Positions 1 through 25,062 of a stretch of DNA of 25,062 nt are shown one piece after another. Position 1 is the stretch's first letter; each line of letters begins with the position of its first letter. The position numbers were made by a program, and so were the translations under genes. Source of the DNA: an uncultured archaeon (GTDB taxonomy: Archaea > Iainarchaeota > Iainarchaeia > Iainarchaeales > CSSED10-239); contig CAYXWT010000007.1 in the NCBI GenBank assembly GCA_964468895.1, positions 1-25,062 of the forward strand. The letters run 5' to 3'. The notes under the pieces are model-generated. The model ran no database searches, had not been told where the DNA came from, and saw only the letters and a list, made by a program, of their open reading frames with translations.

Positions 1-1
1 G

Positions 2-1156
2 ATCATATTCTAAATTAACTGTACTTTTACTTAATGATATATTAAAATTTATTTCTGGTTCTATTAAATTAAGTTCAATATCTTCTGTATGTGGTTGATC
101 TAAACTACTACTTGTAATAATAAATTGTCCAATAAGTATTTCTGGTTTAGCATTATTGGGTATAGATACTTGTATAGTTCCACTTTCTTTACTTTTAGGT
201 TCTACTGATTTATAATTTTGAGGTATACTAAACCAAGTGTTACAGTCTGGGTTTAGTGTACTATCTATATCTAAATTAAATTTTAGATCATTGATAGTAA
301 GATTATTTCCTGAATTATTAATTTCATAAGTTATAGTGTAGTTATTTGTTTTTGTAATTTCATAATCTCCTTCTAAATTAGTAAAATTAAATTTTATTAT
401 AGGTTTTTTTACAATTGTAAACTCTTTTTTTAATTTAGTATCTTTATTTTTAAATTTTATTCTAGGTAATATGTTATATTCTCCTTCTTCAATGTCACTT
501 GGAACTTTAAATTCTATAAATACTGCTTTTTCTTTTTGAGGATAAAATGTTACTTTATCTAGTATATTGCTATGGATATCTTTATATTTGTAAACCCAAT
601 CTTCTACATCTTCTTCAAAAATAATATAATTAGAATCATAAGTTTCATTTGGACTATTGTTTTCAACTTCTAATTTAACGGTTATGCTTTGTCCACTAAA
701 TATTTGTTCAGGAAAGGTGATAGAATTAATTTTTAATTTTAGATTCTTTTCAAGAGTAACTGGTTCAATAGTAAATTCAGAATCATCTAAATCATAGTTT
801 TCTGTTTGTGGATTATAACCACTAGCTCTTATTTTAACATTATAATTTCCTTTTTTTAATTTTATTTCTTCATCTAAACTAAAATTTTGTGAATCTATAG
901 ATCCTTCTTTAGTAAATGAAATTGTAGATATAGCAAAAATATCTGTTCCTTCTGTGTTTTTCACACTTACATCTACTATGCAACTATTAAAAAACACAAA
1001 TTTTACAATTATAAATAGTATTATTCCTATAATTAGTATTGGTAAGGCTTGTTTTATATATTTTGTATAATCTGTTTTTTTTTTATTTCCATAATTATAA
1101 TTGGAATAAGATCCTGAATTGGAACTTCCACCTGAAAATGGGTCATATCCTGCCAT
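2..1156 (-). CDS. Partial (C-terminus beyond window edge) membrane-anchored surface protein with repeated beta-sandwich (CARDB/adhesin-like) modules
   Basis: Not in the supplied ORF track because it runs off the window edge. My hand translation of the minus strand from the ATG at 1156 stays open for 385 codons to position 2. It reads MAGYDPFSGGSSNSGSYSNYNYGNKKKTDYTKYIKQALPILIIGIILFIIVKFVFF..., i.e. a G/S/N/Y-rich tail and one hydrophobic TM helix. After that come ~100-aa modules with recurring strand-like patterns (ITVKLEVENNS, TITYEINNSGNN, EGEYNILPRI, SGTIQVSIP). Confidence 0.6.
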   Translation of the reverse strand, partial: MAGYDPFSGGSSNSGSYSNYNYGNKKKTDYTKYIKQALPILIIGIILFIIVKFVFFNSCIVDVSVKNTEGTDIFAISTISFTKEGSIDSQNFSLDEEIKLKKGNYNVKIRASGYNPQTENYDLDDSEFTIEPVTLEKNLKLKINSITFPEQIFSGQSITVKLEVENNSPNETYDSNYIIFEEDVEDWVYKYKDIHSNILDKVTFYPQKEKAVFIEFKVPSDIEEGEYNILPRIKFKNKDTKLKKEFTIVKKPIIKFNFTNLEGDYEITKTNNYTITYEINNSGNNLTINDLKFNLDIDSTLNPDCNTWFSIPQNYKSVEPKSKESGTIQVSIPNNAKPEILIGQFIITSSSLDQPHTEDIELNLIEPEINFNISLSKSTVNLEYD

Positions 1157-1183
1157 AATATCACAATTTTTAAATATTTTTAT

Positions 1184-2500
1184 TTATTTTATAATTTCCC
1201 AATACCCTGCTTTAGTACTACCTTTTCTTTTAATTTTTTGATTATTTTTTAATTTATTTAGATTATATTTTACACCTTCAGATGTTAAATGTCCTAGTTT
1301 TTCACTTAGTTCTTTTCTAGTTATTTTTGGATTTCCTTTAATTAATTTTAATATTTCTTGGGTAGTTTCTTGGGTAGTTTCTTGGGTAGTTTCTTGGGTA
1401 GTTTTTCTATAGAATATTATTGTATACCAGTCATCGTTAACTTCAAATTTAAGTTTAAGGTTATATTCTTTCATTAATGATTTCATTCTTTTTATACCTG
1501 AGCCAATTTTTTCTATTAAATTGATTCTTAGTAAAATATCTGCTAGTAATGGGTTTCTATATACACTTCTTTTACCTAAATCTTTTTTAGTTAAACCTTT
1601 TACTAATCCACCAGCATTTGTAATTTCTATTCTATTATTATAAATTCCAATTTGTATGTTTGAATCTATGAAATAATCTCTATGAACTATTGCATTTATT
1701 ATTGCTTCTCTAAGTGCTTCTTTTGGAAGTTCTAATTTATTTGTCCTTTTACTTCCTTTTATAATATAGTTTGTATTTAATTTAGAATAAATATATTCTA
1801 AAGCTTTATTATAATTTGTATTTATATCTTCACAAAAATCTTTTCTGTCTAAAATAATTACTTTATCTAATCCTTGGTATAAAACACAAGTAATTGTTGC
1901 TTCTCTAATGTATTTTTTAATATTGTTTGTAAATAGTAGAACTCCTGCATTTTTAAGATGATTATTTTCTAATAGGTCTATATTAGTTAAGATGTTTTTT
2001 TTACTAATATTCTTAGTAATATTTGCTTTTGTTATAAATTCAGTAAATAATTTATTATTAATATCTTTTGGATATTTAAAATTGTAATTTATTTTATTAT
2101 CAAATTTTATTAAACCATCTTTCTGAAAAAATTCTAATAATTCTTTTTTGTTCATCTTTTGAGAATTACTACCTTGTCGTAGATAAAATTTACCTTTTAC
2201 TGAATAGGGTTTATTTGTACCACAAGGTACTGAGATTATTAAAATATCTTTATTTGTGTTGTTTATTTCTATATTAAAAGTAGGATCCATATTTCTAGAA
2301 ATATTTTGTATTTCTGACTTTATTTTGTTATTTATTTTAAAACCTATGACTTTACCTATATCTGTAATTCCTACATATATTTTACCACCATCAGAATTAG
2401 CAAATGCACAAATATCTTTGTCAATATTATTCAAGCTTTCTTTAAATTCTATTGTGTAGCCTTCTCCAATAGCAATTAAATCATTTATTTTCGAATTCAT
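1184..2500 (-). CDS. AlbA_2 (Schlafen-like) + HATPase_c_4-like + C-terminal wHTH protein (COG2865-type putative regulator/ATP-binding protein)
   Basis: 438-aa ORF. The N-terminus IAIGEGYTIEFKES...ICAFANSDGGKIYVGI matches the AlbA_2 signature. The middle has REAIINAIVHRDY...IEITNAGGL and RNPLLADILLRINLIEKIGSGIKRM. The C-terminus ILKLIKGNPKITRKELSEKLG..GVKYNLNKLK looks like a winged helix. Confidence 0.75.
   Translation of the reverse strand: MNSKINDLIAIGEGYTIEFKESLNNIDKDICAFANSDGGKIYVGITDIGKVIGFKINNKIKSEIQNISRNMDPTFNIEINNTNKDILIISVPCGTNKPYSVKGKFYLRQGSNSQKMNKKELLEFFQKDGLIKFDNKINYNFKYPKDINNKLFTEFITKANITKNISKKNILTNIDLLENNHLKNAGVLLFTNNIKKYIREATITCVLYQGLDKVIILDRKDFCEDINTNYNKALEYIYSKLNTNYIIKGSKRTNKLELPKEALREAIINAIVHRDYFIDSNIQIGIYNNRIEITNAGGLVKGLTKKDLGKRSVYRNPLLADILLRINLIEKIGSGIKRMKSLMKEYNLKLKFEVNDDWYTIIFYRKTTQETTQETTQETTQEILKLIKGNPKITRKELSEKLGHLTSEGVKYNLNKLKNNQKIKRKGSTKAGYWEIIK
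1354..1401. repeat. Perfect 12-bp tandem repeat x4 (tttcttgggtag), in frame, encoding (TTQE)x4
   Basis: Four identical consecutive 12-mers read directly from the sequence. They lie in the linker between the ATPase-like body and the C-terminal wHTH of the 1184..2500 ORF. Confidence 0.95.
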
Positions 2501-2523
2501 GTTTTTTTAGAATGTTTAATATT

Positions 2524-3357
2524 TTATTTTTCAAATTTTTTACTTAATAAATATCTTGCTGCCAATAATTCATCTTTAAGTTCTCTAATTAATTCTAAAG
2601 ATATTTGTTCTTTTTCTATATTTCTTGCTTCAAGATGTTTAAGATCATTATTTAGATTTCTAATGTGTCTATATAGAGAATCTAATTCTCGTTCAACATT
2701 TATAACATGTAATTTTAATATAGTAAGATCTTGTTCACTAGCTTTACTTCTTTTAAGTAATTGTTCTTCAAGTTCACTTAATTTAGATGATTTTGCTTTT
2801 TCTTTACTTTCTATTATACTAAGCTCATCTACTTTTTTATTTAATTCTATTATTTTTTCATCTTTTTGATCTAATATTTTAAGTAATTCTTCATTACCTT
2901 TCTTTTGTGTATTTATATCTTGATATTTATATTTCAAATTATTTTTTATGTGTTCAAGATGATCTTGAAATAAGTTAATTATGTTTTTAACATTTTCTTC
3001 AATATTAAAATAGGTTTCTGGTTTAGTTATTTCTTCTTTAATTTTTATAAGATCAGAATTTATTTCATTTTTATTTTTCTCTAAAACTATTTGTCTATTG
3101 ATTTTACTACTTATACTTAAAAATTCTTCAGAAAATAGTTTTAACTTATTTACATCTAATTCTCTAGAATATTGTAAATTTGTTTTTCTAATAGTTTCAT
3201 ATATTTCTTGAGATAAAAGTTTAAGTGCATTTTCTATTTTTACTAGGCTTTCTATACATTCTTGTTTTGGTAATTTATAAATTGCATAATTAAATATATT
3301 ATATGTTTTTTTACTTATATTTTCTAAATTATTTATATTTTCTAATAGTACATTCAT
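2524..3357 (-). CDS. Coiled-coil protein of unknown function
   Basis: The track ORF 2524..3369 begins at a TTG. The first ATG (MNVLLENINN...) is at 3357. The protein is rich in E/K/L/N heptad-like stretches (LSELEEQLLKRSKASEQDLTILKLHVINVERELDSLYRHIRNLNNDLKHLE). I see no catalytic motifs. It lies 23 nt upstream of the AlbA_2 gene on the same strand. Confidence 0.55.
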   Translation of the reverse strand: MNVLLENINNLENISKKTYNIFNYAIYKLPKQECIESLVKIENALKLLSQEIYETIRKTNLQYSRELDVNKLKLFSEEFLSISSKINRQIVLEKNKNEINSDLIKIKEEITKPETYFNIEENVKNIINLFQDHLEHIKNNLKYKYQDINTQKKGNEELLKILDQKDEKIIELNKKVDELSIIESKEKAKSSKLSELEEQLLKRSKASEQDLTILKLHVINVERELDSLYRHIRNLNNDLKHLEARNIEKEQISLELIRELKDELLAARYLLSKKFEK

Positions 3358-3468
3358 AATTATAACCAAAATATTTTTATTTTTAAAAATTTATCCAATA
3401 TATATATTAGACAAATATTATTTAAACTTGATTGTTATTAATATATATTAGTTTTAATTTATAAATCA

Positions 3469-3475
3469 GAGGTGA
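3469..3475 (+). promoter_or_regulatory. Shine-Dalgarno GAGGTGA for rbr
   Basis: GAGGTGA sits 9 nt upstream of the ATG at 3485. It is complementary to the conserved 3' end of 16S rRNA (..UCACCUCC). Confidence 0.6.
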
Positions 3476-3484
3476 ATTTAAGTT

Positions 3485-4072
3485 ATGGAAAAAACAATTA
3501 TAAATCTTGCAAAAGCATATGTTGGAGAATGTCAGGCCAGAAATAGATATACTTTTTATTCTAAAATTGCAAAAAAAGAAGGTTATGAACAAATTGCAGA
3601 TATTTTCTTACAAACAGCTGAACAAGAAAAAGAACATGCTAAGTGGTTATTTAGATTAATTAACAATTTAAAAAAAGAAGGTAATTCAGATGTTTTTGAA
3701 GAACTTAAAATAGAAGCAGAAGTACCTATAATCTATAAAGATACTATTAGTAATTTAAAAGCAGCTGCTTCAGGAGAACACTATGAAAATATTACTATGT
3801 ATCCTGAATTTGCAAAAATTGCAGATGAAGAAGGTTTAAGTGATATTGCCAAAAGATTAAGATCTATTGCTATAGCTGAAAAACATCATGAACAAAGATA
3901 CTTGAAATTATTAAAAGAAGTTGAAAACAATTCTGTATTTAAAAAAGCAGATAAAATATATTGGGTTTGTAGGAAATGTGGTTATGTTTGTGAAGGACTT
4001 GAACCTGTTGAAGAATGCCCATCATGTAATCATCCTAAAAATTACTTTGAAAGACAATGTGAAGAATATTAA
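3485..4072 (+). CDS. rbr: Rubrerythrin
   Basis: The ferritin-like four-helix diiron domain has two ExxH motifs (EQEKEHA, AEKHHE). It is followed by a C-terminal rubredoxin-like CxxC...CxxC (WVCRKCGYVCEG...CPSCNHPK). Confidence 0.9.
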   Translation: MEKTIINLAKAYVGECQARNRYTFYSKIAKKEGYEQIADIFLQTAEQEKEHAKWLFRLINNLKKEGNSDVFEELKIEAEVPIIYKDTISNLKAAASGEHYENITMYPEFAKIADEEGLSDIAKRLRSIAIAEKHHEQRYLKLLKEVENNSVFKKADKIYWVCRKCGYVCEGLEPVEECPSCNHPKNYFERQCEEY

Positions 4073-4136
4073 TTTCTATTTTTCACACCTTGTATTACAA
4101 TGTAACACATATAAACTTTTTGATTAATATATATTT

Positions 4137-4649
4137 ATGAATTATAGTACTAAAAAATCTTTAGCAGTATTAGACACTTCATTTTATATTCATTTAGTTA
4201 AAATTGATTTAATAGATATTTTTTTAAATTTCTATAAAATTATTGTTTGTTCAAAAGTTAAAGAAGAAATTACTTATTTTATATATAGAGATTTGTATCT
4301 TCCAAAGGATATAGAATTATTTTTAAAATTTGAAAAATCAGATATTATAAGAATTGAAAATCCAACTAAAATTTCTAAAAGTTTAATTAGCGAAATTTCT
4401 AATGATTCTGGAGAGATGTATGCTATAGCTTTAGCTCAAGAAAAAAATAGCATTGTTTTTATAGATAATGGAAGACCATATAAGTATTGTTTAAAAAATA
4501 AAATATTGTGTTCTAATATTGTTGAATTTTTATTATATTTATATACAAATAGAATTATTACTAAAAGAGAAATTTTAAATAAAATTAAAATAATAGAAAA
4601 TACCTTGCCAAAAGAATATTTATTAGAAATATATTCTAAAATGGAGTAG
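4137..4649 (+). CDS. PIN-like nucleic-acid-binding protein, DUF3368-type (putative toxin)
   Basis: N-terminal AVLDTSFYIHLVKIDLIDIF has the acidic residue at the strand end typical of PIN domains. The central SGEMYAIALAQEKNSIVFIDNGRPYKYC matches the GE..aI.LA.e....l.DD..aR pattern of DUF3368. It is adjacent to a UPF0175-like gene. Confidence 0.6.
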   Translation: MNYSTKKSLAVLDTSFYIHLVKIDLIDIFLNFYKIIVCSKVKEEITYFIYRDLYLPKDIELFLKFEKSDIIRIENPTKISKSLISEISNDSGEMYAIALAQEKNSIVFIDNGRPYKYCLKNKILCSNIVEFLLYLYTNRIITKREILNKIKIIENTLPKEYLLEIYSKME

Positions 4650-4655
4650 AATTTT

Positions 4656-5021
4656 ATGTCTTCAAAAAAATCTGAAATTATGAAAGTTAAAACTTTAAGA
4701 TTAAAAGATTCAGTTTCATCACTTATAACTATCATTGCTAAAGAAAAGAACTTAAGTGACTCTGAATATATTAGATCTTTAGTAGAAAAGGATATTTTTA
4801 AGTTTAAAATTAATAAAGCAATTAATGCTTATAAAAAAAGAGAAATTAACATATCTAAAGGTGCTGAAATTATAGGTGTTTCTTATAGAGAATTCTTAGA
4901 TATACTTGAAGAAAGAGCAGTTCCCTTAAATATGGATAATTTTCCTATAGACTATGGATTAGCATCTATTGAAAAATCATTAAGCCCAACAGTGAAAAAT
5001 AAAATTAAAAAAAATAAGTAA
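4656..5021 (+). CDS. UPF0175-like small HTH protein (putative antitoxin)
   Basis: AINAYKKREINISKGAEIIGVSYREFLDILEERAVPLNMD matches the UPF0175 core (a..lY..g.lSlg.AAelaG.s..eF...L...gip). It starts 6 nt after the PIN-like gene. Confidence 0.55.
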   Translation: MSSKKSEIMKVKTLRLKDSVSSLITIIAKEKNLSDSEYIRSLVEKDIFKFKINKAINAYKKREINISKGAEIIGVSYREFLDILEERAVPLNMDNFPIDYGLASIEKSLSPTVKNKIKKNK

Positions 5022-5028
5022 GGAGTGG
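5021..5028 (+). promoter_or_regulatory. Shine-Dalgarno AGGAGTGG for dfx (TTG start)
   Basis: AGGAGTGG sits 6 nt upstream of the TTG at 5035. It overlaps the stop codon of the upstream UPF0175-like gene. Confidence 0.55.
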
Positions 5029-5034
5029 TTTTTT

Positions 5035-5433
5035 TTGACAGAAAAAGAACAAATTTACAAATGTGAAGTTTGTGGAAATATTGTTGAAGTATTACATAAT
5101 GGTGTTGGAGAACTTGTTTGCTGTGGAAAAAATATGGTTTTACAAAATGATAATGTGGTTGATGCAAGTTTAGAAAAACATGTTCCAGTTGTGGAAAGAA
5201 TTGGAGATAATATTTTTAAAGTTACTGTAGGTGCAATAAATCATCCTATGGAAGAAAATCATTATATAGAATGGATTGAAGTAATTGCAGATAATAAAGT
5301 TTATAAAAAATATTTAAAAGCATGTGATAAATCTCAAGCAATTTTTAAAATTGTTTGTGAAGAATTAACAGCAAGGGCTTATTGTAATAAACATGGTCTT
5401 TGGAAAATAAAGGTTAATTCTAGTAATTGGTAG
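5035..5433 (+). CDS. dfx: Desulfoferrodoxin (2Fe superoxide reductase)
   Basis: The N-terminal desulforedoxin centre is YKCEVCGNIVEVLHNG..LVCCG. The C-terminal neelaredoxin centre has EKHVP, INHPMEENHYIEW and CNKHG ligands. The start is TTG with a good SD. Confidence 0.9.
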   Translation: MTEKEQIYKCEVCGNIVEVLHNGVGELVCCGKNMVLQNDNVVDASLEKHVPVVERIGDNIFKVTVGAINHPMEENHYIEWIEVIADNKVYKKYLKACDKSQAIFKIVCEELTARAYCNKHGLWKIKVNSSNW

Positions 5434-5472
5434 AAATATATAACTAATCTATTTTAAAATTAGTTTTTAATT

Positions 5473-6111
5473 ATGAGTAAAGATAAATTAATACAAGATA
5501 TATTTAATCTTAAAAATAATTCTGTATTTAATAGTAAAATTCAAAAAAAATTGAATTCTTTTTCTAAATTTAAAAATAAAAATAAGAATTCTATTTTTAA
5601 AGAACTTTGTTTTTGTTTATTAACTGCTAATTTTAATGCAAAAAGAGCTGTTTATATTCAAGAAGAAATAAATAATGGTTTTATTAATTATTCTAAAAAT
5701 AAATTAAATACTGAACTAAAAAGATTAGGTCATAGATTTCCTAATGTTAGAACTAATTTTATAATGGAAGCTAGAAAATATAGTAAGACTATAAAAACTA
5801 TTATTAATTCTTTTGATGATAAATTTGAACTTAGAGAATGGCTTGTAAAAAACATTAAAGGATTAGGTTACAAAGAAAGTAGTCACTTTTTAAGAAATAT
5901 AGGTTATTTTGATTTTGCTATATTAGATTTCCATATTGTTGATATTTTATTTGATAATAAAATAATAACTGTAAAACCTAGAACATTTAATAAAAAGAAT
6001 TATTTAAATTTAGAACACAAACTTAATTATTTTTGCAAAAAAATAAATGTTTCTCAAGGAGAATTAGATTTATATTTGTGGTATTTAGAAACAAATACTA
6101 TTTTTAAATAA
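5473..6111 (+). CDS. ogg: N-glycosylase/DNA lyase, archaeal Ogg (Ogg2-type 8-oxoguanine DNA glycosylase)
   Basis: HhH-GPD signature: ELCFCLLTANFNAKRA, then IKGLGYKESSHFLRNIGYFDFAILDFHIV, containing the catalytic Lys (GYKES) and Asp (ILDFH). Confidence 0.8.
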   Translation: MSKDKLIQDIFNLKNNSVFNSKIQKKLNSFSKFKNKNKNSIFKELCFCLLTANFNAKRAVYIQEEINNGFINYSKNKLNTELKRLGHRFPNVRTNFIMEARKYSKTIKTIINSFDDKFELREWLVKNIKGLGYKESSHFLRNIGYFDFAILDFHIVDILFDNKIITVKPRTFNKKNYLNLEHKLNYFCKKINVSQGELDLYLWYLETNTIFK

Positions 6112-7128
6112 TTATATTATTTCTAAAACATCTAGTTCTTTACAAATACAAGTGTTATTTATGATTTGTGATATTGAAGGAATAGTTCTATTTTCATCAG
6201 ACGATATTAATTCTTTAATATAAAGGCCACCATCTGCAATAAATGTTATCTTAAATTCTAAATTATTAATTTTATTAATTTCAACTATAGAGCATTTTCT
6301 AGTTCTAATAATATTTGCTCTTCTTTTCATTACTCTTAATGGTGTTTGTTGTTTTATTTCTAATTCTTTATTTAGGATTTTTTCTAAATTATTTAAATCA
6401 CATTGTTTTTCACAACTTACTTTTGCAAGGTATTTTTTTTTGTGTTCTGTATTTTTTATTTCTACAATTTCTTTTTTATTACTAAATCTTAAATCTTTTA
6501 TTTCTAAAATATCTTTATTATTAATTAAACTTATTATTTTATTAAATTGTTCTTGTGTTTTAGTTCTTATTTTACTATTTATTAATTCTATTACAAATGG
6601 TCTTCCATTTCCAAGCATTCTAACATCTATATCTTCTCTTCCACAACCATGGAATTTATTATCTTGAGCTTCAAATTCTTTTTGGAAAATTGGTGTTAAT
6701 ATTTCTTGAACTGAAGTAGAAGATATTTTGCCGGTATTATTACAAAAAGGACAACCTCTGCCTTTACATTGAAAACAATAATGTATTGTTTGTGGAAGAT
6801 TTCTACTGTGTTTAATATATCTTCCGTAAATATAAACTGGTCTTAAACTTAATTCAATTTTGTCTCTAGTAAAATCAATAATGATTTCTATATCTGCAAA
6901 ATCATTTTGCCTTTTTATATTTCCTTCTTTTTCAATTTCTAAAATTAGTTGCTTTTGAAAATTTAGTTTAATTTCTATCTTTTCTTCTTCAGGTATATTT
7001 TTATCTAATGTTAGACCTAGATTAAAAGTATTTATTTCTATTTTCTTTTCTTTAATATAATTACATATTAAATTAGATAAATAAGTTTTGTCCTTTTTTT
7101 TTATATAGTCAAATTTTATTTTAAACAT
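6112..7128 (-). CDS. pus10: tRNA pseudouridine synthase Pus10 (short form)
   Basis: Catalytic block GCGREDIDVRMLGNGRPFVIEL, plus TPLRVMKRRANIIRTRK and GGLYIKELISSDENRTIPS. A Cys cluster CFQCKGRGCPFCNNTGK is present. At 338 aa it appears shorter than the archaeal Pus10 proteins I recall. Confidence 0.8.
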   Translation of the reverse strand: MFKIKFDYIKKKDKTYLSNLICNYIKEKKIEINTFNLGLTLDKNIPEEEKIEIKLNFQKQLILEIEKEGNIKRQNDFADIEIIIDFTRDKIELSLRPVYIYGRYIKHSRNLPQTIHYCFQCKGRGCPFCNNTGKISSTSVQEILTPIFQKEFEAQDNKFHGCGREDIDVRMLGNGRPFVIELINSKIRTKTQEQFNKIISLINNKDILEIKDLRFSNKKEIVEIKNTEHKKKYLAKVSCEKQCDLNNLEKILNKELEIKQQTPLRVMKRRANIIRTRKCSIVEINKINNLEFKITFIADGGLYIKELISSDENRTIPSISQIINNTCICKELDVLEII

Positions 7129-7168
7129 TTGTATCAGTAATTTTTACATTATTATAAAACCAGTAATA

Positions 7169-7250
7169 TGCAGAGTGCAGGATTCGAACCTGCGAAGCAC
7201 TAAGCACTAGGTCCTAAACCTAGCCCCTTTGACCGCTCGGGAAACCCTGC
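7169..7250 (-). tRNA. tRNA-Leu (anticodon UAG), class II with long variable region
   Basis: The reverse complement folds by hand as GCAGGGT-TT-CCC-GAGCGGTCAAA-GGG-G-CTAGG-TTTAGGA-CCTAG-TGCTTAGTGCTTC-GCAGG-TTCGAAT-CCTGC-ACTCTGC-A. It has a 7-bp acceptor stem (one G-U), a T-loop TTCGAAT, and no encoded CCA. The variable-arm pairing is weak. Confidence 0.85.
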
Positions 7251-7396
7251 GATATTATCAAAACAATATGATTTATAAAATAGAAATCTTTAATAAATTG
7301 TATTGTGTTTATATATATTATAAAGTGGAAATATATTTATAAATGAACTTATATTGTATAATTTCAAATATAATTAATTAAATATGGTGTTTTTTT

Positions 7397-8902
7397 ATGA
7401 CTGAAATTAATAAAATAAATAAATTAAATGAACTTATTGCAACAAAATCCTTATATTTTCCATCTGCAGAAATATATAGTGATAATTTTGGCGGTTTCTA
7501 TGAATTTGGTCCTATTGGAAATAGAATTAGATTAAATTTAATTAATTTTTGGAGAAAAGAATTTGTAAGAAAAAATAACTTTAAAGAAATTAGTGGTTCA
7601 TTAATACTTCCAAAAAGTGTATTTGTAGCTTCAGGTCATTTAGGTGGCTTTAACGATCCTATTGCAAGCTGTCAAAAATGTCATCAAAAATTTAAATTAG
7701 ACAAATATATAGCTGAAAAAGCAAATATGGATGTTCCAGAAAATTTAAGTGATGAAGAATATAAAAAGTTATTAATAGATAATAATATTACTTGTGATAC
7801 ATGTGGTGGACAATTAACAGATTTAAAAAGATTTAATTTAATGTCTTCTATTAATGTTGGTACTCAAGAAGGTAATATTGGTTATTTAAGAGGAGAGAGT
7901 TGTCAATCTATATTTTTAGATTTTTTAAGAATTTATAAAAGTGGAAGAGATAATCTTCCAATTGGTATTTCACAACATGGTCTAGTATATAGAAATGAGA
8001 TAGCACCTAGAAATGGATTGCTTAGAGGTAGAGAGTTTGAACAACTTGAAAGTGAGTTATTTTTTAATCCAAATACTATTAATGACTATGATGTAGATCA
8101 ATTTAATAATTATAAAATTAGATTTAAATTACTAAAAGATAATTTAGAAAAAGATTATTCTGTTGAACAAATTACTAAAGAAAATATTACTTGTGGAAAA
8201 CTAATAACTTATTATTTAGTAAAAACTCAAAAGTTTTTAGAAAAATTAGGTTTTAATCATAGTAAACTAAGATATAAAGAAGTTATAGATACTGATAAAG
8301 CATTTTATTCTAAACAAACTTTTGATTTAGAAATATATTGTGATAATGATTGGGTTGAATTATTTTCTTTAAATTATAGAACTGATTATGATCTTAAATC
8401 TCATTCAAAAGGCAGTAAAAAAGATATAGTAGTTAAAGAAGATGGTGTTATAATACATCCTCATGTTCTAGAAGTTTGTTCAATTGGTTTAGGAAGATTG
8501 TTTTATTTACTTTTAGAAAGTTCTTTTGAAATAAAAAAAGTAAATGAAGAAGAAAGAAAAATTCTTCATTTAAATTCTAAAATTGCACCTTACTTTGTAG
8601 GTATTTTACCATTAGTAAAAAAAGATGGCTTATTAGAGATTGCAAAAGAAATTGGAACTAAGTTAGATTGTGATGTCTTTGAATTTTATTTTGATGAAAA
8701 AGGTTCTATTGGTAAAAGATATTCTCGTTTAGATGAAATTGGTGTACCTTATTGTATTACTATAGATTATCAAACTAAAGAGGATAAGACTTTAACTATT
8801 AGAGAGCGAGATACATTTGAACAAAAAAGAATTTCTATAGATAAATTAGAAGATATTTTAAATAAATTATACTTTGAAAAAATAAGTTTTAAAGATATTT
8901 AA
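7397..8902 (+). CDS. glyS: Glycine--tRNA ligase (archaeal/eukaryal homodimeric class II type)
   Basis: YFPSAEIYSDNFGGFYEFGPIGNRIRLNLINFWRKEFV, plus class II motifs (YRNEIAPRNGLLRGREFEQLE) and a C-terminal anticodon-binding domain (GKRYSRLDEIGVPYCITID). GGTG lies 7 nt upstream of the ATG. Confidence 0.95.
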   Translation: MTEINKINKLNELIATKSLYFPSAEIYSDNFGGFYEFGPIGNRIRLNLINFWRKEFVRKNNFKEISGSLILPKSVFVASGHLGGFNDPIASCQKCHQKFKLDKYIAEKANMDVPENLSDEEYKKLLIDNNITCDTCGGQLTDLKRFNLMSSINVGTQEGNIGYLRGESCQSIFLDFLRIYKSGRDNLPIGISQHGLVYRNEIAPRNGLLRGREFEQLESELFFNPNTINDYDVDQFNNYKIRFKLLKDNLEKDYSVEQITKENITCGKLITYYLVKTQKFLEKLGFNHSKLRYKEVIDTDKAFYSKQTFDLEIYCDNDWVELFSLNYRTDYDLKSHSKGSKKDIVVKEDGVIIHPHVLEVCSIGLGRLFYLLLESSFEIKKVNEEERKILHLNSKIAPYFVGILPLVKKDGLLEIAKEIGTKLDCDVFEFYFDEKGSIGKRYSRLDEIGVPYCITIDYQTKEDKTLTIRERDTFEQKRISIDKLEDILNKLYFEKISFKDI

Positions 8903-8938
8903 AATTAATTTATTTTATTTATAAAACAAATGTTCTTT

Positions 8939-9011
8939 GCCTTTGTAGCTCAGTTGGTAGAGCATTTGCTTCGTAAGCAAAAGGTCGTGGGTTCAAAGCC
9001 CATCAAAGGCT
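8939..9011 (+). tRNA. tRNA-Thr (anticodon CGU)
   Basis: GCCTTTG-TA-GCTC-AGTTGGTA-GAGC-A-TTTGC-TTCGTAA-GCAAA-AGGTC-GTGGG-TTCAAAG-CCCAT-CAAAGGC-T gives a full hand-folded cloverleaf. No CCA is encoded. Confidence 0.9.
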
Positions 9012-9039
9012 TTGTGATTTCCTGAGCTTTCTATATTAA

Positions 9040-9069
9040 AAAGCAACTTGTTTATAAACTTGTTGCTTT
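9040..9069. promoter_or_regulatory. 30-bp near-perfect palindrome centred on a TATA-like box; candidate operator/promoter of the wHTH-NTase pair
   Basis: aaagcaacTTgtttataaacTTgttgcttt matches its own reverse complement at 26 of 30 positions. The core gtttataaac is a perfect palindrome. aacttgtt also occurs as a direct repeat on both sides of 'tata'. The centre lies about 27 nt upstream of the ATG at 9082, the spacing expected for an archaeal TATA box and a leaderless mRNA. Confidence 0.5.
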
Positions 9070-9081
9070 AAAATATAATTT

Positions 9082-9963
9082 ATGAAACTAACAAAAACTC
9101 AACTATATGTTTTTTTAGAAATTATAAAACAGAAAAATAAAGTTTCTTTGATATGTAAAGATCTTAATAAAAGTAGGTTTCAAATAAATAAAGTTATAAG
9201 GCAATTAATTGAAAAGAGATTTATTATAAAAGAAAAATATTTGTTAAATATATCTAATTATCCTTTTTCTTTAGAACTTAAGTTTTTATTAACTAAATTT
9301 CCTAAATTAATAACTGTTTTATCTGATAATGGTCTTATTTTATTAATTTCTTTTTTAAAAGAATCTACGGTTAAAGAAATTTCTGTAGATACTAAGATTA
9401 AAGAAATTACAATTTATAAATTTATAAATAAAGCAAATAATTTCTCAATTTTAATTAAAAGAAAAAATAAATATTTATTTAATGAAAAATTATGGGGTGA
9501 TTTAAAATATTTTTTATTAAATTATAAATCTTTTAATTATAATTTTGATAGTAAGGTACCTATTGGCTCAAAAATATATTATAAAAATAAAGATGAAATT
9601 GTATTTTCTTATGAAAAAGATTTAGATTGGGCTTCTATAACAGCATTTACTGCTTTTCAAAAATATAATATTCTTTTGTTTAGTAATATTGGTTATTATT
9701 ATTTACCTAAAAAAAGATTAACTAAAAAGGAGATTTTATTTCATACTGTTAAAATTGTTGAAAAAACAATGGATTTTAGGGAAATTTTGTATCTAGCACT
9801 ATTTTATTATAAATATAAAATTGAGTTTAAAAATATAAATTTAGAACTAAAATCAAATATATTAAATAATCTAGATCAAATTTATCTTGGAGAAAAAATA
9901 AAAGGATATCCTCCATTAAATGAAATTCAAGAAAAAGCAGAATTGTATGATATTAAATTGTGA
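9082..9963 (+). CDS. Double winged-helix (MarR/TrmB-like) DNA-binding protein with uncharacterised C-terminal domain; possible AbiEi-like antitoxin/regulator
   Basis: wHTH 1 is at about aa 5-55 (LYVFLEIIKQKNKVSLICKDLNKSRFQINKVIRQLIEKRFIIKEK). wHTH 2 is at about aa 85-135 (LISFLKESTVKEISVDTKIKEITIYKFINKANNFSILIKRKNKY). A ~150-aa C-terminal domain follows. It stops 7 nt upstream of the NTase gene. Confidence 0.45.
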   Translation: MKLTKTQLYVFLEIIKQKNKVSLICKDLNKSRFQINKVIRQLIEKRFIIKEKYLLNISNYPFSLELKFLLTKFPKLITVLSDNGLILLISFLKESTVKEISVDTKIKEITIYKFINKANNFSILIKRKNKYLFNEKLWGDLKYFLLNYKSFNYNFDSKVPIGSKIYYKNKDEIVFSYEKDLDWASITAFTAFQKYNILLFSNIGYYYLPKKRLTKKEILFHTVKIVEKTMDFREILYLALFYYKYKIEFKNINLELKSNILNNLDQIYLGEKIKGYPPLNEIQEKAELYDIKL

Positions 9964-9970
9964 TTGATTT

Positions 9971-10627
9971 ATGACTAGATACATTGATAGTTTTGACCAA
10001 ATATTTGAGGTTTTTGAAAAGTTAGATAAAAAATTAAACAGAAAGACGAATATTTATCTTATTGGAGGTGCTGTCTTATTATATAATAACCTTAAAGTAG
10101 GCACAAAAGACATTGATATTGTTGTTTTAAAAAAAGATGATTTTGATTTATTTAATAGTATTTTGTTGAAATCAGAATTTATAATAGAAAAGCCAACAAA
10201 AGATTATTCTCATATGAAATTAGATAAAATATTAGTTAAAGAAAATTATAGAATTGATATTTTTAATAAAATTGTTTGTGGAAAATTATCTTTAAGTGAA
10301 AGTATGATTAAAAGAGCTAAACTTATAAAAAATTATAAACATATTGATTTGTTTGCTTGTTCTAATGAAGATGTATTTGTATTTAAAAGTATTACTGAAA
10401 GGGATGGAGATGTTGATGATTGTCAATCTATATCTCTTTCTAGTATTAATTGGAATATTGTATTTGATGAAATAAAATATCAAATTAAAGAAAACGGTTC
10501 TGATGTTTGGATTACTTGGTTTGAAGAAAGATTAAATTTACTTGAAGATAGAGGAATTGTAATTCCTATAATTAAAGATATAAGAACTATGAGTAAGGTG
10601 TATTTTGATAAGTTAGAAAAAGATTAG
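9971..10627 (+). CDS. Minimal nucleotidyltransferase-fold protein (AbiEii / MNT / DUF6036-like)
   Basis: IYLIGGAVLLYNNLKVGTKDIDIVV gives the G[GS] and DxD pattern of pol-beta-fold NTases. A third acidic strand is YRIDIF. The downstream CSNEDVFVFKSITERDGDVDDCQSI resembles the ..eD.i..Kl.agR.kD..D block seen in HTH-associated archaeal NTases. Confidence 0.5.
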   Translation: MTRYIDSFDQIFEVFEKLDKKLNRKTNIYLIGGAVLLYNNLKVGTKDIDIVVLKKDDFDLFNSILLKSEFIIEKPTKDYSHMKLDKILVKENYRIDIFNKIVCGKLSLSESMIKRAKLIKNYKHIDLFACSNEDVFVFKSITERDGDVDDCQSISLSSINWNIVFDEIKYQIKENGSDVWITWFEERLNLLEDRGIVIPIIKDIRTMSKVYFDKLEKD

Positions 10628-10704
10628 AATTGGTATAATTGTAGTTTTATTAAAAATATATATTTAATGAAATTGCATTTACTTATTAAATTTAAAAAAA
10701 TAAG

Positions 10705-10788
10705 AATAAATATAGTTTAAATAATATTGTTTCTTCTAATTATATACTAATTTAAAAAAACAAAAATATTTTTGGAAAAAATAAGGTT
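10705..10788 (+). repeat. Non-coding duplicate of the 3' end of the GNAT gene (copy of 12102-12184)
   Basis: A 42-nt perfect match (10705-10746 = 12102-12143) is followed by 42 nt with 3 mismatches and a 1-nt A-run indel. Weaker similarity may extend back to about 10629-10685. Confidence 0.9.
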
Positions 10789-10806
10789 CTAAAACAAATA
10801 TTCTTT

Positions 10807-10879
10807 GCTTTTGTAGTTAAATTGAAAAAATATTTGATTAGCAAGCAAAAGGTAGTGGGTTCAAATTCCATCAAAAGCT
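10807..10879 (+). pseudogene. Decayed full-length copy of tRNA-Thr (tRNA-like remnant; anticodon position now AGC)
   Basis: It has the same length (73 nt) as the 8939-9011 tRNA and aligns without indels. By hand alignment 57 of 73 positions are identical, and 14 of the 16 changes are G/C->A/T. The acceptor stem is still fully paired, with a compensatory C3-G70 -> T3-A70 change. The T arm is still paired. The D and anticodon stems are disrupted. The 16-nt leader is also copied (15/16 identical). Confidence 0.75.
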
Positions 10880-10885
10880 TTTAGT

Positions 10886-11646
10886 GTGTATGATATGTTA
10901 TTTAAATTTTTTAAAAAAAGACCAAAGGTATTATTAGGTAAAATTAATTTAAAACCAAATGAAAGAGTTAGAACAAAAAGTTCTGTTGATAGTAAATTAG
11001 TTGTAACTAAGGTTAATGGTAGAACTCAGTATTATTCAAAATATTTTGGTTCTAAAGGTTCTATAAAAGATAGGCTTGTTTTACATTTAAGTGTAGTTGC
11101 AAAAAATTTAATTAACAGGATAACAAATAAAGAAATTAATTTTGAAAATAGTTTTGTTAAAATTAATTTATGTCCATTTTACGTGTCAGAAGGTTCAAAC
11201 CATGATCATGTTTATAGTTTAAATATGTATTCTAAAAAAGATAAGACTTCACAAAAATATTTTGTAAAAACGTCTAAAGAAAATATGTTTCCTAGTTCTA
11301 ATGAATTTGTTGCGAATAAAATCTTTGAAAAGTTTGGTATTAATACAATTAAACCACACATTGCATATTTTAATCCTGAATCAAAAGGTAATTTTATAAT
11401 ATATGATTTTACAAATTTAAGTTCTTTATCTTTGTCAAGATCTCATGGTGAAATTACATCCTCAGAATATATATCGGTACTGAAAAAAGCAGAAAAATTA
11501 TATGATTATTGTTAGGATATTTTGACTTTAAAGGTATTGGAGATTTTTTAAATCCTGCTAATATTTTTGTAAAAAAAACTGCTGATAATAAAATTAAGAT
11601 ATATTTTACAGATTTATTGATTGGAGTCAAAATCCATACTTATTAA
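10886..11646 (+). pseudogene. Kinase-like (protein-kinase/APH/RIO-type fold) gene interrupted by a -1 frameshift and C-terminally short
   Basis: The ORF 10886..11515 (GTG start; first ATG at 10895) has N-lobe-like features: KYFVKTSKEN (beta3 Lys), NEFVANKIFEKFGI (alphaC) and FIIYDF (hinge). It then hits TAG at 11513. The -1 frame, open from 11506 to a TAA at 11644-11646, continues with GYFDFKGIGDFLNPANIFVKK...KIYFTDLLIG. That resembles a catalytic-loop (GDxxPxNI) and DFG-like pair. Confidence 0.4.
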
Positions 11647-11681
11647 TATCTTTTAAAAAAATAAATAAATTTAAGATTTTT

Positions 11682-12206
11682 ATGAAAGTTAAATTAAAAG
11701 ATAAAGTTTTTAATTATAGATTTGCAAAAAAAGAAGATATTAATAGATGTTTATATCTTGAAAAGATTATTGCAAATGAATCTGATTCAAATTTACATCT
11801 TAGTTATAATAAAAAAGATCTTATACATAAGCTTGTTAATAAAAATAAGATATTATTATTATTTTATAAAAATAGATTAATAGCTTATTCTAATGTAGAA
11901 TTATCTAATAAAGATAGATTAAATTGGATAGATGAATTTGATATAAAGAAAAAATTTTTTTGTTTTGTAGGTTATTTAGGTGGTACAAGAGTTAGTTCTA
12001 ACTTTAGAGGTTATGGTATTCAAAGATTCTTTATTAGAAAAAGAGAAGAATATCTTAAAAAAATTGGATGTAAGTTATCGCTTATTACAGTTCATCCAAA
12101 AAATAAATATAGTTTAAATAATATTGTTTCTTCTAATTATATATTAATTAAAAAAAATAAAAATATTTTTGGAAAAATAAGGTTATTTTATAAGAAAAAA
12201 ATTTAA
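11682..12206 (+). CDS. GNAT-family N-acetyltransferase
   Basis: The acetyl-CoA motif A-like block is GGTRVSSNFRGYGIQRFFIRKREEYLKKIGCKLSLITVHPKNKYSLNNI. Length is 174 aa. Confidence 0.7.
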   Translation: MKVKLKDKVFNYRFAKKEDINRCLYLEKIIANESDSNLHLSYNKKDLIHKLVNKNKILLLFYKNRLIAYSNVELSNKDRLNWIDEFDIKKKFFCFVGYLGGTRVSSNFRGYGIQRFFIRKREEYLKKIGCKLSLITVHPKNKYSLNNIVSSNYILIKKNKNIFGKIRLFYKKKI

Positions 12207-12225
12207 ATTAAAAATGTGGTAAATT

Positions 12226-12933
12226 ATGAGTGAAAGAATAAATCAAATAATTATATATGCTTTATTGATTATTGCTTTTATTTTAATTATTAATTTTGCA
12301 ATAAATTATGATTATAATAAAACAAAAGATCAAATAGGAGTTAATGAAAATATATTTGACAAAAATGAAAATGTTGATATAAATTATATAGAAGATGTAA
12401 ATAAAGAATTAGGTGAAATAAATATGAATGAATATGAAAATTATCCGATAGTTGTTATAGAGACAAGTAAAGGAAATATAGTACTTAAATTAAATAAAGA
12501 AAAGGCTCCAATCACTGTTGCTAACTTTTTAAAATATGTAAATAATGAATTTTATAATCAAACTGTATTTCATAGAGTTATTAAAGATTTTATGATACAA
12601 GGAGGAGGTTTTTCTTATGATGGTTCTAAAAAAGAAACTCTTGAACCTATTATTTTAGAATCAAGCAATGGTCTTAAAAATTTAAAAGGAACTATTGCAA
12701 TGGCAAGAACAATGGATCCAGATTCTGCTACTGCTCAATTTTTTATAAATGTAGTAAATAATGATTTTTTAGATTATACTTCTCAAAGTCCAGGTTATGC
12801 AGTTTTTGGAGAAGTTATAGAAGGTATTGATGTTGTAATGATTATTCAAGATGTTGCAACTAAAACTAATAATGATCATCAAGATTGGCCTATAGATGAT
12901 GTTGTAATAAATAAAGTTTATTTAAGAGAATAA
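12226..12933 (+). CDS. Cyclophilin-type peptidyl-prolyl cis-trans isomerase with N-terminal membrane anchor
   Basis: The N-terminal TM helix is IIIYALLIIAFILIINFAI. The cyclophilin core is VVIETSKGNIVLKLNKEKAPITVANFLKYV...FHRVIKDFMIQGGGF...GTIAMAR...SATAQFFIN. Confidence 0.9.
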   Translation: MSERINQIIIYALLIIAFILIINFAINYDYNKTKDQIGVNENIFDKNENVDINYIEDVNKELGEINMNEYENYPIVVIETSKGNIVLKLNKEKAPITVANFLKYVNNEFYNQTVFHRVIKDFMIQGGGFSYDGSKKETLEPIILESSNGLKNLKGTIAMARTMDPDSATAQFFINVVNNDFLDYTSQSPGYAVFGEVIEGIDVVMIIQDVATKTNNDHQDWPIDDVVINKVYLRE

Positions 12934-12990
12934 TTATATTCTCTTTTTTAAACAATATTTATAAATTAATCTAGATATTATATATATATT

Positions 12991-13956
12991 ATGTTGGCTT
13001 TAATATTTTGGATAATTGTTTTAATAGTAAGTTTATTTTTATTAGTTAAAGCTAGTAGTTATTTTGTAGACTCTTCTGAGAAATTAGGAATCTATATGGG
13101 TTTCTCTGCTTTTGTTATTGGTGTTTTAATTACAAGTATAGGTACTTCTTTACCTGAACTTATATCTTCTATATTTTCTATACTAAAAAATAGTTCTGAA
13201 ATTGTTGTTAGTAATATAGTAGGTTCTAATATTGCAAATCTGTTTTTAGTTTTTGGAATTGTCGCAATTGTTAAAAAAAAAATTAATATTGATTACGATA
13301 TAATTAGTGTAGATTTACCAATGTTTGTTGCTGCCGCTTTTTTATTAGGTTTTATTATTATTGATTTAAAAGTTACTATTTTTGAAACAATTATTTCTTT
13401 ATTATTTTTAACAGTTTATTTAGTATATACTATTAGAAGTAAAACTATTTCTGAAGATAAAGAAATAAAAAAAGAAACTAAAGATTTTATTACCAAAAAC
13501 AAAAAATCCAATTTATTTCAACCAATCTTTATATTTGTTGCAAGTATAGGTGTTATATTTGTGGGTGCAGAGTATGTAATTGAATCTATTATCCATTTGT
13601 CAAGGATATTAAACATAGGTAAAGATATCATTGCTGTTAGTATTGTTGCTTTAGGTACATCTTTACCAGAATTAGTAGTGTCTTTAACAGCGGCTAGTAA
13701 AAATAAGATTGAAATTGCTGTTGGAAACATTCTTGGTTCAACTATATTTAATTGTGTAGGTGTACTTGGAATATCATCTTTATTTGGAAATATTATAATA
13801 ACACCAACTATTTTGACATATGCTTTACCATTAATGCTTAGTGGAGTCATAATTTATTTTTTTGTAACTCAAGATAAGAAAATAACTTATGTTGAAGGTT
13901 GGATTCTTTTAATATTTTATATTTTGTTTTTAGGGTACATCTTTGGTTTAGTGTAA
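12991..13956 (+). CDS. Ca2+/cation (Na+) antiporter, CaCA family (YrbG/NCX-like)
   Basis: Polytopic membrane protein with two alpha-repeat signatures (IGTSLPELISS and LGTSLPELVVS) and GNILGSTIFN. Confidence 0.85.
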   Translation: MLALIFWIIVLIVSLFLLVKASSYFVDSSEKLGIYMGFSAFVIGVLITSIGTSLPELISSIFSILKNSSEIVVSNIVGSNIANLFLVFGIVAIVKKKINIDYDIISVDLPMFVAAAFLLGFIIIDLKVTIFETIISLLFLTVYLVYTIRSKTISEDKEIKKETKDFITKNKKSNLFQPIFIFVASIGVIFVGAEYVIESIIHLSRILNIGKDIIAVSIVALGTSLPELVVSLTAASKNKIEIAVGNILGSTIFNCVGVLGISSLFGNIIITPTILTYALPLMLSGVIIYFFVTQDKKITYVEGWILLIFYILFLGYIFGLV

Positions 13957-13988
13957 AGCATATTAATAATTGGTATAAATTATAGTAT

Positions 13989-14597
13989 TTAGATTTTTTG
14001 ACCAATTACAAAAATATGTTTTTTTTCAAAAGGATCTAATCTTTTGTAATCTATTATTTTAAAGTATTTTCTAAATTCTTGAAGCTGTTTTTCAATAATA
14101 TTACTAGTTTTACCTTGAGAAATAGCTGTAGTTTTTAAGCTTAGCATAACAAATCCTTTTTCTTTTAAAAAAACATCTGAATTTTTTTTAAGGATTTCAA
14201 CTTGATTTTTTTGAGCTACATCTTGTATAATAATATCAACCTTAAAATCTACTAGATCTTTATATTTTTCAGGTTTATTAGCATCTTCTAATATAGGAAC
14301 TAAATTACCTCTTTTTTTAGATATTAAATAAAATTTTTGCATACTATGTGCAGAAATATCTACACCTATTGCAATACCTTTTAAAATAATATCTGAGATA
14401 TATGATATAGTATATCCTTCTGCAACTCCTAAATATAAAATTTTAGAATCTTCTTCTATAGGAAATATATTTATTTTCTTTTTTAGAGCTGCACATACTT
14501 TAGATCTTGTAGGATCCCAAAATCTTTTTTTACCACTTATTTTATCAATAGTATAATAAGTATTATCTTTAAATATTAAACTTTTTAAATTATTCAT
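13989..14597 (-). CDS. flpA: Fibrillarin-like rRNA/tRNA 2'-O-methyltransferase
   Basis: FWDPTRSKVCAAL, ILYLGVAEGYTISYISDI (SAM motif I), GVDISAHSMQ, NLVPILEDANKPEKY and VDIIIQDVAQKNQ. It lies 12 nt downstream of nop5 on the same strand, the classical archaeal operon. Confidence 0.9.
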   Translation of the reverse strand: MNNLKSLIFKDNTYYTIDKISGKKRFWDPTRSKVCAALKKKINIFPIEEDSKILYLGVAEGYTISYISDIILKGIAIGVDISAHSMQKFYLISKKRGNLVPILEDANKPEKYKDLVDFKVDIIIQDVAQKNQVEILKKNSDVFLKEKGFVMLSLKTTAISQGKTSNIIEKQLQEFRKYFKIIDYKRLDPFEKKHIFVIGQKI

Positions 14598-14609
14598 ATT
14601 ATTCCAATT

Positions 14610-15431
14610 TTATTTTTTTAAGTTGTTTTGTTTATATTGTTCTAATTTATTATTTAGTTTTTTTAATAATTCTGGATATATTTCAGTTTTATTAAAATCA
14701 GATTTAAGAGCTATGCTTATTTTAGCAGCTATTGTTCTTGCAAATCTACCTTTGTTTCTTTTACTTAAACTTTGCATACTTGGATGATTATAAAGTACAC
14801 CATATTTTGGTGTGTTTTTGTGAGTTTTTAAAGCTTTAAAAAAAGATTTTTCACTACCTAGTAATTGAATAGTAGAAGCTGGCATGCTTACAAGTCTTTT
14901 AAAAGAACCAGCAATTTCTAGCATTTTACTTGCAATTTTTATGTTTGTTAATTTATAAAAATTAATATAATTTTCTAAAAACAGTTTTTCTAATATGTTT
15001 TCTAAATTATCTTTTAATTTTATTAAATTTAATATGTTTGTACACATTTCTTCTATTATATTTTTATAATCTGTATCAATTTCAATACCAATATCTTCTA
15101 GAATTATTTGTTTTATGTGTTTTAAATTATCATTAGTAATACTTAAACTTTCTAGTTCTTCAAAATTACTTTTACTAATTTTGTTATTTATATCTAGTAA
15201 GCAAATTTCACAATGTTGTTTAATTGTTGTGTATTGATCTAGAGTTGGTAATCTTAAATCTGCAATTATTCTTAATTGTTCTGAAAGTTCATTAATATTT
15301 TTAGGAATTTTATCTACAATTAAAGAAATATTAATTATTTTCTGATCTGCTTTTTCAAGTTTTTCTTTAATATTTATTTTTGTTTTATTAAAGAATTTTT
15401 CTGAATCTAAATTAATGGTCATAATCTTCAT
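14610..15431 (-). CDS. nop5: Nop5 (Nop56/58) C/D box sRNP core protein, apparently lacking the N-terminal domain
   Basis: The Nop domain is ASTIQLLGSEKSFFKALKTHKNTPKYGVLYNHPSMQ...NKGRFARTIAAKISIALKSD. The coiled-coil entry INELSEQLRIIADLRLPTL starts at about aa 45. Total length is only 273 aa. Confidence 0.85.
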   Translation of the reverse strand: MKIMTINLDSEKFFNKTKINIKEKLEKADQKIINISLIVDKIPKNINELSEQLRIIADLRLPTLDQYTTIKQHCEICLLDINNKISKSNFEELESLSITNDNLKHIKQIILEDIGIEIDTDYKNIIEEMCTNILNLIKLKDNLENILEKLFLENYINFYKLTNIKIASKMLEIAGSFKRLVSMPASTIQLLGSEKSFFKALKTHKNTPKYGVLYNHPSMQSLSKRNKGRFARTIAAKISIALKSDFNKTEIYPELLKKLNNKLEQYKQNNLKK

Positions 15432-15526
15432 ATTTTATTTTTTTTTTAAAACGATATTTATATAAATTATTATCTGTTTATATATATATTATAACTAATT
15501 AGCTTTTAAATAAATATTGAATTATT

Positions 15527-16510
15527 ATGGTTTCTATATTTGAGTCTTTAAAAAATATTTTTCATAAAAACAATGAAAAAAGATTAAAAAAGCAAAATGA
15601 AGAGCATGCTCTTTTAAAGGAAATAATTGAAGAACCAAGAATTATTCCGAATACTAATTCTCAAATTTTAAAGAAAGAAGAACGTTCTTTAGTTAAAGAG
15701 GATATTAATATACCTGTAGTTGAGAATAATTTTTTAATTAAAGAAGATATTAATACACCTGTAATTGAAAATAATTCTTTAGTTATAGAAGATATAAATG
15801 AGCCAGTGGTTATACCACAACATGCTGTTGAAAATAAATCTGATATGTTAGAATTTGAAAATTCAAATTCTGAAAAAATTGATTATCAATCAATTTATAA
15901 AAAACATGTTCAAAATATAAAACCTATTTCTAAATCTTATTCTTCTGATAATAAATCTCATGATAGTTTATATTCTGATAATTCTAAAGATTATGAAATT
16001 ATTAAGCCAAAACCTAAGGTTGAAGTTGATACTAAAACAGATGAATTTTTAGATATTAAAGATAATACTTCTGATAAAATAGATGATACTGAAGAAAATA
16101 ATCCTTTACCTGTAAGTGAATTAAAAACAAATTTAGAAACAGATAAAAATGAATCTTTTCAAAATGCTCCCATTTCTGAAAAAGTTGAAAAGTATTATGA
16201 TAAATATGAAGCTATAGAAAAAAAGATTGAAAAAGAAAAACCTGAAGAATTTAAAAAATTTAGTTCTTTCTTTTCTGAAAAAAGCTTAGAAAAAGATATT
16301 CCTAAATCTGGTTTAAATAGATTTAAGAATCATAATACTGAAAAATCAAATTCTAATTTTGAATTTTTAAATAGTCATAAGAAAGTAAATTCTAAAGATG
16401 AATTAAAAGATACTGAAAAACAGGATAAAATAAAATTTACAGCTCCACTTAAATCAGATGTTGAAGATGGTGGAGACATTCTTAAAAAACTAAAAAAATT
16501 TAATGTGTAG
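15527..16510 (+). CDS. Acidic/lysine-rich low-complexity protein of unknown function
   Basis: 327-aa ORF rich in E/K/N/S/D, with no TM helix or catalytic motif. It contains three tandem 15-aa repeats. It is divergent from nop5. Confidence 0.5.
   Translation: MVSIFESLKNIFHKNNEKRLKKQNEEHALLKEIIEEPRIIPNTNSQILKKEERSLVKEDINIPVVENNFLIKEDINTPVIENNSLVIEDINEPVVIPQHAVENKSDMLEFENSNSEKIDYQSIYKKHVQNIKPISKSYSSDNKSHDSLYSDNSKDYEIIKPKPKVEVDTKTDEFLDIKDNTSDKIDDTEENNPLPVSELKTNLETDKNESFQNAPISEKVEKYYDKYEAIEKKIEKEKPEEFKKFSSFFSEKSLEKDIPKSGLNRFKNHNTEKSNSNFEFLNSHKKVNSKDELKDTEKQDKIKFTAPLKSDVEDGGDILKKLKKFNV
15689..15823 (+). repeat. 45-nt tandem repeat x3 (coding: LVKEDINIPVVENNF / LIKEDINTPVIENNS / LVIEDINEPVVIPQH)
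   Basis: Read directly from the sequence. The copies are imperfect and in frame. Confidence 0.85.
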
Positions 16511-16513
16511 AAA

Positions 16514-16777
16514 TTATTTAATTTCTACTTTTTGACTTATTGCTTCACCTGGAAGTCCTTTTTCAAATCTTGCTCTTAAAACACCTTTATTACCATGAGT
16601 ATGTATTATTTTACCTTTAATTTCTTTATTTGAGCTTGTTTTGAAAGTTACTGTTTTACCAAGTAATTCACTAACTTTTTCTTTACTATTATATTTGTCA
16701 TCATCTACTTCAATTAAATATTGATAATTATGTTGAGTACGAACTCCTCTTCTATAATTTATTATTGTTGCATTCAT
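16514..16777 (-). CDS. rpl35ae: 50S ribosomal protein L35Ae (eL33)
   Basis: ATIINYRRGVRTQHNYQYLIEV...GKTVTFKT...GKIIHTHGNKGVLRARFEKGLPG. The track ORF starts at 16789 (MVKLM...). The second ATG at 16777 is preceded by GGTGA plus a 5-nt spacer and lies about 22 nt from a TATA-like ttatataaaa, so I prefer it. Confidence 0.85.
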   Translation of the reverse strand: MNATIINYRRGVRTQHNYQYLIEVDDDKYNSKEKVSELLGKTVTFKTSSNKEIKGKIIHTHGNKGVLRARFEKGLPGEAISQKVEIK

Positions 16778-16961
16778 CAATTTCACCATTTCTTTTTATA
16801 TAATGTTTAATAAATATTTAGTTTATCTTAAATAAGTTTTTAAAAATAGCACTAAATGTTATATATTATTTATATAGAAAATCTTTTAAAGGCTTATTTT
16901 TAAGAAACATATTATTTTGTTAGTAATAGTGTTTTTATTGGCTTTGTTTTATAATAATATT

Positions 16962-17642
16962 ATGTCTAGTTTATCTAATAATGATTTAGTTTCTGGTATT
17001 GATGAAGCAGGTAGAGGTTGTGTGTTAGGACCAATGGTTATAAGCATATGTACAATCTATCAGAAAGATGAATCCTTTTTTAGAGAAATTGGTGTTAAAG
17101 ATTCTAAATTATTACGTCCTGCTAAAAGGGAACAATTATTTAAAATAATTTGCGAAAAAGCAAAAGAATATAGAATAATTGTTATTCCTGCTCAAGAAAT
17201 AAATGTTTTAATGAATGCATTTTCTTTAAATGTTATAGAAACTCAAAAATTTGGAGATTTAATAAATTCTCTTAAAAATATACCTAAAAATATTATAATT
17301 GATGCACCTGAAAAAAACACAGAATCTTTTAAAGTTAAATTAAATAAATATATTACTAATGAAAATATAAAACCATTAATAATTGCAGAAAATAAAGCTG
17401 ACTTAAATTATATAGTTGTGGGTTGTGCTTCTATTCTTGCAAAGGTTACTAGGGATAGATTACTTAAAGATATAGTGAAATGTAGTATTTCTGGTTATCC
17501 TGCTGATCCTAAAACAATTACTTATATTAAAGAATATTTTTTAAAAAATAAAAAGTTACCAGCTTGTACTAGAACTAAATGGAAAACTATTGATAATATT
17601 TTTAAAGATTTATATCAAAAAAAGATAGGTTGTTTTAAATGA
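16962..17642 (+). CDS. rnhB: Ribonuclease HII
   Basis: SGIDEAGRGCVLGPMVI (catalytic D-E), ASILAKVTRD and GYPADP. The track ORF begins at a TTG at 16917 and adds a hydrophobic 15-aa extension. The first ATG (MSSLSNNDLVSGIDEAGRG) at 16962 gives the canonical N-terminus. Confidence 0.9.
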   Translation: MSSLSNNDLVSGIDEAGRGCVLGPMVISICTIYQKDESFFREIGVKDSKLLRPAKREQLFKIICEKAKEYRIIVIPAQEINVLMNAFSLNVIETQKFGDLINSLKNIPKNIIIDAPEKNTESFKVKLNKYITNENIKPLIIAENKADLNYIVVGCASILAKVTRDRLLKDIVKCSISGYPADPKTITYIKEYFLKNKKLPACTRTKWKTIDNIFKDLYQKKIGCFK

Positions 17643-18055
17643 GTAAATATAATATAAATGATTCTATAGAATTTGGAACTAAAGATATAGATAAGATTAT
17701 AGAAAAAGTAATTGATAAATATATCTTTGAACAGAATGTAGATTTAAAAAAACCTCTTTCTTTAAATGTACAATTTTCTAAAGAAGACAATGAGGTAGAA
17801 ATTACAGATGATTTTGAAACATTTTTAGAAGTAGGTTCTGAAATTATTATTACTATGTATACGCCTTATAATTTAAATAAATTAAGATTTAATATAATTT
17901 CTGAAAATAAAATTATAATTAGAAATTATGATTATTCTTATTATAAGCAATTTTGGTTTTCAATACCTATTATTAAAGAAAGTATTGTCCCAACTTTTAG
18001 AAATAATATTTTAGAATTTAGATTTACTAAAAAAAGTGGTCCTAAGCAGATTTGA
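17639..18055 (+). CDS. Small protein, possibly divergent alpha-crystallin/Hsp20-like domain
   Basis: It shares an ATGA start/stop overlap with rnhB. SEIIITMYTPYNLNKLRFNIISENKIIIR and YKQFWFSIPIIKESIVPTFRNNILEFRFTKK resemble the y.i..dlPG..kedi.v.v....L.I and f.R.f.LP..vd...i.A.f.nGvL.i.lpK strands of ACDs. The last 19 nt overlap tRNA-Val antisense. Confidence 0.35.
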   Translation: MSKYNINDSIEFGTKDIDKIIEKVIDKYIFEQNVDLKKPLSLNVQFSKEDNEVEITDDFETFLEVGSEIIITMYTPYNLNKLRFNIISENKIIIRNYDYSYYKQFWFSIPIIKESIVPTFRNNILEFRFTKKSGPKQI

Positions 18056-18109
18056 ACTGCTGATTTCTACCATGTCAAGGTAGCGTCATAACCACTAGAC
18101 CATAGGACC
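18037..18109 (-). tRNA. tRNA-Val (anticodon GAC)
   Basis: The reverse complement folds as GGTCCTA-TG-GTCT-AGTGGTTA-TGAC-G-CTACC-TTGACAT-GGTAG-AAATC-AGCAG-TTCAAAT-CTGCT-TAGGACC-A. All stems pair except 13-22. No CCA is encoded. Confidence 0.9.
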
Positions 18110-18293
18110 TGTTTTGTAAAACTATATATTTTCTTTACAAAATCATTAAAAATGTGACTATTTTATTAAAAAAAGCCTAGTTTAAGCTTTTTAGAACATC
18201 TTATATATAAACTTTACTATTCTATAAATAGTATATTTAGTATAAAATTTTATATTAATATTTTTAAAAAAATTTATAAATTGGTGTTAAATT

Positions 18294-18902
18294 ATGACTA
18301 CAGCATTAAAATATATTAAACAAACAATACAAAAAGAATTTCAAAAAAAGAAAGATGATAATTATGATTATAAAAAATTATATTCTGAGAAGTTAATTAA
18401 ATTTAGACATCTTAAAGATGCAGTAACTAAAATTGAAAAACCTTCTAATATACCAAGAGCAAGATCATTAGGTTATAAAGCAAAACAAGGTTTTATAGTT
18501 GTGTTAGTAAAAGTAAGAAAAGGTTCAGGATTAGTTAGAAGACCAAATAGAGGAAGAAGACCTAAAAGAATGGGTGTTAATAAAATTACTAGAAGAATTT
18601 CTATTCAAAGAATGGCTGAAAATAAAGCTGATAGAAAATTTGCTAATTTAGAAGTATTAAATTCTTATTTAGTTGGTGAAGATGGTCAAAAGAAATATTA
18701 TGAAGTAATTTTAGTTGATTCAAGTCATCCTGCAATTATTAGTGATATGACTATTAATTGGATTTGTGATAAAACACATAAAGGAAGAGCTCAAAGAGGA
18801 AAAACTAGTGCTGGACAAAAGAATAGAGGTATTCAAAAGAAAGGTAATGGTAATGAGAAAAACACACCATCTTTAAGAGCAAATAATAGAAAAGCAAAGT
18901 AA
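18294..18902 (+). CDS. rpl15e: 50S ribosomal protein L15e (eL15)
   Basis: [50 protein letters not shown]...[12 protein letters not shown] lies upstream of the ATG. Confidence 0.95.
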
Positions 18903-19009
18903 ATTTAATTATTTAAATTTACTTATTATTTTTTATATATTTTCCTTAAAAATATATATATCTAAATTTAGAATATTTTTTCTAAATTAAAAAATGATGG
19001 TAAAAAATT

Positions 19010-19255
19010 ATGTTTTTAGTAGGAACTTTTGAAGATGCACTTTGGTTAATATTATTAATTTTCTTTGCTGTATCTATTTATGTGTGGAGTAAAAGCAAAA
19101 TTGCAAATAAAACAGTTTCCGTTTTAATAACTATTTTTATAGTATATTTATTATTTTTTAGATTTAAAGGTTTAGTGTGGTTAGTTGCTATAGGTGTTAT
19201 AGTTTATTGGATTTATGGTAAAGATTTAAAACACATGTTTTATTCTAAAAAATAA
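19010..19255 (+). CDS. Small integral membrane protein (about 3 TM), unknown function
   Basis: 81 aa with hydrophobic segments ALWLILLIFFAVSIYVW, VSVLITIFIVYLLFF and GLVWLVAIGVIVYWIYG. A GATGGT SD-like motif lies upstream. Confidence 0.5.
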   Translation: MFLVGTFEDALWLILLIFFAVSIYVWSKSKIANKTVSVLITIFIVYLLFFRFKGLVWLVAIGVIVYWIYGKDLKHMFYSKK

Positions 19256-19290
19256 TTAATTTTTAAAAAAGGATATATATTGGTGAAAAA

Positions 19291-19605
19291 TTGGAATTAA
19301 TAAATTTTATACTTTTAATTTTTGTAATAATTTTGACTTCTCAATATAATCTTCATTTTTTATCTGTAATATGTATTTTAATATATTCTTTATTTGAAAC
19401 TTCTTTTTATAATCTGTTTTTGATAATTATTTTCATTATAGTTTTGTATTTCACACATGCTTTTAGTTCTACTTACTTAATAGTTTGTATAATATTGGCA
19501 ATAATAATAATTATAGCAAGTTTAATAGGAAATCATAAATCACAATCTTCAGGTGGATCTGGAGGTATGGAAGATTTTGCAAAATTATTTGGTGGAGACC
19601 AATGA
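19291..19605 (+). CDS. Small integral membrane protein (3-4 TM) with G/S-rich C-terminal tail, TTG start
   Basis: GGTGA (19282-19286), a 4-nt spacer, then TTG. The body is hydrophobic and the tail is SQSSGGSGGMEDFAKLFGGDQ. No in-frame ATG occurs until near the C-terminus. Confidence 0.45.
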   Translation: MELINFILLIFVIILTSQYNLHFLSVICILIYSLFETSFYNLFLIIIFIIVLYFTHAFSSTYLIVCIILAIIIIIASLIGNHKSQSSGGSGGMEDFAKLFGGDQ

Positions 19606-19684
19606 TTTTTTAATTAAATATATTTTAAGTTACAGTCAAATAATAATATATTTAAATTTTGTTTTATAACTAGTTAGAAATAAT

Positions 19685-20221
19685 TTATAATTTATTTAAA
19701 ATATTTCTATTTTCTTCTAAAATATCTTTCATAATTTTAGTTAGTCCACCTATTTGAGCTTTAATATCTACTATTTGTTCTTGTAAGTTTTTGAGTTGTT
19801 CTTTAAGTTCTGAATTATCTATAGAATTATTAGTTGTTAAATTTATAGCTGCTTTTATTTCTTGATGTTTTTCATTTATATCATTTACTTCTTTACTTGT
19901 ATTTAATAAATCTTCTTGGTGTTTATCATTTTCTACTTCTTCTTTAATTTTATTACTGTCTTCTATTATTTTATCAACTTTTGGTTCTTCTTTTTTATTT
20001 TCTTCAATTTCTTTTTCTTGAGAAACTTCTTCTTTTATTTCTTTTTTCTTATCTTCTGTTGTAGAACTAGAATTATTTGTAATTTCTTTATAGTGTTTTT
20101 CAATTTCTCCTTCTTCAACACCAATATCTCTAAGTGTAGAAAATATTGTATCTTTATCTACATTTGCTTCTAATAATTCATTAATAGTATCTTTAATTAA
20201 TTGTACATCAACCATTTTCAC
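19685..20221 (-). CDS. Acidic coiled-coil protein with small N-terminal helical domain, unknown function
   Basis: 178 aa. The N-terminus is VDVQLIKDTINELLEANVDKDTIFSTLRDIGVEEGEIEKHY. An E/K-rich linker follows, then a C-terminal heptad region LKEQLKNLQEQIVDIKAQIGGLTKIMKDILEE. Confidence 0.5.
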   Translation of the reverse strand: MKMVDVQLIKDTINELLEANVDKDTIFSTLRDIGVEEGEIEKHYKEITNNSSSTTEDKKKEIKEEVSQEKEIEENKKEEPKVDKIIEDSNKIKEEVENDKHQEDLLNTSKEVNDINEKHQEIKAAINLTTNNSIDNSELKEQLKNLQEQIVDIKAQIGGLTKIMKDILEENRNILNKL

Positions 20222-20299
20222 ACCTTATTTTTATATAATTACTTTTCATTTTTAAAATTTTATAAATACTAATAGTAGTAAGTTTTTTTAAAGTAAACT

Positions 20300-20339
20300 A
20301 CAATATATATTAATAGGTTGATACTTATTAATATATTGT
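20300..20339. promoter_or_regulatory. Imperfect inverted repeat in the divergent intergenic region
   Basis: The arms are acaatatatattaata and tattaatatattgt, separated by ggttgatact. They are complementary apart from one extra 'at' in the left arm. The arms are AT-rich, so chance is a real possibility. Confidence 0.3.
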
Positions 20340-20393
20340 AAAAATATATTTTTGTAAACAATATTAAAAAACATTTATAATTAATGATAAATT

Positions 20394-21821
20394 ATGATTA
20401 CTTTAAATACTTGGAACACTTTATTTACTGGAAAGTACGGTACTCAAGAACTAACTATTCTTTATAGTGGTGACTACTTTGTTTCTTTTTTAAAATCTAG
20501 AGATCAAAATGATGTGTTGGTACAAGTATACAAAGTATTTGCTGTTATTGGAGATGTAGAAGTATTTTCAGAGACCCTTCCTCATCAGTGTATGGTTTAT
20601 GAAAAACATTATGGTATTGGTCCTAAAAATACATATAAGTTTTTAATATTAAATACTGAAACAGAATATATTGATAGTAATACTTTATCTTATCATGTTG
20701 ATAAAAAAATACAAGAACTAAATAAATTAACAGGTTCTATAATTTCAGTAATAAAATCTTATGATTTAAAATTAACTTCTTTAAAATTAATATCTTCAGA
20801 ATATAGAGATCACTTTTTTGCTGATCCTACAATAATTAAAGTATTAACTAATATGCCAAAAGGTGCTGAAATTTCAAGTATAACTACTATTGATAAATTA
20901 TTAATAGGTAAAAAAGATAATGTTACAGTTAATTCTACTCTTGAAAATTTAAGAAGTGTAGTTGTATTGGGTGGAGAATTAGATAGTAGATTATTTGCTG
21001 TAAAATTAGTTTCAGAAATTTATTTACTATCTTCGAAAACAATTATTATTTTTGATGATAGCGGTGTTTTTAAAAGTTTATCTTATCCTCAACTACAAGA
21101 AGATATTCTTCAAAAATATGATCCTACTTTAGGAGCTTTTGGTTTTCCTTCTAAATTTTTTGAATATTTTCAAAATCTAAATATCCCTTTAGGTTTAATT
21201 TCAAAATCTGCTTTTAATTATACTTTTAAATTAGTAGATGTTTCTGAAAAAATAATTAATAAAGTTTATGATTCTAAGCTTAATACTGTTGAAGAATTAA
21301 TTATTAAAATAAAAGATTTAAAAGTAGATGAGGAAATTACAGATTTTGAAAAACAAAGATTAATATCTAAATTATTATTAATTAATAAAAAATATAATGG
21401 TTGTTTTGGGAAAACAAATGTTGATAAATTATTTGAAAATAAATATAAACATCTTGGTTCTAGTAAAATTATTAAAATAAATAAAGAAGATCCATTATAT
21501 TGCTATTATATTTTTTCTATTTTAAAAGAAATTTCATTAAATGTTAATAATGATCTTTTAATTGTATTTCCAGAAAGTTCGGATTTGTTTAATAATGTGT
21601 TTGTTAATAAAGATATAATATCTTTATTGTGTGGAAATTCAAAACTAAATTTTATACTTTCCAGTGAATATATTTCAGATATAGGTAATTTAGATTTTGT
21701 AGATGTTAAAATAGAAATGATTGAGGATAATGATGCTGTTATTAAATATCCTACACGAGATCCATTGAGATTATTATTAAGACCAACACTTAGTAGTAGT
21801 AATATTAAATTAAGATATTAG
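20394..21821 (+). CDS. HerA/DUF87-like (FtsK-HerA superfamily) protein with degenerate Walker A and B motifs
   Basis: The layout matches HerA. At about aa 190, LRSVVVLGGELDSRLFAVKLVSEIYLLSSKTIIIFDDSGVFKSL aligns to l.rH..ilG.TGSGKS.....l.e.l......vvi.D.hGEY..l, with GGELDSR where GxxGSGKS should be. At about aa 388, LLIVFPESSDLF sits where l.vviEEAH.f (Walker B) should be. The C-terminal PLRLLLRPTLSS resembles the HerA tail. Confidence 0.45.
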   Translation: MITLNTWNTLFTGKYGTQELTILYSGDYFVSFLKSRDQNDVLVQVYKVFAVIGDVEVFSETLPHQCMVYEKHYGIGPKNTYKFLILNTETEYIDSNTLSYHVDKKIQELNKLTGSIISVIKSYDLKLTSLKLISSEYRDHFFADPTIIKVLTNMPKGAEISSITTIDKLLIGKKDNVTVNSTLENLRSVVVLGGELDSRLFAVKLVSEIYLLSSKTIIIFDDSGVFKSLSYPQLQEDILQKYDPTLGAFGFPSKFFEYFQNLNIPLGLISKSAFNYTFKLVDVSEKIINKVYDSKLNTVEELIIKIKDLKVDEEITDFEKQRLISKLLLINKKYNGCFGKTNVDKLFENKYKHLGSSKIIKINKEDPLYCYYIFSILKEISLNVNNDLLIVFPESSDLFNNVFVNKDIISLLCGNSKLNFILSSEYISDIGNLDFVDVKIEMIEDNDAVIKYPTRDPLRLLLRPTLSSSNIKLRY

Positions 21822-22050
21822 TCAACAAAAAAGCATTTTGTGAATTTTATTTAACAAAACCTGTATTAATGATACCTTTATATAGTAGTGAAACCATTAT
21901 GTTTATATAGGTTCCCTTCTTTTTAATATATAATACTTCCAGAAGAACTAACTTATTTTTGAAAATTAATTTGCTTTTTGAATTTATATAATTAAGAACA
22001 TATATGATGATAAACTCAAATTTTAATTTAAATATATAGGATGTGGTAAA

Positions 22051-22959
22051 ATGGCTATGAAATGTCCAGAATGTGGTAAAAATACTGTTTATAAAGATCC
22101 AAAAACAGGAGAACTAGTTTGTAGAAGCTGTCATACTGTAATAAGCGAAGATATGGTTGACTTAGGTAAAGAATGGAGAAACTTTGATCAAGGAAATACT
22201 TCAGAACAAGCAAGAAGCGGTTCACCTATGAAGTATGTCAAGATGAATAAAGGTCTTGAGACTATGATCGAAAGAAGTGGAAGAGATTTAAGAGGTAATA
22301 AACTATCATCTAAATCTAGAGCTCAAATGTATAGATTAATTAAATGGCATAAAAGATCATCTATATCAAATTCTATGCAAAGAAATTTATCTATAGCTTT
22401 AACTGAACTTAGAAGAATTGGTTCTTATTTGAATATTTCTGATTCATTAATAGAAACTGCTGCATTATTATACAGAAAAACAGTAGAAAAAGGCCTTATT
22501 AGAGGTAGATTAATAGAAGCTGTTGTTTCTGCAGTATTATATTCTGTATGTAGAACATATAATGTTCCTAGAACTTTAAATGAAATGGCAGAAGCAAGTG
22601 GTTTAACTAAAAAAGAAATAGGTAGAACTTATAGATTTATAGTTAAGGAACTTGATATTGCCGTACCTTTAACAGATCCGACATATTATATAAGTAGATT
22701 TGTTTCAGTATTAGGTCTTGGAGGCAAGGTTGAAGAAACAGGTAAGGAGATAGTTAAAAAAGCTATTGCTAGTGGTTTAATTTCCGGTAGAGGACCTACA
22801 GGTGTTGCAGCAGCTGCTGTTTACATTGCTGCTTTAATGGAAGGTGAACGTAGAACTCAAAAAGAAGTTGCTAATGTTGCTGGTGTTACTGAAGTTACTA
22901 TTAGAAATAGATACAGAGAACTTAAAGCTAAACTTAAACTGAAAATAGAAGGAGCATAA
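22051..22959 (+). CDS. tfb: Transcription initiation factor IIB (TFB)
   Basis: The N-terminal Zn ribbon is CPECGKNTVYKDPKTGELVCRSCHTVI. The B-reader/linker and two cyclin folds follow (LIRGRLIEAVVSAVLYSVCR, GRGPTGVAAAAVYIAAL, VTEVTIRNRYREL). The gene is visibly more G+C-rich than its surroundings. Confidence 0.95.
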   Translation: MAMKCPECGKNTVYKDPKTGELVCRSCHTVISEDMVDLGKEWRNFDQGNTSEQARSGSPMKYVKMNKGLETMIERSGRDLRGNKLSSKSRAQMYRLIKWHKRSSISNSMQRNLSIALTELRRIGSYLNISDSLIETAALLYRKTVEKGLIRGRLIEAVVSAVLYSVCRTYNVPRTLNEMAEASGLTKKEIGRTYRFIVKELDIAVPLTDPTYYISRFVSVLGLGGKVEETGKEIVKKAIASGLISGRGPTGVAAAAVYIAALMEGERRTQKEVANVAGVTEVTIRNRYRELKAKLKLKIEGA

Positions 22960-22964
22960 ATCTT

Positions 22965-23000
22965 CTTCTTTTTCACTCCTTTTTATTATTTTTTTATTTT
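22965..23000 (+). terminator. Oligo-T tracts downstream of tfb (archaeal-type terminator candidate)
   Basis: T5 (22969-22973), T5 (22980-22984) and T7 (22989-22995) lie within 40 nt of the TAA stop. Confidence 0.35.
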
Positions 23001-23548
23001 CACTATTTTTATTCCTATTAAATTTTTTCCAATTAATATTGCTGTTTTATTACTATACATAAAAATAGTTGCAGGAAATAAATAACTTTTAGGAGCAAAT
23101 CTTATTTATTTAACAAACTGATTACCTTTTAGTATTTTATTTTGTAAATCATAGCTGTATATAAAATTTTCAAGAATTTTTTTTTAAATTAATTTTCTAT
23201 TCTATTGATACATATGTGTACCTATTGTTTCAAAAAATTTAGCATCTCCTCCAAAACAATTATAATATTGTTTTTCTTTAATAATATCTTCAGATATATT
23301 TTTTAAGGCTTTTTTACCTTCAAAAACAAAAATATTTTATTTATTTATTTTTTTGTTTATTAAATCTAAAGTAGGCAGAATAATTTCAGATTTGATTTTA
23401 AAGTTTTTAATAGCATTTTTTTTAAAATTATATTTAATATTTTTTCATATCTATTAATAGTAAGATAAATTTTTATAAGATTATTTTTTTTAAAAAGAAG
23501 TGTATATGTTTATAATAAGTATTACTTAAAATTTTTATTGTATAATAT

Positions 23549-25057
23549 TTGTTTTTAAAATTAAATGGTGATAATTTGTTTAAGATATTTAGAAAAAATA
23601 AAAAAAATGTTGTTGACAATCAATCAAAAATACCTACACCTTCAATTAAAGTTAAGAGGGTAATAAATCCTATATTTAAAAAAAAGGCCAAAGGTACAAA
23701 AAGTAATCCTACTTTAAGAGAAGCAAAAAATAAATTGAAAAAGTATCATTCTGAAGAGATACATGGTTTTTTGAAAAACCTTGGTACTAAAGAAAATCCT
23801 GCAAGAAGTCTTCTAGCTAAAGGTATAGATGCAAGGCAGTTAAAAAAAAGAGGTTTTAATGTTGTACTTTTAAAAAATTTAGGTTTTGGAATTGGTGAAT
23901 TACATATACTAGGTTTTAATGCTTTGGATTTAATGAGAACAGGTGTTACTTCTCTTGAATTTAAAAAAATTGGTATTAATGCTGTAAAACTTTACAAAGA
24001 AAATATTAGTGCTAGTTTGTTAAAAAAAATTGGTTTTGGAATTGGTGAATTAAAGAATGCTGGTTTTGATGTTCGTAAGTTAAAGACTGCTGGTTTTGGT
24101 GCTGGTGAATTAAAAAAAGTTGGTTTTGGAGCTGGTGAATTAATGAAAGTTGGTTTTGGAGCTGGTGAATTAAAGAAAGCCGGTTTTGGTCTTAAAATTT
24201 TAACAGAAATTGGTTTTGGTCCTGATAAATTAAAGAAGGCTGGTTTTGGTGTTGGTGAATTAAAAAAAGGTGGTTTTAAAGCTCGTCATTTACGTAATTT
24301 TGGTTTTGGTGCTGTTGAATTAAAGAAAGCTGGTTTTACTGCTGTTGAGTTAAAGAAAGCTGGTTTTAGTTTTAAAATATTGTCAGAAGAACTACAGTTT
24401 TCTACTGTTGAATTAAAAAGTGCAGGTTTTGGTGTTAGGGAATTCCATAATGCTGGTTTTAATGGTGTTAGTTTAAAAAAAATGGGTTTTAGTGTTGGTG
24501 AAGTGTTGAAAATTTATAACTTAAAAACATTAAAAAAAATTGGTTTTACTGCTGTTGAATTTAAGAATGCTGGTTTTGGTCCTAGAATTTTAAAAGAATC
24601 TGGTTTTGGTAATGTTGCAATAAAATCTGCTGGTTTTAAACTTATAGAATTGAAAAAGGATGGTTTTACTGCTAGTGAATTATCAGGTATAGGGTTTACT
24701 GTTAAGGAATTAAAGGAAGTAGGGTTTACTGTTAAAGAATTAATAAAAGAACGTTTTACAATTAAGGAATTGATACAAGGAGATTGTTCTGCTAAAGAAT
24801 TAAGAGGATCTCTTAGGAATATTAATTTTAAAAGAGCTGGTTTTAATATTATTAAATTAAAAAATATAGGTTTTACTTGTCTTGAGTTAAGAAATAGGGG
24901 TTTTAATATTGTAGATTTAAAAAATGCTGGCTTTGGAATCGTGGATATAGTTTCTACAAACAGGTTTACAATTTCTGAACTATTACAAACAGGTTATTCT
25001 CAAAAAGAAGTTAATTTAGCATTTGGAAAACTAAAATCTAAAGGTACTAAAAAATAA
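23549..25057 (+). CDS. Basic tandem-repeat protein: about 40 consecutive decapeptide units (consensus GFxxxELKKA), pentapeptide-repeat-like
   Basis: A single 502-codon ORF with no in-frame ATG near the 5' end. The track start is the TTG at 23549. The TTG at 23576 is preceded by GGTGA (23567-23571) and a 4-nt spacer, exactly as for the 19291 gene, and is the more likely start. The lysine-rich N-terminal ~85 aa are followed by the repeat array. Confidence 0.8.
   Translation: MFLKLNGDNLFKIFRKNKKNVVDNQSKIPTPSIKVKRVINPIFKKKAKGTKSNPTLREAKNKLKKYHSEEIHGFLKNLGTKENPARSLLAKGIDARQLKKRGFNVVLLKNLGFGIGELHILGFNALDLMRTGVTSLEFKKIGINAVKLYKENISASLLKKIGFGIGELKNAGFDVRKLKTAGFGAGELKKVGFGAGELMKVGFGAGELKKAGFGLKILTEIGFGPDKLKKAGFGVGELKKGGFKARHLRNFGFGAVELKKAGFTAVELKKAGFSFKILSEELQFSTVELKSAGFGVREFHNAGFNGVSLKKMGFSVGEVLKIYNLKTLKKIGFTAVEFKNAGFGPRILKESGFGNVAIKSAGFKLIELKKDGFTASELSGIGFTVKELKEVGFTVKELIKERFTIKELIQGDCSAKELRGSLRNINFKRAGFNIIKLKNIGFTCLELRNRGFNIVDLKNAGFGIVDIVSTNRFTISELLQTGYSQKEVNLAFGKLKSKGTKK
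23810..25010 (+). repeat. 30-nt coding tandem repeat array (about 40 units)
   Basis: Example units are gttggttttggagctggtgaattaatgaaa (24119-24148) and gttggttttggagctggtgaattaaagaaa (24149-24178), which differ at 2 of 30 positions. A second near-identical pair is at about 24700-24760. Outer units are more diverged. The register holds except for a few +/-1 codon slips. Confidence 0.9.
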
Positions 25058-25062
25058 AATTT

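Follow-up and report, generated by a model that had tools for sequence, protein, structure and literature searches.

A 178-nt compound insertion in a DPANN archaeon, probably copied from a nearby GNAT gene and a tRNA-Thr gene

The window analysed here, i.e., the whole stretch of 25,062 nt, comes from a tiny, AT-rich DPANN archaeon (Iainarchaeota-like) and carries a compound block, G'T', in the spacer between a nucleotidyltransferase (NTase) gene and a kinase-like gene (Table 1). With a probability of roughly two in three, this block arose as a single insertion of two patches copied from local sequences, most likely by template switching, after which T' decayed and G' underwent conversion. Patch 1 comprises 85 nt from within the GNAT gene, 1.4 kb downstream, and patch 2 comprises 95 nt from 1.9 kb upstream, namely tRNA-Thr(CGU) flanked by about 20 nt on its 5' side and 2 nt on its 3' side; a TTAT microhomology marks the head-to-tail joint between the two, and the block was set into the NTase/kinase-like spacer. 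The locus is an ordinary repair scar and represents no mobile element, new tRNA or new biological system; its practical value is that of a caution and a worked example.

Table 1. Features of the locus, with positions in the window.
Feature	Position	Strand	Content	Evidence
Donor T	8919..9013	+	About 20 nt upstream, live tRNA-Thr(CGU) at 8939-9011 and 2 nt downstream	ARAGORN; Rfam, 71.7 bits
wHTH protein	9082-9963	+		Weak TrmB, Sta1 and Lrs14 wHTH matches
DUF6036 nucleotidyltransferase (NTase)	9971-10627	+		Pfam DUF6036, E = 1e-6
Recipient spacer, left part	10628..10703	+		Homologous to L007 and L095 spacers; 82% identity to L095
Compound insertion G'+T', 178 nt	10704..10881	+	In the NTase-to-kinase-like spacer	Excision compared with L007 and L095
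G', non-coding copy of GNAT codons ~141-168	10705..10790	+	Frame broken by TAA in the window	
G/T joint	10787..10790	+	TTCT in the window, TTAT in L095	Sequence comparison
T', tRNA-Thr pseudogene, miscalled tRNA-Ala(AGC)	10807..10879	+		Rfam, ARAGORN, folding, L095 ortholog
Recipient spacer, right part	10882..10885	+	Into kinase-like gene	L007 homology resumes (TAGT...)
Kinase-like pseudogene (label of the initial annotation)	10886..11646	+		Comparison with intact 269-aa L095 ortholog P0216
Donor G	12102..12186	+	Internal 3' segment of intact GNAT gene (11682-12206)	Repeat search; Pfam Acetyltransf_1, weak

Both repeat pairs described in the initial annotation were recovered. A repeat search of the window aligned T (8919-9013) with T' (10787-10881) without gaps at 77 of 95 positions, and the earlier values for the tRNA part (57/73) and the 16-nt leader (15/16) were reproduced. 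G (12102-12186) and G' (10705-10790) differ by three substitutions and one indel; local alignment of 12099-12186 with 10702-10790 likewise returns the 42-nt perfect core, with three to four substitutions and the single indel, located in an A run. The similarity of T and T' exceeds that of a shuffled AT-rich background, a 23-nt probe from the 3' end of T (up to three mismatches) matching only T and T' and giving no match in shuffles. The statement that G' and T' are fused within 2 nt was wrong, the two homologies overlapping by 4 nt. A chimeric assembly, which had been raised as a concern, is excluded because four independent assemblies from different samples (L001-L004) span both junctions and read through 10704-10881 with zero differences; in a fifth locus (L005), the left junction only is covered.

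The spacer of a related lineage, L007, is best aligned when exactly 10704-10881 is cut out, which brings back 17 consecutive identical nucleotides (TTTAAAAAAATAA followed by TAGT); the sequence recreated across the excision point, TTTAAAAAAATAATAGT, is the same 17-nt run as in L007. In a second relative, L095, removal of the equivalent 177 nt likewise restores the spacer, and nothing left in the L007 spacer resembles T, T' or G' more than shuffled sequences do. Since exact excision restores a spacer of the L007 type, G'T' is one compound insertion and not a residue of deletions. The proposal that the scar was left over after a loss of material was thus not borne out: exactly 178 nt were inserted in an intact spacer, which lost no base at insertion. 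The window and L095 are sisters, with 93-95% nucleotide identity in the wHTH, NTase and cyclophilin genes, L007 being the outgroup (82-90%), and the insert occupies the same three junctions in both sisters. A single insertion took place, in the ancestor that the window population shares with L095, after the L007 lineage had split off; that it was a gain, as opposed to a loss in L007, follows from parsimony with one outgroup.

Tandem duplications are classically recognised by a head-to-tail joint between both ends of one contiguous segment, and such a joint links G (end 12186) to T (start 8919) at 10787-10790. It can be envisaged that the 3.27-kb segment from T to G was duplicated in tandem, creating the G/T joint, and that two complementary deletions then removed the kinase-like gene and the 5' part of the GNAT gene from copy 1 and the wHTH-NTase pair from copy 2. 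The order T...G'T'...G fits this scheme, and the direct joining of the right end of the segment (G) to its left end (T) is what the locus shares with a tandem-duplication or attP-like circular junction. In contrast to such a junction, the interior occurs only once, none of its material being duplicated elsewhere in the window according to the repeat search, and the block is an isolated insert inside the segment, with the spacer intact on both sides and continuous with that of L007 across the excision point. Moreover, two independent deletions would need the same end nucleotide. The two-deletion version is refuted by the precise-insertion result; while the G/T junction could have existed beforehand in a short-lived duplication or circle and been copied from there into the spacer, an origin by tandem duplication is unlikely. 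G stops inside the open reading frame, 20 nt short of the GNAT stop codon, and the G'/T' joint is not a natural intergenic junction.

For a two-patch insertion copied from local sequences, microhomology-mediated template switching in replication or break repair (MMBIR/FoSTeS or synthesis-dependent MMEJ) is the likeliest mechanism, to judge solely by its end product. The nascent strand would have left the spacer, copied G, jumped to T at TTAT and returned. A 4-nt microhomology is present in both donors at the joint (...GGTTAT in G, TTAT AAAAC... in T), and those at the spacer-to-G and T-to-spacer junctions measure about 2 and 1 nt, these lengths being at chance level in DNA of 20% GC. The donors, 1.4 and 1.9 kb distant, have the same orientation as the insert, and the recipient is otherwise intact. 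To our knowledge, no templated insertion of the MMBIR type has been documented in DPANN archaea. MMBIR is established as a source of templated insertions through microhomology template switching (PMC8421209), and the insertions of MMBIR/FoSTeS and synthesis-dependent MMEJ have been described for the most part in eukaryotes (PMC8421209; PMC11724301). Archaea, too, have been observed to use microhomology-mediated end joining, reports of a-EJ being limited to Haloferax and Sulfolobus (PMC8708640). The locus resembles MMBIR/FoSTeS and MMEJ insertions in its short patches from nearby, their direct orientation, their occurrence as several per event and the preservation of the recipient; its joints show microhomology as well, but of lengths too short for significance at this base composition. 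It differs in that the insertion is natural and fixed, in a DPANN archaeon that has not been cultivated, with patches of 85 and 95 nt and donors on either side. Because both an outgroup and a sister lineage are at hand, the locus provides a dated natural two-patch templated insertion in an archaeon.

Reverse transcriptases (RTs) switch templates as well, and a chimeric cDNA can be considered: an RT would have copied the pre-tRNA-Thr and jumped to the GNAT mRNA, and the product would have been captured at a break in the spacer, giving a retro-insertion in a DPANN archaeon. Such a cDNA is conceivable because the tRNA patch could span an entire pre-tRNA transcription unit, from a short leader through the tRNA to UU, and patch 2, with its short leader, whole tRNA and two T, has roughly the possible extent of a primary tRNA transcript. 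A preprint reports a bacterial group II intron-like RT active in MMEJ (bioRxiv 10.1101/2022.03.14.484287). However, no RT gene is present among the window ORFs, a CCA or poly-A signature is absent from the insert, and the G patch ends within the ORF, at no known RNA end. As DNA-level switching covers all of these features without extra assumptions, an RNA template is very unlikely.

Regarding T', the initial annotation saw a decayed copy of the tRNA. The decay is evident, but T' still scores as a tRNA, with 51.7 bits against RF00005 in Rfam (gathering score 29) and a call of tRNA-Ala(AGC) by ARAGORN. While the MFE structure of the live tRNA-Thr is a cloverleaf (-26.4 kcal/mol, z = -3.35), its 73 nt being unchanged in L095 and 97% identical in L007, that of T' is non-cloverleaf (-12.4 kcal/mol, z = -1.37), and 18 of 200 shuffles fold as well. 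Read from the sequence, G19 has become A, C61 has become U and G15:C48 has become A:A, with mismatches at 13:22 and 31:39. The L095 ortholog of T' has other substitutions and an anticodon triplet TGT, and reaches 24.6 bits, below the Rfam threshold. Over the 95 nt, 18 substitutions are counted in the window T' and 20 in that of L095, with 15 of 38 G/C sites lost in each. Changed sites common to both lineages number six, against 5.9 expected by chance (P = 0.61), and only two of them changed to the same base. A/T sites of T' changed by 5-9% per lineage, consistent with the flanking spacer (82% between lineages). Four-fold sites of this genome have a GC of 5%, and neutral sites at this level explain the rapid loss of G/C from T'. 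The decay having struck different positions in the window and L095, T' is a neutrally decaying tRNA-Thr pseudogene. In terms of sequence evolution, T' thus behaves as a pseudogene that was functionless from its insertion onwards and decayed independently in two lineages under extreme AT-biased mutation.

A functional role of T', either as an anticodon-shifted tRNA (AGC) or as a tRNA-like processing signal before the kinase-like gene, could be proposed on the strength of the Rfam score and the ARAGORN call. In addition, the acceptor and T stems still pair, two compensatory double changes (3:70 and 11:24) can be read from the sequence, and T' ends 6 nt upstream of the kinase-like ORF. Yet with 39% of G/C sites mutated, chance alone should produce about two double hits, and in the window the downstream kinase-like gene is a pseudogene as well. 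The alanine identity pair of tRNA is G3:U70, and A34 is atypical in archaeal tRNAs; T' carries U3:A70 and A34. Together with the non-cloverleaf fold, the lost positions and pairs and the divergent, low-scoring sister copy, this makes a functional T' improbable in the extreme. The tRNA-Ala(AGC) call is an artefact, given the fold of T', its lost conserved positions and the absence of conservation in the sister; taken at face value, the call of these standard tools would add a spurious, odd tRNA to the DPANN gene set.

The two halves of the block have diverged unequally from their donors. Of the 15 G/C losses in the window T', 14 lie within the tRNA body, while all eight G/C positions of G are retained in G', both counts agreeing with those from which two events of different age had been deduced. 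According to that reading, T' stems from an old duplication or insertion, and G' was set against it later by a second insertion; the losses (15/38 versus 0/8) give a naive P of about 0.02 for equal rates. Against this, both halves have identical outer and inner junctions in the two sisters, and both are missing from L007. As there is no excess of decay common to both lineages, T' was essentially intact at the split between the window and L095, and not older than G'. A/T sites have diverged equally in the two halves (3/57 in T', 2/77 in G').

At the T' loss rate of 39% per lineage, retention of 8/8 G/C sites in G' also has a P of about 0.02, and the single-insertion reading consequently needs either gene conversion or chance for G'. 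The informative characters of the alignment A4 are TA[A/G]TT, a T/G/C site and AAAAATATT versus AAAAAACATT; at these, each G' has the state of the G of its own genome. G and G' of L095 share states unlike those of the window pair at three to four clustered characters, and at no site in A4 do both G' stand together apart from both G. One of the three substitutions between G and G', at 12144, is a private change in the window G, with C in the other strains, in G of L095 and L007, and in G'. The pattern at the informative characters points to G and G' evolving in concert by gene conversion, apparently with at least one tract; the signal consists of three to four clustered characters and could reflect a single tract. 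As in concerted evolution of short intragenomic repeats, each G' carries the lineage-specific states of its own G and not those of its ortholog; unlike in that process, the tract here is only about 85 nt long and the adjoining T/T' pair is not homogenised. Because conversion would keep G' close to G, G' would look younger than T', and with conversion of G' two events are not needed; a pair of separate events is quite unlikely. At this locus, a GC-rich sequence decaying fast and neutrally under extreme AT pressure, with 39% of its G/C sites gone in each lineage, stands beside an 85-nt repeat apparently preserved by conversion, which illustrates that adjacent repeats can diverge unequally without differing in age.

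tRNA genes are classical integration targets, and T and T' could be taken for what remains of attL and attR after an integrative element had inserted at tRNA-Thr with the wHTH-NTase pair as cargo and later lost its integrase. Two genes lie between the direct repeats T and T', relatives vary in this region, and, as with the tRNA fragments of integrative elements, a direct tRNA repeat lies downstream of a live tRNA gene in a variable genomic interval. However, the repeat consists of 20 nt upstream and the whole 73-nt gene and not of the tRNA 3' part, leaving no 3' core, and T' came fused to a GNAT fragment in the 178-nt insert. No family match to an integrase or transposase was found in Pfam for window ORFs of at least 60 aa, nor an integrase or recombinase among the ORFs between T and G in Pfam, NCBIfam, PHROG and PADLOC; the absence of an integrase, noted in the initial annotation, was thereby borne out. 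The supposed cargo directly follows glyS in L007, L012 and L014 as well, i.e., in four lineages with the window, although tRNA-Thr is absent from the fetched locus of L012 and L014, and T' from L007. NTase identity in these three (83, 70 and 60%, respectively) tracks GlyRS identity (80, 64 and 60%), which argues for vertical descent. The wHTH-NTase pair consists of conserved glyS neighbours and not of accessory genes bracketed by a scar, as had been supposed. Such att remnants are highly improbable, and the G'T' block is neither an att site, nor a mobile-element border, nor a working tRNA; the earlier preference for a scar of illegitimate recombination over a fresh integrated element is supported.

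In relatives, the interval between glyS and the cyclophilin gene is a hotspot of gene turnover. The kinase-like gene in this interval has no family match in Pfam, NCBIfam, PADLOC or PHROG. Compared with its ortholog P0216 in L095, it has lost 45 nt near 11095, which leaves the frame intact, and 13 nt near 11512, which shifts it, and the region of these deletions is free of differences among L001-L004.

Both repeat pairs described in the initial annotation exist (see table). The live tRNA-Thr(CGU) gene with its leader of about 20 nt (T) and the decayed downstream copy (T') are identical at 77 of 95 positions without gaps, and the internal 3' segment of the GNAT gene (G) and its non-coding copy (G') share a perfect core of 42 nt and otherwise differ by 3-4 substitutions and a single indel. 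Used as a probe, 23 nt of the tRNA 3' end matched T and T' alone, and shuffles gave 0 matches; nor did a search upstream of GNAT for an att-like version of this end find anything beyond T and T'. Extending the G' homology further upstream with gaps, to about 10659, was not significant (880 of 2000 shuffles scored equally). Chimeric assembly had been raised as a concern. Since four assemblies from separate samples (L001-L004, 99.6-100% identical) span the block with zero differences, the junctions are not assembly artefacts; in L005, a fifth assembly, coverage is limited to the left junction.

Coordinates of the features discussed (window positions unless another locus is named)
Feature	Position	Detail
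Schlafen AlbA_2 / HATPase_c_4 / wHTH protein	1184-2500	upstream of the UPF0175 pair
170-aa ORF adjoining UPF0175 protein	4137-5021	
Live tRNA-Thr 5' flank	8903-8938; L095 1-222; L007 8640-8663	wholly different among the three closest lineages
T	8919-9013	
Inverted repeat	9038-9070	8-bp arms AAAGCAAC...GTTGCTTT around TTTATAAA box, ~30 nt upstream of wHTH start codon
G'	10702-10790	
Interval removed in best L007 alignment	10704-10881	178 nt
T'	10787-10881	
Kinase-like gene	10886-11646	
Deletion in kinase-like gene	near 11095	45 nt, in frame
Deletion in kinase-like gene	near 11512	13 nt, frameshifting
GNAT strain-level variants	11707-11721; 12144-12219	
G	12099-12186	
Decayed genes of L007	L007 11299-12396; 13181-13391	GNAT, Na/Ca exchanger and kinase-like gene
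ORF of 30-nt (10-aa) repeats	23549-25057	reaches window end

The scar is no remnant: the G'T' block between the NTase (DUF6036) and kinase-like genes is a single precise insertion. When all possible intervals were removed and the spacer was aligned to that of the relative L007, an excision scan that replaced a misleading MAFFT global alignment of the spacers, the best alignment was obtained after removal of 178 nt, which restores a 17-nt stretch shared exactly with L007, TTTAAAAAAATAA|TAGT. In the sister lineage L095, removing 177 nt likewise restores the L007-type spacer, and the L007 spacer itself showed no trace of T, T' or G' beyond the shuffled background. L095 comes from JGI sample 3300039186, the same sample as the window-type contig L004. 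At the nucleotide level, wHTH, NTase and cyclophilin are 93-95% identical between the window and L095, and L007 is 82-90% identical to both, so L007 is the outgroup. As the same insert is found in the window and in L095, it arose once, before their split; most parsimoniously, on this sequence comparison, it would postdate the split from L007. A tandem duplication trimmed by two independent deletions could also leave a G'T' block, but both deletions would have to end at one same base, which makes this route very unlikely. The suggestion of illegitimate recombination rather than a fresh integrated element is upheld for this precise insertion, and the interval is recombination-prone.

Comparing the two lineages gives a reading of the ancestral joints. 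At the spacer-to-G joint, the recipient ends in ...AAAAAAATAA and G starts with AAATAAATATAG..., with about 2 nt shared; at the G-to-T joint, G ends in ...AAGGTTAT and T starts with TTATAAAAC..., with TTAT (4 nt) shared; at the T-to-spacer joint, T ends in ...GGCTTT and the spacer starts with TAGTG..., with about 1 nt shared. These microhomologies are too short for significance at this base composition. Because G' ends 20 nt short of the GNAT stop codon, the G-T joint was made by rearrangement instead of being a natural stretch between genes. Microhomology-mediated template switching in replication or break repair would place two nearby-templated patches at one site, and appears to be the simplest process giving both patches without loss of recipient sequence. 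Such switching is known to yield templated insertions (PMC8421209), and in archaea microhomology-mediated joining has been seen (PMC8708640). A transient tandem duplicate or circle may instead have supplied a pre-formed G-T joint. The G'T' insert adds an example to an established type of mutation and shows no sign of function.

When G and G' of both lineages are aligned with the G of L007, the informative characters put G and G' from one genome together (TAATT and AAAAATATT in the window; TAGTT, a shared G and AAAAAACATT in L095), and no site unites the two G'. Such a site pattern marks one gene-conversion tract or more, which accounts for the younger look of G'. Of the G/G' differences in the window, the one at 12144 arose privately in the G of this strain. 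Since each G' tracks its own G and this change is private to G, the argument for at least two events of different age is not compelling; the identical junctions in the window and L095 argue for a single event.

The genome hosting the insert is AT-rich (window GC of about 22%), and across the 22 ORFs of the whole window four-fold degenerate third positions have a GC of just 5.0%, with T well above A, which indicates an extreme AT mutational bias. Housekeeping genes are archaeal (fibrillarin, Nop5, Pus10, TFB, L15e, L35Ae and RNase HII), and the best named relatives of GlyRS are Candidatus Iainarchaeum and Diapherotrites MAGs, so the source is a DPANN archaeon.

T' scores 51.7 bits against Rfam and is called tRNA-Ala(AGC) by ARAGORN. 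Alanine identity requires a G3:U70 pair, which is absent from T'; read from the sequence, T' also lacks G19 and C61 as well as the pairs 13:22, 15:48 and 31:39. Live T folds into a cloverleaf (-26.4 kcal/mol, z = -3.35), and the minimum free energy fold of T' (-12.4 kcal/mol, z = -1.37) is not one. T' is not a working tRNA. Over 95 nt it differs from T by 18 changes in the window and 20 in L095, where it falls to 24.6 bits, under the Rfam threshold, and 15 of 38 G/C sites have been lost in each. Both copies are changed at six sites, where chance predicts 5.9 (P = 0.61), and the new base is the same at only two of these; T' was thus essentially intact at the window/L095 split and drifted separately afterwards. 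In either lineage 5-9% of A/T sites have changed, in keeping with the adjoining spacer (window and L095 82% identical). With a four-fold GC of 5%, fast G/C loss is expected in an unconstrained sequence of 48% GC, which explains the rate observed in T'. The window T' has two compensatory doubles (3:70 and 11:24), roughly the chance number when 39% of G/C sites are mutated. The decay of T' is, judging from these comparisons, independent in each lineage and neutral. Using the kinase-like gene as a rate calibration, which implied too fast a G/C loss in T', was dropped, because this gene is intact in L095 and hence was under selection until recently. The case is of value mainly because it exposes a false tRNA-Ala(AGC) call and as a clean natural case, from a DPANN archaeon, in which templated insertion, neutral loss of GC and gene conversion come together.

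Useful relatives at graded distances were obtained from exact-protein look-ups. GlyRS peptide-pattern scans for close relatives gave none among genome contigs and the window's own contig only among metagenome contigs, and relatives in an alignment-based GlyRS scan were all ≤66% identical. The conserved backbone is Pus10, tRNA-Leu, glyS, a variable interval, cyclophilin, (Na/Ca exchanger), fibrillarin and Nop, and the glyS-to-cyclophilin content differs in each lineage examined. L095 has MarC, T, wHTH, NTase, G'T', an intact kinase-like gene (269 aa), GNAT and cyclophilin; L007 has T, wHTH, NTase, a decayed kinase-like gene, a minus-strand methyltransferase and a GNAT remnant. In L012 and L014, wHTH-NTase is followed by other genes, and tRNA-Thr is absent from the fetched loci. 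MarC, T and HSP20 can be found in L009; HAD, T and an unrelated 174-aa gene in L010; and about 0.8 kb without tRNA in L016 and L017. The L010 174-aa protein upstream of cyclophilin was considered as a GNAT ortholog and rejected, having no BLASTP similarity. Identity to the window in L007, L012 and L014 is 83, 70 and 60% for NTase and 80, 64 and 60% for GlyRS. As NTase tracks GlyRS, the wHTH-NTase pair has descended vertically alongside glyS and is not cargo enclosed by the repeats, contrary to the initial annotation of a scar around accessory genes.

The 5' flank of tRNA-Thr in L095 is a MarC gene, 82% identical at the nucleotide level to that of L009, and homology to the window begins 3 nt before the tRNA. 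The L095 T' leader matches the window-type leader at 19 of 20 positions. Given this variable flank and the window-type leader of L095 T', the 5' edge of the tRNA is a recurrent recombination breakpoint, and T' keeps the ancestral leader. The inverted repeat and box upstream of wHTH look like a promoter with an operator at which the wHTH protein would act. L095 has the identical repeat and L007 retains the arms, the adjacent spacer being variable.

Relative to the intact L095 ortholog (P0216), the window kinase-like gene carries two deletions, in a region without differences among L001-L004. Whether or not the frameshift was repaired, no family was found for its product in Pfam, NCBIfam, PADLOC or PHROGs, the name being the label of the initial annotation, and homologs are few (13 hits). 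GNAT strain-level variants cluster, adjoining genes being almost invariant: one assembly has a 15-nt deletion, and at the 3' end lie several SNPs together with a 2-nt indel that alters the C-terminus; the products have 170, 174 or 175 aa. In L007, only short pieces of the Na/Ca exchanger are left, the kinase-like gene has broken up into small ORFs, and a minus-strand methyltransferase gene cuts GNAT down to its 3' third. Gene decay is lineage-specific within one interval.

Elsewhere in the window, the 170-aa ORF and the UPF0175 protein are possibly a toxin-antitoxin-like pair; the L007 counterpart of the ORF, also 170 aa and in the same position, matches DUF3368. Neither this pair nor the Schlafen AlbA_2 protein bears any relation to the G'T' insert. 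The long repeat ORF matches the Pfam Decapeptide repeat (PF25296, E = 1.6e-95).

Follow-up and report, generated by a model that had tools for sequence, protein, structure and literature searches.

The window, as the whole 25,062-nucleotide stretch analysed is called here, is archaeal DNA, AT-rich, with a GC content of ~21%. It contains genes for fibrillarin, Nop, TFB, L15e, and Pus10, and the nearest named relatives of its GlyRS are from Iainarchaeum/Diapherotrites. Two adjacent genes, labeled A and B, are separated by 7 nucleotides. The ORFs, domain matches, and structure models agree with the original prediction that the two encode a winged-helix (wHTH) regulator and a nucleotidyltransferase. 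The features of the locus are listed in Table 1.

Table 1. Features of the A-B locus, with positions in the window and residue numbers of the encoded proteins.
Feature	Position	Residues	Strand	Description	Basis
Left copy of the 95-nucleotide direct repeat	8919-9013		+	Contains the intact tRNA-Thr(CGU)	Repeat search
tRNA-Thr(CGU)	8939-9011		+	Intact	ARAGORN; Rfam tRNA, 71.7 bits
Palindrome	9032-9077		.	46-nucleotide imperfect palindrome, read as an operator	Inverted-repeat search; shuffles; 74-locus dyad test
Gene A	9082-9963	293 aa	+	Predicted to repress its own promoter and to neutralise B	AlphaFold2 (AF2); Foldseek; domains of homologues; hhalign
wHTH1 of A	9082-9255	1-58	+	Winged helix	AF2 model
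wHTH2 of A	9325-9483	about 82-134	+	Winged helix	AF2 model
Long helix of A		139-154	+		AF2 model
C-terminal domain of A	9547-9960	156-293	+	HVO_2833_C-like; alpha/beta-plus-helical	AF2; hhalign
Gene B	9971-10627	218 aa	+	DUF6036 minimal nucleotidyltransferase; predicted MenT/AbiEii-like effector	Pfam; AF2; Foldseek
Right copy of the 95-nucleotide direct repeat	10787-10881		+	Contains the degenerate tRNA-Thr copy	Repeat search
Degenerate tRNA-Thr copy	10807-10879		+	Full length; called tRNA-Ala(AGC) by ARAGORN	Rfam tRNA, 51.7 bits; ARAGORN

The palindrome upstream of A is composed of outer arms (TATATT and AATATA) and inner arms, which are AAAGCAAC at positions 9040-9047 and GTTGCTTT at positions 9062-9069. 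The resulting pattern, AAAGCAAC-N14-GTTGCTTT (9040-9069), has a single occurrence in the window and was found in 0 of 100 shuffles. At the center of the palindrome is the TATA box TTTATAAA (9051-9058), 27.5 nucleotides upstream of the A start codon, a distance that implies a transcript with little or no leader.

The dyad was compared across 74 loci using fixed-center and column-shuffle tests. These were used in place of the unrestricted best-palindrome score, which discriminates weakly between the promoters and other intergenic DNA (12.6 vs 12.0, Mann-Whitney p=2e-4). With the center fixed at -26.5, the dyad has 8.1 of 16 pairs, compared with 5.0 +/- 0.6 elsewhere. The covariation statistics are inflated by shared ancestry. 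The arms covary across the 74 loci with z up to 7.6 and four pair types, and partial Mantel tests give r=0.20 (p=0.002) between helix 3 of wHTH1 and the inner site, r=0.27 (p=0.002) between helix 3 of wHTH2 and the outer site, and about 0 for the control region. Copies on haloarchaeal plasmids have the same nested dyad around the TATA box, and paralogues within locus L091 differ in their half-sites. By these comparisons, the palindrome is a genuine and conserved feature that forms a nested dyad centered on the TATA box of the operon promoter, which upholds the earlier suggestion that the pair carries a palindromic predicted operator on its own TATA box.

Protein B matches the Pfam family DUF6036 (PF19502) with 29.1 bits, above the gathering score of 23.6. 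All 30 of the aligned B homologues also match this family; NTP_transf_2 is weakly matched by five of the 30. Motif I of B is G32-G33, motif II is T45-K46-D47-I-D49, and the third carboxylate is D96. A C-terminal motif, K139-x4-R144-x2-D147-x2-D150, follows. Eleven residues (G32, G33, T45, K46, D47, D49, D96, K139, R144, D147, and D150) are invariant in the 30 homologues. Membership in the pol-beta-fold nucleotidyltransferase superfamily was defined by hG[GS], 9-15 residues, and [DE]h[DE]h, with a later strand of the alpha-beta-alpha-beta-alpha-beta core carrying a third carboxylate. B belongs to this superfamily by its invariant residues, its AF2 fold (pLDDT 90.4), and its Foldseek matches, all of which are nucleotidyltransferases. 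Sequence and comparative analysis show that B has retained all parts of a pol-beta-type active site.

The best PDB match of B by Foldseek is the MenT1 toxin (8an5_B, E=6.7e-6, TM about 0.5). It is followed by TM1012, ANT(2'')-Ia, and LnuA, with E values of 1e-4 to 6e-3 and TM scores of around 0.5-0.6, so that MenT1 appears only modestly set apart from these non-toxic enzymes in the ranking. A sequence-profile search of the PDB with B gave no match at E<=10 and no MenT or AbiEii chain. The viral structures matched by Foldseek are all generic minimal nucleotidyltransferases, uncharacterised, from jumbo phages and giant viruses.

Protein A has an AF2 model with a mean pLDDT of 94.6. Foldseek with full-length A matches only tandem winged-helix proteins (such as SelB WH2-4, RPC62, and Stn1), all at E>0.02, and a profile search of the PDB matches only generic wHTH proteins. 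TrmB-type wHTH domains are found in 28 of 29 A homologues. The C-terminal domain is the best-conserved part of the protein, with D156, P160, Y166, and S176 invariant and R158 and H221 near-invariant. This domain had no match in the PDB at E<=10 by sequence-profile search, and the A-type domain is confined to this module, forming 284 clusters among 1.84 billion representatives.

The Pfam domain HVO_2833_C (PF24271), named after the Haloferax volcanii protein HVO_2833, is weakly matched by 21 of the 29 A homologues. A itself reaches only 13-15 bits, below the cut-off of 34. Haloarchaeal regulators with the layout wHTH-wHTH-HVO_2833_C are bona fide members of the family (E=2e-47 to the Pfam model). 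Aligned to these regulators with hhalign, A reaches 99.5% probability (E=2.5e-22) over its full length, and its C-terminal domain by itself reaches 94% (E=1.5e-7). From these alignments, that domain is read as a divergent HVO_2833_C domain. The original prediction was thus right in expecting a double winged helix in A, a nucleotidyltransferase fold in B, and a DUF6036-type profile, and the C-terminal domain that it left unassigned can be given a probable family.

It had also likened the pair to AbiEi/AbiEii and HEPN-MNT, and membership in either system is not borne out. Only one of the 30 B homologues matches AbiEii/DUF1814 (PF08843, COG2253/COG4849), at E=0.1, and one matches the PADLOC AbiEii model, at E=0.024. 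The matches listed for A and for its homologues include no AbiEi Pfam family, and no AbiEi chain is among the 50 Foldseek matches listed for full-length A. Membership of B in the MNT family is not supported by HMM. An identity of A as a HEPN partner was rejected from the alignment, in which no conserved His is preceded at 4-6 residues by a conserved Arg (no Rx4-6H); neither Arg nor Lys is conserved 4-6 positions ahead of H221, and no HEPN family is among the matches listed for A and its homologues. In PADLOC-DB v2, B is unmatched, and the matches to A (E>=6e-4) are confined to the generic wHTH region of Csa3/CasR models, none of them credible.

In all of the ~80 loci with enough upstream DNA, the gene immediately before B, in the same orientation, encodes a whole-profile homologue of A. 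The stop codon of A and the start codon of B overlap by 17 nucleotides in 27 loci and by 4 nucleotides in nine, and nearly all of the others are 1-10 nucleotides apart. The operon coupling first proposed is thus borne out, and the two genes are probably translationally coupled. The genes are also fused in at least nine cases. These fusions form eight clusters at 50% identity, with another fusion in L091 that retains the TKDID sequence, the third Asp, and the K..R..D..D motif. A fusion on a Halovenus plasmid is annotated as "ArsR regulator".

Loci with the pair are found in DPANN archaea, methanogens, and haloarchaea, and the flanking genes are completely different from locus to locus. There are 428 matching loci among 185,579 GTDB species representatives. 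B homologues are present in 93 PLSDB plasmid records, nearly all of them haloarchaeal, with the addition of Methanohalobium pMETEV01. The regulator is directly upstream in six inspected two-gene plasmid loci, and a seventh is a fusion. The GC content of the pair is below that of its flanks in 60 of 72 loci. No homologues of the pair were found in IMG/VR viral contigs or GenBank phages. Tandem divergent paralogues of the pair occur in L089. The copies in L013 and L015, which belong to one MAG and are 89-95% identical, are possibly strain variants and were left out of the paralogue count. In L009, the partner (204 amino acids, single wHTH) of a second, more distant DUF6036 paralogue has a C-terminal part with no detectable relation to that of A.

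Syntenic relatives were found by a GlyRS homologue search and inspection of contigs; in a metagenome scan for GlyRS, the sole hit was the contig of the window. The shared order is rubrerythrin...GlyRS-[slot]-PPIase...fibrillarin, with the pair in three of seven relatives. Because it is absent from the other four, the pair is not a core operon, and its accessory status, in a variable slot after GlyRS, is borne out by this comparison. Between syntenic relatives, B is 83% and 70% identical, and GlyRS is 80% and 64% identical. This GlyRS-like conservation, with the pair long kept at one locus, also fits a useful, non-selfish function.

The two copies of the 95-nucleotide direct repeat are 81% identical and bracket the A-B pair. 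By eye, the degenerate tRNA copy has a broken D arm and an anticodon-stem mismatch, and it is without G3:U70. The right repeat copy probably marks an insertion or duplication event, and the closest relative, L001, has nothing equivalent to the segment 10648-10900. A tRNA-Thr(CGU) occupies the same slot downstream of GlyRS in L001, L094, L095, and L096, and judged by this synteny it is an old resident of the slot. Worth noting is that a tRNA adjoins the pair at only about five independent genomic sites among 80 loci. The proposed recombination scar is present as a repeat with a degenerate copy, while the link to tRNA genes is lineage-specific, and tRNA-targeted integration as a general property of the module was rejected.

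The pair is best explained as a self-repressed, two-gene accessory module of the toxin-antitoxin (TA) type, belonging to an uncharacterised archaeal family (wHTH-wHTH-HVO_2833_C plus DUF6036), an explanation that we rate as evenly balanced between right and wrong. We judge, with moderate confidence, that it is an archaeal variant of nucleotidyltransferase TA-like modules that is new and uncharacterised. Toxicity of B, its substrate, its neutralisation by A, and DNA binding by A are properties that we infer from sequence comparison.

In the proposed mechanism, a dimer of A would place four winged helices on an operator ordered outer-inner-TATA-inner-outer, where the inner half-site would tend to pair with wHTH1 and the outer half-site with wHTH2. 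With A on the operator, TBP/TFB would be blocked and the leaderless A-B transcript repressed. The C-terminal domain of A would bind B and hold it inactive, possibly by A-induced autophosphorylation of the invariant Thr45, which is two residues before the first catalytic Asp (compare MenT1 T39 and MenT3 S78). If A were lost or titrated, B would add nucleotides to cellular RNA, most likely to tRNA 3' ends, and translation would arrest. As a result, the DNA that carries the pair would be stabilised or virus infection aborted. The A-B fusions, being stable, do not fit the classical labile-antitoxin model. Also counting against this explanation are the modest Foldseek margin of MenT1 over non-toxic enzymes, the position of B outside AbiEii/DUF1814 by HMM, the lack of a credible PADLOC match for A or B, and the absence of homologues from the IMG/VR contigs and GenBank phages searched.

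An alternative, which we regard as unlikely while giving it real weight, is a non-toxic cassette of regulator and enzyme. B would nucleotidylate a small molecule, such as a xenobiotic (antibiotic-like or other) in the manner of ANT(2'') and Lnu, or carry out another beneficial modification, and A would be a ligand-responsive repressor with HVO_2833_C sensing the substrate. The TM scores of ANT(2'')-Ia, LnuA, and TM1012, which are similar to that of MenT1, are in keeping with this, as are the high conservation of B at one locus over a long divergence, a self-repressed promoter of the kind that suits an inducible resistance cassette, and carriage on plasmids, which is also typical of resistance genes. 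However, overlapping stop and start codons and recurrent fusions point to a fixed physical complex, which would be unusual for a repressor and the enzyme that it regulates. The invariant Thr-x-Asp-x-Asp and K..R..D..D residues of B agree in order and spacing with those of MenT/AbiEii, side-by-side divergent paralogues have distinct predicted operators, and the C-terminal domain of A is restricted to this module; all three also count against the cassette.

The polarity of the pair could also be reversed, as in HEPN-MNT (type VII), with B as a modifier or antitoxin that nucleotidylates or otherwise modifies A, and A as the effector or regulated target. We consider this improbable. Minimal nucleotidyltransferases are antitoxins in HepT/MntA, the few weak NTP_transf_2 matches among B homologues agree with such a role, and the conserved C-terminal residues of A could indicate an active or modified site. 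However, A is without the HEPN Rx4-6H motif and is a predicted DNA-binding protein with two winged helices, and the regulator-first order, along with the order and spacing of the motifs of B, is that of AbiE/MenAT, where the nucleotidyltransferase is the toxin. Least probable is that the pair is a remnant of a tRNA-targeting integrated element with a locus-specific function in integration or maintenance, as the bracketing repeat and the hypervariable slot that anciently held tRNA-Thr might suggest, since there is no integrase gene between the repeats, the pair in L004 directly follows GlyRS with no tRNA there, the pseudo-tRNA segment is missing from L001, adjoining tRNAs are about as frequent as expected by chance on a rough estimate, and the module is found in many unrelated contexts.

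Returning to the self-repressed TA-type module, a broader form of this reading can be offered more tentatively, as one that may well be wrong. The pair would represent an archaea-wide, unrecognised nucleotidyltransferase TA/defence family, with a MenT-like tRNA-modifying toxin, a four-winged-helix repressor dimer on the TATA box, and a switch-off by Thr45 autophosphorylation, active even in genome-reduced DPANN symbionts. Were this true, the family would be experimentally tractable through HVO_2833 of Haloferax volcanii.

Archaeal TA and defence systems are far less explored than bacterial ones, above all in DPANN symbionts, which have genomes of about 1 Mb. The module joins DUF6036 and HVO_2833_C, both of unknown function, in a single conserved unit and offers a testable mechanism with a predicted operator over the TATA box, a MenT-like enzyme chemistry, and a candidate regulatory Thr. 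Haloarchaea include genetically tractable species, and many of their plasmids carry the module, which makes experiments feasible. If B modifies tRNA ends, a third family, structurally minimal and spread across archaeal phyla, would share the MenT/AbiEii mode of translation control. The nested operator, with each monomer contributing two winged helices, would be a clear model of TBP/TFB occlusion by archaeal repressors.

Among known systems, HepT/MntA (HEPN-MNT, type VII) is also a two-gene module with a minimal pol-beta-fold nucleotidyltransferase and is common in archaea. Its nucleotidyltransferase acts as the antitoxin of a HEPN partner, whereas the partner of B does not have the HEPN motif. 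The HepT/MntA motif is typically Ser-Asp-x-Asp, compared with Thr-Lys-Asp-x-Asp in B. ANT(2'')-Ia, LnuA, and TM1012 are composed, like B, of a minimal nucleotidyltransferase domain and a helical domain. These three are not known to have an obligatory co-encoded DNA-binding partner or fusions, nor, going by ANT(2'')-Ia, a Thr at position -2 of the first Asp.

AbiE (AbiEi/AbiEii; COG5340-COG2253/DUF1814) is a type IV TA/abortive-infection system recently reclassified as type VII. As described in PMC3985639 and PMC7319586, it is an operon of two genes in which the DNA-binding protein precedes the nucleotidyltransferase, its antitoxin has an N-terminal winged helix and a C-terminal neutralising domain, and it is negatively autoregulated through promoter inverted repeats. 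The A-B pair is similar in gene order and in the layout of A, and its counterpart to the inverted repeats is the dyad over the TATA box. Both systems are on mobile elements. By comparative evidence, the AbiE-like logic of the original prediction appears to hold for the layout, a regulator upstream of a toxin-like nucleotidyltransferase with a signature of autoregulation, and is not supported for family membership. B is about 218 amino acids and is DUF6036, not DUF1814, by HMM. AbiEi has one N-terminal wHTH, while A has a second winged helix and an HVO_2833_C-like domain. The predicted A-B operator, unlike that of AbiE, is a nested dyad centered on an archaeal TATA box, and natural fusions occur.

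The AbiEii motifs are hG[GS]..DhD, K..R, and DxxD (PMC3985639), and the residues of MenT1 compared with B are T39, R40, D41xD43, K137, R146, and D152 (PMC11375011). The invariant residues of B are analogous to both sets, with equivalence judged by order and spacing against the motif descriptions in the same two papers. MenT1, of Mycobacterium tuberculosis MenAT1, is the best solved fold match of B and is similar in size. Thr/Ser-x-Asp-x-Asp appears common to B (T45), MenT1 (T39), and MenT3 (S78), and MenT1 T39/MenT3 S78 is the phospho-acceptor in antitoxin-induced autophosphorylation. MenT1 and B also have Lys, Arg, and Asp residues at comparable spacing, and the MenA3 antitoxin has a winged helix and a C-terminal domain, like A. 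Sequence identity between B and MenT1 is 13-16%, with a TM score of around 0.5, and MenA1, unlike A, is a 7-kDa peptide without DNA binding or autoregulation.

Haloarchaea and methanogens have related pairs, likewise uncharacterised, annotated as "MarR/ArsR family transcriptional regulator" and "DUF6036 family nucleotidyltransferase". In the literature searched, no paper mentions DUF6036 or HVO_2833. The pairs are full-length homologues of A and B, with hhalign probabilities against the haloarchaeal pairs of 99.5% for A and 100% for B. The haloarchaeal pairs have the same gene order, a 4-nucleotide overlap, and the nested dyad around the TATA box. Their proteins are about 30% identical to A and B, and their enzymes, unlike B, have an extra C-terminal winged helix for a length of about 267 amino acids.

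Genes A and B, which encode a double winged-helix (wHTH) regulator-like protein and a predicted nucleotidyltransferase, may form a self-repressed toxin-antitoxin-type module. This is the best-supported reading, is held with roughly even confidence, and is based on the architecture, conservation, and distribution observed for the pair. The pair, the tRNA repeat, and the palindrome were located in the window, so every sequence element of the original observation, which proposed a candidate AbiE/MNT-like toxin-antitoxin or abortive-infection pair, is present where it was placed.

Features of the window and of other loci (L) and proteins (P) compared with it
Feature	Position	Strand	Length	Remarks
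tRNA-Thr(CGU)	8939-9011			intact, Rfam tRNA model 71.7 bits
Palindrome	9032-9077		46 nt	predicted operator
Palindrome core	9040-9069
ORF A	9082-9963	+	293 aa
ORF B	9971-10627	+	218 aa	DUF6036
Degenerate full-length tRNA-Thr copy	10807-10879			Rfam tRNA model 51.7 bits
ORF 3' of tRNA copy	10886-11515	+	209 aa	GTG start, no family match
Schlafen AlbA_2 + HATPase_c_4 + C-terminal wHTH protein	1184-2500	-	438 aa	Pfam E=4e-22, 6e-19, 7e-6
Second candidate toxin-antitoxin pair	4137-5021	+	170 aa, 121 aa	ORF + UPF0175 protein
Decapeptide/pentapeptide-repeat protein	23549-25057	+	502 aa	Pfam Decapeptide E=2e-95
Natural A-B fusions	L091 3014-4657; L103 634-2295; P0382/P0387/P0390/P0391/P0393/P0397/P0398/P0400		518-558 aa	single polypeptide
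Pair in defence-island-like neighbourhood	L007 1-4900
Interrupted B homologue	L085 136-711			in-frame TAG stop (…NLSEI*VRDDYRID…)
More distant DUF6036 paralogues near pair	L009 1677-2929; L031 8233-8883; L049 4317-5030; L051 2676-3332; L088 6669-7349
Divergent hypothetical gene, haloarchaeal plasmids	L098 3576-3899; L102 77-400; L104 77-400	-	107 aa

The Pfam assignment of B is shared by 30 of 30 homologues. Residues G32, G33, T45, K46, D47, D49, D96, K139, R144, D147, and D150 are invariant in the alignment. The predicted structure is confident (pLDDT 90.4), and its best solved match in Foldseek is MenT1 (8an5_B, E=6.7e-6, TM ~0.5), a tRNA nucleotidyltransferase toxin of M. tuberculosis. TM1012, ANT(2'')-Ia, and LnuA follow after a modest gap (E=1e-4 to 6e-3), and this small margin over non-toxic nucleotidyltransferases counts against the toxin-antitoxin-type reading. 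The pair could instead be a ligand-controlled small-molecule nucleotidyltransferase cassette, a possible explanation of clearly lower probability. In the order and spacing of its residues, the motif layout of B resembles published descriptions of MenT and AbiEii motifs. MenT1 has T39, R40, D41xD43, K137, R146, and D152, and T39, as well as S78 of MenT3, is a site of antitoxin-induced autophosphorylation (PMC11375011). The AbiEii motifs are hG[GS]x15DhD, Lys..Arg, and the acidic DxxD (PMC3985639). HMM comparison does not support membership of B in DUF1814/AbiEii, with one of 30 homologues matching at E=0.1. PADLOC models gave no credible match for A or B. Foldseek also pairs the B model with 6Y8Q, a structure of the AbiEi antitoxin (rank 18, 186 columns, probability 0.98, E=0.026), which hints at a distant fold relation of AbiEi to nucleotidyltransferases.

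The A model (pLDDT 94.6) is likewise confident. Its winged helices lie at residues 1-58 and ~82-134; they are followed by a long helix and then by a C-terminal domain (156-293) built from helices and three short strands. The Foldseek matches listed for the whole model are all tandem winged-helix proteins. A reversed polarity of the HEPN-MNT-like kind is considered improbable. Across 29 aligned homologues, conservation is highest in the C-terminal domain, and the winged helices vary; TrmB-type wHTH Pfam matches occur in 28 and weak HVO_2833_C matches in 21. Homologues on haloarchaeal plasmids are clear wHTH-wHTH-HVO_2833_C proteins (E=2e-47, 8e-45). Profile-profile comparison links A to these regulators both at full length (99.5%, E=2.5e-22) and when restricted to the C-terminal domain (94%, E=1.5e-7). 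The domain, originally described as unassigned, is therefore read as a divergent HVO_2833_C domain. Searching 1.84 billion representative proteins with its profile gives only 284 clusters, nearly all with one 285-295-aa architecture. DUF6036 and HVO_2833_C are both Pfam families without known function, and a literature search found no paper that mentions DUF6036 or HVO_2833.

Seven nucleotides separate A and B. A full-length A homologue lies immediately 5' of B on the same strand in seven metagenomic contexts, and the same order holds for the 80 best of the 428 loci matched in GTDB species representatives, provided that the contig extends that far. In 27 loci the stop codon of A overlaps the start of B by 17 nucleotides, and in nine by 4; in nearly all remaining loci they are 1-10 nucleotides apart. 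Surrounding genes are unrelated between loci (for example, GlyRS, AlaRS, RsmB, gyrB, or a methylase/helicase/MazG island). Hosts are mostly DPANN (Woese-, Pace-, Nano-, Aenigm-, and Iainarchaeota), and some contigs are labelled Methanosarcinales, Methanofastidiosum, or Thermoplasmata. The neighbourhood in L007, which looks like a defence island, contains a DNA methylase, a Schlafen-type helicase, a MazG-like protein, a DUF559 protein, and another DUF6036 fragment. In L009, the gene 5' of the paralogue encodes a 204-aa protein that has a single wHTH and a C-terminal part with no detectable relation to that of A; this suggests that another kind of module exists, with a partner of its own. The stop in the L085 copy is either a pseudogene mutation or a sequencing error.

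At least nine independent A-B fusions were identified (eight clusters, L091, and one Halovenus plasmid gene annotated 'ArsR family transcriptional regulator'), in DPANN and on the Halovenus plasmid. Most carry an additional C-terminal winged helix. In the L091 fusion the catalytic residues are retained, and a normal pair lies next to it, each with a separate predicted operator sequence. L089 has two divergent tandem pairs (45% and 57% identity). The fusions are easier to reconcile with an autoinhibited enzyme than with a labile antitoxin and so argue against the toxin-antitoxin-type reading.

The palindrome core, AAAGCAAC-N14-GTTGCTTT, occurs once in the window and in none of 100 shuffles; the palindrome is centred on TTTATAAA. 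In a start-codon alignment of the 90 nucleotides 5' of A from 74 non-identical loci, dyad symmetry has a sharp maximum 26.5 nucleotides 5' of the A start, with 8.1 of 16 positions complementary versus 5.0 ± 0.6 at other centres. This centre coincides with the TATA box. The consensus from -50 to -1 is TTccacaAAAAtgcgAAA.aTTTATAaAtaatT.gcaTTTTaaTggAaTT. Two zones are more complementary than expected from column shuffling: the inner half-site lies at distance 10-13 (z up to 6.2), and the outer at distance 18-23 (z up to 7.6). Because several pair types are present, the arms covary. Although shared ancestry inflates the z values, compensatory changes are evident, for example in the inner arms GCGAA/TTCGC, GCAAC/GTTGC, TACCA/TGGTA, and TGCAAA/TTTGCA. 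Haloarchaeal plasmid copies with only ~30% protein identity also have a nested dyad around the TATA box. When C-terminal-domain distance is controlled for, the wHTH1 recognition helix is the best correlate of the inner half-site (partial r=0.20, p=0.002) and that of wHTH2 the best correlate of the outer (partial r=0.27, p=0.002). For an upstream control segment, partial correlation with the recognition helices showed no relation. The corresponding assignment of helices to half-sites is suggestive only.

In a toxin-antitoxin-type module, an A dimer would put four winged helices over the TATA box and repress a presumably leaderless A-B transcript. The HVO_2833_C domain would bind and silence B, perhaps through Thr45 autophosphorylation (compare MenT1, MenT3, and AbiEii). 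Free B would nucleotidylate RNA, probably tRNA 3' ends, with presumed toxicity. Against this reading, HMM searches do not place the pair in known toxin families.

Seven related genomes share the block rubrerythrin-desulfoferrodoxin-Ogg-(Pus10)-tRNA-Leu-GlyRS-slot-PPIase-Na/Ca exchanger-fibrillarin-Nop. The slot holds A-B in the window, L001, and L004 (GlyRS identity to the window 80% and 64%). It holds MarC and HSP20 in L094 (73%), a HAD hydrolase in L095 (66%), DUF7980 and others in L096 (65%), and DUF7980 and AhpC in L097 (64%), and neither A nor B was detectable in these four syntenic relatives. The pair is accessory, as originally proposed. Conservation of B in syntenic relatives is high, at least that of GlyRS, which counts against the toxin-antitoxin-type reading. 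In 60 of 72 loci, the pair has a lower GC content than the flanking DNA (mean difference 3.3 points). By tblastn, B homologues (30-34% identity) occur at 113 places in 93 plasmid records, nearly all haloarchaeal, plus Methanohalobium pMETEV01; none was found on IMG/VR contigs or phage genomes. Six of seven inspected plasmid loci have a regulator gene directly 5' of B and one has a fusion, with neighbours including Orc4/PolB replication genes, IS66, and a BREX methyltransferase. The 107-aa gene, found ~140 nucleotides 5' of the regulator in three haloarchaeal plasmids, could represent an additional, third component conserved in this lineage.

The pair is bracketed by a 95-nucleotide direct repeat (81% identical). 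The tRNA copy, by reading of its sequence, appears damaged in the D arm and anticodon stem, with an 'Ala(AGC)' identity lacking G3:U70. tRNA-Thr(CGU) is a long resident of the slot, present in L001, L094, L095, and L096. The pseudo-tRNA segment is absent in L001, the L004 slot has the pair without any tRNA, and in the set of 80 loci a tRNA adjoins the pair at only ~5 genomic sites that are independent of one another; the scar is therefore a local event and not a general insertion mechanism. The proposed recombination scar stands as a tRNA repeat here but not as a general trait, and a locus-specific remnant of an integrated element is the least probable reading of the pair. In L001, the region homologous to the 209-aa ORF directly 3' of the pseudo-tRNA (72% DNA identity) contains just ORFs of 43 and 50 aa, which makes the gene look decayed in that genome.

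The window is AT-rich archaeal DNA (~21% GC) with genes including fibrillarin, Nop, TFB, L15e, and Pus10. The closest proteins to its GlyRS are labelled Iainarchaeum/Diapherotrites, which indicates a DPANN-type host. The decapeptide-repeat gene sits in the most GC-rich part (28-30%). The 170-aa ORF has an orthologue in L001 that matches DUF3368, which we take to be PIN-like, and L094 has a similar ORF/UPF0175 pair elsewhere in the locus. The architecture of the Schlafen AlbA_2 protein is familiar from defence-type contexts.

Homologues on plasmids of haloarchaea, which include genetically tractable species, make A-B readily testable. By analogy, A-B would resemble AbiE/MenAT3 in having a regulator-antitoxin with a winged helix and C-terminal domain, a nucleotidyltransferase as toxin (predicted for B), and an autoregulated two-gene operon (autoregulation predicted for A-B). 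Both partners fail sequence membership in those systems, from which A-B differs by a duplicated winged helix, the HVO_2833_C domain, a MenT1-sized DUF6036 enzyme, and a predicted TATA-centred nested operator.
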